Shown here in pieces: positions 1 through 64,000 of a stretch of 64,000 nucleotides of DNA. The stretch comes from Octopus vulgaris (taxonomy: Eukaryota): contig OX597828.1 of NCBI GenBank assembly GCA_951406725.2, positions 24,056,001 through 24,120,000 on the forward strand, given 5' to 3'. The notes beneath the pieces were generated by a model that saw nothing but the letters and a program-made list of their open reading frames with translations, made no database searches and was not told the DNA's origin. Both the position numbers and the translations under genes were made by a program. Each line of letters begins with the position of its first letter. Within the stretch, counting starts at the first letter, position 1.

Positions 1-175
1 GGCAGTAACGAAATAGGTATTTCGTCTGCCGTTACGTTCTGAGTTCAAATTCCTCCGAAGTCGACTTTGCCTTTCATTCATTCGGTGTCGATAAATGAAG
101 CACCATTTGCTTACTGGGGGCGACCTAATCGACTGGCCACTCAAAATTTCGGGCCTTGTGCCTAGTGTAGAAAAA
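1..175 (+). mobile_element. Meta/MESC-domain SINE, cut at the window edge
   Basis: B-box-like gagttcaaattcc followed by gtcgactttgcctttcattcattcggtgtcgataaatgaagcacca, resembling the MetaSINE core; 3' tail aaatttcgggccttgtgcctagtgtagaaa is shared with other copies. Confidence 0.85.
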
Positions 176-389
176 TAATATTACGTCTATCTTAAGACAA
201 TTAGCTCGCAGATTCTTTAACCCACCACGGTTCTGTATTGAAATTCCTCCTTGACTTTTATCCTCTTGTGTCGATAAAATAATTATATTTGTAGTTCTGC
301 GTTCAGATTCGGATGAAGTCAATTTTATTATTCAGTCACCAGATATCGAAAATATATAGTAAGGATTAACTGAGTAATTGTTTGACCTG

Positions 390-600
390 GGGTTGGCGAA
401 CTGACAATCGTTAGAGCATCAGTAAAATCTACTGTAACATTCCTTCAGGCTCTTTACATTCTCTGTTCAAATACTGCAAATGTCGACTTTGCATTTCATC
501 CATCCGGGTTCAATACAGCAAAGTGTCAGTCCAGTAGTTGGATTGATGTACGTCACGGATCCCTTACTCTGAAAATTACCGAACGCTTGCTTAAAATAGT
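390..600 (+). mobile_element. Decayed Meta-domain SINE
   Basis: ggcgaactgacaatcgttagagc head and gtcgactttgcatttcatccatccggg core; strongly diverged. Confidence 0.6.
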
Positions 601-1199
601 GACGGTTATGAATTCAGGAAAGTTGGTACATTGGCAGAATTATAATAAGAGGGAGAATTAAAACATTATCCGGTATTCATTTCTTGGATCTTTTATGCCT
701 GAGTTCAGCTTACACAGAAAACAACTTTCATTTATCTTTCTTCACTGGGAACTGAATTTCTTCGTGCGAATAGGTGAATATAACATAGCGGATTTGAACT
801 AAAAGAATGATAATCGGCCGAAACATAATTCGGTTACCTTTTCCCCCCCATCTTCCAGTCATCGTTTCACATATTTCTAACCCAAGTGTACAGGTTTTCC
901 TGCCAGAACAACACTATTGTCATTCCATCCTTCATGGCAGGAGGTATATTCTGTTGATCGATAAACAACAGGATGAATGTCAAAGTTAACCTGGACGAAA
1001 TATAAAGTCACTGTTCAAAGAAAGGAAACAAATGCCTTAGGCATTGTATCTGACGCTGTAATGATTGTACAAAGTTTGACGCCATCATGGTTTCTCAGTT
1101 ATTTTGAGAATGTAAGCAATTACAATATACATTCTCAGGTGGTGATTCTGAAATATTTCATCGTCAACGTTGGCAATGTTTCAGTGAAAAAGATCAAAG

Positions 1200-1440
1200 G
1201 TCCTTCCCGAATAATAAGCTCATAAGACCGGTTTTCCCGGATTCTGTGGCATATAAATTTACCCCCTGGACGAGACATAGGTCCGTCCACAGAACACTAA
1301 TTTTTGTCAGGTGAGTGGACTGGTGCATTGTGAAATGAACTGTTTGCACAAGAGCGTAACACAACACCTGGTCCAGGATGCGAAACCACACTCTTATGAT
1401 CATGAGCTTAACATTTTTAGCACTACGCCAGGCACCTCCG
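1200..1440 (-). mobile_element. Decayed tRNA-derived SINE (same tail type as 59323)
   Basis: Minus strand reads ggaggtgcctggcgtagtg...ggtttcgcatcc (A/B boxes) and ends gaatccgggaaaaccggtcttatgagc, matching the tail at 59570-59596. Confidence 0.65.
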
Positions 1441-1587
1441 CAATGTTTGAGTAAAATTTTTGTATCACGAAATATGTTTGTCAAACCAACTAGTATTCAA
1501 CTGTGACTGATTTGGGAATCTGTTACCTAGCGGGATGCGAGATAATTGTCAGATGTCTGCCACCAATATCACCATCTTGATAGCTTA

Positions 1588-1975
1588 TATTTTTTCTACT
1601 CTAGGCACAAGTCCCGAAATTTTTGGGTACTGTGGTAGTCAATTAGATCAAACCTAGTACGCAACTGGTAATTAATTTATCGACCACGAAAGGATAAAAA
1701 GCAAAGCCGACCTCAGAGAAATTTGAACTCAGAACGTGAGACAGACGAAATACCTATTTTTTTAATACCCACAAGGGGCTAAACACAGAGAGGACAAACA
1801 AGGACAGACAAACGGATTAAGTCGATTATATCGACTCCAGTACGTAGCTGGTACTTAATTTATCAACCCCGAAACGATGAAAGGCAAAGTCGACCTCAGC
1901 GGAATTTGAACTCAGAACGAAATATGGCTACGCATTTCGCCCGGCGTGCTAACGTTTCTGCCAGCTCGTTGCCGT
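1588..1975 (-). mobile_element. Dimeric Meta-domain SINE with 14-bp TSD
   Basis: Two Meta cores (about 1655-1730 and 1835-1915); head ggcaacgagctggcagaaacgttagcacgccggg; direct repeat atcttgatagctta at 1574-1587 and 1976-1989. Confidence 0.9.
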
Positions 1976-2480
1976 ATCTTGATAGCTTAAAATCACATGA
2001 AATAACGTTCCATTGGCGACACGCGTGCGCGCGTCTCTCGATATGTCCATGTGAAAGAGTGTATACTCACCCATCTTAATTTTAACTTACTTTGACAGAT
2101 TTTATTCTCAATCATTTGGGATCTTAATCTATGTTATATATTCACCGTCAACTCTAGCCAGTCCCTTTTGCAGGTTACAACCGCAAAATTACATTACCTC
2201 TGTTCGTGTTCTGACGTACAACGTGAGAGAAATACATGCCAAAAAGAACTCACTATATCTAGTGGTATATTATTTTTGCACACAATGCACCTGAAGTGTT
2301 ACAGACTGTACCTATTGATGCAACACAACTAGATTCATAATATCATATCCCTCAAGAACAGCTGCAGCATGCGTCGAAACGATCGTCGTGCAGAATATAG
2401 ATTCCTACTAATACTCGCGTGTGTACCGTTGGTGATCCCCCCCCCCCGTCTTCCCTTCTCTGGATCATTCCTTTTCCTAT

Positions 2481-2515
2481 GTTTCTGACGAAGAGCTCCG
2501 CTCGAAACGTTAAAC
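2481..2515 (+). ncRNA. Minimal type I hammerhead ribozyme within a ~170-bp repeat (about 2445-2613)
   Basis: gttt-CTGACGA-a-gagc-tcc-gctc-GAAA-c-GTT-aaac: stem I gttt/aaac, stem II gagc/gctc. A homologous copy lies at 58447-58611. Confidence 0.75.
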
Positions 2516-2934
2516 CCTCCTTCTTCCCTTCCTTCCTGAGCGTCCAATAATACTATATTTGTTCCACGTCCTCGTGTTGTGTTTTCTCTTTGTGTTTTCA
2601 TGTTTGGATTAACTGTAAGGGGAAAGTAAGAAGAAAAGCGAAAATGCATATTGGAAATGAAAAAAAGGAAAGGTTTTTTATGAAAAGTAACGATAGATAT
2701 ATACAATTAGATGAACTGAGGTATATATGATTATATATATATACATGAAAGTAAAGTACGACATTAGGTTGGTATGTATCCTAGCGCCTACCGTATTCAC
2801 TTTTACCAATTGCTAATGCCGGTAAACCTCCGTGAGTGTAGGAGAACACCATGTAGTTAATATTGATATCCTTAGTGGATCGTTACATTAGTAAATCTGT
2901 ATTTCTCTATAACGACTGCATGTTGTCGGTATCA

Positions 2935-2962
2935 TATATATACATACATACATACATACATA

Positions 2963-3032
<70 letters not shown>

Positions 3033-3085
3033 TGTGCGTGCATGTGCATGTATGCATATATGTGTATGTGTATGTCTTTGTCTGT
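2935..3085. repeat. Compound (TACA)n/(TA)n/(TG)n microsatellite
   Basis: Read directly. Confidence 0.95.
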
Positions 3086-3292
3086 GTGTTTCTCTCCCAC
3101 AACCACTTGACAAACCGGTGATCGTGTGCTTATGTCCTGGTAACTTAACGATTTGCCAAGAATGGCCAACAGAATATGAACCTGGCTTCAGAAAATATAA
3201 GTACTGGGGTCGTTTCATTCGACAACGAAATCATCAATAAGTGCCCCAACATGGCCACCGTCTAATGACTGAAACGAGTAAAAGATAAAAGA
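3075..3292 (+). mobile_element. 3' half of CORE-like SINE
   Basis: cttgacaaaccggtg...taacttaacgatttgcc...ctggggtcg...catggccaccgtctaatgactgaaac, homologous to 21050-21255 and 41490-41697. Confidence 0.75.
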
Positions 3293-3624
3293 TATATAGA
3301 TGTGGAGAAAGAGAAAGAGAAGAGAGAGAGAGAGAGAGAGAGAGAAAGTGAAGTAGATGGAGAAAAATCCACAGGTAAAATTATATTATTGCTTACGTTG
3401 GTCGTATTTTAGCAGTAAAATCGTGTTGTACTAAAGCGGATATCTCTAAGTTACTTTGTAAAAGAGGTAGGATTTGCCAATAAACAGACAGGCTAATAAC
3501 TTCTGTTCCCTGTTCTATGGTTCAGTAATTAATCTATCATTTAATGATAATAAAATGAAACTCCTTCCAGTGCATGTGTTTTTACTGGCACAATGGATCT
3601 CCGAATGCTCAAAACAAGCTAATG

Positions 3625-3639
3625 TGTGTATATACATAC

Positions 3640-3676
<37 letters not shown>

Positions 3677-3905
3677 GGCTGTCTTCGTGTGTATACTTGT
3701 GTGTGTGTGTATGTGTGTGTGTTCCTGTGTGTGTGTGGCGTGTGTGTGTCGCGTGCGTATGTGTGTGTGTATGTCGTGTGTGTTTGTGTGTGTATTATAC
3801 CAATAATGTTTTCACACTTATACGTCATCTAAGCTGTGAGGTTACTTCTGCAGTCACTGACTTATACACACACTCTCACACTCTCACACTCATTGGTGTG
3901 TGTAT

Positions 3906-3943
<38 letters not shown>

Positions 3944-3961
3944 GTATACATATTCATATAC

Positions 3962-4015
<54 letters not shown>

Positions 4016-4074
4016 GCATATTTACATATACATACATATATATACAGATACATATCTATTTACATACATATATG

Positions 4075-4125
<51 letters not shown>
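3625..4125. repeat. Compound (TA)n/(TG)n/(CA)n microsatellites
   Basis: Read directly. Confidence 0.95.
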
Positions 4126-4130
<5 letters not shown>

Positions 4131-4367
4131 GCTGTAGAGTAGGCTGGCCATAAAAGCTTCACAATATCAGCTCCTGACCATTTCCTTTCCACGTTGCTAA
4201 GCCACAGAAACCAATGATAAAAAATAAAAATCAATAATATGGTTTCTTGAAACACCGTGCTACTTTAAATGCTTACATATCACAGACTGCCACGTCTACA
4301 GTGACTTTCTGAAATATTTATCTATCTCCCTGTTTGTCCGCTCTATATATGAAGAATGACTCTTGAT

Positions 4368-4370
4368 CTG

Positions 4371-4435
<65 letters not shown>

Positions 4436-4465
4436 CTATCCCTATCTCTTTCTCTCTCTATACAT

Positions 4466-4534
<69 letters not shown>

Positions 4535-4621
4535 TACATACATACATACAACCATATATATATATATATATATATATATACATTTATACCTACCTTTTTA
4601 TCTATCTATCTACCTATCTAT

Positions 4622-4692
<71 letters not shown>
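4368..4692. repeat. Compound (TC)n/(TA)n/(TCTA)n microsatellite
   Basis: Read directly. Confidence 0.95.
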
Positions 4693-4787
4693 GATACCTG
4701 TAATTCTCATATTTTAATGTCTCGTTGTGGCTATGAAAGTGTAGTATTTGTAATTAAAACAATACTATCTCTATAGTATATTAATAT

Positions 4788-5410
4788 AGGCGCAGGCGCG
4801 ACTGTGTGGTAAGAAGTTTGTTTCCAAACCACATGGTTCTACGTTCAATCTCAGTGAGTGGCACTTTGGTCAAGTGTCTTCTACTCTAGCCGTGTGCCGA
4901 CCTAAAGCTTGTGAGTGGATTTGGTGGACGGAGACTGAAAGAAGGGTCTTCTATACACACACACAGACAAACACCCCCCCACACACTTAAACACATACAT
5001 AAACACATATATACATGTGTGGCGATGTAACCAGGAAAAATAGAACCTAAAATACGTTTATGTGTATATATTTATTAATATTTAGCAAAAGCAAGTGGCT
5101 CAAGAGCCGAGAGTTTCGTGTTAACACCTATCAAACTATACGTGTATGTGTGTGTATGTCTGTGTGTGTTTTTCTACGTGTGTTTCTGTCTTTGTTTGCA
5201 CCCCCAGCACTGCTTCAGACTGGTGCTGGTGCTGGTTTGTTTACATCCCCGTCTGCTAGCGGTTCGTCAAAAGAAACTCATACAAAAAGTACCGGACTTT
5301 AAAAAAATAAATTGTGTCCTGCTGCGGATTCGATCGACTAAAATTATTCAAGGTGTTGCCCCAGCATGACCGCAGTCCAATGGCTGAAACAAGCAAAACA
5401 TAAGAAAAAC
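4788..5410 (+). mobile_element. tRNA-derived CORE-like SINE with expanded internal microsatellite region
   Basis: Head aggcgcaggcgcgactgtgtggtaag...gttcaatc, CORE-like actttggtcaagtgtcttctact, 3' half at 5160-5410. Confidence 0.8.
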
Positions 5411-5558
5411 AGATATGTCATATTGATATTTTTCTTCCTTTCAACCTTTATATCTAGTGTGCCACCTGTCTAATAATCTTCATATATCTATGACTTCCTA
5501 ACATCCCATACGCCATTTCTATATCTTGCTTTAATCCATTTGCATGATTGTGCCTCCC

Positions 5559-5599
<41 letters not shown>

Positions 5600-6037
5600 G
5601 CGCTTTCTATACTTTTTCCTATTTTTTATGCTATATTTATTCTTCTATTTATATTTTCCATTCTTTTTTCATTTGTATATGGAAAGGAACTCGATTCGTC
5701 TTAGGATACTTATTATTATATCTCTGTATTTCTCACTCTCTCTCTTTCTCGCTTCCCCTTCCTCTCCTCTCTCTCTCTCTCTCGCTTACCTTCTTTCATT
5801 CTTTCCTTTTCTACCAATTTCGCTGTTTGTTTGTCTAAACATTTATCTGTCTATCACTTAGTCAGTTTTCCAAGGGAAGAGAGAGAGAGAGGGGGGATGA
5901 GTGAAAAGAGAGATAGAAAGAAGGGGAGAGATTAACATGCAGACAGATAGAGAGTAAGAAAGGGAAAGGTGAAGAAAGAGAGGGAAAGAGAGGGAAAGAG
6001 ATAGAGGGAGAACCACAGACTACGGACACGAAAAAGA

Positions 6038-6950
<913 letters not shown>

Positions 6951-6989
6951 ATAATAATAATAATAATAATGATGATGATGATGATGATG

Positions 6990-7047
<58 letters not shown>

Positions 7048-7055
7048 TAATAATG

Positions 7056-7141
<86 letters not shown>

Positions 7142-7382
7142 AAGAAGATGGTGATGATGATGATGATGATGATGATGACGATGATGAACGATGACGAAGA
7201 CGACAACGTGACTACGACGTGATGACAACGACGATGGTGATGATGATGGACGTCGACGACACCGAATATGATGAAGAAGAAAATAAATAATAAAATAAAG
7301 CCATCATAATAATCATAGCAATACCGAGAGTAAGAAGAAGAAAATAAAGATGAAGAAATATAAAAAGAGCAACAAAAACAAT

Positions 7383-7413
<31 letters not shown>

Positions 7414-7420
7414 GCAACAA
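6951..7420 (+). repeat. (AAT)n/(GAT)n/(GAA)n/(CAA)n trinucleotide block
   Basis: Read directly. Confidence 0.95.
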
Positions 7421-7787
7421 GAGAAATAAGAAGGAGAAGAAGGAAGAGTTGGTTATGTGTGATTTGCAACACTGATGGTGATGCTGATGATGATGAAGGA
7501 TAGAAAGAAACAAAGAAAGGAAGAAAGAAAGGAAAGAAGGAAAGCTAGAGCCTAATGCTTAATGGAAATCTCGATATCAATTCTGTTAAGTAGTGTCATT
7601 TATATAACGATAGCAAACATGGGATAATAACCTTTAGAATATATCACCTAATAAAAACATTTGAACGTTCTGTTGGGGATAGTTTAAATGGATGTGAATT
7701 TCACAAAAAATGATATTCTATAAATGGCTGAGAAAACATTTTAGCTCGCCATTTCTTATAAGCGTACATACCGTGATATAACTGTTT

Positions 7788-8252
<465 letters not shown>

Positions 8253-9244
8253 TTATACATATACATAGATATAGACACACAAAAACTATGCGTGCACAAC
8301 CGTACAGACATATAAGAGCGGAATAGAGCAGAACGCCTCATTTATCATAAATTGCAAAACATTATTGTTCGTGTGTTTCACTAGCAATAACTGATATGTT
8401 GTGCAGTAATCCTTATGCAGTCAATTGCATAATCACATTGATACGCTGGATATCCAGAAGAATATAGAAAATTTATTCCAATATTTTCTACCAACATCAG
8501 ATGCTTGACAGTGATATATGTATGTTTGTATGTGGGTGTATACACACACACTATATATATATGTGTGTGTGTGTGTGTAAATATATATATATATACATGC
8601 ATGTATACCACTGCCTCTAAGAATACTTTTACTTTTGTAAAAACCCGGTTTTTAACCTATTGGTGAGTTTTTCCCAACCGCTAGTTTATGGAGACATAAA
8701 CATACCGACATCGGCAGTCATGCGTAGCAGGTGGCAAAGGCAGACACAAAGACACGAAGATATGCACACGCACACACACACACATATACATACATATTTG
8801 GGACGCTCAGATCTCACAAAATTACGAACTAATGCTGGGCCCCCAGAAACAGCTGTCGAATTGAAACACCATACATTCTCCCCTCTAATTCTTCGGACCT
8901 ATGTAATCTAAATAAATTTGCTCTCCTTCTCGAAAAAGGGGAGCAATAAATAATTGAATAGCTAAAGACGGATAATCTGTCAATTCATTAGAGCTGTTTC
9001 CAAAAAATGTATACTTGATTAATGGACACATTACATTATTAGCAAAAACAACTTTTCATCAGGTAAAAACATGAACCACAACATATAGAAAAGTTCCAAA
9101 TTCAACAGCGTGTGCGCCTTCATGATTCTACGAGCCTTGCTGGTAGAATGAATTTGTTAGTTCAGATGGGTAGTGGTGCAGCAGGAGACAATATGTTCTA
9201 TATATATTCTATTTACTCATACATACGCACATTTATTCAGAGAG

Positions 9245-9315
<71 letters not shown>

Positions 9316-9367
9316 CAATTTGTCTTAAATTTCACCGCAAGAGATATACAGTAACATTATAGTATCG

Positions 9368-9517
9368 TAAAGTTTACTGTCCAGCAAAATGTGGCTGTCA
9401 TATAAAAGACGATGTTACTGTGTTTAAGCCACAGGAAAATATGTTTTCCTTGGGCTTAAACAACAGTAACCTCGTCCTTTATAGGGTCGCCACATTCTGT
9501 TGGCATATAGACTTTAC
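9368..9517. repeat. Diverged fold-back inverted repeat ending at (TA)n
   Basis: Arms aaagttta...gttactgtgtttaagccacaggaaaa / ttttccttgggcttaaacaacagtaac...tagacttta, about 70 bp each, with a 4-nt loop. Confidence 0.8.
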
Positions 9518-9852
9518 TATATATATATATATATATTATTGAATAAGTTGGAGAAACATTTATGTCTAATCACAGCAATTGTTTCCAAGCAACGTAGTAT
9601 TCTAGGTTCTACGTAACTAAATACCTGTGAACCTGGAGTACTATGTTGCAAGCAACCAATTGTAGTGATTACAAATGAACGTTCCTCTGTACTTCTTTTT
9701 GAATCCAGCTTATTCAATTCTCCATTCACACACTACAAAGCCCCAACGCAAATCTGGCTGTAGATTTAATAATACTGCTTGATAGCACTATGGGAAATCT
9801 AAAGGTGCACGACCTTTATAGTGTACTCTCCTACGTTCTTAATAAAATATAA

Positions 9853-9926
<74 letters not shown>

Positions 9927-9968
9927 CGTGTGTGTGTGTGTGTGTGAATGTGTGTGTGTATATATATA

Positions 9969-10137
9969 TCACGTGATCACCGTGACCGACTACGCTATCA
10001 GATGTTGCTACACATCGCTGATCACAATGCGCTTTGCATTGTTTTAGCCTTCAAGTGACGCCACCCCGCTAGCTAAGCGAACAGGCCAACAGAAGAGTGA
10101 GAGAAAGTTGTGGCAAAAGTGTACAGCAGGGATCGCT
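9969..10137 (-). mobile_element. 3' part of tRNA-Arg-like SINE (tail type of 45093)
   Basis: Reverse complement matches 45230-45330 (ctgttggcctg.tcgctta.c.agcggggtggcgtca.t.gaaggctaaaacaatgc). Confidence 0.8.
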
Positions 10138-10187
10138 AAAAGTTATAATAGAATATCCTGTATGCTGAAAACCCACATTGTCTTATA

Positions 10188-10249
10188 CATCCGAAGAAGG
10201 CAGTGTATTTCAAGCTGATTAAATGGAGTCACCTGAAACGGCTGTAATG
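10188..10249 (+). ncRNA. Degenerate hammerhead motif (CCGAAGA variant)
   Basis: cat-CCGAAGA-agg...cct-GAAA-cggct-GTA-atg; (TA)n follows about 37 bp downstream. Confidence 0.5.
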
Positions 10250-10282
10250 CACTAATACATCGACACCTTTGTTACTTATTTG

Positions 10283-10319
<37 letters not shown>

Positions 10320-10810
10320 TTATATAAACATTAAACTCACGTATCAATGGCTAGCGTATGTAAAATCACTGTGTCAGTAAAATTAATTTGTAAGTATATA
10401 TCTAAGTATATAATTGCAATTAATGTATCTGGAACGCCAGCGCAGGTGCGCTAAAAGTAGATGGGTTAGTAGATAGAATGCATACGCGGGAAATGTATGT
10501 ATATATTGGTATCCACGCATGGATTTATCGGCATGTATATATATTCTTGGTTATATATTTATCGGTGTATTTCTTCCGAGGATTGCAAAGCAATTTCTGT
10601 TGCTGTGCATGAAATCTTAAGACATAGATTTATCCGAAATTATGTAAATTTTCTTGCCCATTACCGCGCATCCGGCCTAGGGTTATAAATAGAGAACTGA
10701 TTTAGAGTGGATTGTAGGTATTTGACATATACTTTTAGTGTAAAGGCGCTGGCATTCCAGAGCCATTTTTTATAATTATATTCTATAATTATATACATAC
10801 ATATATATAA

Positions 10811-10847
<37 letters not shown>

Positions 10848-10892
10848 AAAATATACATATGCATATATATATATATATATATATATACATAC

Positions 10893-10941
<49 letters not shown>

Positions 10942-11371
10942 CATGTATTTTGCAATTCACACTAATGTAGAATATGACATTTTATTCAGACAATTAGATT
11001 ATACTCAGTAATTCTTATGGATATACAAATTATCTCATCGATAAGTCAGTATGCACATAATTTACTTTTAAATTACAGTTCTGTCATTACATTAGCACTT
11101 AACTTACAATTTCATCTTACAAATATAATTTCATATCTCCCATATAATAGCATCTACTCTAGAATATCTCTCGCCGTACTTAATTATGACTAAAACTATT
11201 TACTGGTTTTCTTCATCCAGACACCGTAAGTAACAATACAGACACAATTACAATAACAAGACCGAACCGACTTCAATCATTTCAAAACACTGAGTATTTA
11301 TAATAACATAATTCCCAAATCACATTTCCCTTTTAATATATAATTTACACACCACAGTTATATATATATAC

Positions 11372-11411
<40 letters not shown>

Positions 11412-11534
11412 ATTGAGTAGTTGAATGAATTATCTTATTATGGATAATTCGGTTAACTCATTATCGCTATGGGCTCCGTTTGGGCAGGCATCTAAAAATT
11501 TTTGTGCATCTTGATGCTGACATAAGTTCCTAAC

Positions 11535-11617
11535 TTTTCCTGATGAGAAGGCGGCATAATGCACCCCTTATTACTTCGAAATTAGGAATATGCAGCCTTC
11601 GAAACATATGTCGAAAA
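11535..11617 (+). ncRNA. Intact type I hammerhead ribozyme
   Basis: ttttc-CTGATGA-gaaggcggcata...tatgcagccttc-GAAA-catat-GTC-gaaaa: 5-bp stem I, long stem II, palindromic ACATATGT stem III, GUC cleavage triplet. Confidence 0.9.
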
Positions 11618-11659
11618 TAAAATAAAGGAATTTTGTTAATTCGTCGTTCAACTCCATTC

Positions 11660-11714
<55 letters not shown>

Positions 11715-11786
11715 TGTATTGATGGATGTATATAAGACAAGTTATAAATAATAGTCATTACATATTTTTCTTTATTAAGGCAAATT

Positions 11787-11893
11787 TGGCTTACAGCTGT
11801 TTCTAGTTGTCATTAAAAGTACTTTATTGATAGGCATACTCGATCGATCTATTGATCAGTTATGAAGAATTAATACTACTTTCATCAGAGCCA
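11787..11893 (-). ncRNA. Type I hammerhead ribozyme with a long stem II insert
   Basis: Minus strand: tggct-CTGATGA-aagt...~80 nt...acta-GAAA-cagct-GTA-agcca; perfect 5-bp stem I, palindromic ACAGCTGT. Confidence 0.8.
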
Positions 11894-12847
11894 TTTTCAG
11901 TTATTATAAAGCAGAACGCTGAAGGAATAGGTGAATGCATGGGGAAGTGAAGGCAAAAGAGGGAATGTGTCAAGCAGAATGGAGTAAAGCCAGAAGACAG
12001 CTTAGAAAAGTGTGGAGAGAAATTTTAAAAGGTAGAAGTAGGAGTCATTTTATAGAGGTAGGCTTAGAGCATGGCGAAGATTTGGGGAAAATGACAGTCA
12101 TAAAACATTAATATTTGTAGTTAGGTCAACACATTTAGGTATAGCATTGTTTTTTGTTTAGATATTCTCCAAATGTGTTGAAATTTGATATGGGCCATTT
12201 ATAAACATGGCCAACCTAAGTTTTTAACACTTGGTCATTGGTGATCTCAAGCACAGTAGGGGAATTGTATTAGAATATTAAAATATCAGTAGTAATCGTC
12301 TGCTTAATCGTAACGTCTACCTAAACGTAACCAACTCGACATTAACCGAGTTAGTCATCTAACGAGTGTCTCTTCACAGTTGCTCAAACACAACCACATA
12401 TCACACAAGTTCCGGGCTCTTTGACAGGTCAACTCAGCCAACGGCTCAGGGCTCAACGAATTTTATACTATTCTTCACTGGCAACAAATCACATCACGTC
12501 CGAAGATGTCCAGAGCCATTCGGTTTGAAACAAAACGTCCAGGGTTCAGAGAATATGAAGCTAATCCTTACACCTAAATAGGAATCTACATGAATAGTTT
12601 CCTTGTTTTTTCAAGTCAAATGCCGATTGTGTCTTGAGACAACGTTCCTCTTAAATATTCAAAGAGGAAATCTCACTAATTTACATGTAAGAAACACCTC
12701 TAGGTCAATGTTGGATTTTTTTTGTTACTTTTATGATTCTAAATCTTATCATCCATTAGAGGACAGGGATAAATACAAAACACACACATAGACACACTTA
12801 AATGCATACACATACACATGTGTGTGTATATATATATATATATATAC

Positions 12848-12883
<36 letters not shown>

Positions 12884-12965
12884 ATACATATTCATGTATC
12901 TAATGCCTTGTGTATAAAAGATTCGTATGCCACGGGCATCTTTCGTATTTTTTATATCATAGGAT

Positions 12966-13216
12966 CACCAAGCATAGATTGGCATATTTTGGTCATATTA
13001 TGCGGAGAAAATCCCTGGAGAAGGACATCATGCTCGGAATGGTCAGTGGCAAGAGAGGAAGAGGCCGACCAAGAACCCGCTGGCTAGACACCATCAAGAG
13101 TGATACCGGAATGGACATAGCCAATCTGAAAGAAGCAGCCCAGGATAGAACTGACTGGAGGACACTGATCCATCGAGTAACCGAGAGTCGACTCCACAGA
13201 GCGGATAGATAGATAG
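12966..13216 (+). mobile_element. 5'-truncated RTE (BovB-like) LINE 3' end with TSD
   Basis: RLAYFGHIMRRKSLEKDIMLGMVSGKRGRGRPRTRWLD...AQDRTDWR is the typical RTE C-terminus; (GATA)n tail; TSD atatcataggat at 12954-12965 and 13217-13228. Confidence 0.92.
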
Positions 13217-13397
13217 ATATCATAGGATTTTTAAAATCCAATATGCTATTGTTTAGAGCTTTCTATACTTCGAGTACCACCGTGAAAAATAAGTTATTTT
13301 TGTTTATCAATAGTAAGAATGTAATTTTATATAATTTTAGCCTGACCCATTCTTACAATATTCCTCATTATCACTTAAGAGTAAATATGTATGTATG

Positions 13398-13431
<34 letters not shown>

Positions 13432-14174
13432 TGTATGTATGTATGTATGTATGTATGTATGTATGTATGTATGCATGTATGTATGTATAAGTCATGTTCA
13501 TACATATTTATATATGTACATATATATACATATATATACCTATATTCCTGTTTGTAGTTATATATATATATGTACGTATATAAAGATGTGTGCATATGCA
13601 ATTACACTTACATTCACGCAGGCGCACCCCCATACTCAAACGCACACAGACATATGCACACACATAACCACACATGTATATATGTGTAGGCGGATGGCTT
13701 GGCATGTATATGTTTGTGCATTATAGATTTTCGTTACATCGTGTTCTCTAATTAAATTCCTCAACGCTTTATTGAATTATTTCCCACCAATTTCTCATCC
13801 AATTTCGTTGAATTCCTTGGTTTGACTTTAAATTCGCTTAAACACATTCAATTACAATGAGACACATTAACATTTACTAGATCCTTATCAAATTTATATA
13901 TATATATTTATAAGAAAAAGCAGTTCTTACTTATAGAATTTACGAGAAACAATTGTTTTTACGTATAGAATATTAAAAATTCATACTCCATTATCTTAAA
14001 CTCTCCTTTCATGTAATAAGATTTCAGGAAAGCAACTTGTCTATAAATCTATCTCCCCTTTTCCATAGTCCTCGACGCCTGTTTAAAAGGCCTGATCCAT
14101 ACATCCCTACTCTATGTGTAGAAACACACACACGCACACACACACGTACACACACACATACACACACACACACA

Positions 14175-14270
14175 CTAAAAATCTACTCACAAGGCTTTGG
14201 TTAGCCCGAGGCTACGGTAGAACACGCTTGCCTAAAGTGGCACGCAGGAGGACTGAACTGAGAACCACGT
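14175..14270 (-). mobile_element. CORE-like SINE head fragment
   Basis: aaatctactcacaaggctttggttagcccgaggcta...cttgcctaaagtggcacgcag, the reverse of 41230-41325. Confidence 0.75.
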
Positions 14271-14274
14271 GTTC

Positions 14275-14402
14275 CTTTCTGTTGAAGAGCGTAGGCTCGA
14301 AACGTAAAAGATCTTCTCACTTCACGAGCGTTAAACTAATACACTTCTGTGTAGTTTATACACGTGTCTTCGTCTTTTGTTTTTCCTTTGCAAATTCCAA
14401 CT
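14275..14402 (+). mobile_element. Short repeat with hammerhead-like motif (CTGTTGA variant), ending at (TA)n
   Basis: cttt-CTGTTGA-a-gagc-gtag-gctc-GAAA-c-GTA-aaag; homologous minus-strand copy at 25737-25860. Confidence 0.65.
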
Positions 14403-14415
14403 ATATATATGTGTG

Positions 14416-14469
<54 letters not shown>

Positions 14470-14520
14470 CAAATTGAGATAGGGGTTGTAAACGCACTCC
14501 ATTTTCTTATATTGTATATA

Positions 14521-14588
<68 letters not shown>

Positions 14589-14961
14589 TATAGATAGATA
14601 GATAGATAAGTGTGTAAACCTGTTTTGCGTAGAGTAACCACAATTTTGGAAGTTTGTATAAGCGGAAATCTGTGTTTTTAATATATCATGGGAAGGCATT
14701 TTTCGTACGTTTTGCTTTTATCTAATATACGATTGTCTTTTTCTCTGTTAAAATAATATCTTTTTTTTTTATATATAAATGAAGATATTACTTTCTAAGA
14801 ATGTATACATGCCCTATCAAACGAACGTGAGAGACTTCAAGCAAACAGATAAGTCCTTTGTCTTGAAAATAATATAAAGCAATACATGTTCAGGAAATTA
14901 ATCCACATGATTCGTTCACAAAAGAGGCTAAAATTTTCAGACGTTTCTAACAGCCTAATTT

Positions 14962-15120
14962 GGTACTCCGTCGATTACAACGACGAATGCTCTAGTTGAT
15001 CCGATCAACCGAACTGCCTTCTCATGTAATTAACGTGCAAATGTTTGAAAACTCCATAGACACACGAATACTTAACGTAGTCCTCAGAGAGACTCAGCGT
15101 GACAGTGCTGGACCTTTGTC
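14962..15120 (-). mobile_element. SINE 3' tail fragment (tail type of 38624)
   Basis: Reverse complement matches 38845-39010. Confidence 0.7.
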
Positions 15121-15285
15121 ATAGAATATGTCAATGCTGGCCCTTTGACTTCAATATTACACCTTATAAGACTCAATATAAGTAGAAACTAACCGGTCTA
15201 GACCAGCTTACATGGATATACTGAAAACTGTTTAATTCTTATCGTTGAGTCGGTCGGAAATTCCGATACTGTGCCTCACTTCTGA

Positions 15286-15323
<38 letters not shown>

Positions 15324-15361
15324 GTAGATATGTATGTGTGCATATGTGCATATATATATGA

Positions 15362-15416
<55 letters not shown>

Positions 15417-16161
15417 ATATATGTATGTATAGATATATATATATATATATATACATATATTAATATGTATATATATACATATATATATATTTGTGTGTGT
15501 GTATATATATATATATGTATGTATACATATATTTACACCCACACACACACCCACCCATACACACGCTCAAAAATATCTATTGATTATTTTCTTTTAAACC
15601 ATTCTGCGTGTAAATAACATTTGTATATTTAAACTGTAAAATGACCTTAGACGACGTAGGAACATGACATTTTCCATTTGTACCGATTCTAAAAATCTAT
15701 AGAATTTACACATCCGCTGATGTCTGTCATTGATTAAGAAAGTTAAACCAATTTGCTTTAGATTAATCCTTTCTTTTACCAATGTGTGAGTATGTGTCAG
15801 TGTTTGATAGTATTTGCGTGCTTGTGTGGTGTGCGTGTGTTTCTGACCGATTGATAATCGTTCGTTATGTTTGCGTAACAAGTTACAATTTACATTCATA
15901 TTCCATTAACAACAAGAAATGTACTGAGTATTTTGCGATATATTACAGTATTTCTGTTTAAATATAACTGTTTTTCAGCGTACGTATGTATGTAAGTATA
16001 CGTATATGCATATCAATATCTGTCTATCGCAAATGTTTCAGCGACGTATTCGACTTCCCCCTCCCTAAAATACACACAGACGTACACACATATACGTATA
16101 CACACAAACATATATATTTTATGTATATCTCTCTCTGCATACACATGCACACACACATACG

Positions 16162-16210
<49 letters not shown>

Positions 16211-16652
16211 ATATACTGGTTTCAAATTTGGGCACAAGACCAGTAATTCAAAGAAGAGGTTAAGTCGATTGCACCGTCCCCAGTTTACAACAGGTAATTA
16301 TTTTATCGACCCCGATATAGATGCAAGACAGAATAAACTTCAGCGGAATTTAATATATGTATATTTAACGTTTGAATAATATATATAAATGTGTGCGTGT
16401 CGTAACTATTATGTAGAAGGGTCGTAAATCCTAAGCGTTACTTTTTCAGAAAATGGAAAATTAGTCTTATCCTTTCACAGCAAAACCGTTGTACTACACT
16501 CTGACCATTTTTGATATGTTGATATCTGAAGCAGCGGGATATACGATAGTTTAACAAAAAGAACTGGGCTATTGCAAGTAAAAACACATATTGAAGAAAA
16601 CGCTTTTGACCAAATTTGGACGTACGAAAGTTTAACATAGTAACAATAGCAA

Positions 16653-16714
<62 letters not shown>

Positions 16715-16753
16715 CATTTATCATTTATTGCTTATAAAAAAAATACAATATGT

Positions 16754-16884
16754 CATCTGACAGCTGTTTCTGTTGGCGCTATTTAGGGCATTATCAAGCT
16801 TAATTATTACAATAATTATGACAATAATCATTGTAAATAATTGATTATACCGACTTAAATAGTGAAACTTCATTCATCAGAATG
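16754..16884 (-). ncRNA. Hammerhead ribozyme with ~100-nt hairpin stem II
   Basis: Minus strand: catt-CTGATGA-...ctattta...attatttacaatgattattg/ataattattgtaataat...taaatag...-GAAA-cagct-GTC-agatg; (TA)n about 45 bp downstream. Confidence 0.7.
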
Positions 16885-16889
16885 GAAAA

Positions 16890-17727
16890 GTAAAGAAAAA
16901 GAAACAGAACAAGATAAAGTAAGGATATGCAAATTGATGTTACGTGCTACCCCTCTGGAAACGTATCGACCGGCTTAAAAATTTATCAATAGAATTAGAA
17001 TAGTTATAATTTGTGGTACATTCCTATCTACCGGTGGAAAGCTACAGCCAGCGTCTGTTAAATATATAACTTTAGGTTAAACGCTGAATATTTGTAGTAA
17101 GGGGTAATAAAGTTACTGCTGTCCATGCAGATTAGATCTGTATAATATATAGTAGGAAACAGTTGTAAAGAATGGTGATTAAGGGGAGGCAATTATTGAT
17201 TTTACGAGTAATATCCAAGCTTATGTATCTATTTCTCAGGCGCTTAAGTAAGTTTAACTTGTATTATTTATGTATCATATTAAGTTATGTAATATGTATA
17301 TATAGAAACAGATAAACCAGTCTCCCCCTCTGGTCCAATAACTCACGTTTAGCACTTTCCCCAACAAAATTAAATACTTTGCTTACATAACAACCAAATA
17401 CACTCTTATGTAGGTACTTTCTTGTTTTTCTTTCTATAATATATAGGTATCTATACATTTGTGTGTGTATGTATCTGTATTTATATGGATATTTGTGTAT
17501 ATGTAAATACAGCAATGTATGTATGTATGTATATATGTACAATTACAAGTACCCATATATGTGAGAATAGGTGAGGCATTAAATACATGCATATGCACAT
17601 ATATATTCAACATTTTTCTATGTTCCCCCTTGTTCCATTTGACCACCCCTCTTTTATGTTATCCGAAATGCTATATAACCCACTTTATTTATTATCATTC
17701 CCATAAAAATATATATTATATAATAGT

Positions 17728-17789
<62 letters not shown>

Positions 17790-18510
17790 CTAAGATAGAT
17801 AGATAAGTGTTCCTTCTGTAGCTGCACATGCATAGATATGGATATAGCCCACCCATCAATACGAATTACATAACTTATATAATACATAAATAATACTGGT
17901 TAGACTTTCTTAACTACCTAAGCTTAAATATTCCTTGTAAAAATCAATAATTGCCTCCCCTTAGCCACCATTCTTCCCAACCGTTTCCTATTATATTTTA
18001 TATAGTTCTAATCCGCAAGGATGGAAGCGACCTATTACCCTTACAACAAATATTCATTGTTTAACCATTTCCGCTCCATCGATTACCGGTTCGTATTTAT
18101 AATAACCATCCTTTTGCTTTTGAATTTGACTGACAAATAGTCTCCTTTTACTGGCGAGACCATTCCTACTCCAGAATTGGGGATGTTCAGGTATGTCTCC
18201 CACCTGTAATGCTAAGTAGACATACACAGGAAATTTCAGATAAATAAATAATGGTTAACTGTTAAATTTTTAAAGTTCTGTAACTACGGGTATTTTCCAT
18301 TTTTATTTCTTACCTAACTAAAATACTCCTACAGTTAGCACACACGCCGAGAGTAACTTTCTCCTCCATAGATAGGAATATATCACTAAGTGTCATAACT
18401 ATTCTTATTCTATTGATAAACTTTTAAGTCGGTCGAAAGTTTTCCAGAGGATGGCATGTAACACCAATTGGTTTATCCTTACTTTCTCTTTTTCTCTTTC
18501 TTATTCTTTT
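16890..18510. mobile_element. Long diverged inverted duplication attached to the 16754 hammerhead (Penelope-like remnant)
   Basis: 17077-17295 is the reverse complement of 17865-18066 (e.g. aaaatcaataattgcctcccctta); 16890-17050 pairs with about 18345-18510 (ataactattct.attctattgataaa.ttttaag.cggtcga). Confidence 0.65.
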
Positions 18511-19292
18511 CTTTTTCTTTACTTTTATGCCCGCACGGACCCGGGTTTCTGGGTATCTACCCGTCGTCAGCGCACTTGCACTGGGACCCCATCGCATCGA
18601 AAACCAGTGATTGTCGTGCGCTTAGGACGGGTAAATATTCAGAAACCCGGGTCCGTGCGTATCACGTCAGGTCGACGATGGGAAGGATGGCTTCCATTTG
18701 CAAATACTGATAGGGCACAGAAAGTGTGTCAATAGCCAGCTGCAGAAGATGTTTTCCTAGGGCTACAAGCTGCAGTAGCATCCACTCTTAGCGGTTAGCC
18801 ACATTTAGGTGGCAAATATACTTCACAATATTATTACAGTTTTATCTTAAATATGTATTCATTGTATGCTTAATATGTATCATTAAAGCTATTTTCATTG
18901 AAAAGCTCTTACAGTGGTTCACCAAAAATACTGAGAATGGGAAATAAAAGAAAGGACGTTGCCATAGAGTACAAACCAGGTGGGAAAATATTTATCAAAA
19001 CCGATTCACAGAAAAGGAGAAATCCTAAATTTCACTGCCTAACATGGTTCTGGGTATATGTGTATATGTATATTCTTTTATTATTTTACATGTTTCTGTA
19101 GTTGACTGTAGCCAAGCTGGAGTTCCACCTTTAGTCGAACGAATCGACCCCAGGATTTATTCTTTCTAAGTCTAGTATTTATTCTCATTTGCCGAACCAG
19201 TAAGTTATGGGGGCATAAACACACCAACATCGACTGTCAAGCGATGTATATATATATATATATATATATAAATTGCAAAGAAGGTCTTGAAA

Positions 19293-19338
19293 CCACCTGA
19301 TGAATGTCAATAGAAGTGACAAGAAACGATCGTAGTGG
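19293..19338 (+). ncRNA. Intact minimal type I hammerhead ribozyme
   Basis: ccac-CTGATGA-a-tgtca-atagaag-tgaca-a-GAAA-cgatc-GTA-gtgg; palindromic ACGATCGT stem III. Element 19271-19442 lies between two (TA)n tracts. Confidence 0.88.
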
Positions 19339-19438
19339 ATATCTTAATTATATTTAATTTATATAAAAATTTTTATGTATTGGATTAAGTCTTTCTTTGT
19401 TTGATTTGCATAATAGTGGTTTTGTCTCTAATTAATAT

Positions 19439-19475
<37 letters not shown>

Positions 19476-19573
19476 GAAAGATCGTTAATTTAAATCAAAT
19501 AACGATCTTATCAAGTGGCCAGCATGGAAATAAAAACCTTCACAGGTTATTATTATTATTATTCAAATAAAAT

Positions 19574-19828
19574 CTTAGGGTATCTACGAGATACTGTCAT
19601 GCTGAAAATAGCAGCCGGGATCTGACTCTAAGACCACATTAATTGTTCATATAGCATAAGGAGAGGTGACAAAAAGACAAAATAAAACTAGTAAAACCAG
19701 TAATTTATTAGTAGCTTTATTTTGTCTTTTTGCCTTCTCTTCTTATGCTATATGAACAATTAATGTGCTCTTAGAGTCAGATCCTGGGTGCTATTTTCAG
19801 CATGGCGGTATCTCGTAGATACCTTAAG
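19574..19828. repeat. Fold-back inverted repeat, arms about 120 bp
   Basis: ggtatctacgagatac...catgctgaaaatagca...gatctgactctaaga...cacattaattgttcatatagcataag and its reverse complement downstream. Confidence 0.9.
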
Positions 19829-20168
19829 TTATAATTTCATATATATATATATATGTATATATATACGAAGGGTTTCTTTCAGTTTCCGTCTACCAAATCT
19901 ACTCACAAGGTTTTGTTCGGCCGGCGGCTATAGTAGAAGACGCCCAATGTGTCACGCAGTGGAACTGAACCCGGAACCACGTTGGTGGAAAGCAAGCTTC
20001 TTACCACACAGTCACTCCTGCGCCTTACACAGCCACTTCTGCTGAATATGTATATCTATATCCATCTATCGATCTATCTATCTACCTATCTATCCCTCAA
20101 GCTACCTGTCTCTATACATCCATCCATACATACATGCAGACATATCTATCTATCTATCAATCTATATA

Positions 20169-20203
<35 letters not shown>

Positions 20204-20784
20204 CCGATAGATGAATGGAGGATAAAGATCAGATTACCATCTATTGGATAGTTTATTTGCCAGAAATAAGAATTTGTTAGCAACAGAGCTATTTTTAGAT
20301 TCTCAGCGTTCGATTGGAAAGTTCTTGCAAATATTCATCGTAGCCTTAGTGAGAATCTACATATATGTGAGATTCTGTAAACTTAGTGTGTGAATGTATG
20401 TATATTTATCAATTTTCATGTGTTGTATCTGTAAGACCATGTGTGAAAGTGTATGTGTCTGTGACCGGGGGGCGGTGGGGGGTGGGCTTGGCGGAGAGTG
20501 CGCGTGTGAGTGTTTGTGTTTATCGTGCCATAAATCAGAAGATTTCTATAAAAATTCTTAATTGCTTATTAATGAAGTTAGCCTTTTGTTTATTGTTATT
20601 AGTTTTGTTGTTGCTGCTGCCTCTGTCTGTTATTTTAGACGATTCTTAACCGCTCTCCTGCAGGGCCAGTCCTGTTCAAATTGCCTTCTGTTCAATGCTA
20701 ATATATACGTGTGTGTGCGTATATCTGTCTTCATAAGTATACATACATACAGATACACACGCACACACACACATATATATATAT

Positions 20785-20966
20785 ACGCGCAGGTGTGGCT
20801 TTATAGGCGCGGACTGGCTGTGGAGTAAGTAGGTTGCTAACCAATCATATGCTTCCGGGTTCTGTCCTACTGCGTGACACCTCGCAAAAGTGTCTGCTAC
20901 TACAGCCTCGGGCCGAGCAAAGCATTGTGTGTGGATTTAGTAGGCGGAAACTGGAAGAAGCCCGTC

Positions 20967-21033
<67 letters not shown>

Positions 21034-21253
21034 TGTGTATGTATATGTTTGTGTGTCTGTGTTTGTCTCCCCAACATTGCTTGACAACCGATGCTGGTAT
21101 GTTTACGTCTCCGTAACCTTGCGGTTCGGCAAAAGAGACCGATGAAATAAGTACTAAGCTTACAAGGAATAAGTCCTGGGGTCGACTTGCTCGACTAAAC
21201 GCGGTGCTCCAGCATGGTTGCAGTCGAATGACTGAAACCAATAAAAGAATAAG

Positions 21254-21255
<2 letters not shown>
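20785..21255 (+). mobile_element. Full-length CORE-like tRNA SINE with internal (TA)n
   Basis: Head (duplicated 5' tip), CORE-like segment, (TA)n at 20968-21030, tail ending gaatgactgaaaccaataaaagaataaga. Confidence 0.9.
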
Positions 21256-21311
<56 letters not shown>

Positions 21312-21312
<1 letters not shown>

Positions 21313-21470
21313 CAGCATCACGACGAGTGTTACAGTTGATTCTATGAACGGAACATCCAGCTTGTGAGATTAACGTGCAAATGGGTGATCATTCCACAAA
21401 CATATGTAGGCTTAACATATTTCTCAGGGAGAATCAGCGAGACACAGCATGTGGCAAGGTTGGCTTTTGA
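21312..21470 (-). mobile_element. SINE 3' tail fragment (tail type of 38624)
   Basis: Homologous to 14962-15120. Confidence 0.6.
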
Positions 21471-21597
21471 ACTGTATGCACATCTCATGCATACCAGCTG
21501 AGAGAAGCAACGTGAAATCAGGCACCTGTTACTATAGACCCGATCTGATTACAGTGTTGTGAGTGCATATATTAGTCGAAACTGAAGGAATCCCGTC

Positions 21598-21639
<42 letters not shown>

Positions 21640-21899
21640 GAGTGTGTGCCTTTGTGCTACTGAAGTACCTTCACTTGACAACCGGTTTTCACTCATTTAC
21701 GTCCCTGTAAAATAGTCGGTCGCTTTAAGACACCGATTCAACAAGTAGACGTCTTTCAAATGTGATAAATTCTGGGGTCGGTTCTTTGGAGTCCGTTCAC
21801 AATCGTTCGTTGCACAATAGTAGTAGGCACTTTTGCCTCACCTCAGCTCTACTGCTGCTATCGCCAGCAGCCATGTGAAACACGCATTGAAATTATTAA

Positions 21900-22355
21900 T
21901 GATGGAAAGTGCTGTCTGTGAGCGTAATAAGTAATTCTGGTTAGAGGTGAAGGCTCAAAGGTTTTTAATGCAGCACCGTACCCGACACCCATGCCTTTGT
22001 TTCGGCCCTTAATTCTTTACTCTCTAAGGTATCTAGGCAACATCCAGATCAAGAGTCCTGGATACCCCTTCTGCAGCCGTATTCTGTGATATTGTCTGTA
22101 TTGCATCCCTCTTGGACTGTATAAGTTACATTGGATATTCTAAATTATTCATTTAAAGACGCCATTTGACTATATATCTACTGATATTCAGTTCCATTTC
22201 TCCTTCACCAGATCCAGGTGCAAATTTTCTCGACTGCTTCAACCGTCGCATTAAGACCACTAAAATAATTTAGACGGAAGGAATGAAGAAACCCGACCTT
22301 GGTAATATCGTTGACCAACGAAATAAAGGGCCTCACAAGGGACACACCACGGTCA
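21900..22355 (-). mobile_element. Heavily decayed CR1/L2-like reverse transcriptase remnant
   Basis: Minus-strand peptides GVSLVRPFISLVNDI (cf. GVPQGS..P.LF....NDL), EKICTW and EMELNIS (cf. W.M.FN..K); many stops. Confidence 0.4.
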
Positions 22356-23272
22356 GGCATACATACATACATACATACATACATACATACATACATACAT
22401 ACACACATGTTTCTATGTATAGTGTTTATTTTGAGATTATGTCCATAATAGTGCTGATAATATAATAATAATTTCTCTGTTTGTTTCCTTCTACATCTAT
22501 GAATGCATGCAAAGGCATAATCTTTTAAAAGTAAGCCACAAATTTTTTATTAAAAACCTTTAGCATGTAACTAAGACTATTTTCTTGTGTAATTATTTCA
22601 TTCACATAATTCTATTACGTAATTAAAGCAGAGAAAGATATGCATTCAGCTTGAATAGAGAATAGAAAGACAACACAAACATGTCGGTAAGATACAGCTA
22701 TCGATATGATACACAAAAGAAATAGTTATCGTCATCGTGGTATATTTATATATGAGTGAAACTCTACCATTGAATTCTCGACATGACTGTGCATTGTGGA
22801 GGCCTTGTTGTTTCGTTGCTTGTTAAACTTCATAGCAATTGTAATTTCCGAGATTACTTTGTATGCTGCATAAAAGTTATCATTATGATTGTGTTATATA
22901 CCACAGTCATATTTTCGTTGAACTTCCGCTATTCTCAAAAATGAATATCCTAACAATCAGTCAAAATTTCTTTATGCATTTAAATATGTGTGTTCCCAGA
23001 ATTTGTAATTTACATGAAAGTTTTCTATTTCTTTTTCTTTGTGTGTGTGTGTGTGTGTGTGTGTTTTTTTTTTTAATCTAACGTGATATATTTTCTACCT
23101 TTTTGTCATATGAATGTCAGACAAAAAACAAATTGCTCTCCATTATTTGTTCCGAGAATTTATGTTCTGTATTTAAAATCCCGCAGAGGTCAAAGCTGAG
23201 TGGGAATCCTATAATGCTTTCGATGGTTTTGACTAACACCGTCGCTTCAAAACTTCAGGAAAACATCATCAT

Positions 23273-24368
<1,096 letters not shown>

Positions 24369-24596
24369 GTTACTGTCATTGCTTATTTGAACTGACATAT
24401 TTTTAGAATGAACGTGAATTTACTGGTTCTGGATTTTAGTAAAAAGAACGTCTTTTTGGAAGAATTGAAGTGACTAAAGACTTTGAAGAAATTTCAATTT
24501 TCTCTCTATTTTGCCTCAGAGTGAAAAAAGAAAATAGAAAAAGAAAAACTTGTCTTGGACATTCTAAGTCTTCATATTTCTAAACATTTCACTTAC

Positions 24597-24688
24597 TCAT
24601 ATTTCAAAATAGATTCTTCTGTTTGAGTCAAGTAAACAGATGCTCTCTCGTGATAGTAAGTGAAGGCACTAATAAAAATAAATACAAC
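24597..24688 (-). CDS. Candidate internal exon (92 bp) VVFIFISAFTYYHERASVYLTQTEESILKY
   Basis: Acceptor cttaatctcttcccccacaaatttctgtttcag, donor GA|gtaagt, only one frame open. Confidence 0.4.
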
Positions 24689-24757
24689 CTGAAACAGAAA
24701 TTTGTGGGGGAAGAGATTAAGAGGCAAAAAACGAGAGACGCTGAAAAATTAATTAAC

Positions 24758-25021
24758 ATCAGACCAACACATGTGCTGGAAAAAATATAATGACTTTGTG
24801 ACAGAAATCGGTGATAATGGTGATTTAGATATTCGCAGCCAAAAGGCAAACAGATTCAGCAGCATCAACAGTGTGACAGCAACAACTACATCAATCACAC
24901 ATTCAGATTTTTCCGAAGCGTGAAATCTGTTTTCTTCGAAAGCCTGTTTGTTAAAGCTGCTTGTCAAAGTGAATTTCGAATAGCCAGAACCATGGGCGTT
25001 CTCTGATCCAACGTCGTTCAT
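24758..25021 (-). CDS. Candidate exon, class A GPCR-like TM1-ICL1-TM2
   Basis: Non-repetitive ORF ...VIDVVVAVTLLMLLNLFAFWLR...SLYFFQHMCWSD, in the same frame as the 24597-24688 exon; would need the weak donor GAT|gttaat. Confidence 0.3.
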
Positions 25022-25330
25022 GTCTTTTCAATCTGCTATCGGAGTGGTACGCTTATTTTTTCAATGTATATTTTTAAAAATAAATTGTATGTGTGTGATA
25101 GAGTTAGTGTAAACAATTCCAAAATGCGTTGAAATATGTATAAATCTGCTCGTTTTTTTTTCTATGTTTTCACATATATTGCATAGATGAACTGTGAAGA
25201 AGCGACGTAACATAAAACGCTGTATAAGAAGAAATCGCCTGTAGTAACCCCTAGCATTCAAATACCATAATTTAACAAGCTGAAAATTTTATAAGTGTAT
25301 ACATACATACATACATACATACGTATATAC

Positions 25331-25370
<40 letters not shown>

Positions 25371-25533
25371 GCACATATATATATACGCACATATATATAT
25401 ATATATATATACATATATATACATATATATACATATATATATACCGGAGTAAACACATAAATGTGAAACAAGGTGGAAAAAAGAGTACTCAAATACCAGT
25501 GGTAGAGTAATATGCTTTATTTTAAGCAGCAGA

Positions 25534-25860
<327 letters not shown>

Positions 25861-27430
25861 TTGAGAGGAAATAAATAGAGAGGGAATGTAAAAGACGGAG
25901 CGAGAAAAAGTGTGCAGAGTTCAATGGTTCAACATAGCAAAATGTACAAATATACGTATATGTAAATATACATGTGTGTCTATGTGTGTGTGTGTGTGTG
26001 TGTGTGCTCCTCACCAGGTGCTAACCACGGTGCCTCAGACTCAGAGATTAGAACTCGAGTTGAACAAGCATATATCATTATAATCCAACGCCGTATAGCT
26101 GTAGCTTTTTAGTGACTTCAATTGTCATTCTATGTGTTGAAAGTATTAAAGCGATGGAAGAGTGACAACCTTTGCGGCCCAGTAGGAATCACACAATACG
26201 TTGCAACCGCTATCTGTCGTCTATGCTCCAAAGCATACTGATCTGCAGTGGGGTTGAATAGTCATCTGCGAGGTCATGAACGGAAATTCAGAAATACCAT
26301 TCACAGCAAGGAAGCACAAGCAGACGGCAGTTATCAGGGAAGATCGATTAATCAGCACGTTTGTGTGTATACTTTGGCGCATGAGTATGCGTGCAAACGC
26401 GTATAAATGTAATCACGAAGTTCGTGCTGTTATCATTAAATCTGTTTCGATCTTACCACGTGGATTGGTAAGGCAAGTATCAAGTGTCTTTGACCAGTGT
26501 CTATGGTGTATGCAACCACTTAATTCAATGACCAGGTACTTCAGTTTGGCAAACAACTGGAGTAGACGTCTTCCAAACCGACGAATATCGATTTGTTTCT
26601 TTATTCGAGAAACTCACATTTGCCTATCTCTTGTGCGTTTCACTTTTAGAATTACCGCATGTATCAGAGAAAATATACTTAATAGCATGGAACAGAAGAG
26701 AGAGAGAAGAACGAAGTCAGAAGTCAAAAGAATGATATGCTATTCTTACAACTCTTGAACAAGATAGAAATCCAAAAAGCACATGTGTTAGCGTTAAAAA
26801 AATATATTATCACCTAAGTAGTATTAAAAAATAATTTTAGGGTTATTAAAATAATTATAGAAATTGTTTTAAAAGAAGGAAAAATATGGAACGATGAGAG
26901 GCGCAGAGTTGTGTTTTTATTATTAATTTTATTTGAAAATCCTTGTGAAGTAAGTGGAATGGAAACACAATGGCACTTTTAGAGATTCAGCTACGTGAAG
27001 ACACTTGCATAACACAAATTTTGAATTTCGTTCGACCTGGGGTTGCTATGTGGCATTGAAAGAGTGAATTATATTAAAGTGAATGGAATTTTTAGAAATG
27101 CAGAGTAAAAATGTTTGATAGAAAAAGTAAGGTAAAACACCCATAGAAAAAGAATAACAGAAATGGAATCAGTTGGTTAGGCGAAATTTCATAGAATACA
27201 AGTACACTCAAGAATACACAAATTAATAAGAATATATTTGGCAGAAGGGAAAGGAAATGAGTTAAGTTTCTTGTCATTTAGAAAGAACTGCGAATGCAAA
27301 TAATAACAGGCAATAAACACAAACAGAGAAATAAGAAAAATGTGTATTAAATAAAGAATGTATATGCATACAGAAACCAAATGTGTGTGTTTGTATGTGA
27401 ATTTGTGTGTGTATTTGCGTGTGTGTTTGA

Positions 27431-27720
27431 AGGCGCATGGCTTAGTGGTTAGGGTGTTGCACTCATGATTGCGAGATCGCGGTTTCGATTACCAGACTGA
27501 GCGTTGCCTTGTGTTCTTGAGGAAAGCACTTCATTTCATGTTGCTTTGCGATCATTTCGTCATCTGACATGTGGCACATGGTGCACCTATACAAGTAATG
27601 TGGATTTGATGGAGGGAGGGAGGGAGCTTATGTGAACACAAACATTTGATCACTATAGACGAATCATTTATGTAGTTGTTCGGCAAGAACTTGCCGAACC
27701 ATCATACGTCGTCTAACAAC
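27431..27720 (+). mobile_element. tRNA-derived SINE, distinct tail
   Basis: A box tggcttagtgg, B box ggtttcgattacc, CORE-like ttcttgaggaaagcacttcatttca. Confidence 0.75.
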
Positions 27721-27806
27721 GGCAGTGTTCATTATGTATGTATGTATGTATGTATGTATGTATGTATGTATGTATGTATGTATGTATGTATGTATGTATG
27801 TATGTA

Positions 27807-27946
27807 CGGGAGTTAAAGAGGGGAGCAGGTACGGTCCGGGCTGCATATATTTCATAGCGATCGGAAGCTCATAAGTGGTAAAAATTTACCACTTCTCGCT
27901 ATGAAATATATGTAGTCCGGATCTTTACTCTATTCCTTAGCTCTCG
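27807..27946. repeat. Nested fold-back hairpin
   Basis: tccgggctgcatatatttcatagcga / tcgctatgaaatatatgtagtccgga with inner aagtggtaaa / tttaccactt. Confidence 0.8.
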
Positions 27947-28869
27947 AATTTTTGTTCGCATGCCTGGAACCCTTGTTGCCTACCGTGAAATATTTTTTTA
28001 CCTTATCATACTCCGGTACGAAAAATCCACAACCTTCCGCCCTAATAAACTACAACTGTTCCAGAAAGTTGTTTTTTATATTTTCTATAGATTGCTTGAA
28101 GCTCGAATTCAATACATATATGTGTGTGTGTGTGGTGAGGGTGTGTGTGTGTGCGTGTGAGTGTGTGTGTGTGAGGATGTGTGTGTGTGAGGGTGTGTGT
28201 ATGTGTGTGTGTGGATGTATAATAAATATATATATATATATTTATATACAGAGAACAGTACCATATATACAAACGCAGTATATGCCATTTGCTCCTTACG
28301 CACGTTTCTGTTTTGTGGCTATATGCATCCTCTACAGTGGCTGTTCATAGTTCCATTGTTTGATACTCATTATTCAAGACAGTTACTCAGGGGAATACTA
28401 TACTTCATTATGTTGATACAGGTCAAGATAGGTGTATGTATGTATGTGTGTGTGTGTGCAGGTACGTATACATACACGCACAAACACGCACATATATATA
28501 TCTATATTCCTAGGACTTGATGCAAAATTGGAGTAGTCAAACTACTGTTCTTAGGCGCTTTAGTGGAGAAATTCGTATAGAGAAAAATAAACAAGAGTGT
28601 CCTGGCATGTATCAAGGTGTTTGGGAACTCATCAAATAACAAATAATCCTTCATTTTTCTTCCCATGCAGAAAATTTACATAAAATCTTTATTTTCATAA
28701 AAAGCTATTTATCTTCTTATATCTAGAATAAACACAATGTTACAGTTCTATATTTAAGAGATGAGGAATTATGTACATTATTTATATTTGACGGATATTT
28801 CTCCTCATCTTGTTTGCTGTTAACACAACATTTTGGGAAATTTCGAACCTAGTTTCTCATTCCTAAGGT

Positions 28870-28960
28870 ATATTATTATTATTATCATTCAGGTCACTGC
28901 CTGGAATCGAACTCGAAATCTTGGGGTTCATATCCCGCGCTTTCAACCACAACGCCATAT
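28870..28960 (-). mobile_element. tRNA-like head within a dispersed repeat (28745-29000)
   Basis: Minus strand tggcgttgtggttgaaagcgcg...gagttcgattccaggc; the adjacent part of the repeat recurs at 29925-30060. Confidence 0.55.
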
Positions 28961-29169
28961 GCTCGTGGGCAATTATGGAGTGAATTTTAGGTCTTATAAA
29001 TCTAGTATTCTCCTATCCTTCCTTAATACCGGTTCCTATATACTGTTCATATCTCTACTTGGTCTGCTTAGGAGGTTGTTGTGCGCTTTTCGGCGGCAGG
29101 AATAAATTATAAGTACTTACTCATATTTTAGTGGGTGTTATGAAATTGTGATAAATTTACCCTAATTAA

Positions 29170-29425
29170 ACGACAGTTTTTAAGGGCCCATATCCTACTA
29201 AAATGAGACAATAACCCAGCAAGAAATGCAATGGCATGGATATCAGTTTGTGGCAAGACACCAAATGTTAGGCCAAAGAAAACCTGGATGCCCATCTCAG
29301 AAGATGGCTTGTGGAGATGTAGCACGAACTGACTTCAAGCTCCAACCCTTCCTGAAAACAGAGAATGGTGGAAGAAAATAGGGGTCTGTTGCCGTGATGC
29401 TAGAGGAACCAGATGACCAGATGAC
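29170..29425 (+). mobile_element. Decayed RTE-like LINE 3' end
   Basis: GKTPNVRPKKTW...ENREWWKK (cf. G.R..GRP..TW...DR..WR), ending in a short accagatg repeat. Confidence 0.5.
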
Positions 29426-30333
29426 TGTGTATTGTTAAACAAAGTCAAATATATTTTATATTCTCTTCAAACACCAATGAGTGTATCGCTGAAATTAGCC
29501 TTAAAAGCAACCGATTTGCGTTTAAGTATAAAATTCTACATTGTTATTGTTCCCCGAGACGTAGTTACAACAATTATATTTGAAGAACCATAGATCGCTA
29601 TAAATAACAGATCTTTCCTCAGTAATTTTAGTGTCCTTTAAAACAGGGATTTAAAACTTAGTACTACAGATTAGGTGATTGGTGCAGCGTCGAACACAAT
29701 ATTAGAAAATCATGTTCAGGTTCTGAGTTCAAATGAAGCCGCTGTTAATTTCATATTTGTTTTTGAGGTCAATAAATGAAATAACATCAAATCGTGGATG
29801 AGAAAACAATCATTACCCACCAAAATGTGTAGTTTAATAACACACCTATGAAATATAAATAATTTATGATTTGTTTCATTCATTAAAATCACCATATCTT
29901 TTTTTAATAATTGATTTGTTATTCATTTCTATATTTAAGACATGAGGAATTTTGTACATGAGTAATTATTTACATTATTTACATTATTTACATTGTTGTG
30001 TTAACAACAAACATGATGAGGACAAATAGCCGTCGAATGTAAACAATGTAAATAATGTAAATAATCTAACAAATGATTTATTATTGTTTCAATCGATGTT
30101 AGTGTCAAATAGTAAACGATTTTATCGGAACAGAAGGGTCGCAAAGTAAAATCGAAAGTTGAACAATGTTATCGCTAAATAAAGAAATACGAAACATAAT
30201 CTTCTAACGGATTAATCTGTTACTCTGTCCATTATGCTAATCACTCCAACAGCGAGAGTGGGATTAACCCAAACAGATAGACGAAGGTAAGTATCGCAAA
30301 ACCTAACGACGGAGGATTTCCATTCCCTGAGAC

Positions 30334-30366
<33 letters not shown>

Positions 30367-30703
30367 GAGAAAGAAAGAGGAAGAAATAGTTACAACATAG
30401 AAACATACATATACAGACATATACATAGACAAATAATATATGCAAACATACCCACATAAAATATACACCATACACACATACATGTATATACTTGTTCTGC
30501 GCGTGCCTGTGTCTATACATCGCTATATTATATTAACATGTAACTTCAACTATATATGTGTGTGTGTATGTTTATATGTATATGTGTGTGTGTGTGTATG
30601 TATGTATGTTTATATATGTATGTGTGTATGTATGTATGTTTATATATATATGCATATATGTGTGTGTGTATGTATGTTTATATACATATGTGTGTGTATG
30701 TAC

Positions 30704-30741
<38 letters not shown>

Positions 30742-31385
30742 GTATGTATGCATGTATGTATGAAAGGCAAATCAATGATAAGAGCAAAAACAAAAACAAC
30801 AAAATCGAAAAGGACCTACAAAGTGAGTGTAATGGTTTGCCGCTTCAAAATAGTGAGGCAGAGAATGAGTAATTATTCGAAAATATCAGAAATCTGATCG
30901 TTTAAAGGTGATTTGAAGCCTAATAACTCTTCTCTTTTTTTTCTTCTATCTTTTGCTATTGAGTCAATATAAACAGAGTTTGCAGAATTGGATTCCTCTC
31001 TTAGAAATATTTGAAGTGCAGACAGAGCCAAAACCATAATTCTACCATTAAGAAAATAAACCTGCAATGAAACCTTTGTCTGTCTCTTTGCCTACCATTT
31101 TTTAAACTAATAATTTTATTATATTTTGGCTTGACTTACGAAGCCATAATTTTTAGTTTGAATGCCCCAAAATATAGCGGTGCACTGGTGATCTATCTGG
31201 ACTAAAACCTAATTAATTCGGAAAATAATTAGATAAGATAGACAGTACATACTGTAAATGAGTGGCAGGGAACTTTTAAGCGCTGACGCTGACATTAAGT
31301 ATGAAATGTAACCGCTGCTGCGGGTGAATGATGTGTATACATACATACATACATATATATATATATATATGTGTGTGTGTATATA

Positions 31386-31437
<52 letters not shown>

Positions 31438-31459
31438 CATGCATATATATACTTCCTCT

Positions 31460-31705
31460 AGAGGTCTCTTTTTATCGAACCGCTAAGTTACGGGAACGTA
31501 AACACACGAGCACCGGTTGTCAATCGTTGGTGGGGAGAAACACAGGCACGAAGACACACACACACACATGAACATATGCGATGCGATGGGCTTCTTTCAG
31601 TTTCCGTCTACCAAATCCACTTGCAAGGCTTTGGTCGGCCCAAGGGGATAGTAGAAAACACTTGCCGAAGGTGAGTGGGAAGCAGGCTCCTTACCATGCA
31701 GCCAC
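31460..31705 (-). mobile_element. CORE-like SINE with internal deletions
   Basis: Reverse-complement homology to 20785-21255. Confidence 0.75.
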
Positions 31706-31919
31706 GCATGACATATACGTATGTATGCACAAATACATACATGTACACACACACACACTCACAAACACACACACATACACACACGCACACATATGTATTC
31801 CCTGACACAGAAGGAGGAGCGATTGACAGACGTGCATAACATTTTTTTCTGTTACTTCTTATAGTTGTTGATATACAGCTATGTTGGAGCGCCCCCAGCG
31901 GGTGTGTACTTTAAGAAAT

Positions 31920-32080
31920 TCGTCTCGGGGCAATTACCCCCTAGGGCACTTACACTCCACCCTAATGGGCAATTACCCCTTCTCTAATATATTAAGAAGT
32001 TTTAAATCATCAGCTGTTGTCCTAAGGGGTATTTGTCCTGGGGGCTATTTTCCAGGTGGTGGGGTAAATGTCCCAGACTC
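31920..32080. mobile_element. MITE-like non-autonomous DNA element
   Basis: Imperfect TIRs gtctcggggcaattacccc / ggggtaaatgtcccagac, internal ggcaattacccc repeats, flanking direct repeat aagaaat (31913-31919, 32081-32087). Confidence 0.65.
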
Positions 32081-32191
32081 AAGAAATCCACCCAGTATTC
32101 ATTGTTTAAAACCTGGTACTTATTCTATTGGAGACCTTTTTGCCGAATATGTATCAGGAGAGATTGATTCATACATCGATTGATTTACATC

Positions 32192-32670
<479 letters not shown>

Positions 32671-32699
32671 ATAAATATCTGTAAGCATGTATATGTATG

Positions 32700-32733
<34 letters not shown>

Positions 32734-33553
32734 TCAGTGTGTATGTGTGTGTGTATGTATGTGTGTGCCTGCGTTTATGTCAGTGTGTGTGTGTGTGTGA
32801 ATTTATGTTTTATGAGGCGTGTGCTGTTTAGAATGCATAACCGTAAACTATGATGAAATGAATTTCCCGGAATACCTTTCGGATTGTGGCTTTAATGAAA
32901 TCTGAACGCCGTATGATAAAACATTTGCAGTAAGACCACCTCTCCACAACCTCCACTCTGTTCTACCTCAATCAATACAAAGCCACGTTGTTGAATTATA
33001 TTCATGTATGTTTTCCTCTTTTATACCATTATATGTGTAACGCCTGCCTCATGTTCCTGCTTCAGTCCTGTTTGACGTAAATTTGTATTTGACCTATACA
33101 TATCAAATTTGATACATAAGTCTCTGTCTCTTCGTTCAAAAAGCCATAAACTACGACGTCTTTATTTGCTGTAGCTGTCATGTCAATTTTAGGCTTTTTT
33201 GTTGTTGTTTTATATATGATTGTAAGATTTTGTAAGTTTTGTTTTCTGTTTGTTCCTACAGTGTGTTGGCTTGCTTTTTAGGTAGGTATATGGCTTCCCT
33301 ATTTTCAAAAATATAAATATGTCTGCAATAAATATCGCGGATGTTTACTATCAGAAAGAAATGTGGAAGCCATGTTAATTGGTAAAATATAAATCAAATA
33401 TGAAAACACACATGTATACATACATTCAAACGTGCGAGCGCACACACACAAACACATACATACTTATACGTATACATATATATGTATACATTAATACATG
33501 CATTACAATATCACATAGGCTTGTGTATTTCTTCGTTTCTTAGTGATATATAA

Positions 33554-33616
<63 letters not shown>

Positions 33617-34027
33617 AAATAATTTGGGAAAACGAATTTCCAAATCAATCAAGTACAACCCTTCAGCATTACATGCATCTCCATATCGTACCTTGGGCTC
33701 TTATTTATCATATATGTATATATTTATCTAGAGATATACAAAGTATCTCATAAAAGTTTTTGGGGGATTAATAGATATGCGGGTATTCTATTTCAGATAA
33801 TACAAAAAAAAACAAACCTAATGAGTATATTTGAAAGTAAACTCATAGTATCCATTTGCACATCACGAAATAATAATTTAAAGGACATAACATTATAACA
33901 GCAGGGTATATACTATACTTCCTTAATTATTTCCTACTATAGTTAACACTTAACTTAATTCCTTATGAAGGAATTACACCCGCTTATCTATTAATCCTCC
34001 AAAATTGAATTACATATATATATATCT

Positions 34028-34249
34028 GTAAAATAACATGTGACAATTATTCAATAGCCAAGATAAAACTCTGAGTTTCGGATGCCGAAGTGGAAATCCA
34101 CAACACCATCTCTTCGGTTATCTGGCCATCTGAAAAACGTTTTTCAGATGGCCAGATAACCGAAGAGATGGTGTTGTGGATTTCCACTTCGGCATCCGAA
34201 ACTCAGAGCTTTTTCTTGGCTATTGAATAATTGCCACATATTATTTTAC
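34028..34249. ncRNA. Spacerless 222-bp palindrome, each arm carrying a CCGAAGA-variant hammerhead
   Basis: Centre aaaaacgttttt (34138/34139); each arm reads agataa-CCGAAGA-gatg...gtggatttccac...catc-c-GAAA-ctcaga-GTT-ttatct (best on the minus arm). Confidence 0.8.
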
Positions 34250-34375
34250 TGATAAATTTCCTCCATTTACCTAATATTGAGGTCTCTTTCTTTCTTTTGT
34301 TATGTTACCGTTTTTACCAATATATATGTATATATTCAGAGGTAGAGAGAGAGGCAAACAGATAGACAGATAGAC

Positions 34376-34408
<33 letters not shown>

Positions 34409-34684
34409 CAAACATACATACATACATACATACATACATACATACATACATACATACATACATACATACATACATACATGCAAGTGTACCTGGGTGAGCA
34501 CATCAGGAAGGGCCACTAAGTACACTGGCTCCAGGCAAAGTTTAGTGGGCTTACTAGTTAGGGTTCGGTGATGAGATTAAGAAACTTTAAGTTGTATGGA
34601 ACCAAATAAAACATTTATTAACGATACTGCATACATATACATACTCACAGGAAAACACTTATATACGTAATACGTACATATATG

Positions 34685-34739
<55 letters not shown>

Positions 34740-35179
34740 ATATAAAAATAACAGGAACCAAGAGGTGGAACGAAACGACGAATCGGTACGAACCTGACGC
34801 GGGGCGCTGTCAGACAATAATGTGATAAATAAAAATATATGCATACATACAAACATATATGTACGTACCTACATTTACATGTATATATACATGCATATAT
34901 AAATAATTATACGTGAGTACAGGACACCACAATAAGACGTGGAAACGGGAAAAACAAAAAAACAAGAAAACGAAAAAACAAAAAACAAGAAAACGAAAAA
35001 AACAGTTACAGGACGTGCTACACAAGGAAAAATCCCTCGTCATCAGCTGTCGCCAGTAGAGTCAAGCATGTTTCGAAGGCAGAGACAGAACATTAATCCA
35101 CAAGGCCTTCCTGCGAGAGAATTAAAATAAAATTCCAAGCAGCGGGGCAAAATGAGTACGAACACAAACAGGACGTAAC

Positions 35180-35454
35180 AATAACTGCAAAATTAAAAAT
35201 ACAAGTACAAAAAATACAAATAATTACAAAACGAGAAATTAAAAAGAGAATACGATACAGGAAATCAAACACACAAGAGGACGAACGAAAAAGCCTTTTT
35301 TTTCTGGCATAGACAAACAATAAAACTGCAAAAATAAAAATACATGTACAAAAAATACAAAAAATTACAAAACGAGAAAATTAAAAGAGAATACGATACA
35401 GGAAATCAAACACACAAGAGGACGAACGGAAAAGCCTTTTTTTCTGGCATAGAC
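35180..35454. repeat. Tandem duplication, period about 140 bp
   Basis: aactgcaaaa...aaaagagaatacgatacaggaaatcaaacacacaagaggacgaacg...ctggcatagac occurs twice. Confidence 0.9.
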
Positions 35455-36769
35455 GAAGGATACTGTGGCAGCGCGTGGAAGGCAGTCTTTTCAGTATATA
35501 TATATATTTATAATTGTATCTATCTATCTATCTTTCTATATATCTAGCTATATATATATATGTATATATATATACATATGTTTGTGTGTGTGTGTGTGTG
35601 TAAATACACAGCTTTTCAGGACAATTTACAAATATGTATGTACAGTTGTTGATATATTTAAATATAGTTGTATATTATCTAAGCTGAAACTGGCCAGGAA
35701 ACAAAAATAACATATATATAAATATATGTATGTATGTATCTATATATCGATATAGATATAGATAGATAAATAGAGAGAGAGAGAGAGAGAAAGAAAGAAA
35801 GGAAGAAAGAGAGAAAGAGAGAATGAAAGAGAGAAAGAAAGAAAGAGAGAAAGAGAGAAAGAAAGAAATAAAGAGGGAGAGAAAGGAGAGGATATGTTTC
35901 TTTATTAGCCACGCAGGGCTGCACACAGACAGAACAAATTACAAGGTAGAGCTTTTCTTATGGGGGTAAAAAAAAGGGGGTTGGTTTTCGATCAAAAGGA
36001 ATCGTAAAAGGAAAGAAAGAGGACCAAAAAAAGGGGAGGATTTTAAAAAAGGGGGGGAGGGAGAGGGAAAAAAAGAAAAGGGGAGAGGAAAAAAAAAAGG
36101 AGAGGATAGACATCCCCTCAAACAACAATTTGAACCGTTGCTCTCATTACCTGTTATTTTTGCATTCCAGTCAGTTGAAGGTTAAATATATATACCTGTG
36201 TTGAAGTCTATCAAAAGCTGTAGCTTCGAAACTACTGACTGCAAATATTTTGCGTTTCGATAACTTTCAACCAAATACATACATTTGCAAGACAGCTCAC
36301 CTACAATATTGTTAGTTCCGATTTGATTGTTGCACACAAATATATCAAACCTGTTATGCTTGCATTCGAAGAGTATCATGTTGGGAACATAGTTCAAATA
36401 TTCCTTGTGTTGAGGTGAATGTATGTAGTACACAACACAAATATTTTTTCTGTAATTAACTCGGGTATGTCTTTCATTTTCAAACTCATGCCAGTTTTGT
36501 ATTTGAGCAGCAACATTATAATGGTGCATTGGAAGATAATAATTCAAAGATATTCTGGGACACCTACTGTGTGACTATTTAATTCTATCAGCATATATGT
36601 TTAATCGTGTAAATGTATATGTGAGTAACATTAATCCACACCCACACACACAAGCACACACATAAACACATACATACGTGCTTGTCGACTTTACGTTCGA
36701 CTAACAACATGAGGCTTTGAAAGATATTAACATATCTTGATATATGATCTATCTATCTGTCTCTCTGGC

Positions 36770-36856
<87 letters not shown>

Positions 36857-36881
36857 CTCTGTCTATCTATCTATCTATCTA

Positions 36882-36945
<64 letters not shown>

Positions 36946-37089
36946 TCTATCTATATATATATATATACAAATATTTCTGTGTGTATATGTATACATATAT
37001 ATATATATACATATATGCATGCCTATGTATGTGTCTGTGTGCACGTGACTGTTTGTGTGAGTGTGTGTTTGTGTGTGTGTGTACATGTG

Positions 37090-37135
<46 letters not shown>

Positions 37136-37634
37136 TGTGTGTGTGTGCTTGTTTAGGTATGTTTGTGCTCCAGTGTCACTGTCAAGGTATGCGGGATTAT
37201 TTTTGAAGGTGTTATTTTCTGTTTTATTGACAAACCTATTGCCAAATGCAAGCCAATCATATTCTCCTAGATTCATATTTTCCCAAACATATCTATGTCT
37301 ACATCATGAAGTAATTATTTTTTATTTTCATTTCATTCTTCGAGCAAAACAAGTAAGATTTGGTTGTTATGTGGTTGCCATTTCTATTTTTTTGATTTTT
37401 GTAGATAAAATGTTTAGGTGAGTTTTTATTAACATGCTGTATAGATATGTTCATTATAGTCTTGATCTCGGAATCTTTCTACTTTGGCAGAATGAATATA
37501 TTCGATAAATCTTATTAAAATTAGATAAGTTGTGGGATGTTTTACATCATAGTTTTGGGAACCATACATCACGATACGTTTCTTAAGTCATATGAATTAA
37601 CATATATGTTAAGGCCATTGTTACATCTATGTGA

Positions 37635-38590
37635 AATAAACCGGAAACTAAATCGCTAATCATAGCCGCTCAGGAATATGTCATGAGTACGAATTTGATA
37701 AAGGCAAAGATTGATAAAAATCAATCGGAGAGCAAAGGCAGTATCTGTGGAAAAATGACGCAATTATTAACTATCTATTAAATGAATTGAGTAGACTAGC
37801 ATAAAAAATATTATATACGTTGGCATAACTGTGTAGGTGAAACTGTGTAGGTATTGATATATGAACTGAGTGGATTCAAAGTGATTGAAGACTAGCATGA
37901 ACTCGAGCGAAATGTTGCAATGAGAAACAATTATTAGAGGATTTTATGGGATTTTTCCATTAAGACAAAAGGTCAAATATCATTTTAAAGATCAAAACTA
38001 ACTTCGCAACAGCATCGATTTTGTAATATCACATGTTAATAGATTGTACACCGAAGCATATATCAGGATGTAGCTTGAAGGATAAAGAGATTGTAGAAAG
38101 CACAGGTGATAATTGTGACGATTGGTACGCTTAGAACTATACCTATTTCTTTATTACCCACTACGGGCTAAACACAGAGGGGACAAACAAGGACAGACAT
38201 AGGTATTAAGTCGATTACATCGACCCCAGTGTGTAACTGGTACTTTATTTATCGACCCCGAAAGGATGAAAGGCAAAGTCGACCTCGGCAGAATTTGAAC
38301 TCACAACGTAACGCAAACGAAATACCGCTAAGCATTTCGCCCGGCGTGCTAACGTTTCTGCCAGCTCGCCGCCTTACACTTAGAACTATACCGAAACCAC
38401 TCTTGAAAAAGCAAAAGAATTTTGGAATGGGGATTCACACCGTCGGCCCACGGTAATATGCTACCGTATATTCTGCAAAAATCTCAAATACAGTTCTTCA
38501 GAGTTGAAGAGACTTGTTTCACCAAACATCATGGACAACATCCCTGCTATCTAACGCAGAATGTAATAGCTTTAATAATAAAATTATAAT
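37635..38590 (+). mobile_element. Old R4/Dong-clade LINE remnant (zinc knuckle plus RLE), interrupted by a SINE
   Basis: KPETKSLIIAAQE...TNLIKAKIDKNQSESKGSICGK, ILWDFSIKT (37941) and VIIVTIGTLRTIPK read across the SINE; multiple stops and frameshifts. Confidence 0.8.
38144..38378 (-). mobile_element. Meta-domain SINE monomer with TSD
   Basis: cttagaactatacc at 38130-38143 and 38379-38392; intact head aaggcggcgagctggcagaaacgttagc. Confidence 0.92.
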
Positions 38591-38623
38591 TCTTCCTGTC
38601 ACTCCATTAGTAAGTTAGCCCGT

Positions 38624-39018
38624 AGTGGAGGCGCAATGGCCCAGTGGTTAGGGCAGCGGACTCGCGGTCGGAGGATCGCGGTTTCGATTCCCAGACCGGG
38701 CGTTGTGTGTGTTTATTGAGCGAAAACACCTAAAGCCCCACGAGGCTCCGGCAGGGGGTGGTGGCGACCCCTGTTGTACTCTTTCGCCTCAACTTTATCT
38801 CACTCCACTCTTACTTCCTGTTTCTGTTGTACCTGTATTTCAAGGGGCCGGCCTTGTCACTCTCTGTGTCACGCTGAATATCCCGGAGAACTACGTTAAG
38901 GGTGCACGTGTCTGTGGAGTGCTCAGCCACTTACACGTTAATTTCACGAGCAGGCTGTTCCAATGATTCGGATCAACAGGAACCCTCATCGTCGTAACCG
39001 ACAGAGTGCTTCCATCCC
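38624..39018 (+). mobile_element. Full-length tRNA(Arg-like)-derived SINE with TSD
   Basis: A box tggcccagtgg, B box ggtttcgattccc; TSD aagttagcccgt at 38612-38623 and 39019-39030. Confidence 0.92.
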
Positions 39019-39737
39019 AAGTTAGCCCGTGCTTTATGCTCTATCCGTTTACCACTCCTGTTAATTGAATCAAGTTAAAACATGCGTTAGTGGTAACGGC
39101 CTAGGAACACAGAAAATACATTGAGCATTATTTAATGATTAGTAAACGAACATAAAGGAAATTTCTAGTTTGTAATTTATTGCATTTGTGACTTGTTAGT
39201 TTGCTCATATTTTCCTGGCTAACCTTTTTATTGGTAGCTTAGTTTGGATGGCTATAATAAATTACTATATGTCACAATTTCTGGATTTTAGTGTACGTGT
39301 ACCATACATTCATATTTACATTACTTTCATGTAAGCTATGTGTTTTATGTGATTGCATGTATTTCTTTACATAAGAACATCATATATTAATACTATGTTA
39401 TTGCTTCTCTGTTTAATAAACCAAGTCAATTGTCACTTTCGATTTCATCCACTCAGATCATAAGCATTTGTTAATGACAGGGAAGGTGTTTGAACACAAA
39501 TTGATTTAGGCGCAATGAAACTTCATCATGAAATATTTTTTCACGAAAAAATATACTACAAGTATTTATTTCACAGTTATGCACGGAACAGAAATTATTG
39601 CTGTGTTTCATGTGCTACTTTGAAATAACGCTTTCAGTGCCATCCACTTCGTAGCTGCGGAAATTACTTTTTAATAGAAAAGATAATAAGCAGAGGTAGC
39701 TTACAAGTGGAATGAGAATGACAATAATAATAATAAT

Positions 39738-40179
39738 TCTGCTCAATACCACAGATTTGCTTGTCAGTTGTTTGACTTTAACCAGTTGAGCATGTCTCTT
39801 AGTGGCTGACGATATGTGCATCTCTCATCACGAGCAGAAGTAGTGGGGGAGCATCATAGCCATGTGTTGAGAGGGATTCTTTGGGGTTTGAATAATTCAC
39901 CTCTGTAAACATGGGTAGTTCGTTCAACATCCTTAAACAACCCTTATTCAGGGACCTTTCGAGTGGGATGGGTTACTCGACCTGAAGAAAATTCTAACTG
40001 GGCCCCACCTGCAAGGCCATGTGCTGTTTATTTTGATATGAGATCACCAATTCGCGCACATATGGTTGTGATGCATGTGCCTAGTGTACCCTTATCAGAC
40101 GGGTAGTCATGATGGGTATACTGGGCTTCGTATATTTTACCCCAATATCACTTTGATGGCATGCAATGCTCTCTCATTC

Positions 40180-40180
<1 letters not shown>
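39738..40180. mobile_element. ~440-bp non-coding element bounded by (AAT)n
   Basis: GC-richer block with sharp borders against AAT tracts on both sides; no A/B box and no plausible ORF. Confidence 0.5.
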
Positions 40181-40242
<62 letters not shown>

Positions 40243-40243
<1 letters not shown>

Positions 40244-40650
40244 TATCTGGCCCAGTAGGCCAGATACAATTGTCAGAGATCCTGAAGAAAAAAATGCTTT
40301 CTAATTGGTGTATCAATACCAGCGGGTGACAACGTTTCTCTAAAATAAATGGAGAAACTTTCAAAATACAAAGACCTGGGAATAGAGGTAATTCGAATGT
40401 GGAATCTAAAAGCAGAAACAATTCCTATCATAGTAGGCTTCATTAGGTATGATAAAACAAATACATAACAAAAACACCAGTACTTACAAGTATACATAAC
40501 ATACAGAAAATAGCACTACTAGGCACCGCACACATCCTACGCAAAATACTTTCAATACAGTAACCATAAGAGCATCACAGCAAACCACAGCACATACCCA
40601 AGGCACACAGAGCTGCGCTCGGTGGTGAAGTGAAAGCACGCCATAAAAAA
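40243..40650 (+). mobile_element. Third R4/Dong RLE plus 3' UTR copy, in (AAT)n
   Basis: Colinear with about 6530-6940, with stops and indels; AAT repeats on both sides. Confidence 0.9.
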
Positions 40651-40664
40651 AATAATAATAATAA

Positions 40665-41093
40665 ATATTTCTGCTCTAGGCATAAGTCCTGGAAATTTGA
40701 AAGAGGAAATCGGACGATGGTATCGATCCCAGTGCGCAGGTGATATTTATTTCATCAACACTGAACTGAAAGCATGAAAGGCAAAATCAATCTCTGCGGC
40801 ATTTGAACTGAGACGTAAGTAGCCGAAGCAAATGCCGCAAAACATTTTCCACCATTCTGTAACGACAACAACAACAAAAACAGCAATAATATTTTCTATC
40901 GGAAATACAAGGGATTGAGTCGATTACATCGACCCCAGTGCGTAACTGGTACTTATTTAATCGATCTCCCTCCACACAAAGGATGAAAGGCAAAGTCGAC
41001 CACGGCGGAATTTGAACGCAGAACGTAGCGACAGGCGAAATGCCACTAAGCATTTCGTCCAGCGCGCTAACAATTCTGCCAGCTCGCAGCCTT
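40665..41093 (-). mobile_element. Two tandem Meta-domain SINEs
   Basis: Cores atgaaaggcaaa...gcatttgaact (40775) and ggatgaaaggcaaagtcgaccacggcggaatttgaac (40981). Confidence 0.85.
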
Positions 41094-41130
41094 AACAACA
41101 ACAACGACGACGGCGATAATAATAATAACG

Positions 41131-41697
<567 letters not shown>

Positions 41698-41704
41698 TAT
41701 GATG

Positions 41705-41757
<53 letters not shown>

Positions 41758-42448
41758 GTATTATTTTGAAATTCAGCTAATCACAAATGTATAAATGTAT
41801 GTCCACGTAACGTAACTGACATTCACTGTGCGAAGTTAGATCGATTTAGATTGCATTTTGATAAAGTACATGTTTAGTTGGTTCTCAGGAGAATATACGA
41901 TGCACCAATGCACGTGACAACGTAAGACGTAGCAATGGATATTATTATCGGTCGATAAACGTGGAATAACGAATCTGGAAGATGACAGAATTGTCAGTGG
42001 TGTTCTCTGTGTGTCTTGTATTGTTTTGACGTTACTGAAATATTCACGAAACATTGGATTGGAGGATGTTTTACACAAATATACATGCAGTAAACGTATC
42101 TGCGTACACTCAATGCTAGAAAACATTAAATCAGGTATACACAGATGTATAACTCACATACAAACATACATGGCTATCCTTTGTCCTGTTTATAATTATA
42201 CCATGTTACATATTTATCATATCATTCCTTGATACTGTGTGCACTAAGATCCCCGGTATAGAGTGTTAAACATTTTGGTATGCAAATTAGGGATTCCTTC
42301 ATAGAGTAGCTGCTGCATTTGTTTAGTATATAAACAGTTTAGCTGATGCTCTCTGGACATACTCAGAATGATGTGGGCGCCTCCTGATGATAACCGAAGA
42401 TTCTCATACCATGTATTACATACATTCATGTGTATAAATATATCTACC

Positions 42449-42497
<49 letters not shown>

Positions 42498-42570
42498 GTA
42501 TATATATATTTGCAGAAGGATTTTATTTTCAATAAGTTAAGATTAAGAAAAATATTAGAAATAGTAGAAA

Positions 42571-42985
42571 GTGGTAAGCTTGCAGAAACGTTAGCACGCC
42601 GGGCGAAATGCTTAGCTGTATTTCGTCTACCGTTACGTTCTGAGTTCAAATTCCACCGAAGTCGACTTTGCCTTTCATCCTTTCAGGATCGATAAATTAA
42701 GTACCAGTTATGCACTGAGGTTGATCTATCGACTTAATCCCATTGTCTATCCTTGTTTATCCCCTATATATTTAGCCCCTTGTGGGAAATAAAGAAATTA
42801 GGAACATTAGCACGCCGGGTGAAATGCTTAGCTGTATTTCGTCTGTTTTCACGTTCTGATTTCAAATTACCCGGAGGTCTCCTTTGCTTTTTATCCTTTC
42901 GGGGTCGATAAATTAAGTACTTGTTGCGTATCTAATTGACTGGCTCCTCCCCCAAAATTTTGTGGCTTGTGCCTAGAGTCGAAAT
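42571..42985 (+). mobile_element. Dimeric Meta-domain SINE
   Basis: Two monomers; the second starts near 42800. Confidence 0.88.
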
Positions 42986-43159
42986 GTTTATTGTACTTCG
43001 TAATCTAGTATCACAAAATTTGACCATCGCTAATGGTACGTGCCATGGTGTTACCAGCACATATATATTAGCTCCATACGTTCTTTCCAATTGCGTTCAT
43101 ACTGCGGCCGCAATGATTTCTGAGCGAACACTCCACTGCAAATTATGTCACCTAAATTA

Positions 43160-43760
43160 TAATTTCAAACATTGGCATAATCCAACAATTTTATGGGGTA
43201 GGGTAAGTCAATTTCCTCAAATCCAGGGCTCAACTGGTACTTAAATTATCAACACCGATAGGATAACGAATAAAATTGATCTCGGCAGGATTTGAACGCA
43301 TGACTTGAAAGTAGTACCGATACGCACTTTGTCCGAAATGCTAACGATTCTAGCAACTTTGTTTCTTGTGTGCCGGAGTGGATTACGTCTACTTGTAATC
43401 GTTTTATAGTCTCCAGAATGATGAATGGTGAAGTCGACCTAGTCGACATTTGATTTGGGAATGCAAAGAAACAGAAGAAATGCTCCTAAGCATTTTATCC
43501 GGAGCGATAACGATTCTGGTAGTCGCCGCCTTTCGTGACCTGAATAATCCCGTCTACTAAATGCAGAAAGTCTGGAATTTTAAGAAGGAGACTAGTCGAT
43601 TACCTTGATCCCAATGCGCGACTGGTAGTTATTTATCGACCCCGAAAGGATGAAAGTCAAAGACGACCTCGGCAAAATTTTATCTCAGAACGTAAAGACG
43701 AACGAAATGCCGCTAATCATTTTGTCCAAGTACTAACGCATCTGACAGTTTGCCACCTTA
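43160..43760 (-). mobile_element. Three tandem decayed Meta-domain SINEs
   Basis: Cores near 43230-43300, 43415-43460 and 43615-43690. Confidence 0.7.
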
Positions 43761-43929
43761 ATTGCATTCTTAATCACTGCATTAATAATAACAATGCGTA
43801 CAGATTTTAGCCCTTAGCAAACCATCGATTTTCTATTCGTGAAACAAGAGGGAAAACGACTTCATGCTATAAATATGCTCTTCTACATAACAAAATGATA
43901 TCAAGCACTACTATCTTTTGACTTTTCAG

Positions 43930-44048
43930 ATCTTTTGAATAGGAAAGAACACATTATTGCCAAGAAGTCCTGTTCAGCCAAAAACATCCCTCTTCTGCTA
44001 GTCTGCTTGTGTTTATTTTTACTTTTTCATGACTTTCCATGTGACCAG
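43930..44048 (+). other. Possible exon (119 bp), coding status unknown
   Basis: Acceptor ctatcttttgacttttcag, donor CAG|gtgaga, open frame LLNRKEHIIAKKSCSAKNIPLLLVCLCLFLLFHDFPCDQ; no recognisable homology. Confidence 0.25.
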
Positions 44049-44699
44049 GTGAGAATAATAATAAAACTGTTATCATTTGATCGTGCTTTTGTCAATATTT
44101 TCTTTATATATAATCGTTATTTTGACAAATGGCAGAGACAAAAATTGTTGGGTTTTTTTATTATTATTTCCTATTCTTTCTTTTACTTTTCAAGAATCTA
44201 CTTAAAGATAAAATATTATAGTATTTGCATTTTGCGCTCGCCTCAAAATATTTTTATTTACTCTGCTCGAAGTGATCGGCCATTTTTCACTTTGGATTGC
44301 CTAAAATCCCGTTGCTAAGACGACCTATCCCGAAAGTAAACACAAGAATCAATAGTGTGTGTGATATCATAAAGATTATAGCTAAAAGCAGCCGGGAAAA
44401 TCTGTAAGGACGGAGTCTGCTGTGAATGCTTTTAATATACATGTTACAACGCAAATAGATTGCTACTGGAAGTACAGATACGTGACAACATATACTCATA
44501 CAATCATTTACATGCATACGACCACAACACACACACACATATATACATACACAAACATACGTATATGTTAATTTTGCGAAACATGCAGTTAAGAGCTTTT
44601 AAATGGGGAACCCGAAGTAGATAAGATTATATATGATAGCGTGTAAACATTGGCTTTATGGAAACCCCTCGACGGATAAAAGTCGAGGACTCTCCTTTG

Positions 44700-44882
44700 T
44701 GTCTGATTGACAACCGATGTTGGTACGTTTACATCACGCAACTTAGGTTCGGCAAAAAAGACCGATAGTATAAGGACTAGAATTACAAAGAATAAGTCCT
44801 GGGTTCAATTTCTTCGACTAAAACACTTTAAGGCGGTGCTCCAGCAAGGCCACAGTGAATGACTGCAATAAGTAAAAGATTA
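44700..44882 (+). mobile_element. CORE-like SINE 3' half
   Basis: ttgacaaccgatgttggt...ggttcggcaaaa...aagaataagtcctggg...ggcggtgctccagca. Confidence 0.8.
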
Positions 44883-45029
44883 AAACAATGATAAAATAAT
44901 ATATATATATATGTATGTATATATATATATATATATATGTACATATATGTGCGTGTATATATATATATAAATATGTACATATATGTGCGTGTATATATAT
45001 ATATATACATATGTACATATATGTGCGTG

Positions 45030-45092
<63 letters not shown>

Positions 45093-45094
<2 letters not shown>

Positions 45095-45333
45095 AGGCGC
45101 AATGGCCTAGTGGTTAGGGCAGCGGACTCGCGGTCGCAGGATCGCGGTTTCGATTCCCAGACCGGGCGTTGTGAGTGTTTATTGAGCGAAAACACCTAAA
45201 AGCACCACGAGGCTCCGGCAGGGGGTGGTGATCCCTGCTGTACTCTTTCACCACTCTTTCTTCTGTTGGCCTGCTCGCTTAACCAGCGGGGTGGCGTCAT
45301 TCGAAGGCTAAAACAATGCGAACGCATTGCGAA

Positions 45334-45337
<4 letters not shown>
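45093..45337 (+). mobile_element. tRNA(Arg-like) SINE, second tail type
   Basis: Head near-identical to 38627; diverges after ctgtactctttc. Confidence 0.9.
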
Positions 45338-45391
<54 letters not shown>

Positions 45392-45719
45392 CACATCGAA
45401 CCCCAATACTTGACTGGTACTTTATTTTAAGGAAACTAAGAGGATAAAAAGTAAAGCTGGGTTCAACGGTATTTGAACTCAGAGTGTTCGTTGCACATTT
45501 CAAGGCCGACAATATTTTTTGCCGGCTTTGAACTTTTGGTAACTGAGAAATCGATTTTAGCGAACCCAGTATGTAAATAGAGATACATCTATTTTATCCT
45601 TTCTGAAGGGATGAGACAGAAAAAGCTGGCCTCGTTAAGATTGGAACTCAGAACTTAAATAGCATAAATAAAAGTTGCTAAGCATTTTGTCCGACGCGCT
45701 AATAATTCTACTACCTGGC

Positions 45720-46104
45720 TTTGTCTCTGTTTGTTATTGTCTGTGTATGTCCTTGTATCTGTTTCTGTCTCTCTCTGCCTCTGTCTGTATCTGTCAGTCT
45801 TTGTCTGTTTTTGTCTGTATGTCTCTGTCTCTCTGTCTGTGTGTCTCTTCTTTAACCTGTATGTGTTATCACCCTGTCTCTGTCTGTTATTATCTCTGTG
45901 TGTCTGTCGGTTTGTTGGTCCGTCTCTACCTGTGTCCGTCTATCACTGTCTGCCTCTGTCTCTGCCTCATTCCGTCTATATCTGTCTCATTCCGTCTGTC
46001 TCTATCTCATTTCGTCTGTCTCTGTCTTTTTCTCTCTCTTTCTCTCTATCCCTGTCTGTCTCTCTATCCCTCTTTCATTCTCTCTCTGTCTCTGTCTCTC
46101 TCTG

Positions 46105-46147
<43 letters not shown>
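45720..46147. repeat. Degenerate (TCTG)/(TC)n low-complexity block
   Basis: Read directly. Confidence 0.9.
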
Positions 46148-46150
<3 letters not shown>

Positions 46151-46658
46151 ATCGACCCGTCTCTCTCTCGACCTTAATCTCCTACCAAATATTCAAGGAC
46201 TTGGAAGGTTAGCTTGTTCACTTCCCGCGGTCACTGAATTTATGATTCATTTCTTGAAGCAATACCATTTAAGTTTTAACATCAATCACACATACATTTT
46301 CAACTATTAATTTCTTCACTAGTAACTCAACTAGAAATAGAAATGTTATTACAAAATTCTAGAGGATATAATTTACAAATAAAATGATTTATTGCCTTTC
46401 CTAGAATGTTCTTTGGTTTATATTCATTTATATTTTGGCATTCTTTTATTACAAGTAATCTGAGCGAAGTAATATTCCTCATTTGTTCATCTGTTCGACC
46501 AAGTCTCATAGAATTGATACAAATAGGTTTCTGGAATTGAAATTCACCGTTTTAGAATGTATATACACATAGAAGCTAAATCGATATAACCCGAAGTGTG
46601 TGAATGCATAAATTACATACCAATAGCACTCTATTCGATATAAGTCCTTAAGTTTATT

Positions 46659-46725
<67 letters not shown>

Positions 46726-46786
46726 GTGTAGGTATGTATGTATGGATGGATGGATGGATGGATGGATGGATGTATATATATATAGA

Positions 46787-47050
46787 CGTGGGTGTGTTGT
46801 GGGAGGTTTGTTTCCCAACCAGATGGTTCCGGGTGTTCATTCCTACTGCATGGCACATGATTTCTACTATAGTCACAGGTCAACCAAAGCATTGTGAGTG
46901 GATTTGGTAGACGGAAATTGAAAGAAGCCTGTCGCTTGGCAACCTGTTTTAGTTTCTTTACGTAACTTAGCGCTTCGGCAAAACGGATCAATGGAATACG
47001 AAGAAGCCTTACAAAAAAGTATTACTGCAGCATGACTAAAGTAAGTAAAA
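46787..47050 (+). mobile_element. Decayed CORE-like SINE lacking the internal microsatellite
   Basis: Head joined directly to tail (aagaagcctgtcgcttggcaacc). Confidence 0.7.
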
Positions 47051-47163
47051 TAGATAGATAGATAGATAGATAGATATGAGTGTATATGTCTGTGTGTAAA
47101 ATTATTGTTGTTGTGGTTGTTGTTGTTGTTGATGTTGATGTTGTTGTTGTTGTTCTTCTTCTT

Positions 47164-47243
<80 letters not shown>

Positions 47244-47615
47244 CATCATTATTATCATTATTATTTAAAACAGTTTGACTCGGCCCGATGCAGATTCAAG
47301 TTTCGCGGGTTTCTCATAGGAACCTAGTTCGTAGGGTTCAGTTCAATAAACTGAGTTCAAAAGAAAGTTAAGTCTCTGAAAGGACTCAACGAAACTTTAA
47401 ATCGCACGCGGCCGAATCAAACTGTATTAAAGAATAATATATGGATATCCATACACACACACACACGCACACATACGTATATGTATATATATATGCATGT
47501 GTGCGTGTGCGTGTTCGTAGGCGTGTGTGTGCGTGTGTTTATATGTGTCTGTATGTATAAGCATATGATAGATGTACATTTTCGTACCCTCACACACACA
47601 CACACTTATAAATAA

Positions 47616-47672
<57 letters not shown>

Positions 47673-47675
<3 letters not shown>

Positions 47676-47838
47676 GATAGGCTTCCTTCAGCTTTCGTCC
47701 ACAAATCCACTCTCAGGGCTTTGGTCGGCCCGAGATGATACTGGAAGACACTTACCGAAAGTGCTACGCAGTGGGATTGAACCTGGAACTATGTGCTTGG
47801 CAAGCAAGCTACTTACCACACAGCCACTCCTGCGCCTA
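47673..47838 (-). mobile_element. CORE-like SINE head
   Basis: Minus strand aggcgcaggagtggctgtgtggtaagtagcttgc...ggttcaatccc. Confidence 0.85.
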
Positions 47839-47850
47839 TAAGTGTGAGAC

Positions 47851-47968
47851 GCTTACAGCACCTAGGTTTCCCAATCGGTCAGCCGTATACGTACCCACTA
47901 GGCCGGACGTTGCTTACCTTCGGTGATCGGACGAGAACCGGTGCCTTCAACGTAATATGGCCGTATAC
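47851..47968 (-). rRNA. Full-length 5S rRNA copy (variant gene or pseudogene)
   Basis: GTATACGGCCATATTACGTTGAAGGCACCGGTTCTCGTCCGATCACCGAAGGTAAGCAACGT...GACCGATTGGGAAACCTAGGTGCTGTAAGC, 118 nt, colinear with metazoan 5S; no oligo-T terminator. Confidence 0.9.
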
Positions 47969-47982
47969 ACACACACACACAC

Positions 47983-48042
<60 letters not shown>

Positions 48043-48894
48043 ATGTATGTATGCACACATACGCACATACATCAATACGCATATACACGTATAAAATGTA
48101 TGTATATATGTGAGTTTGGGCGTACGTAAATGCACTTATATCTTATACATACACATACATATGCCTCTATAAACCTATACATATATACATACATGCAGAA
48201 TATGCATATATACGTATATAGTACATATATTTTTTTGTTGTAAACGATATCAAGTTAAATCAAGGATATCACAACAGAATTTTGACATGATTTGTATTTA
48301 TCAGCTTCAGAGATCTTTTTTTGTGTTGTGTTCCGATCGGAGATGTTGTTCTATAGGATTGTAAAGTGGTATGGTTGTATTTATTAAACCATGGGATATG
48401 ACAAGATATGACAATGCATCATACATGATACAAACGATATACAAGTAGACGATAATTCACTGTAACAGTTATTTTTAGTAACTGTGTTTACTGCAGTCGC
48501 TCGGGAAAGAGTGAGACACAACGAGAAAGACAGAGACAGAGACAGAGAGAGAGACATAGAGACAGAGCTAGAGAGAGAGTAACAGAGCAGCAGAGGCAAA
48601 GAGAAAAGAGAATAGATATATGGGGAACTGCAGGAAAATCAATAGTGTTCTGATGACTTCTGAATTGAAGAGTTGTAGGAAAGCAATCCGGCGTTTAAGT
48701 TATTGTAATAGTGGAAAGCTCAGCGAGAAAGAAATGCGACACAATATTGTGGATATACAACCATCTGCTGTAGCATCTCTACGTTTATCTATATATCTAT
48801 TAATCTGCCTACTTATCTATCGCTCCGTCAATCTATGTATCTTCTATGCCTATCAACACATGTATTTATCTCACTACCTCAATGTATATATCTA

Positions 48895-49268
<374 letters not shown>

Positions 49269-49551
49269 TTTGGTTATCTGTCTGCCTAGCTGTCTGTTTG
49301 TCCGTCTGTCTGTATATCTCTATTTATCTGAAAACCAGTCTAGAAGGGCATCAAGAAAATACAGCTAATTACATAGCTTTTACACCTGCCTGCTTGTCTT
49401 TACGTCCATCTGTAGTTGATACCCTCCAGAGATGATCGCAATTTCGATGTGGAGCATTAAATAAAACCAATTCGTCCGAATAAATTTCTATTCTACATTC
49501 ATATTGAACTCTCATTTGCTAAGATAAATTGGACTTACAGTACCATACATA

Positions 49552-49612
<61 letters not shown>

Positions 49613-50106
49613 TCATATTCATATATATACATATTCATATATATATATATATACATATGTATATACGTGTATTTATACGCATATATATGTGTATATATAT
49701 AAATATGTATATATTTACACACATATATACATACATATACATACATGCATAAATAAATACAAACATATATGCATGCATACATATATACATACATACATAT
49801 ATACATACATACACACAAATTACGTTTGCCTTCACAAACGGGAGACAGAGAGCTTTTTTAATAAGGGAATTCCTCAGTCTGATAGAATAAGATGCCTACC
49901 TGTTAAATGAATGAAAATATATGAAATGTGACATGTTCTTTTGTAGTAACAAAATAGGAACTGAGGGATCCAGCACGAAGTTATTTTCGATAATTTCTCC
50001 ACCGTTGAGCACTAATCTATGTACTTATATCTCTACAAATATTTTTGTTTTTATATTATTCACATAAGAATACATATATCTATAGTATACATGCCCATAT
50101 ATATAC

Positions 50107-50217
50107 TAAGATTGACTGTAACCATAACTCGAATTATTACGAATAAGATTGACTGTAACCATAACTCGAATTATTACGAATAATATTGACTGTAACCATA
50201 ACTCGAATTATTACGAA
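50107..50217. repeat. 37-bp minisatellite, 3 copies
   Basis: taagattgactgtaaccataactcgaattattacgaa at 50107, 50144 and 50181. Confidence 0.95.
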
Positions 50218-50227
50218 CTGGACAGCC

Positions 50228-50467
50228 ATGAAACGATCGTAGTGTTTTACTCATTATCTTTTATTTAACTTTTAATAATTTTGATATATATTTAAAATAA
50301 TATAAATTAATTAATTTTATGTATTGGCTTAAGTTTTTCATTGTTTGATTTGCCTAATAGTGGTTTTATCTCTAATTTAATATAATATAATATTTTACTA
50401 TAAAATTGGATTCAATCCTAAATCTGATTTTTCCCTGTAAGTTTGGGTTTATTCCCTAATATTTTAT
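50228..50467 (+). mobile_element. Relative of the 19271 hammerhead element; only the 3' half of the ribozyme remains
   Basis: GAAAcgatcGTAgtg, then ttttatgtattgg.ttaagt...ttgtttgatttgc.taatagtggtttt.tctctaatt as at 19372-19433; ends at (TA)n. Confidence 0.75.
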
Positions 50468-50978
50468 TATATATATATATATATATACACGTATGTACAT
50501 ACACAAAGTGAGTCAGATATAAATATATCCATATATATATATATATGCCGCTACATCGTTTGTGCGATGTGGAAAATATTATATCAATATTGCACAAACA
50601 ATGTTGGCATCAATTTTAAAATTCATCCAAGACTTAGCCCCATACTCTCTGCCCACTACAAAAATCGAACAGAGGACACATAACAATATAACATCACAAC
50701 TATTTTACCTCAACCGGTCCAGCTCCCTCAAATACCATACCAAAATACGTCAAAACGGAAACGGATCCCATAAAATTCAGATGTTCACGGGCTAAATTTC
50801 TTCAAAACGTCCCAGACAAACCTCCTACACCCGGCTCAACAATAATAAGTCATTACTCATTGCTAGAGTGGACCATATGACTAAAAGACTTCACCAGGTT
50901 GTGCTTTTAAGTTAGACATGGCCTGGGCCTATATTCGCCGAGAGCTATCACAGTTATCAAAGTTATCTATCTTTCTAG

Positions 50979-51057
<79 letters not shown>

Positions 51058-52233
51058 GTGTGGGAGAGAGAGAGAAACACACACACACACACATATATAT
51101 ATATAGCTAGATAGATAGATATACTTGAAGCTAAAAGTAGGTAAAGAAAAAATGAAAAGGCAGTTAATATCATTAACTTAAATTGTAAATAAAATTGGAC
51201 GGAATCGCACGAAAAGTAATATATTTCATATAGTTTGGTGTCCGACCATAGCCGCAGTGATACGAAAATTAATTCTCAATGGCTGTCGAAGATAAAAGCG
51301 TGTAAAGTTTGACAATAAAGTCTAATATATATAGTCCCTGACATACGGCAGGCAATGAAGATAGAGGAGAATTACGAGATTTAACATACTGACAAATTGA
51401 CTGTTTATGCGTTTGCGTTGCGAATTAAACAAGGGCAAAACATAAACTTGTTACCGTCTTAAGTCTTATAGCGTAAATGTCGACTGCATTAACATATGGT
51501 ATTTTTCGGATAAACATATATGGCATTTTAATAATTGATCCTCGAAGGCCCAACGTAGAGAATTGATAGGCTGCGACTGACGATAGGCCTATCTACTTGT
51601 CCTGAAGCTTCAAATTATAATGAGGCTTATGCTATTGGCTCGAACATGAATATCGCTTACAATAAGATCTTGAATGTAGATAGAGAATTCATTCCCTGTT
51701 CTTGGAATGATTTGTGTATAAGCAATATAGTTATAATTCTACAAATCGCATAATCTATAGGGAGAATTGAATATTAATAATAGTTGTGTGGGCATATATT
51801 AATATATGATTATATGAGTACGTATATTTGAATGGGTATACGTACACTAAAGGAAGTTGACATACATAGATATGCCATGAAATATATGTATACAGATACA
51901 TGCATATGTATATGTATATATGTGAGTATATGTATATGTGGAATTATATTGCATATATGTGTATAAATGTATAAAATCAATATAAGTATATATAGGAGTT
52001 TATATATATATATATATACTTACTATTTACTGTTTATTGTACTTTACTCATTTTTATAATACGTTATTTTTATAGTTTATGTTTTCTATATGGTGTGAAT
52101 AATATCTTTCTCTATTGAATTGTTTAATAGAGTTTTTCTCTAAATTATATACATATATATTATATATATACATATATATATATATACATATATATATACA
52201 TATATATATACATATATATATATACATATATAT

Positions 52234-52300
<67 letters not shown>

Positions 52301-53709
52301 CATATACATACATACATATATATATGTCCATTCACAGAATTGTATACGTGATTTCGCTTTAGTGTTACATCCTTCGTTATATACACACTCATACATACAC
52401 ACTCATGCACATGTGTGTGAGAATATGTATATGTACACTACCGTCAGAAATTAATTAGCACCCTTGAATTGCTCTTCACTCAAGGTATGTGCTGTCACCT
52501 AGTGGCCATATCTCGAACTATTGCTTTGTTGCGAGTTCACTGTTGCGCAGAACGATGACGTAACTTTGTTTGCAGAGCAGTTTGAGAGTCTACAGCCTTA
52601 TGATGTTGACATAGCAGTGCAACAAATTGGAGTGCGGATGCAGACAAATCTTCCTTTGTTTAATAGATATAGGTAGCGCCTCGCAAGGACCGAAATCACA
52701 CCATACTAAGTTTTCTCATCGCGTAAGACGTTTTCAACAGCTCATAGGTTAATTGATTTAACCTATTTAATGTAGAAATTTGAGAAGTGCTAATTGATTT
52801 CTGACGCAAGTGTATGTTTGTATGTATTATAATTACATTTTTTAATAATATGAATGAATGAAAGGGATATTTCTTATTTCGCATAGTTTTCTTTTAATAT
52901 CTTTTTTAAAACGTTTTCTAAAATATTGTTCCTGGTATATAAAAAGAAAACTAATGCGTTAGAATATATTTAGATTAAATTACATAATAACATACAAATA
53001 TATTTTATGACCGTTATATTAGCTTATTTTTCCTATTTCCCTTTTTTTGTTTTGGGATTTGGTTTTGTTTTTAATTATTGACGCCCACGCTTGAAAACAT
53101 AAATATACGTCAATTCAGTCTTCTCTTTGATCTGTGAATCCTCATATATCAAAAATTACACGGAAGGGATTATTACCTAAAAAAAATGGTTTTTCATAAT
53201 TTTATTTTGGGTAAGAATAGAAACAATTGTATGTAATTTGTATTTAATATTTATTATATTATATCATTTATAAGAATATAATATAATATAATATAATATT
53301 ATGTTAATAAATTTTAATTTTTGAATTGACAATTGAATATCTCCATTTTCTATTCATTTTCATAAATTTAATATATACTCATGTGATGTGTAATGTTTTT
53401 TCTCTACAAAATTGGGTATTTAAGAGTGGAGCCAGTGAAAGATTGGATGTCTTCCTCACTTTATATATGTGTGTGTGTGTGTGTATGTATGTATATATAT
53501 ATATATGCATTATATATGTGTTTTTGTATGTATTTGTGTAAGTGTGAACATATGTGTGTGTGAGTAAGAGATTATTGTCAGTATGCGTTTGTACGTATGT
53601 GTCTTGCTGTGTACACTTCTACATTTCTTTGCTTTACTTACAGCTCCAATAATATATTAATAATCATGTATCTTCTGTGCGCCTGTATGGATGTGTCTGC
53701 GTGCATGTT

Positions 53710-53756
<47 letters not shown>

Positions 53757-54621
53757 ATGCGTTTGTATGTGTGTGTGTCGATACCATAATTATTGTCTCC
53801 TACACTATTTACACGGCTGATTATAGCACGGAAAAAAGCTATTACGACGTCTGATCTGTAATGACCATATCCAATTATCCAAAATGTTGGATTCTTACAA
53901 CTTCCTGCCTTGTTAAATATCATCTGATCTCATCTTGATCAAATATCTATAATATATATGTGTATCTGTGTATGTGAGAGTGAATGCGTTTTACGATGTC
54001 TAATATATCTCATATTACGTTGTGCATTGTATGATTGTCTGATATGCTTATTGCTATCATGTGCACGAATATTCATAATATTTTTTCACCATCTCACAGA
54101 AAAATATTCTCAATCATTAAAGCGTAGTTTTCGCTATCAGATAGATAGCCGGAACAAATGAATTACTTCATTTATTGAACATGTTGTTGATGTTGTTATT
54201 GTTGTAGTTGTTAATTTTCATCTTCAGGCCAGTTCTAACTGAGCAGTCATGTCTATGATCAAAAGCGTCGAAAATATAACCACCTCTCCTCGCTTTCTTT
54301 TGATGTCTACCTTTCTTTTTTTCGGTTTGCGTATATTCAAGATCATATAATTCTATATATCCTTCTTTGAGGCGATTTCGAATCAGTTGACGGAGATCTA
54401 GCTGGTTTTTATATACACCTAAAGAAAAACTGATTAGTAGCTCCCTCTTTGCATCTAAAAATGTATGTACATTTTTATTAAAAAAATCCAGTCTAATGAA
54501 TGCAGTTTACATTTGTGTCTCTTAATTTTACATCTCTGTTGTGCATGAGTAAATAGAACTTTTTTAATATCGATGCGAAAGAACCGAATGTCAAAGTAAT
54601 TATGTGAGAGATGGTACGATA

Positions 54622-54657
54622 TACCGACCTTTCGAACAGTTGTCCTTCGTCAAGATA
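54622..54657 (-). ncRNA. Decayed minimal hammerhead
   Basis: Minus strand tatc-tTGACGA-a-ggaca-ac-tgttc-GAAA-g-GTC-ggta. Confidence 0.45.
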
Positions 54658-55677
54658 ATCGAAAGGAGAAGAGAGATAACAAAATGTAAACTATACAATG
54701 TAGCAGCTAAAATTAAATATCTCAACTTCTCTGAACCTGAGTAAAGTGAGTAACTACTTTCCTGCAGAGTAAAGTTAATTTGTATTAAGCAGAATAAAAC
54801 TGATATTAATAAGGGAACGCGGAAAGGTACGCCTGAGTGTGTACGTGCAAAACATATATTTTTACGAGGAATAATTGATTACGTTTGGGACCAAAGTTAT
54901 GTGCAAATATGTGTATAATAATGGTGGAACGTGGTAGCCTGGAAAAGGCTTGAAGCTGTATAATTTGTATGACAAAGAGATCTTAGATTATTGTTGTCAG
55001 TGGGCGGTAAATTGAAGTTTAAGCGTGACTGGGTACATGAAGGGAATGGATATAGGGATCAAGTAGCAAGAGCATATTTATCTATATAAGTATGTGGTAG
55101 GTGTTTTGGATGAAAGTGAGAAGGTAATTTATACAAGCCAGAGTAAATGTGTTCAGGCAAAGAGAGCTGATGATTGAGCCAACATAAAGAATGAGATTCT
55201 AGAATATTGTATAATCCCATAGAGAAAACCAGGAGATGGTTGACCTGGATAATTAAAGTGACTTGATAAAAGGGATGATGCTACTGGGTCAGGTATGGGA
55301 TGAATGCTCACAGAAGCTTTGGACCAAGTTTTCTTGAATACAATAAGCCACATTTTTTTCTTTCCATGAAATGGTTGACATTTACGGATGTGCAACTGAG
55401 GAGGTCAATTAGATGGAAAAAAGAACGTACCTCAGTACTTATCTTGTATTTAATTTAATCGCTTCAGAAATACCGAAAAACAAAAACTATTTTGGCTGGG
55501 ATTGAACCCGAAATATGAATAGCCGGACTAAATACTGCAAAGTATTTTTTTTCAGAAGACTAACGATTCTGCCAGTTTCCGATTCATTGCTTTTTTTTTA
55601 CTTACAAAGAGATCGAATAAAACAACAACAAATTGTTGGTTTTGTTTACCTTTTATTCTTTATTGTTTTACTAGTAA

Positions 55678-55945
55678 AAGTGCGTGGTTTAGTCGTTCGT
55701 GTATTCAACCTATGGTCGTGCGGTCCTGAGTTCGATTCGCGGCAGCGTGTTGTAACCTTGAGCACGATATTAATTTCAAGTTACTCCAGTACACTCATTT
55801 GACAACAATGAACTGTGCCTGTACTTCAAGGGGCCAGTACTGAATTTCTCAGAGAAGTACGTTAAGCTACTTGCACGTTAGTTTCGGGGGCAAGCTGTTT
55901 TGTTGATCGAATCAAATGCAGCCCTCGTCGTTGTATCCAACGTAC
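55678..55945 (+). mobile_element. Decayed tRNA SINE (tail type of 38624)
   Basis: gtggtttagtcgtt...gagttcgattcg...accttgagca; tail cttcaaggggcc...gttgatcgaatcaa...ccctcgtcgttgta. Confidence 0.7.
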
Positions 55946-57293
55946 TATCATTCGTCTATTTGTTTTCTATTGATTTCGTTCATCAGAATGCCGTTATGCT
56001 GGAATGCAGGTGGATGACCTGAGATAGATTCAGCTGCTATATCTAGGAAATGGATCGAGGGCGTAGTAACACCTTCGTTGGTGGGAAAATCAGATCAGGT
56101 GCATATAGATGAAATAAGCGATTTATTTCCTGCTGCTATGCAGTATCCAACATATGGCAATACTCCAAACGAATAATTTCTCATTTCCCGTTTTGTCTCA
56201 ATGCAATTATTGAAAGGTATTTGTCAAACAGACCGTTAATGTTTAAAAACAATGACACGTTAACTGCCTGTCTGTATGCTCATTAATTATGTAACATATT
56301 TCGATAATCTGCCAAAGTAGGAAACTTCTAATAAGCCTAGGGTGGGTAGTTTTCTCAATTTGAATCAAGTGCGGCGAGAGAATTTCATTGAGATCTCACA
56401 TCAGTATTATCGCATTAATTCCATGCCAAATAAATTGCATTTCCTAGTTTTCCAGGCGGTTTTCTTAATCATCTGCTGGATACTAATTAATTGTCTGGAA
56501 ATGACTGTTACAGGAAACGATATTGTATAAATATATATATATATAATTCATGCATATGTTAATATATTATATCTATCACTCAGTCTCTCTCTATCTATCT
56601 ATATATATCATTCATAGATGAGATCCAGATATCCAGATATTCTCCGTATAGAATACACTTAGTAGTGCTCAAGAGGTTTAAACTTGACCGGCTATAGAAG
56701 TAAATATAGAGATAAGCAAGTTATACAGTAAAATGGAATGATTGAAACAGTCCATCTTTGAAATTCGTTCCGTTATTATCTCAAATGTAAGATCTCCCCC
56801 TTGAAGACGGAGTCTCCTCTCACCCTATGATGGAATCAATCTACAAACACTATTATGGAACACCCAGCCCCTCAGAAACAGCTGTTGAACTTGTAATACT
56901 TTTCCCCAACTGTTTTAATTGTCTATCATTTGTACTTTGTGTATGCAAATATACAATTTTTATATTTCATGTGTTTAATTCACCTTATACATTGATCTGT
57001 TTAACTTGCTTATCCCTACATTCAATTATATATATAGAATAGGAAAGGTTTAGGCTACTGATGATCTAAACTAATATGTACATTGTGTGAGTGATATAAT
57101 TGGTAAGCCACTAGGATCTCAGTTCACAAGGGGGTCTGGAGTTGGGTATCTGTTGCATACTTCCAAGTGAACGGGTTTCAATTAAAGAAAGAGGAAAACA
57201 AAACCAACGCAGAACAAACTTATCATATCATTTAAGCTATTTTAATTATTATATTGGTGAATCGATGTAAGCAAAAGTAAAAGTAGATAATAA

Positions 57294-57370
57294 TGTCTTA
57301 TAGCTGTTTCAAGGATATCTAATGAGTTGATTCACATTTCAATAGACTGGATATTCTGTCATCGGAGACA
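57294..57370 (-). ncRNA. Hammerhead motif, CCGATGA variant
   Basis: tgtct-CCGATGA-cagaatatc...gatatcctt-GAAA-cagct-ATA-agaca. Confidence 0.55.
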
Positions 57371-57417
57371 AGGTTTATGTATGAAGGAAACTTCTAGACA
57401 GCAAATTTTAACGTTGA

Positions 57418-57585
57418 TGAAAACTGAAAGAAGACCCTCGTATATGTATGTGTGTTTGTATATGTATGCGTTTTTGTGTTTGTGGCCTATCAGTGCTTCA
57501 TAAGCAGTCTTGGTTCTTTTACGTCCACGGAACTTAACGGTTCGGTCAAACAGACCGACAGAATAGGCACCAGGCTTGAAAAGAA

Positions 57586-57647
<62 letters not shown>

Positions 57648-57753
57648 AGACAAGAATATACGTGCATACGTACACCAGCCTTGGTTCTTTTACGTCCCCG
57701 GAGCTTAACGGTTCGGTCAAACAGATCGATGGAATAGGCACCAGGCTTGAAAA
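57418..57753 (+). mobile_element. SINE remnant with a duplicated ~74-bp segment
   Basis: cttggttctttt...cttaacggttcggtcaaacaga...gaataggcaccaggcttgaaaa at 57509 and 57680. Confidence 0.75.
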
Positions 57754-57765
57754 CATATATATATG

Positions 57766-57817
<52 letters not shown>

Positions 57818-58446
57818 CACAGACAGGAATGTACGTGCGTAAGTGCCTATGTATGTATTTATGTATGTGTGTGTATGTATGCATGCACATATGTATGTTT
57901 ATTTGAATGTATGTATGCATGCATGCATGTATGTATGCATGTATGTATGTATGCATGCATGCATGTATATATGTATATATGCGATGTATGTGTGTCCGTC
58001 TCTCCAGCTTGAGCAGGTTGCATAGCAATAAATGTTTCACTTAATTCAAAACACGTGGTAGATTATACAGATATTATATATAATTTCATAAAACGAGAAC
58101 CGTCACTAGCAAGCGTGTGCCGCATTGCTTTCGCTGGTTGTTTCCGATAATTATGTATACGAGAACAATTTTAGACCCCGTGAAGTCATTTCCAATCTCG
58201 ACTCAACGGAATTTCCCTGATGTAACAGCTGAAAAAAAGAGGGTAACGCTCTAACTTTGCTGGTACCATTAAATACTCCTATACATACATGTATGTTGCT
58301 GTACGCCTACTCACACGCACTACACGCAAACGCACACCAACCAGCATACATACACAGAGAGACACATAAGATCACACACAAACACACACACATGTGTGTA
58401 GGTATATCTAAGTGGCGGCGTGTGTATCGTTGGCGATTTTATTTCT

Positions 58447-58611
58447 CCGTCTTCCCTTCCTTGGACCTTTCCTTTGTCTATGTTTCTGACGAAGAGGTCC
58501 GCTCGAAACGTTGAATCCTCCTCTCTTTCCTTTCGTGAGCGTCCGATAACTTTATACTTGTTCCGTGTCCCCGCATTGTTGTTTTTTCTCTTTGTTCATG
58601 TTTGGATTAAC
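58447..58611 (+). mobile_element. Second copy of the 2445 hammerhead repeat
   Basis: gtttCTGACGAagaggtccgctcGAAAcGTTgaat at 58482-58516; the flanks align with 2445-2613. Confidence 0.75.
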
Positions 58612-58681
58612 CATACACACACGCACACACATATATATATATATATATACATGTATACATAGATGTATGCATACACACACA

Positions 58682-58714
<33 letters not shown>

Positions 58715-58758
58715 TTATGTGTGTGTATAGATATATATGTATATATATATATACATTA

Positions 58759-58875
58759 CATCGCATGATTACAGTATTTTGTTACGGAGTAATGCTTTCA
58801 TTCTTCTATTAAAAATTCTGTAAGAAACAGCTGTAATGAGCTGACAATTATCCATTGTCTTCTATAATTCATTTG

Positions 58876-58927
<52 letters not shown>

Positions 58928-59024
58928 CAAATGAATAATAACAGACAGCTGTTTCTTAAGCAAGTTTTTGATAGAAGAATGAGAACGTTACTCTATTAAA
59001 AAAAAAAAATGTAATTATCAGATG
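58759..59024. mobile_element. Inverted pair of decayed hammerhead elements converging on (TA)n
   Basis: cat-cgcatga-ttacag...ctgtaa-GAAAcagctGTA-atg (+) and cat-ctgataa-ttaca...-GAAAcagctGTC (-); shared gagtaa...tcattcttcta. Confidence 0.6.
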
Positions 59025-59322
59025 AAACGTAATATTACAAACAAAAGAGTATCCCAGGAATCCAGCAAGGACGTGGCTGGAATCTGACGATGCTAAATAC
59101 GGAGTGGGAGAATGTCCAACAAAGTTGGCCTTTGTGAGCATTAGCGGGTGGGATTAGTTTAAGAATAAAGTTTCTGAAAGGGTTAAATATGATATTTTAC
59201 AAGTTATGTTAGTCGCCACATCAGTGTGGCTGTACCACGTTACTACTACTTTAACCACAAGCAAATCTTCTGCGAGCTGATAATCGCTGCAGCACTGCAC
59301 TCTGTACATACATATTCCTGGA

Positions 59323-59620
59323 GGAGGCACATGGCCTAGCGGTTAGAGCAGCGGATTCGCGGTCGAGGGATCGCGGGTTCGAATCTCAGACCCAGCGATG
59401 TGTGTGTTTATAAGCGAAACACCTAAGCTCCACGAGGCACCAGCAGAAGATAATGGCGGACTTCTGCTGACGTTTTCGCCACAACTTTCTCTCACTCTTT
59501 CCTCCTGCATCTTGCAGCTCACCTGCGACGGACCGGCGTCCCGTCCAGGTGGGGAACTTATACGCCAAGAAACCGGGAAACCGGCCCTTATGAGCCAGGC
59601 ATGGCTCGAGAAGGAACAAA
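59323..59620 (+). mobile_element. tRNA(Arg-like) SINE, third tail type
   Basis: A box tggcctagcgg, B box ggttcgaatctc; decayed TSD atacatatt.ct.g on both sides. Confidence 0.88.
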
Positions 59621-60204
59621 GAAGATACATATTACTAGCGGAAGAGTGAACACCTACTTTTCTCCAGCAGGCGACAAAATCACGAAAGCGATTCCCTTTC
59701 GAGCTAGTTTACTGATCTTCAGTCGCTAACACCTGGTCTCAAAAGAGATGACCAGCGTCCGCTCCAACCAGCAATATATGGTAAACAGAGCGACCATCGG
59801 GCACATATTTGCTACAGGCAAAGTAGTTAGTTGTCAAATCTATACCAGTTAAAATCCATCGTCATATCAATGTGGCCGTACCATGTTACTTCTAGTTTAA
59901 ACCCAGACAAATTTTCCGCCAGTTGGTTATCGGTGCAGCACTGCATCCTGTACGTGTATATTGGTAGCAGGGGAGTGAACCCCTAATATTCTCCAGCAGA
60001 TGACAGGATCGCGAGACTACTCTCATTTCCTTATTGGAGATTTTACAACTAGCTACATTCCTTATATACACACCACTCACAAAAACCATACATACATATG
60101 TACATATACAGATTTTTATGCACATGTATACACATACATACATATATACAAACATATTTATAAGATATGACACACACATGTACACACAAACACACATACA
60201 CATA

Positions 60205-60427
60205 TGTACTCTTTACTCTTTAGTCTTTTATTTGTTTCAGTCATTTGACTGTGGTCATACTGGAGCACCGCATTTAGTCGAGCAAATCGACCCCAGAACT
60301 TATTCTTTGTAAGCCTAGTACTTATTCTATGGTCTATTTTGCCCAACCGCTAAGTTACGGTGACGTAAACACACCAGCATCGGTTGTCAAGCGAGGTTGG
60401 GGGCACAAACACATCACACAAACACAT

Positions 60428-60487
<60 letters not shown>

Positions 60488-60686
60488 TTTATAGGAGCTT
60501 CTACAGGACTAGAACTGTTTCATTAAAAAAAAAACGACTATATATATATATACATATATACGACGGGGTTCTTTCAGTTTTCGTCTACCAAATCCACTAT
60601 AGTAGAAGACAATCACCCAAGGTGGCACGCAGTGGGACTAAACCCAGAACCATGTGGTTCGTAAGCAAGCTACTTACCACCAGCCA

Positions 60687-60690
<4 letters not shown>
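60205..60690 (-). mobile_element. CORE-like SINE with internal (TA)n
   Basis: Reverse complement of the 41197-41697 family. Confidence 0.88.
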
Positions 60691-60730
<40 letters not shown>

Positions 60731-61522
60731 TATATATATCAAGTATTAATGATTATTTGTCATATAATGTTGGAACGGTCATTAGTGGTTTCAAAATCGT
60801 GCAATATATTCTTGGTCGTTCTAAATATATTATTCGCATTCATTTTCAGTCCTCAATTGTGTGTCATTATAATTAATGAGAAATCGCGTATTCTTCTTCT
60901 GAATTTATATTTCTTACTTTTATAGCGTTTTAGGAATAACATTCTTCAACGAAAGAAGCAGTAGACCGTTTTATGTTCGAGGAATCATAAGTTGAAGCTT
61001 TCCGTTTTCCTTTTCCTGTCTTTCTGTTTGTTTCTTGAAGACTAAATGTTTATTTCTTCTTCAACACGACTACAAACGTCAAATACTCAATGCATTACTC
61101 TAATTCTACCCTTTTATAGAAATTGTGTAAATGTGCTTTCTTTAAGAACAAACAATAGAAGATAATTAGTAGCAACAGCTAAAAATTAGATTAAGTAAAA
61201 GAAGAATGCTCGGCCAGTTTGATCGATATGGCGGATATTTTGACCTATGATTCTCTTACAAATCACACCTCTATTGGAAAAACAATCACGAAAAAGAAAT
61301 CATATAGGATAAATTCGTCCAGATTGACTAGTTTTAGAAGAAAAAAAATAAGACAGAATGGTCACGGTTAGAATGCTTTGGATTTTATAGCCGACTTGAG
61401 GGCAAACATTAAGATCAATATCATGATATGAAACAAAACATAAAATTTGGACGGAATCATAAAAACGTACATAGTGAAGAATTGCCAAATTAAATACAAT
61501 GTAGTCAATACACACACACTCG

Positions 61523-61605
<83 letters not shown>

Positions 61606-62355
61606 ATGTATATGTGCATATATATGTATGTGTATGCATGTGTATGTACATGTATAAATATATGTTTTTCAAGCTTCAAGATCCTGCAACTACAAGATGT
61701 CATATATGAGCAATTCTATTCTGGATGAGAGGAAGAAGATAATAAAGTAGAAAAGATGATTGGTTGAGAGCCAAAGAACCAACTATGTACCAGCAATAAA
61801 TGTAGCTTGCCATTAAAACAAAACAAAGCAGGCGCCCCACCAGCACCACGACCACCACCACCAAAACCGCCCACGACCATTGCCCACCAACGCACTCAAT
61901 GGCGTAGCCTAATCCATTTTCTTTTCTCTTTATATCTCCATCTTAAATAAAACTGGTTTTGCAGTAACTTAAATGGAACTGCTCGAGACGGATTAACAAC
62001 AACAAAACCGACAACACCACCAACAACAACAATAGCACTAACAATGTAAAACATGAGTCCATAAAATAAATCCGGAATATTAAAAGCAAAATACAACCAT
62101 TTATTTTCTTTCTGTAAATATTCATATAAGTCTTTTTAGTGAAGTCAGACTTAACAATACATCAGCGTTCCTTTTGTTATGCCCTATCTAATGTATTCAT
62201 ACTGATCAATAAATAAAGAAATTAAAACATGAATAAGAGAAAAGAGTTTATAAATATGTATGGATAATTATATTTCTATCTTTCACTTCATATTTTTTTC
62301 ATCTTCCATCTTTGTGCATCTATCTATCTCTCTATGTATCTCTTTCTTTCTCCTT

Positions 62356-62399
<44 letters not shown>

Positions 62400-62459
62400 A
62401 ATATGTGTGTATGTATGTATGTATGTATGTATGTATGTATGTATGTATGCATGTATGTA

Positions 62460-62491
<32 letters not shown>

Positions 62492-62987
62492 CTATTGATA
62501 TTACGGCAGCGGTTATTTATTTTATTGTTTTTGCTGATGAAATTATTGGTCTTACGTTATTCGTTTAGAACCACGTTAGAGAAAAAACGAGAGCAACAAC
62601 GGAGTTGCAAAGACGTTTGATCTGCGATCCACAAGTTCATGGTTTCAGTACAACTGCGTGACATCGGGAGCGACGAAATGAAATTGGTTAAATGGAAGCC
62701 AGTCAGATTGGTTGTATCTGAAATTGTATCTCTGTAGCTAACTTTTAGATCACTGAACTATAATCAAAGACATTGTGCTCGGGATCATCCCAACTGTTTT
62801 CCTTTTACATACAGATATCATGTTCTTCCATTATCTAAAAATCCATTTTCTAAGTCAGTGGAGGAGATTCATTTGAAGGAAATAAACCCAGGATCTCTCC
62901 ATCTTTATGACAGCCAACATGTGCATATATATATATACATGCACATGCATATATACATGTGTGTGTGTATATATATATATATATGTG

Positions 62988-63021
<34 letters not shown>

Positions 63022-63091
63022 CATGTATGTATGTATATATAGAGATATATATAGATGCATATACATAATACATACATATATACAAAATACA

Positions 63092-63147
<56 letters not shown>

Positions 63148-63230
63148 TAAGGAAAAATTTTTTTTTTTTTAAATTTTTCCTTTCTTATCATTTCTCCACG
63201 TGCGGTCAACACAACCCCACCATTTATTGA

Positions 63231-63318
<88 letters not shown>

Positions 63319-63414
63319 CGATAAGAAAATGGAGGAAGAACAACAAGTAGAATTGTATCTTTGGTGCTAAAAAGCCATTATTTAATTAGACAAGCAAGTT
63401 GAAGGTAAGAGTGA

Positions 63415-63491
63415 GTTTATAGCTGTTTCTGTGTATTATATTGAGGTAAATATGTATTTACCTCGTTGCAAATGGTAGACGTCATCAGAAC
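63415..63491 (-). ncRNA. Hammerhead motif with hairpin stem II
   Basis: gtt-CTGATGA-...gaggtaaata/atttacctc...-GAAA-cagct-ATA-aac; (GA)n/(TA)n about 95 bp downstream. Confidence 0.6.
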
Positions 63492-64000
63492 AAAGAACGT
63501 AGAGATAGACAAAGAGGAAAATAGAGAGAAAGATGGAAGGAGAAATCGGGGTAAAAATGTTCAATGATTCGAGAGTCTTACATCTTAGTGGGGTTCAAAG
63601 TCCAGTATATGCATTGTAAGGTAGTTGAAGAATAGAAGTTGGTTGAATCTGAAGTCTCGTAGTTAGTTATTAGCATGACTTCCACGTGTCTGCCTGTCCG
63701 GTTAGTTGACCGCCGGTGTAATCTGAGGGTGTTATCCCTAATTAGGGATATCCGGTATGGTTAATAGGAGCTATGTGTCACTAACTTATAGGTTGTGTGT
63801 AATTCGTATATTTGCAGAGGAAGCCGTAAATAAGGGTAAAGTTTATATCTAGCAGGAGTACGATTTAGCGTGTAAAGACAAAGTATCGGAATAATATTTA
63901 GGTTTGAGGAATGCAATGAAAAGGAAAAGAAAAAGATAAAAGACGAGTAATTTAACGTGTAAAAAGAGTTGGTAGTTCTCGGCTGAAAAGGATTATAGGA

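Follow-up and report, generated by a model that had tools for sequence, protein, structure and literature searches.

The question raised by this locus is what a unit of about 250 bp, lying between two (TA)n tracts and holding a hammerhead ribozyme motif, represents in the genome of Octopus vulgaris, and whether its ribozyme is likely to act. The unit is situated in a stretch of 64,000 nucleotides (contig OX597828.1, forward strand), which is referred to here as the window. The first-pass annotation, made from the letters of the window, had compared it with a retrozyme monomer or a solo terminal repeat of a Penelope-like element (PLE). The current analysis makes it very probable that the feature is the 3' end of a young Hydra-type PLE, 5'-truncated and 5'-inverted, residing in (TA)n. 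Its hammerhead likely derives from an uncut or re-ligated RNA and has a poor predicted fold, its two arms would have been primed at two sites, A and B, of one RNA, and the copy is most likely inert. As a single motif it matters little, being one decaying copy among thousands. The family to which it belongs is a test case for two open points concerning PLEs, namely the origin of tandem and inverted insertions and what directs the targeting of microsatellites.

Read directly off the sequence, a complete type I hammerhead is present on the plus strand, with CUGANGA, GAAA, NUH and three stems all in place (Table 1). The full core, G-C first pair, 5-bp stem I, long stem II, GUC and palindrome described in the first-pass annotation are confirmed, as are the (TA)n tracts on both sides, and none of 200 dinucleotide shuffles of the window yielded an equally strong type I motif (stem I at least 5, stem II at least 6, G-C first pair). 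In the monomer, stem III comprises just 2 bp and a palindromic tetraloop, and the distal hairpin of stem II is damaged by the private A11573. The hammerhead numbering and the role of contacts between loops I and II follow general knowledge. A descriptor search of the window has identified three sites, at 11540, 2485 and 58486, among which 11540 is the most complete. Rfam gave no match to this hammerhead at the gathering threshold or at E<=10, because the stem II insert is long.

Table 1. Features of the unit and of its hammerhead motif, in positions of the window
Feature	Position	Strand	Read from	Remark
Left (TA)n tract	11359..11408	.		part of target microsatellite
Inverted arm	11411..11457	-		last 47 nt of long 3' end B, +169 to +215 from cut site
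Junction microhomology, 2 nt	11456..11457	.		inside the tail's GGTTAACC palindrome
Direct arm	11456..11664	+		209 nt of 3' UTR/pseudo-LTR, -156 to about +52, stops at short end A
Stem Ib 5' strand, internal loop with private A11532, stem I 5' strand	11527..11539	+		
Stem Ib, beyond internal loop	UUCCU 11527-31 / AGGAA 11626-30	+		
Stem I	UUUUC 11535-39 / GAAAA 11613-17	+	sequence	
Core CUGAUGA (C3-A9)	11540..11546	+	sequence	
Stem II, whole	11547..11600	+		6 bp, 1x1 mismatch, 4-5 bp, pyrimidine-rich bulge, distal hairpin
Stem II, proximal	GAAGGC 11547-52 / GCCUUC 11595-600	+	sequence	first pair G10.1-C11.1
Stem II extension past 1x1 mismatch	GCAUA 11554-58 / UAUGC 11589-93	+		
GAAA core	11601-04	+	sequence	
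Stem III palindrome ACAUAUGU	11604-11	+	sequence	8-mer duplex -7.0 kcal/mol
GUC site, C17 = C11612	predicted cut 3' of C11612	+	sequence	
Stem I 3' strand GAAAA and stem Ib 3' strand AGGAA	11613..11630	+		
Right (TA)n tract	11664..11711	.		part of target microsatellite

A search of the octopus' own genome (2.8 Gb) returned 2,681 candidates, and in the 40 that were scored the main arms are 89-99% identical, most of them covering 11456-11664 alone. The source is a dispersed young repeat. The direct arm shares an identity of 96-99% with the best sister copies and of 93% with a long copy, L069. The inverted arm is identical throughout (100%) to sister copies read on the other strand, in which it is situated about 113 bases further 3'. 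The 254-bp unit is two oppositely oriented pieces joined together. The comparison with a PLE terminal repeat holds as far as the relation to PLEs is concerned; the intact solo repeat does not, the unit being a 5'-truncated 3' end with an inverted piece of the far 3' region. The window copy contains none of the ORF of the element and no tandem hammerhead unit is found at the locus, which has a single copy.

Longer sister copies extend upstream through a UTR of about 600 nt to an ORF, and near-complete copies of about 3.5 kb encode reverse transcriptase (RT) motifs followed by a C-terminal endonuclease (EN). Such copies have the single ORF with PLE-type RT and GIY-YIG by which an EN+ PLE is recognised, and pseudo-LTRs, partial tandems, inverted 5'-truncated copies and a tail at one end have all been observed. 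The longest open stretches measure 833 and 741 aa; among 30 RT-region loci, 7 of them extended, no frame running intact from start to stop was seen, and the existence of a mobilising protein is therefore inferred from selection. Between two copies, dN/dS is 0.16 for the EN and 0.28 for the RT, which indicates purifying selection (synonymous sites are saturated between lineages), so that the protein of the family probably moved its own RNA.

The element protein has 424 homologues, the best of them an Argonauta protein sharing 34% identity, which would point to a cephalopod host. It is unrecognised in a local Pfam scan and in a sequence search of the PDB, while Foldseek gave weak GIY-YIG matches and its neighbours in the ESM Atlas include some members with HTH_animal, RVT_1 and GIY-YIG families. 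A model of the EN of a sister lineage (pLDDT 81.5) aligns with I-TevI over 89 residues (Z 9.3, rmsd 2.4) and with T4 EndoII (Z 8.4). An exact pattern for the ribozyme family has 3,541 matches, some counted twice and spread over several subfamilies, against 0 for the reversed control. At L070:1-822, about 1.2 kb from a near-complete copy, we have also identified an open frame of 274 aa which by eye has the look of an amine-type G-protein-coupled receptor.

The origin of the unit as a non-autonomous retrozyme monomer, mobilised in trans as a circular RNA of about 250 nt, has to be weighed against this element. Like animal non-LTR retrozymes, as described in the available parts of PMC7229834 and bioRxiv 10.64898/2026.07.22.740005, the unit is a short, AT-rich, non-coding piece with a type I hammerhead and a link to PLEs. 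Its size comes close to that of animal retrozymes, 170-400 nt (PMC7229834), whose reported origin is in the terminal repeats of PLEs (bioRxiv 2026.07.22.740005). Many short copies of the family share a 5' edge at -143 to -160 from the cut site (about 11456-11470 in the window), a recurrent truncation point seen also in sets that were not chosen on that region. However, one hammerhead alone does not allow excision of a monomer, and the unit combines two opposite strands across a junction that is private to it. In contrast to the retrozymes of those two papers, it has a single ribozyme without tandem repeat and belongs to a coding element: its sequence is the 3' UTR of the ORF element, and sister copies continue upstream into the RT/GIY-YIG ORF. 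The reading is further weakened by the sister arms, whose lengths form a continuum and reach into the ORF. The retrozyme monomer, which the unit resembled in size according to the first-pass annotation, is thus not borne out and is considered very improbable. A locus closer to this description is L097:952-2039, with three direct units of about the last 360 nt of the family (-144 to B), separated by (TA)n and decaying in order; it appears from its sequence to be a retrozyme-like array born from the element.

Among PLEs, the parent element is most similar to the Hydra clade including Hydra-1_Obim, as it is described in the consulted parts of PMC8557442. Common to both are the single ORF with RT followed by GIY-YIG, the DKT motif, the lack of CCHH, the CxxC and CxH around E and N (CxxC..E..N..CxH in the family), the (TA)n target, a canonical type I hammerhead near the 3' end, inverted 5'-truncated copies and a tail at one end. 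RWL occurs in the family at the place matching the N-terminal RWK of the clade. The family also differs in its length (about 3.5 kb vs less than 3 kb), its stem II insert (about 42 nt vs loops of 3-10 nt in the Hydra table), its tail (about 160 nt vs 30-40) and the lack of the CxCx5C linker, and the hammerhead of Hydra-1_Obim is different from that of the family. Two short probes of the family had no match in the supplement of the same paper, as far as this was available. The assignment to the Hydra clade fits the motifs as compared by eye with reference rows, and not in a tree with labelled references. The parent behaves as a Hydra element lacking one defining feature. Neither an octopus hammerhead of this kind nor a linker-less Hydra element was found described in the literature; Repbase and Dfam lay outside the search, so the element is possibly catalogued there.

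The missing feature is a cysteine linker preceding the EN. The CxC-x4-8-C motif upstream of GIY-YIG is present in 118 of the 120 homologues listed, the other two retaining most of it, and CxCx5C occurs in all 9 Hydra rows of Fig. S7 of PMC8557442. None of 22 readable rows of the family, representing 17 distinct copies, has the linker. In its place are 138 Asn-rich residues followed by SE.NPNR.KF.S.NSKI. The linker is also missing from two sister lineages, one of which has a short linker region; these share an identity of 68-70% across the EN, and of 61% in its final 59 codons. The segment SE.N[PS]NR.KF.S.NSKI before the GIY strand is common to all three lineages. In the second lineage the Asn-rich linker (L078:185-1283) holds long pure (AAT)n runs, so that it appears to lengthen within the ORF through the expansion of trinucleotides.

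All three linker-less lineages lie in TA tracts. According to a suggestion by Craig et al. (PMC8557442), the (TA)n bias is mediated by the linker. The linker being lost with the targeting intact argues against such a role, and the purifying selection on EN and RT described above suggests that the linker-less protein was itself the mobilising one. Alternatively, a linker-bearing element may mobilise the linker-less family in trans.

Copies of the family end at one of two sites about 160 nt apart, with A at about +52 to +60 and B at +210 to +215. In tandem copies, the ORF start follows immediately on the stretch that reaches B. The A-B stretch corresponds to the tail which, in the PLE Poseidon PAc of Anolis, is delimited by two start sites of the RT (PMC11167929). 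Terminal B ends, which are the long ones, adjoin TA-type repeats in 63 of 66 cases, and single-armed copies end at A and B about equally (about 10 each in a hand count).

Inverted insertions follow a stricter rule. All 62 clean two-armed insertions are A+B, with no A+A and no B+B. The tally comprises 44 distinct insertions called by hand in four sets of loci (the shape of the query favoured four of the 44) and 18 further ones, which are the new cases among 20 obtained from 30 loci selected by the B tail only; it leaves out nine second arms that end at neither A nor B or are unreadable (L086, L089, L096, L137, L139, L187, L190, L193 and the second insertion in L031), the uncalled L066 and L130 and the loci of the third lineage. 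The tail at one end had already been drawn by Craig et al. (PMC8557442), and what is added here is the strictness of the A+B pairing, which is not described for Poseidon PAc in the consulted part of PMC11167929. The tail of 160 nt makes A and B easily distinguished, and the strict pairing constrains the mechanism. The B arms run through A in 32/44 and stop at or before A in 12/44, four of these 12 being among those favoured by the query. A simple fold-back from the B arm as origin of the inversion is impossible for 22/44. Both arms cover the same stretch of RNA in the 32 cases, so that either strand displacement or two RNAs are needed.

Poseidon PAc is a similar system. As reported in the available part of PMC11167929, two fixed internal RT start sites define its tail, the target is AT-rich, neither RNAs nor insertions give any sign of ending where the hammerhead cuts, and the hammerhead is assisted by protein and dispensable for insertion. 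The two starts in the present family differ in their spacing of about 160 nt and in lying ahead of the ORF, and not within it. On this pattern, the GIY-YIG domain would nick both strands of the (TA)n tract, and two RT active sites would initiate on a single RNA, the one at A and the other at B. A first start at A would leave B single-stranded and free, so that the second strand could start at B alone; the cDNA from B would then halt short of A or displace the first cDNA, and the two cDNA ends would join at a microhomology. The hammerhead of the parent would most likely trim tandem transcripts, aided by protein or by a second copy through the palindromic stem III, and would most likely be dispensable for insertion.

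The identity of the element would be the same if the rule of one short and one long arm arose because two RNAs were bound by an RT dimer that is asymmetric, or because the template was circular. The overlap of the arms in 32/44 is consistent with such versions, the B arm of L067 exceeds one unit, the Poseidon protein is a predicted dimer (PMC11167929) and circular templates have been proposed in PMC4209133. Nothing about two independent RNAs would forbid A+A and B+B, and the 12/44 B arms that stop at or before A are as expected if A is already occupied. We regard these versions as possible, on the doubtful side. Sequential priming on one RNA, at A and then at B with displacement, is favoured, at about equal chances with the two-RNA and circular-template versions taken together; the in vitro finding that the start site of the Poseidon enzyme is the same on both strands (PMC11167929) counts against it. 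Only tentatively, and just short of an even chance for the whole, do we propose a cephalopod-type Hydra-like lineage that dropped the zinc linker and still hits (TA)n, with obligatory priming at two sites 160 nt apart on one uncut RNA, one of each, and a long-armed hammerhead that stays inactive until protein or a dimer is present.

The ribozyme of the family has been considered in an alignment of 30 out of 50 extracted segments, after non-element upstream sequence and near-duplicates had been dropped. RNAalifold recovered stems I and II from the 30 sequences, and 7 of the 18 pairs carry changes on both sides. Counted on the named structure, stem II with its extension is paired in 98%, stem I in 91% and stem Ib in 81%; slid controls are paired in 37-54%, as against 89%. 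Two-sided changes occur in stems I, Ib and II, at 3 pairs of stem II with its extension in the 30 sequences; as these are relatives, the cells are not independent and the independent events are few. On this evidence the stems are under selection in the lineage. Variants of stem III keep their self-complementarity across subfamilies, which would fit the dimer folding described for PLE hammerheads in PMC4209133. A pseudoknot, GUGCAU 11504-09 with AUGCAC 11559-64, is attractive in the window copy; it is paired in 68%, with one pair at 7/30, and is not conserved. No other candidate for a contact between loops I and II was identified. The distal hairpin in the register UUCCU/AGGAA is specific to a subfamily (55% paired), and in the register AUUCC/GGAAU it is paired in 88% with zero two-sided changes.

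The hammerheads of PLE terminal repeats described in the consulted part of PMC4209133 are likewise of type I with a long stem II, G10.1-C11.1, a short stem I and a palindromic stem III, and they too occur mostly solo or as opposite-strand pairs from truncated PLEs. The present motif differs from them in having no extra nucleotide between A9 and G10.1, a stem III of 2 bp with tetraloop, a branched and extended stem II and an extended stem I.

The window copy could also be read as an efficient stand-alone ribozyme, cleaving read-through host transcripts. The intact core, the GUC site and the long covarying stems I and II speak for such activity, and invertebrate retrozyme hammerheads with a 2-bp stem III can cleave as monomers (PMC7229834). 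Contigs of four runs guessed to be RNA contain sequence of the family, such contigs being blind to ends and strand; a listing of sequencing runs listed no RNA holder of the family. Compared with 45 family segments, the window copy has three private changes, T11480, A11532 and A11573. A11532 and A11573 stabilise the predicted minimum-energy fold, a misfold that pairs 11527-33 with 11582-88 and buries the core. Adopting the active fold would cost 8.0 kcal/mol, compared with a median of 4.8 in the family, and 36/44 segments score better, in energies that omit tertiary contacts and co-transcriptional folding. The window copy is thus predicted to fold worse than its sisters. Having been rated as the best candidate for activity, the motif keeps that place as the most complete of the three sites in the window; family-wide it belongs among the poorer predicted folds.

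The genome has also been searched for traces of cutting. Exact copies of the 31 nt 3' of the cut site are preceded by C (C17) in 180 cases and by T in 5, and all 5 with T retain upstream sequence. At 12 loci picked for an arm end near the cut site, no arm starts exactly at +1. Genomic copies bear no footprint of cutting, and the templates were therefore likely uncut or re-ligated. Together with the lack of a conserved loop I/II contact, and with PLE hammerheads tested so far being weak or protein-assisted (PMC4209133, PMC11167929), these observations stand against a stand-alone ribozyme, which we consider unlikely. As a solo copy having neither ORF nor partner, the window copy is most likely an inert relic. 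The lack of cleavage as a monomer or as a tandem dimer, which the first-pass annotation had named as refuting its view, does not constitute a clean refutation, since the PLE hammerhead tested with its protein cut only in the presence of that protein (PMC11167929).

Further hammerhead-like sequences have been identified in the current analysis. In a further lineage, at L149:1396-1788, the site is GUA, stem II is a perfect helix of 12 bp and the insertion is again an A+B inversion. The sites at 2485-2511 and 58486-58512 (plus strand) are two minimal PLE-type hammerheads of a different repeat family, with an extra nucleotide after A9, a palindromic ACGU and a GUU site. At 25552-25627, hammerhead-like cores lie head to head on opposite strands beside a CA/TA tract; they failed the descriptor. 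The minus strand of the window also encodes at 47850-47968 a match to 5S rRNA (77 bits) with microsatellites on either side.
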